9,648 nucleotides of DNA from the IMG/VR virus record IMGVR_UViG_2563366886_000004. One strand, given 5' to 3'. Below the pieces are notes generated by a model. That model was given only the letters and a program-made list of their open reading frames with translations, ran no database searches and was not told the origin of the DNA. A program made the translations under genes and the position numbers. Positions 1-9,648 of this stretch are shown piece by piece. Origin of the DNA: a virus. Lineage: Duplodnaviria > Heunggongvirae > Uroviricota > Caudoviricetes. Position 1 is the first letter of the stretch. Every line of letters starts with the position of its first letter.

Positions 1-561
1 GAGATTGTGGCGCTGGTCCACAGCCACCCCGGTGGTCTGCCCTGGCTGAGTGAGGCCGACCGGCGGCTGCAGGTGCAGAGTGATTTGCCGTGGTGGCTGG
101 TCTGCCGGGGGACGATTCATAAGTTCCGCTGTGTGCCGCATCTTACCGGGCGGCGCTTTGAGCACGGGGTGACGGACTGTTACACGCTGTTCCGGGATGC
201 TTATCATCTGGCGGGGATTGAGATGCCGGATTTTCATCGCGGGGATGACTGGTGGCGTCACGGTCAGAATCTCTATCTTGACAATATGGAGGCAACGGGT
301 TTTTACCGTGTCGCACTGACAGAGGCGCAGCCTGGCGACGTGCTGCTGTGCTGCTTTGGTTCATCGGTGCCGAATCATGCCGCCATTTACTGTGGTGATG
401 GTGAGCTGCTGCACCATATTCCTGAACAACTGAGCAAACGAGAGAGGTATACCGACAAATGGCAGCGACGCACACACTCCCTCTGGCGTCACCGGGCATG
501 GCGCGCATCTGCCTTTACGGGGATTTACAACGATTTGGCCGCCGCATCGATCTGCGTGTGA
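1..561 (+). CDS. K: Tail tip assembly protein K, 5'-truncated at the window edge (JAB/MPN metalloprotease-like plus NlpC/P60 domains)
   Basis: The reading frame is open from base 1 (EIVALVHSHPGG...), so the true start lies upstream; stop TGA at 559-561. A JAMM-type motif HxHx7Sx2D is visible as HSHPGGLPWLSEAD. NlpC/P60-like catalytic context is visible as DCYTLF (Cys) and HAAIY...LLHH (His). It is followed by overlapping gene I, as in lambda. Confidence 0.9.
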   Translation, partial: EIVALVHSHPGGLPWLSEADRRLQVQSDLPWWLVCRGTIHKFRCVPHLTGRRFEHGVTDCYTLFRDAYHLAGIEMPDFHRGDDWWRHGQNLYLDNMEATGFYRVALTEAQPGDVLLCCFGSSVPNHAAIYCGDGELLHHIPEQLSKRERYTDKWQRRTHSLWRHRAWRASAFTGIYNDLAAASICV

Positions 562-1106
562 AAACGGGGGCCGAAGCCATCCGGGCGCTGGCCATGCAGA
601 TCCCGGCGTTTCGTCAGAAGCTGAGCGATGGCTGGTATCAGGTACGCATTGCCGGGCGTGATGCAGGCGAAAATGAATTATCTGCCCGTCTTAATGAACC
701 GCTGGCAAATGGTGCCGTGATCCACATCGTTCCGCGTCTGGCGGGGGCCAAAAGTGGCGGTGTGTTTCAGGCGGTGCTGGGTGCGGCGCTGATTGCGGTG
801 GCATGGTGGAACCCTGTTGGCTGGCTGGGGGCCGCGGCTGTATCGGGTATGTATGCAGCAGGGGCCAGTATGATCCTGGGTGGTGTGGCGCAGATGCTGG
901 CACCGAAAGCCAGGACGCCCACGGCAGCAAGTACAGATAACGGCAAACAGAACACCTATTTCTCCTCACTGGATAACATGGTTGCCCAGGGCAATGTTCT
1001 GCCCGTTCTGTACGGTGAAATGCGCGTGGGGTCGCGGGTGGTCTCTCAGGAGATCAGCACGGCAGACGAAGGGGATGGTGGTCAGGTTGTGGTGATTGGT
1101 CGCTGA
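459..1106 (+). CDS. I: Tail assembly protein I (N-terminal ubiquitin-like domain, hydrophobic Gly/Ala-rich central segment)
   Basis: ATG at 459 with GAGAGG about 11 nt upstream; stop TGA at 1104-1106. It overlaps the 3' end of K by 103 nt in a different frame, as lambda I does. The translation MAATHTLPLASPGMARICLYGDLQRFGRRIDLRV... and the C-terminal ...VLPVLYGEMRVGSRVVSQEISTADEGDGGQVVVIGR match what I recall of lambda gpI. Confidence 0.9.
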   Translation: MAATHTLPLASPGMARICLYGDLQRFGRRIDLRVKTGAEAIRALAMQIPAFRQKLSDGWYQVRIAGRDAGENELSARLNEPLANGAVIHIVPRLAGAKSGGVFQAVLGAALIAVAWWNPVGWLGAAAVSGMYAAGASMILGGVAQMLAPKARTPTAASTDNGKQNTYFSSLDNMVAQGNVLPVLYGEMRVGSRVVSQEISTADEGDGGQVVVIGR

Positions 1107-1124
1107 TGAAAAACGTTTTATGTG

Positions 1125-1152
1125 AAACCGCCTGCGGGCGGTTTTGTCGTTT
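1125..1152 (+). terminator. Hairpin plus U-rich tract in the I-J intergenic spacer (possible attenuator or weak intrinsic terminator inside the late operon)
   Basis: AAACCGCC (1125-1132), loop TGCG, GGCGGTTT (1137-1144), then TTTTGTCGTTT. It lies between the I stop (1106) and the J Shine-Dalgarno GGAG (1155-1158). Confidence 0.35.
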
Positions 1153-1166
1153 ATGGAGCGTGACGA

Positions 1167-4100
1167 ATGGGTAAAGGCAGCAGTAAGGGGCATACTCCGC
1201 GCGAAGCGAAGGACAACCTGAAGTCCACGCAGTTGCTGAGTGTGATCGATGCCATCAGCGAAGGGCCGGTTGAAGGTCCGGTGGATGGATTAAAAAGCGT
1301 GCTGCTGAACAGTACGCCGGTGCTGGACAGTGAGGGGAATACCAACATCGCCGGTGTCACGGTGGTGTTCCGGGCTGGTGAGCAGGAGCAGACTCCGCCG
1401 GAGGGATTTGAATCCTCCGGCTCCGAGACGGTGTTGGGTACGGAAGTGAAATACGACACGCCGATCACCCGGACCATCACGTCGGCAAACATTGACCGTC
1501 TGCGTTTTACTTTCGGCGTGCAGGCACTGGTGGAAACCACCTCAAAGGGGGACAGGAATCCATCGGAAGTCCGCCTGCTGGTTCAGATACAACGTAACGG
1601 TGGCTGGGTGACGGAAAAGGACATCACCATTAAGGGTAAAACCACTTCACAGTATCTGGCCTCGGTGGTGGTGGATAACCTGCCGCCGCGCCCGTTCAAT
1701 ATCCGGATGCGCAGGATGACGCCGGACAGCACCACAGACCAGCTGCAGAACAAAACGCTCTGGTCGTCATACACCGAAATCATCGATGTGAAACAGTGCT
1801 ACCCGAACACGGCACTGGTCGGCGTGCAGGTGGATTCGGAGCAGTTCGGCAGCCAGCAGGTGAGCCGTAATTATCATCTTCGCGGGCGTATTCTGCAGGT
1901 GCCGTCGAATTATAACCCGCAGACGCGGCAATACAGCGGTATCTGGGACGGGACGTTTAAACCGGCATACAGCAACAACATGGCCTGGTGTCTGTGGGAT
2001 ATGCTGACCCACCCGCGCTACGGCATGGGGAAACGTCTCGGTGCGGCGGATGTGGACAAATGGGCGCTGTATGTCATCGGCCAGAATTGTGACCAGTCGG
2101 TGCCGGACGGCTTTGGCGGTACGGAGCCGCGCATCACCTGTAACGCTTACCTGACCACACAACGTAAGGCGTGGGATGTGCTCAGTGATTTCTGCTCGGC
2201 GATGCGCTGTATGCCGGTATGGAACGGGCAGACGCTGACGTTCGTGCAGGACCGACCATCGGATAAGGTGTGGACCTATAACCGCAGTAATGTGGTGATG
2301 CCGGATGATGGCGCACCATTCCGCTACAGCTTCAGCGCCCTGAAAGACCGCCATAATGCCGTTGAAGTGAACTGGATTGACCCGGATAACGGCTGGGAGA
2401 CGGCAACAGAGCTTGTGGAGGACTCGCAGGCCATTGCCCGTTACGGTCGTAACGTCACGAAGATGGATGCGTTTGGCTGTACCAGTCGGGGGCAGGCGCA
2501 CCGCGCCGGGCTGTGGCTGATTAAAACAGAACTGCTGGAAACGCAGACCGTGGACTTCAGCGTGGGTGCCGAAGGGCTTCGCCATGTACCGGGCGATGTC
2601 ATTGAAATCTGCGATGATGACTATGCCGGTATCAGCACCGGCGGGCGCGTGCTGGCGGTGAACAGCCAGACCCGGACGCTGACGCTCGACCGTGAAATCA
2701 CGCAGCCATCCTCCGGCACCACGCTGATAAGCCTGGTTGACGGAAGTGGCAATCCGGTCAGCGTGGAGGTCCAGTCCGTCACCGACGGCGTGAAGGTGAA
2801 AGTGAGCCGGGTTCCTGACGGCGTTGCCGAGTACAGCGTGTGGGGGCTGAAGCTGCCGACGCTGCGCCAGCGCCTGTTCCGCTGTGTGAGTATCCGTGAG
2901 AACGACGACGGTACGTATGCCATCACTGCAGTGCAGCATGTGCCGGAGAAAGAAGCCATCGTGGATAACGGGGCGCACTTTGACGGTAACCAGAGCGGCA
3001 CGGTGAATGGTGTCACGCCGCCAGCAGTGCAGCATCTGACCGCCGAAGTCACCGCAGACAGCGGGGAATACCAGGTGCTGGCCCGCTGGGACACGCCGAA
3101 GGTGGTGAAGGGCGTGAGCTTCCTGCTTCGCCTGACCGTGGCAGCGGATGACGGCAGTGAGCGGCTGGTCAGCACGGCCCGGACGACGGAAACCACTTAC
3201 CGCTTCACACAACTGGCTCTGGGGAACTACAGGCTGACAGTCCGGGCAGTAAATGCGTGGGGGCAGCAGGGCGATCCGGCGTCGGTATCGTTCCGGATTG
3301 CCGCACCGGCAGCGCCGTCGCGGATTGAGCTGACGCCGGGCTATTTTCAGATAACCGCCACGCCGCATCTTGCGGTTTATGATCCGACGGTACAGTTTGA
3401 GTTCTGGTTCTCGGAAAAGCGGATTGCGGATATCAGGCAGGTTGAAACCACAGCACGCTATCTTGGTACGGCGTTGTACTGGATAGCCGCCAGTATCAAT
3501 ATCAAACCGGGCCATAATTATTATTTTTACGTTCGCAGTGTGAACACCGTTGGCAAATCGGCATTCGTGGAGGCCGTCGGTCGGGCGAGCGATGATGCAT
3601 CCGGCTATCTGGATTTTTTCAAAGGCGAGATAGGGAAAACCCATCTGGCTCAGGAGCTGTGGACGCAGATTGATAACGGTCAGCTTGCGCCTGACCTGGC
3701 TGAAATCAGGACATCCATTACGGATGTCAGCAATGAAATCACACAGACCGTCAATAAGAAACTGGAAGACCAGAGTGCGGCAATTCAGCAGATACAGAAG
3801 GTTCAGGTTGATACAAATAATAACCTGAACAGCATGTGGGCTGTGAAGCTGCAGCAGATGCAGGACGGACGCCTTTATATCGCGGGTATTGGTGCCGGTA
3901 TTGAGAACACCCCTGACGGCATGCAGAGTCAGGTGCTGCTGGCGGCGGACAGGATTGCGATGGTTAATCCTGCGAATGGCAACACAAAACCGATGTTTGT
4001 TGGTCAGGGCGATCAGATATTCATGAACGACGTGTTCCTGAAACGCCTGACGGCTCCCACCATTACCAGCGGCGGTAATCCTCCGGTATTTTCCCTGACA

Positions 4101-4646
4101 CCGGACGGGCGGCTGACGGCGAAAAATGCCGATATCAGCGGTAACGTGAATGCGAACTCCGGGACGCTCAACAACGTCACGATTAACGAGAACTGTCGGG
4201 TTCTGGGAAAATTGTCTGCGAACCAGATTGAAGGCGATCTCGTTAAAACAGTGGGCAAAGCTTTCCCCCGGGACTCCCGTGCACCGGAGCGGTGGCCATC
4301 AGGAACCATTACCGTCAGGGTTTATGACGATCAGCCGTTTGACCGGCAGATTGTTATTCCGGCGGTGGCATTCAGTGGCGCTAAGCATGAGAGAGAGCAT
4401 ACTGATATTTACTCCTCATGCCGTCTGATAGTGCGGAAAAACGGTGCTGAAATTTATAACCGTACCGCGCTGGATAATACGCTGATTTACAGTGGCGTTA
4501 TTGATATGCCTGCCGGTCACGGTCACATGACACTGGAGTTTTCGGTGTCAGCATGGCTGGTAAATAACTGGTATCCCACAGCAAGTATCAGCGATTTGCT
4601 GGTTGTGGTGATGAAGAAAGCCACTACAGGCATCACGATTAGCTGA
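1167..4646 (+). CDS. J: Host specificity protein J (central tail fiber / tail tip, receptor-binding C-terminus), 1159 aa
   Basis: ATG at 1167 with GGAG 8 nt upstream; stop TGA at 4644-4646. The N-terminus [34 protein letters not shown]... and long internal stretches match my recollection of lambda gpJ (1132 aa). Size and position after K and I fit. Confidence 0.95.
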
Positions 4647-4664
4647 ATTTTATAACCCAGATAC

Positions 4665-4692
4665 GGGCACCAGAAATGGTGCCTTTTTTATT
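4665..4692 (+). terminator. Rho-independent terminator downstream of J
   Basis: Perfect 7-bp stem GGCACCA (4666-4672) / TGGTGCC (4677-4683) with GAAA loop, followed by TTTTTTATT (4684-4692). Confidence 0.7.
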
Positions 4693-4713
4693 GCAGAAAA
4701 GCGAGAGGTAATT

Positions 4714-5313
4714 ATGCGTAAAGTTTGTGCAGCCATTTTGTCCGCAGCCATCTGTCTGGCCGTATCCGGTGCGCCTGCATGGGCGTCTGAGCAGCAGTCC
4801 ACGCTGAGCGCGGGCTATCTTCATGCCTGGACGAACGTTCCCGGCAGCGATGATCTGAACGGGATTAACGTGAAATACCGTTATGAGTTTACGGACACGC
4901 TGGGGCTGATGACGTCATTCAGCTATGCAGGAGCCAAAAATGAGCAAAAAACGCATTACAGCGATACCCGCTGGCATGAAGATTCCGTGCGTAACCGCTG
5001 GTTCAGCGTGATGGCGGGGCCGTCTGTGCGCGTGAATGAATGGTTCAGCGCGTATGCGATGGCGGGTGTGGCTTACAGCCGTGTGTCGACTTTCTCCGGG
5101 GATTATCTGCAGGTGACCGACAATACGGGGAAAACGCACGATGTGCTGACCGGAAGTGATGACGGTCGCCACAGCAACACGTCTCTGGCGTGGGGGGCTG
5201 GCGTGCAGTTTAACCCGACAGAATCCGTGGCCGTTGATGTCGCTTATGAAGGCTCCGGCAGCGGTGACTGGCGTACCAACAGTTTCATCGTTGGTGTCGG
5301 TTATAAATTCTGA
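4714..5313 (+). CDS. lom: Outer membrane protein Lom (Ail/Lom/PagC/OmpX family 8-strand beta-barrel; lysogenic-conversion moron)
   Basis: ATG at 4714 with GAGAGG 5 nt upstream. N-terminal signal peptide [28 protein letters not shown]-terminal ...[23 protein letters not shown] ends in an aromatic residue as expected for an OMP beta-barrel and matches what I recall of lambda Lom. Located between J and stf as in lambda. Confidence 0.9.
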
Positions 5314-5339
5314 TTAGCCAGGTAACACAGTGTTATGAC

Positions 5340-5367
5340 AGCCCGCCGGTTCAGGCGGGCTTTTTTG
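5340..5367 (+). terminator. Rho-independent terminator downstream of lom
   Basis: 8-bp GC-rich stem AGCCCGCC (5340-5347) / GGCGGGCT (5354-5361) with loop GGTTCA, followed by a run of six T (5361-5366). Confidence 0.75.
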
Positions 5368-5377
5368 TGGGGTGAAT

Positions 5378-8300
5378 ATGGCAGTAAAGATTTCAGGTGT
5401 ACTGAAAGACGGTGCAGGTAAACCGGTACAGAACTGCACAATCCAGCTGAAAGCAAAACGTAACAGCACCACGGTGGTGGTGAACACGCTGGCCTCAGAA
5501 AATCCGGATGAAGCCGGGCGTTACAGTATGGACGTTGAGTACGGTCAGTACAGCGTCAGTCTGTTGGTGGAAGGATTCCCGCCGTCACATGCCGGGATTA
5601 TCACCGTATATGAGGACTCAAAGCCGGGCACACTGAATGATTTCCTCGGTGCAATGACGGAGGATGATGTCCGGCCAGAGGCACTGCGCCGTTTTGAACT
5701 GATGGTGGAAGAGGTGGCGCGTAACGCGTCCGCAGTGGCACAGAACACGGCAGCCGCGAAGAAGTCAGCCGGCGATGCCGGCACATCTGCCCGTGAGGCG
5801 GCAACCCATGCGACTGATGCTGCAGGCTCAGCACGCGCAGCCAGCACGTCAGCCGGACAGGCCGCTTCGTCGGCTCAGTCAGCGTCTTCCAGCGCAGGAA
5901 CGGCATCAACAAAGGCTACTGAAGCATCAAAAAGTGCTGCCGCTGCAGAGTCCTCAAAAAGCGCGGCAGCCACCAGTGCCGGTGCAGCGAAAACGTCGGA
6001 AATGAATGCCGCAGCATCACAAAAATCTGCGGCCACTTCTGCATCCGCCGCGACCACAAAGGCGTCAGAAGCTGCCACCTCGGCACGGGATGCGGCGGCC
6101 TCAAAAGAGGCAGCGAAATCATCAGAAACGAACGCATCATCAAGCGCCAGTAGTGCCGCTTCCTCGGCAACGGCGGCAGGAAATTCCGCGAAGGCGGCAA
6201 AGACGTCCGAGACGAACGCCAGGTCTTCTGAAACGGCAGCGGGACAGAGTGCCTCAGCTGCGGCAGGCTCAAAAACAGCGGCTGCGTCGTCTGCCAGTGC
6301 CGCGTCAACAAGTGCCGGGCAGGCCTCAGCCAGTGCCACCGCCGCCGGAAAATCGGCAGAAAGTGCCGCATCGTCTGCTTCAACAGCCACAACGAAGGCT
6401 GGCGAAGCCACTGAACAGGCCAGCGCAGCAGCGAGGTCTGCTTCCGCAGCGAAGACATCCGAAACGAACGCGAAAGCGTCGGAAACCAGCGCAGAATCCT
6501 CAAAAACGGCTGCCGCATCGTCCGCCAGTTCGGCGGCGTCATCGGCATCATCTGCGTCTGCTTCAAAAGATGAGGCGACCAGACAGGCGTCAGCAGCGAA
6601 GAGCAGCGCCACGACGGCATCCACGAAGGCGACAGAGGCAGCTGGCAGTGCGACGGCGGCAGCTCAGAGCAAAAGTACGGCGGAATCCGCGGCAACGCGC
6701 GCCGAGACAGCAGCTAAACGGGCAGAGGATATTGCATCCGCCGTGGCGCTTGAGGATGCAAGTACGACGAAAAAGGGGATAGTACAGCTCAGCAGCGCGA
6801 CCAACAGCACGTCTGAAACGCTGGCGGCAACGCCAAAGGCAGTAAAAGCAGCCTATGACAATGCAGAGAAACGTCTGCAGAAAGACCAGAACGGCGCTGA
6901 TATACCCGATAAGGGACGCTTCCTGAACAACATTAACGCGGTCAGTAAAACAGACTTTGCTGATAAGCGTGGTATGCGTTATGTGCGGGTTAACGCTCCT
7001 GCAGGTGCAATATCTGGAAAATATTACCCTGTTGTTGTTATGCGTTCTGCTGGCTCAGTAAGCGAACTGGCATCAAGGGTCATTATCACCACGGCAACGC
7101 GAACCGCAGGCGATCCGATGAATAACTGCGAGTTTAACGGATTTGTTATGCCTGGTGGCTGGACTGACAGGGGGCGTTATGCTTATGGAATGTTCTGGCA
7201 ATATCAAAACAATGAACGAGCCATCCACTCAATAATGATGAGTAATAAGGGCGATGATTTGCGCTCTGTGTTCTATGTTGATGGCGCTGCTTTCCCTGTT
7301 TTTGCGTTTATCGAAGATGGCCTGTCAATATCCGCACCTGGTGCTGATCTCGTTGTTAATGATACGACCTATAAGTTTGGGGCAACAAATCCGGCGACTG
7401 AATGTATCGCGGCGGACGTTATCCTTGATTTTAAGAGTGGGCGTGGTTTTTATGAGTCCCATTCGTTAATCGTTAACGATAACTTGTCGTGCAAAAAACT
7501 TTTTGCCACAGACGAAATTGTAGCGCGTGGTGGTAATCAGATTCGAATGATAGGTGGGGAGTATGGGGCATTATGGCGTAATGATGGCGCTAAAACTTAC
7601 CTGCTGCTTACCAATCAAGGTGATGTTTATGGTGGATGGAATACATTAAGACCGTTTGCTATTGATAACGCAACCGGCGAACTGGTTATTGGAACCAAGC
7701 TGTCTGCAAGTCTGAACGGTAACGCATTGACAGCAACAAAGCTGCAAACGCCAAGACGGGTTTCTGGTGTTGAGTTTGATGGTTCCAAAGATATTACTTT
7801 AACCGCCGCGCATGTGGCTGCTTTTGCCAGAAGGGCAACGGATACATATGCCGATGCGGATGGTGGCGTTCCCTGGAATGCCGAATCAGGCGCTTATAAT
7901 GTCACCCGCTCTGGCGACAGCTATATTCTGGTTAACTTCTATACCGGAGTCGGAAGTTGCCGGACCTTGCAGATGAAGGCGCATTACAGAAATGGTGGTC
8001 TGTTCTACCGTTCTTCAAGAGACGGTTATGGTTTTGAGGAAGACTGGGCAGAAGTTTATACCTCGAAAAATCTTCCACCAGAAAGCTACCCAGTTGGCGC
8101 ACCAATCCCGTGGCCATCAGATACCGTTCCGTCTGGTTATGCCCTGATGCAGGGGCAGACTTTTAACAAATCTGCCTACCCGAAACTTGCAGCGGCTTAT
8201 CCGTCAGGCGTGATCCCTGATATGCGTGGCTGGACGATTAAGGGCAAGCCAGCCAGTGGTCGTGCCGTATTGTCTCAGGAACAGGACGGCATTAAATCGC

Positions 8301-8779
8301 ACACCCACAGCGCCAGCGCATCCAGTACGGATTTGGGGACGAAAACCACATCATCGTTTGATTACGGCACTAAATCCACGAATAACACTGGTGCACATAC
8401 CCATAGTATTAGCGGGACAGCAAATAGTGCCGGTGCGCACCAACACAAGAGTTCCGGTGCGTTTGGTGGCCCGAACACGAGCATTTTTCCTAATGGTTAT
8501 ACTGCGATTTCAAATCCAAGCCCGTGGATTATGAGCACAACAAGCGGTAGTGGCCAGACTCGTAATGCAGGGAAGACATCATCAGATGGTGCTCATACCC
8601 ACTCGCTGTCTGGTACTGCAGCAAGTTCTGGCGCACATGCACATACTGTAGGTATTGGTGCGCATACGCACTCGGTTGCGATTGGCTCACATGGACACAC
8701 CATCACCGTTAACGCTGCTGGTAACGCGGAAAACACCGTCAAAAACATCGCATTTAACTATATTGTGAGGCTTGCATAA
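5378..8779 (+). CDS. stf: Side tail fiber protein Stf, long mosaic form (about 1133 aa from ATG 5378)
   Basis: ATG at 5378 gives [37 protein letters not shown]..., matching my recollection of the lambda Stf N-terminus. The six-frame track begins at an in-frame GTG at 5372, which has no spacer after the G-rich stretch. Stop TAA at 8777-8779. Contains an Ala/Ser/Thr-rich repeat region, a central domain with lower GC, and a C-terminal region with HxH boxes ([39 protein letters not shown]) typical of T4 gp37-like fiber tips. Confidence 0.9.
5720..6760 (+). repeat. Intragenic low-complexity / degenerate tandem repeat region of stf encoding Ala/Ser/Thr-rich modules
   Basis: A degenerate 24-nt element encoding AKTSE(M/T)NA recurs at about 5987, 6197 and 6449 (spacings 210 and 252 nt), embedded in continuous A/S/T-rich coding sequence. 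The region produces long spurious ORFs on the minus strand and in an alternative plus frame. Confidence 0.6.
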
Positions 8780-9363
8780 TGGCATTCAGAATGAGTGAAC
8801 AACCACGGACCATAAAAATTTATAATCTGCTGGCCGGAACTAATGAATTTATTGGTGAAGGTGACGCATATATTCCGCCTCATACAGGTCTGCCAGCAAA
8901 CAGTACCGATATTGCACCGCCAGATATTCCGGCAGGCTTCGTGGCTGTTTTCAACAGTGATGAGGCATCGTGGCATCTCGTTGAAGACCATCGTGGTAAA
9001 ACGGTCTATGACGTGGCTTCCGGCGACGCGTTATTTATTTCTGAACTCGGCTCATTACCGGAAAATGTCACCTGGTTATCCCCGGAAGGGGAGTTTCAGA
9101 AGTGGAACGGTACAGTCTGGGTGAAGGATACGGAAGCAGAAAAACTGTTCCGGATCCGGGAGGCGGAAGAAACAAAAAACAGCCTGATGCAGGTAGCCAG
9201 TGAGCATATAGCGCCGCTTCAGGATGCTGTAGATCTGGAGATCGCAACGGAAGAAGAGGCGTCGTTGCTGGAAGCCTGGAAGAAGTATCGGGTATTGCTG
9301 AACCGTGTTGATACATCAACTGCACCTGATATTGAGTGGCCTGCAAATCCTGTCAGGGAGTAA
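8779..9363 (+). CDS. tfa: Tail fiber assembly protein Tfa (chaperone for Stf; T4 gp38-like family)
   Basis: ATG at 8779 shares its A with the stf stop codon (TAATG), with GTGAGG 8 nt upstream; stop TAA at 9361-9363. The translation [54 protein letters not shown]... matches my recollection of lambda Tfa. Position immediately after stf fits. Confidence 0.9.
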
Positions 9364-9477
9364 TCATTGGGATTATGCCGCAGACACGTCGTATGCAGGA
9401 ACGTGCTGCGGTTAGTTTGTGAGCTTTCGATAGTGGTTGTTATTTTTGCCCTTATTTGTTCCGGAGGCCCTGGTTCA

Positions 9478-9648
9478 ATGGTCCGTCTGCCCCCTGTGGT
9501 GATGTCAGCAAAATCAGCCACTGCGCGAACCACAATAGCCCGGGAAGATGCTGAAGATCACCAGGTAAAGCTGTCAGCGCAGAAACTGGAAGAACTGCTC
9601 GCATCAATGGTTAAGGATGAGGTTGATCGCAATGATGGGATTTATTGA
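9478..9648 (+). CDS. Hypothetical small protein (56 aa), function unknown, downstream of tfa
   Basis: ATG at 9478 preceded by a strong Shine-Dalgarno GGAGG (9463-9467, 10-nt spacer); stop TGA at 9646-9648, the last three bases of the window. Translation MVRLPPVVMSAKSATARTTIAREDAEDHQVKLSAQKLEELLASMVKDEVDRNDGIY; no motif I can recognise. The longer 93-aa ORF in the track requires a TTG start at 9367 with no ribosome-binding site. Confidence 0.45.
   Translation: MVRLPPVVMSAKSATARTTIAREDAEDHQVKLSAQKLEELLASMVKDEVDRNDGIY

Follow-up and report, generated by a model that had tools for sequence, protein, structure and literature searches.

The window analysed here is a stretch of 9,648 nucleotides from a Caudoviricetes virus (IMG/VR record IMGVR_UViG_2563366886_000004). 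It carries gene J, encoding the tail-tip or central tail fibre protein, at positions 1167..4646 on the + strand; by both the list of open reading frames (ORFs) and the translation, J is a single uninterrupted, intact ORF of 1159 aa. Its surroundings are those of lambda J, with K and I upstream and lom, stf and tfa downstream, as identified by the Pfam families NLPC_P60, Lambda_tail_I, Ail_Lom, phage_tail_N and Caudo_TAP. A consensus scan located a terminator-like hairpin and T-run in the J-lom gap (4665..4694, + strand), where terminators are annotated in phage 21 and Ayreon. There follow, also on the + strand, lom (4714..5313), encoding an Ail/Lom outer-membrane protein (Pfam Ail_Lom, E = 2.5e-123), stf (5372-8779), encoding a side tail fibre of 1135 aa (Pfam phage_tail_N, Gp34_trimer and Collar), and tfa (8779-9363), encoding the Stf assembly chaperone (Pfam Caudo_TAP). 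Stf matches lambda orf-314 at 69% identity over its distal 250 aa, and Tfa matches its lambda counterpart at 94%. The stf and tfa genes are a second host-range determinant.

Six Pfam domains were found in J, all above their cut-offs and in the order of lambda-family J proteins: FNIII-A_GpJ (residues 86-207), Phage-tail_3 (330-498), Ig_J (610-714), Ig_J_second (716-818), Phage_Tail_Tip (872-1000) and Ig_GpJ_C (1029-1159), with residues 819-871 free of any Pfam match. The peptides quoted in the initial annotation are present in the translation, and the identical J protein occurs in 133 blocks of public assemblies. We regard J as an intact and normal member of the lambda-family tail-tip proteins. 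By analogy with lambda (PMC11101478, the source of our domain names and of the lambda triggering mechanism) and with the titles of the PDB entries, we infer that it forms a homotrimer, binds an outer-membrane protein and triggers ejection. An Rfam search returned no match inside 3640-4646.

We now turn to the comparison of J with its relatives, which divides the gene into five segments, all on the + strand. Segment A1 (1167..3290; GC 0.60, GC3 0.73) comprises the hub domains and the first FNIII/Ig domain and is of the lambda type, with a nucleotide identity of 94.8-96.3% to lambda, phi21, 640R1, Ayreon and 2G7b but only 73.6-74.3% to VT1-Sakai and Stx2a_1447. Segment A2 (3291..3632), the second FNIII/Ig domain (Ig_J_second), has nucleotide identities of 93.0% (lambda) and 92.7% (VT1-Sakai); the breakpoint between VT1-Sakai and the window J is nt 3291. 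At the protein level, identity to lambda gpJ is 98.0% over residues 1-708 and 93.9% over residues 709-822; together with a GC content of 0.586 (1167-3639), these values agree with the earlier description of the first part of J as lambda-like and GC-rich.

The distal part of J is different. Segment B (3633..3989, codons 823-941), the alpha-helical shaft and upper beta-prism fibre, is a non-lambda allele with 45.9% nucleotide and 33.6% amino acid identity to lambda, and has 28 residues more than lambda within aa 836-866. Its nucleotide identity is 96-99% to phi21, 640R1 and Ayreon, 93% to VT1-Sakai and 45% to 2G7b. A single-sequence AF2 model of low confidence (pLDDT 47) predicts a long helix at aa 841-887 and, together with the alignment to lambda's alpha-helical shaft, suggests that the segment is probably helical. 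Segment C (3990..4170, codons 942-1001), the lower beta-prism fibre ending in NANSGTL, is conserved between alleles (77-99% at the nucleotide level): it is 91.7% identical to lambda in amino acids, with a nucleotide identity of 87.8-98.9% to every reference but Stx2a_1447 (77%), and is the probable site of homologous crossover. Segment D (4171..4646, codons 1002-1159) is the Ig-like receptor-binding domain (RBD), a VT1-Sakai/P-EibA-type allele. It is 53% identical to lambda in nucleotides and 42.8% in amino acids, so that identity to lambda gpJ does not stay uniformly high through the C-terminus. Its nucleotide identity is 95.8-98.7% to VT1-Sakai, Stx2a_1447, 2G7b and 640R1, 62% to phi21 and 50% to Ayreon, and the last 380 nt of J are 99.2% identical to P-EibA.

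The max-chi2 method placed the breakpoints against the references at nt 3633, nt 3990 and about nt 4171-4235, the breakpoint against phi21 being nt 4235. Across six references, max-chi2 values ranged from 124 to 818 against a permuted maximum of at most 26, and 0 of 1000 permutations reached the observed value. At nt 3633 (codon 823), the mismatch to lambda jumps from 5.4% to 39%, again with 0 of 1000 permutations as high. The breakpoints coincide with Pfam edges, namely the end of Ig_J_second (aa 818), the end of Phage_Tail_Tip (aa 1000) and the start of Ig_GpJ_C (aa 1029). The initial annotation had the protein diverging from lambda from about codon 830 onward; a break does lie nearby, at codon 823, but what follows is two diverged blocks on either side of well-conserved residues 942-1001.

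The same annotation had read base composition and antisense ORFs as marks of a swapped module. GC content does drop from its upstream value to 0.516 (3640-4646), and its spot count of about 43% at 4381-4440 is matched by a computed 0.433. However, the step in GC and GC3 lies at nt ~3290-3330 (codon ~710-720), some 300 nt ahead of the point where homology to lambda breaks and at the start of segment A2, which already has a GC of 0.53 and a GC3 of 0.59. The step occurs in 8/8 J genes, lambda included, where GC falls from 0.59-0.61 to 0.51-0.54 and GC3 from 0.70-0.75 to 0.56-0.60; consequently, composition is no mark of a swap, and we reject a compositionally foreign insert at the 3′ end of J. 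Likewise, the long antisense ORF whose loss after about nt 3644 had been noted does exist (1767-3644), but lambda J has an equivalent one, 564 aa long and with its end in this region, and the ORF is rejected as a swap signal. Base composition and antisense ORFs of this kind characterise J genes as a family.

Among known systems, lambda gpJ (P03749; PDB 8XCK/8XCJ, with LamB) has the same K-I-J-lom-stf-tfa position, the same Pfam order, 94-98% identity over residues 1-822, 92% over residues 942-1001 and the same Ig-like RBD fold (TM 0.76-0.80). It differs in the shaft and upper fibre (34% identical), in the RBD (43%) and in its bottom-loop sequences. The RBD allele of the window, defined as DNA that matches the final ~380-480 nt of J at 95% identity or more, is found at 96-99% nucleotide identity in VT1-Sakai (Sp15; 98.7%), P-EibA, the PPompW prophages, long-tailed Stx2a phages such as Stx2a_1447, 2G7b, vB_EcoS-640R1 (96-98% for Stx2a_1447, 2G7b and 640R1) and PhiR55_1. 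In 640R1 and PhiR55_1, the whole of J is 96% identical to that of the window, while in VT1-Sakai and Stx2a_1447 the RBD-encoding segment D is close (96-99%) and the N-terminal part of J is only 74% identical; the J of VT1-Sakai is, in addition, disrupted. The J of 2G7b combines a lambda-type segment B with a window-type segment D. Phi21 and Ayreon have the reverse arrangement, with a window-type segment B and other D alleles: phage 21 J shares segments A and B with the window (95-96% nt) but has an RBD of the A8/phi330-like class (68% aa to the window, 82% to A8), and Ayreon J has the same architecture as the window and is 96-99% identical in segments A-C.

The characterised RBD classes are all more distant. 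Overall identity to the LamB-binding RBD of lambda gpJ (residues 974-1132) is too low for that class, though two loop lengths match (L1 and L2, see below). The OmpC-binding A8 and phi330 alleles are 99% identical to each other and 64% to the window, and hence a separate class; they resemble it in framework, top loops and loop L4, with an L2 that is 6 residues longer and an L1 that is 4 residues shorter. The OmpC-binding C-terminus of the 434 host-range J (lambda h434) is 46% identical, and the RBDs of h434 and Ayreon (45-46%) have longer L1 and L2 loops. HK97 J, a known LamB user, was rejected as a carrier of a related RBD, only its fibre region being distantly similar (37%).

To describe where the RBD differs, we used a monomeric AF2 model (pLDDT 80; Pfam Ig_GpJ_C) built on a shallow alignment of 16 sequences, from which several frameshifted database fragments had been excluded ahead of modelling. 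The top Foldseek matches of the model are 9wca/9wcb (A8 gpJ) and 8xck/8xcj (lambda gpJ), with TM 0.73-0.80 and E <= 2e-17, and a phmmer search of the PDB gave E = 1.5e-127 to 9wca and 4.6e-107 to 8xcj. The best PDB match is therefore the engineered A8 chimera (PDB 9WCA/9WCB, with OmpC of EDL933; TM 0.73-0.77), whose sequence we reconstructed from the PDB alignment. The modelled fold is that of lambda and A8 gpJ.

The model predicts four bottom loops, their top/bottom orientation being assigned from strand order and published descriptions. Loop L1 (aa 1032-1045; 4260..4301, + strand) lies between strands 1 and 2, has the length found in lambda, is 4 residues longer than in phi21, A8 and phi330, and shares a WPSGT motif with lambda only (7/14 residues identical); its predicted equivalent in phi330 is T918-Y921 (PMC12502783). 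The tip of hairpin L2 (aa 1076-1079, REHT; 4392..4403, + strand) is identical to any characterised allele at 0/4 residues. L2 also has lambda's length, 6 residues shorter than the hairpin ENFNSNNQQS of phi21, A8 and phi330, to which it is unrelated in sequence; its counterpart in A8 is KHENFNSNNQQSYWY, and AF3 places the phi330 hairpin within the OmpC barrel (PMC12502783). This tip is the most variable region in the window-type family (1.09 bits per column). When the variable loops were screened for repeats and for a diversity-generating template, the only matches were short ones at chance level. Loop L3 (aa 1102-1104, LDN; 4470..4478, + strand) shares 0-1 of its 3 residues with other alleles, whereas loop L4 (aa 1132-1143; 4560..4595, + strand) is identical at 9/12 residues to phi21 and A8 and at 3/12 to lambda; its predicted equivalent in phi330, A1015-P1020, is a predicted OmpC rim contact (PMC12502783).

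Summed over the predicted bottom loops, identity of the window to phi21, A8, lambda and 434 is 45, 42, 30 and 23%, respectively, compared with 65, 60, 40 and 44% in the strands and 91, 82, 82 and 64% in the predicted top loops. As modelled, the divergence of the RBD is concentrated in the bottom loops. By analogy with the lambda-LamB and A8-OmpC complexes, the four bottom loops of the RBD trimer would enter an outer-membrane porin that is itself a trimer, specificity would be located in these loops, and the conserved top loops would pass the opening movement on to the fibre, leading to DNA ejection.

Classically, lambdoid phages owe their host range to the exchange of C-terminal J modules, as in the h434 hybrids. 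With significant breakpoints and several B/D combinations among its relatives, the window J behaves as a recombinant gene; its last third consists of two separately exchanged modules that differ from lambda's, recombination being deduced from nine J sequences and 'swapped' meaning relative to lambda. The two cassettes are the longer shaft and upper fibre (codons 823-941) and the C-terminal Ig-like RBD (codons 1002-1159), with the conserved lower-fibre stretch between them (codons 942-1001) as the probable crossover site. Very probably, then, J is an intact lambda-family protein whose distal fibre is a mosaic, the product of homologous recombination within conserved stretches located at domain boundaries. 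Such exchange is ordinary lambdoid mosaicism, real but already known in kind.

Two other histories were weighed against this mosaic. Divergence in place, through point mutation under diversifying selection by host receptors and with no recombination, would account for the substitutions and small indels by which the bottom loops, especially L2, vary within the window-type family, and a few J mutations do alter the receptor use of lambda and phi21 in the laboratory (PMC11336670). It is nevertheless barely credible as the origin of the whole pattern, because the mismatch leaps from 5% to 39-46% within tens of bases, because segments that are 96-99% identical in DNA sit in J genes otherwise only 74% identical, and because the modules are found in several possible combinations. 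Replacement of lambda's LamB-binding part by one foreign, low-GC module that spans J from about codon 830 to its last codon, with a different receptor as the result, is improbable as well. The divergence from lambda does begin at codon 823, the region is lower in GC than the sequence upstream (0.516 versus 0.586), and J can be retargeted by C-terminal swaps (PMC11338833). However, a 60-residue island that is 92% identical to lambda divides the region, both flanking blocks occur separately in other phages, and the GC step precedes the break by ~300 nt in lambda and all other alleles alike. The first of these blocks is also that of phi21, a LamB user (PMC11336670), so segment B is no receptor determinant; nor does a difference in allele predict a difference in receptor. 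What survives of the proposed swapped receptor-binding module is that the C-terminal RBD is indeed a different allele, but it is one of two independently assorting modules with a 180-nt conserved stretch between them.

The RBD of this prophage's mosaic J is a very common allele among E. coli prophages and much more frequent than that of lambda. Of 5426 complete E. coli genomes, 3377 (62%) contain its DNA, typically in two copies, and it also occurs in VT1-Sakai, P-EibA and many Stx prophages; the RBD DNA of lambda is present in 98/5426 (1.8%). The window's segment B allele was found in 3609 of the same 5426 genomes and lambda's in 2647.

Which receptor does this RBD recognise? The initial annotation had predicted that a different C-terminal module means a different receptor, which fails on known cases. 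Phage 21 uses LamB and gains OmpC by one mutation, its J evolving both OmpC and OmpF use (PMC11336670), and phi330 uses OmpC (PMC12502783), but the RBDs of phi21 and A8/phi330 are 82% identical to each other; since these RBDs use different porins, the receptor is not readable from similarity. Conversely, LamB serves both lambda and phi21, whose RBDs are 49% identical. The nearest characterised RBDs to that of the window are phi21 (LamB, 68%) and A8/phi330 (OmpC, 64%). By analogy, its receptor is likely a trimeric porin. In our estimate, OmpC is the leading candidate though short of an even chance, LamB comes next, and some other outer-membrane protein is the least probable of the three. The accessible literature yielded no published characterisation or structure of this allele, and no receptor data for PhiR55_1, PhiR46_1, 640R1, 783R2, 2G7b or the long-tailed Stx phages.

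Binding to OmpC, possibly in an allele-selective manner like the engineered gpJ 1A2 (EDL933-type, not K-12 OmpC), is our tentative first choice. The framework and L4 resemble those of the OmpC binders A8 and phi330 (64% overall, 9/12 in L4), the allele abounds in prophages of O157 and other EHEC, and OmpC binders emerged from the Eligo screen of natural gpJ C-termini (PMC11338833), where C-terminal swaps at lambda aa 964 moved J from LamB to OmpC. Sequenced plaque-forming carriers whose records name an informative host number four; E. coli C or ECOR13 served as host for all of them and K-12 for none, but such a distribution would arise by chance with a probability of about 0.33, as estimated from host counts, and is not significant. 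Further, the phi330 hairpin that AF3 places in the barrel is 6 residues shorter in the window and unrelated in sequence. The window's Stf tip is lambda-Stf-like and Ur-lambda Stf binds OmpC (PMC11338833); both fibres on OmpC would compete.

LamB, as used by lambda and phi21, is a possible but second choice. On the assumption that E. coli strains differ little in LamB, we would expect a nearly invariant allele in 62% of genomes to suit a receptor of this kind better than OmpC, which is polymorphic, with 74 variants listed (PMC11338833). Of the characterised alleles, that of phi21 is the nearest overall; L1 and L2 are as long as in lambda, and the WPSGT motif of L1 is shared with lambda only. 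However, identity to the lambda RBD is only 43%, L2 shares 0/4 residues, and specificity is labile, phi21 being one mutation from OmpC use. It is less likely, though worth considering, that this common RBD recognises a receptor or a spectrum of receptor alleles beyond the lambda, phi21, 434 and A8/phi330 classes. If so, one candidate would be an outer-membrane protein other than LamB, OmpC and OmpF, and the combination of a phi21/A8-like framework with L1 and L2 loops of lambda length would set this RBD apart as a specificity class of its own.

For the lambda family, these results mean that shaft and RBD are separate cassettes, and that lambda's own RBD is a rarity in natural genomes. Retargeting of lambda particles from LamB to OmpC already exploits the same conserved junction as the window J (PMC11338833). 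Because domains that are 82% identical use either LamB or OmpC, RBD similarity is a poor guide to the receptor. The receptor of this widespread allele is relevant both to predicting the host range of prophages and to the engineering of phage particles.

The J gene (nt 1167–4646, + strand, 1159 aa), which RefSeq labels 'phage attachment tail tip protein J', diverges from lambda J in two separate blocks. Identity to lambda gpJ is 98.0% over aa 1–708 and 93.9% over aa 709–822, falls to 33.6% over aa 823–941 (with 28 extra residues within 836–866), returns to 91.7% over aa 942–1001 and falls again to 42.8% over aa 1002–1159. The first breakpoint is at nt 3633, where mismatch rises from 5.4% to 39%, with further breakpoints at nt 3990 and 4171; in a max-chi2 permutation test, 0 of 1000 shuffles came near the observed value for each of six reference J genes. 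The initial annotation, whose coordinates and quoted peptides were correct, had read the 3′ end of J from about codon 830 as one AT-richer swapped module. Its divergence from lambda is borne out, but there are two blocks rather than one, lying around the conserved residues 942–1001.

Set against its counterparts in lambda, phage 21, vB_EcoS-640R1, VT1-Sakai, Ayreon, Stx2a_1447 and 2G7b, and against a P-EibA fragment, the window's J divides into five consecutive segments. Segment A1 (nt 1167–3290; hub domains and first FNIII domain) is 95–96% identical in nucleotides to lambda, phage 21, 640R1, Ayreon and 2G7b, and 74% identical to VT1-Sakai and Stx2a_1447. Segment A2 (nt 3291–3632; second FNIII domain) matches the same five together with VT1-Sakai (93%), and differs from Stx2a_1447 (68%). 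Segment B (nt 3633–3989; shaft and upper fibre) is 96–99% identical to phage 21, 640R1 and Ayreon and 93% to VT1-Sakai, and differs from lambda and 2G7b (45–46%) and Stx2a_1447 (67%). Segment C (nt 3990–4170; lower fibre) is 88–99% identical to all references but Stx2a_1447 (77%). Segment D (nt 4171–4646), the C-terminal receptor-binding domain (RBD), is 96–99% identical to VT1-Sakai, Stx2a_1447, 2G7b and 640R1, with P-EibA at 99.2% over its last 380 nt, and differs from lambda (53%), phage 21 (62%) and Ayreon (50%). In the terms of Ge & Wang (PMC11101478), B comprises the alpha-helical shaft and upper beta-prism, C the lower prism and D the RBD. Several B/D combinations are seen among phages; B and D are therefore independent cassettes. 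The breakpoints lie at Pfam domain edges (Ig_J end 714 and Ig_J_second start 716; Ig_J_second end 818; Phage_Tail_Tip end 1000; Ig_GpJ_C start 1029), and nature appears to use the same junction as engineered J C-terminal swaps (PMC11338833). The divergent 3′ end of J is a real observation and ordinary biology: a textbook example of mosaic tail fibres in lambdoid phages, refined here by the involvement of two cassettes.

Base composition had also been taken as a sign of the swap, together with the loss of long antisense ORFs. The GC spot count at nt 4381–4440 was accurate (0.433), but J steps from about 0.60 to 0.52 in GC, and from about 0.73 to 0.58 in GC3, at nt ~3290–3330, which is 300 nt upstream of the homology break and within sequence 93% identical to lambda. 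The step recurs at the same position in lambda and in each of the other seven J genes, and lambda J has a 564-aa antisense ORF ending in the equivalent region. Consequently, low GC and antisense-ORF loss are features of the J family, and composition should be dropped as an argument for the swap. Identity between VT1-Sakai J and the window's J is 74% 5′ of nt 3291 (codon ~709) and 93–99% over the remainder up to the stop codon. This further recombination boundary lies where the two FNIII/Ig domains meet, at the site of the family-wide step in GC and GC3, which suggests that J from the second FNIII domain onwards is part of a common, lower-GC stock of distal-fibre sequence.

The shaft cassette, segment B, is not the receptor determinant, because it is also present (96% nt identity) in phage 21, which uses LamB (PMC11336670). 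Its 28 extra residues lie immediately upstream of the counterpart of lambda residues 841–861, which change from helix to strand upon receptor binding (PMC11101478), and a low-confidence AF2 single-sequence model (pLDDT 47) puts them within a long helix spanning aa 841–887. Each B allele is common in E. coli: of 5426 complete genomes, 3609 have the window type and 2647 the lambda type.

By ORFs and Pfam, the 9648-base window covers the distal tail region of a lambdoid prophage, with K (3′ part), I, J, lom (nt 4714–5313), stf (nt 5372–8779; side tail fibre, intact, 1135 aa) and tfa (nt 8779–9363). The last three are on the + strand, and the gene order is identical to lambda's. The exact J protein occurs in 133 blocks of public assemblies; the four places examined, one of them E. 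coli CP087578.1, are prophages with HK97-like heads and lambda-like tails at at least two chromosomal sites. In other genomes the identical J is accompanied by an Stf of 1028 or 1052 aa, so the two genes assort independently. The distal 250 aa of Stf are 69% identical to lambda orf-314, diverging most near the tip, and Tfa shares 94% identity with its lambda counterpart. Within stf, a 26-nt unit (GCAGCGAAAnCnTCnGAAACGAAYGC) occurs in five imperfect copies over nt 5984–6492, at spacings that are multiples of 21 nt; it corresponds to a recurring peptide motif of the Stf shaft. Terminator-like GC-rich hairpins with T-runs right after J (nt 4665–4684) and after lom (nt 5340–5361) bracket lom, consistent with a separately transcribed moron. 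A full-length match to Rfam RF02111 'IS009' (nt 9122–9320, +; 221.7 bits against a gathering score of 117) falls in coding sequence at the 3′ end of tfa. Beyond tfa, over nt 9364–9648, the ORFs on either strand are all short and overlap one another (9367–9648, +; 9219–9533, −); at related loci in E. coli, a second gene for tail fibre assembly and one for a SAM-dependent methyltransferase lie near this position.

The window's RBD DNA (nt 4267–4646) is found in 3377 of the 5426 genomes, the median copy number being two and identity mostly 90–99%. Lambda's equivalent 380 nt is found in 98 of the same genomes, always at 99% identity or more, and the five listed records are all laboratory strains. 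The unusual RBD is lambda's, not that of the window's prophage. The window type is also carried by VT1-Sakai, P-EibA and PPompW prophages and many long-tailed Stx2a phages, and its protein relatives, graded from 100% to ~50% identity, are essentially limited to Escherichia and Shigella. Mathieu et al. (PMC6969025) noted earlier four main J clusters among their own lambda-like isolates.

The best PDB sequence match of the RBD is 'A8 gpJ 713' (9wca/9wcb; E = 1.5e-127), from an engineered gpJ chimera, followed by lambda gpJ (8xcj/8xck; E = 4.6e-107); 9wcb holds A8 with OmpC of EDL933 and 8xcj lambda gpJ with LamB. An AF2 model of J 985–1159 is a beta-sandwich (pLDDT 80), for which Foldseek returns 9wca, 9wcb, 8xcj and 8xck at the top (TM 0.73–0.80). 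With loop orientation taken from strand order in this model, the predicted bottom loops are L1 (aa 1032–1045), the L2 tip (1076–1079), L3 (1102–1104) and L4 (1132–1143), while three loops (DQPFD, NG and PAGH) face the opposite side. L1–L4 correspond to lambda's 'four bottom loops' and to the positions of the predicted OmpC contacts of phi330 (PMC12502783). Identity to phage 21, A8, lambda and 434, respectively, is 45, 42, 30 and 23% in the bottom loops; the top loops have 91, 82, 82 and 64% and the strands 65, 60, 40 and 44%. Among window-type RBDs, variation is greatest at the L2 hairpin tip. This pattern fits an upper face that is conserved and couples to the fibre, and a lower face that varies and reads the receptor. 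Many entries in the RBD homologue alignment (nt 4119–4643) are short or frameshifted (for example P0021, P0023, P0041 and P0045); the intact variants P0003 and P0008 join an A8-like N-terminal edge (NENCQIKGKL...DIVKTV) to window-type loops, pointing to probable additional crossovers inside the RBD.

It is reasonable to infer that the receptor is a trimeric porin. In amino acids, the window's RBD is 98–99% identical to those of Stx2a_1447, 2G7b and 640R1, and a literature search found no publication assigning a receptor to this very widespread allele. HK97 J, considered as a carrier of a related RBD, has none. A8 (64%; PMC11338833) and phi330 (64%; Keio knockout and complementation, PMC12502783), themselves 99% identical in the RBD, use OmpC, as does h434, the host-range J of phage 434 (46%). 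LamB is the receptor of phage 21 (68%) and lambda (43%). The loop pattern is mixed: L1 and L2 are as long as in lambda, whose L1 also contains WPSGT, while L4 and the framework resemble phage 21 and A8. Because the RBDs of phage 21 and A8 are 82% identical and bind different porins, similarity of 64–68% cannot assign the receptor. We tentatively rate OmpC as marginally likelier than LamB, at less than even odds for either, and another protein as somewhat less likely.
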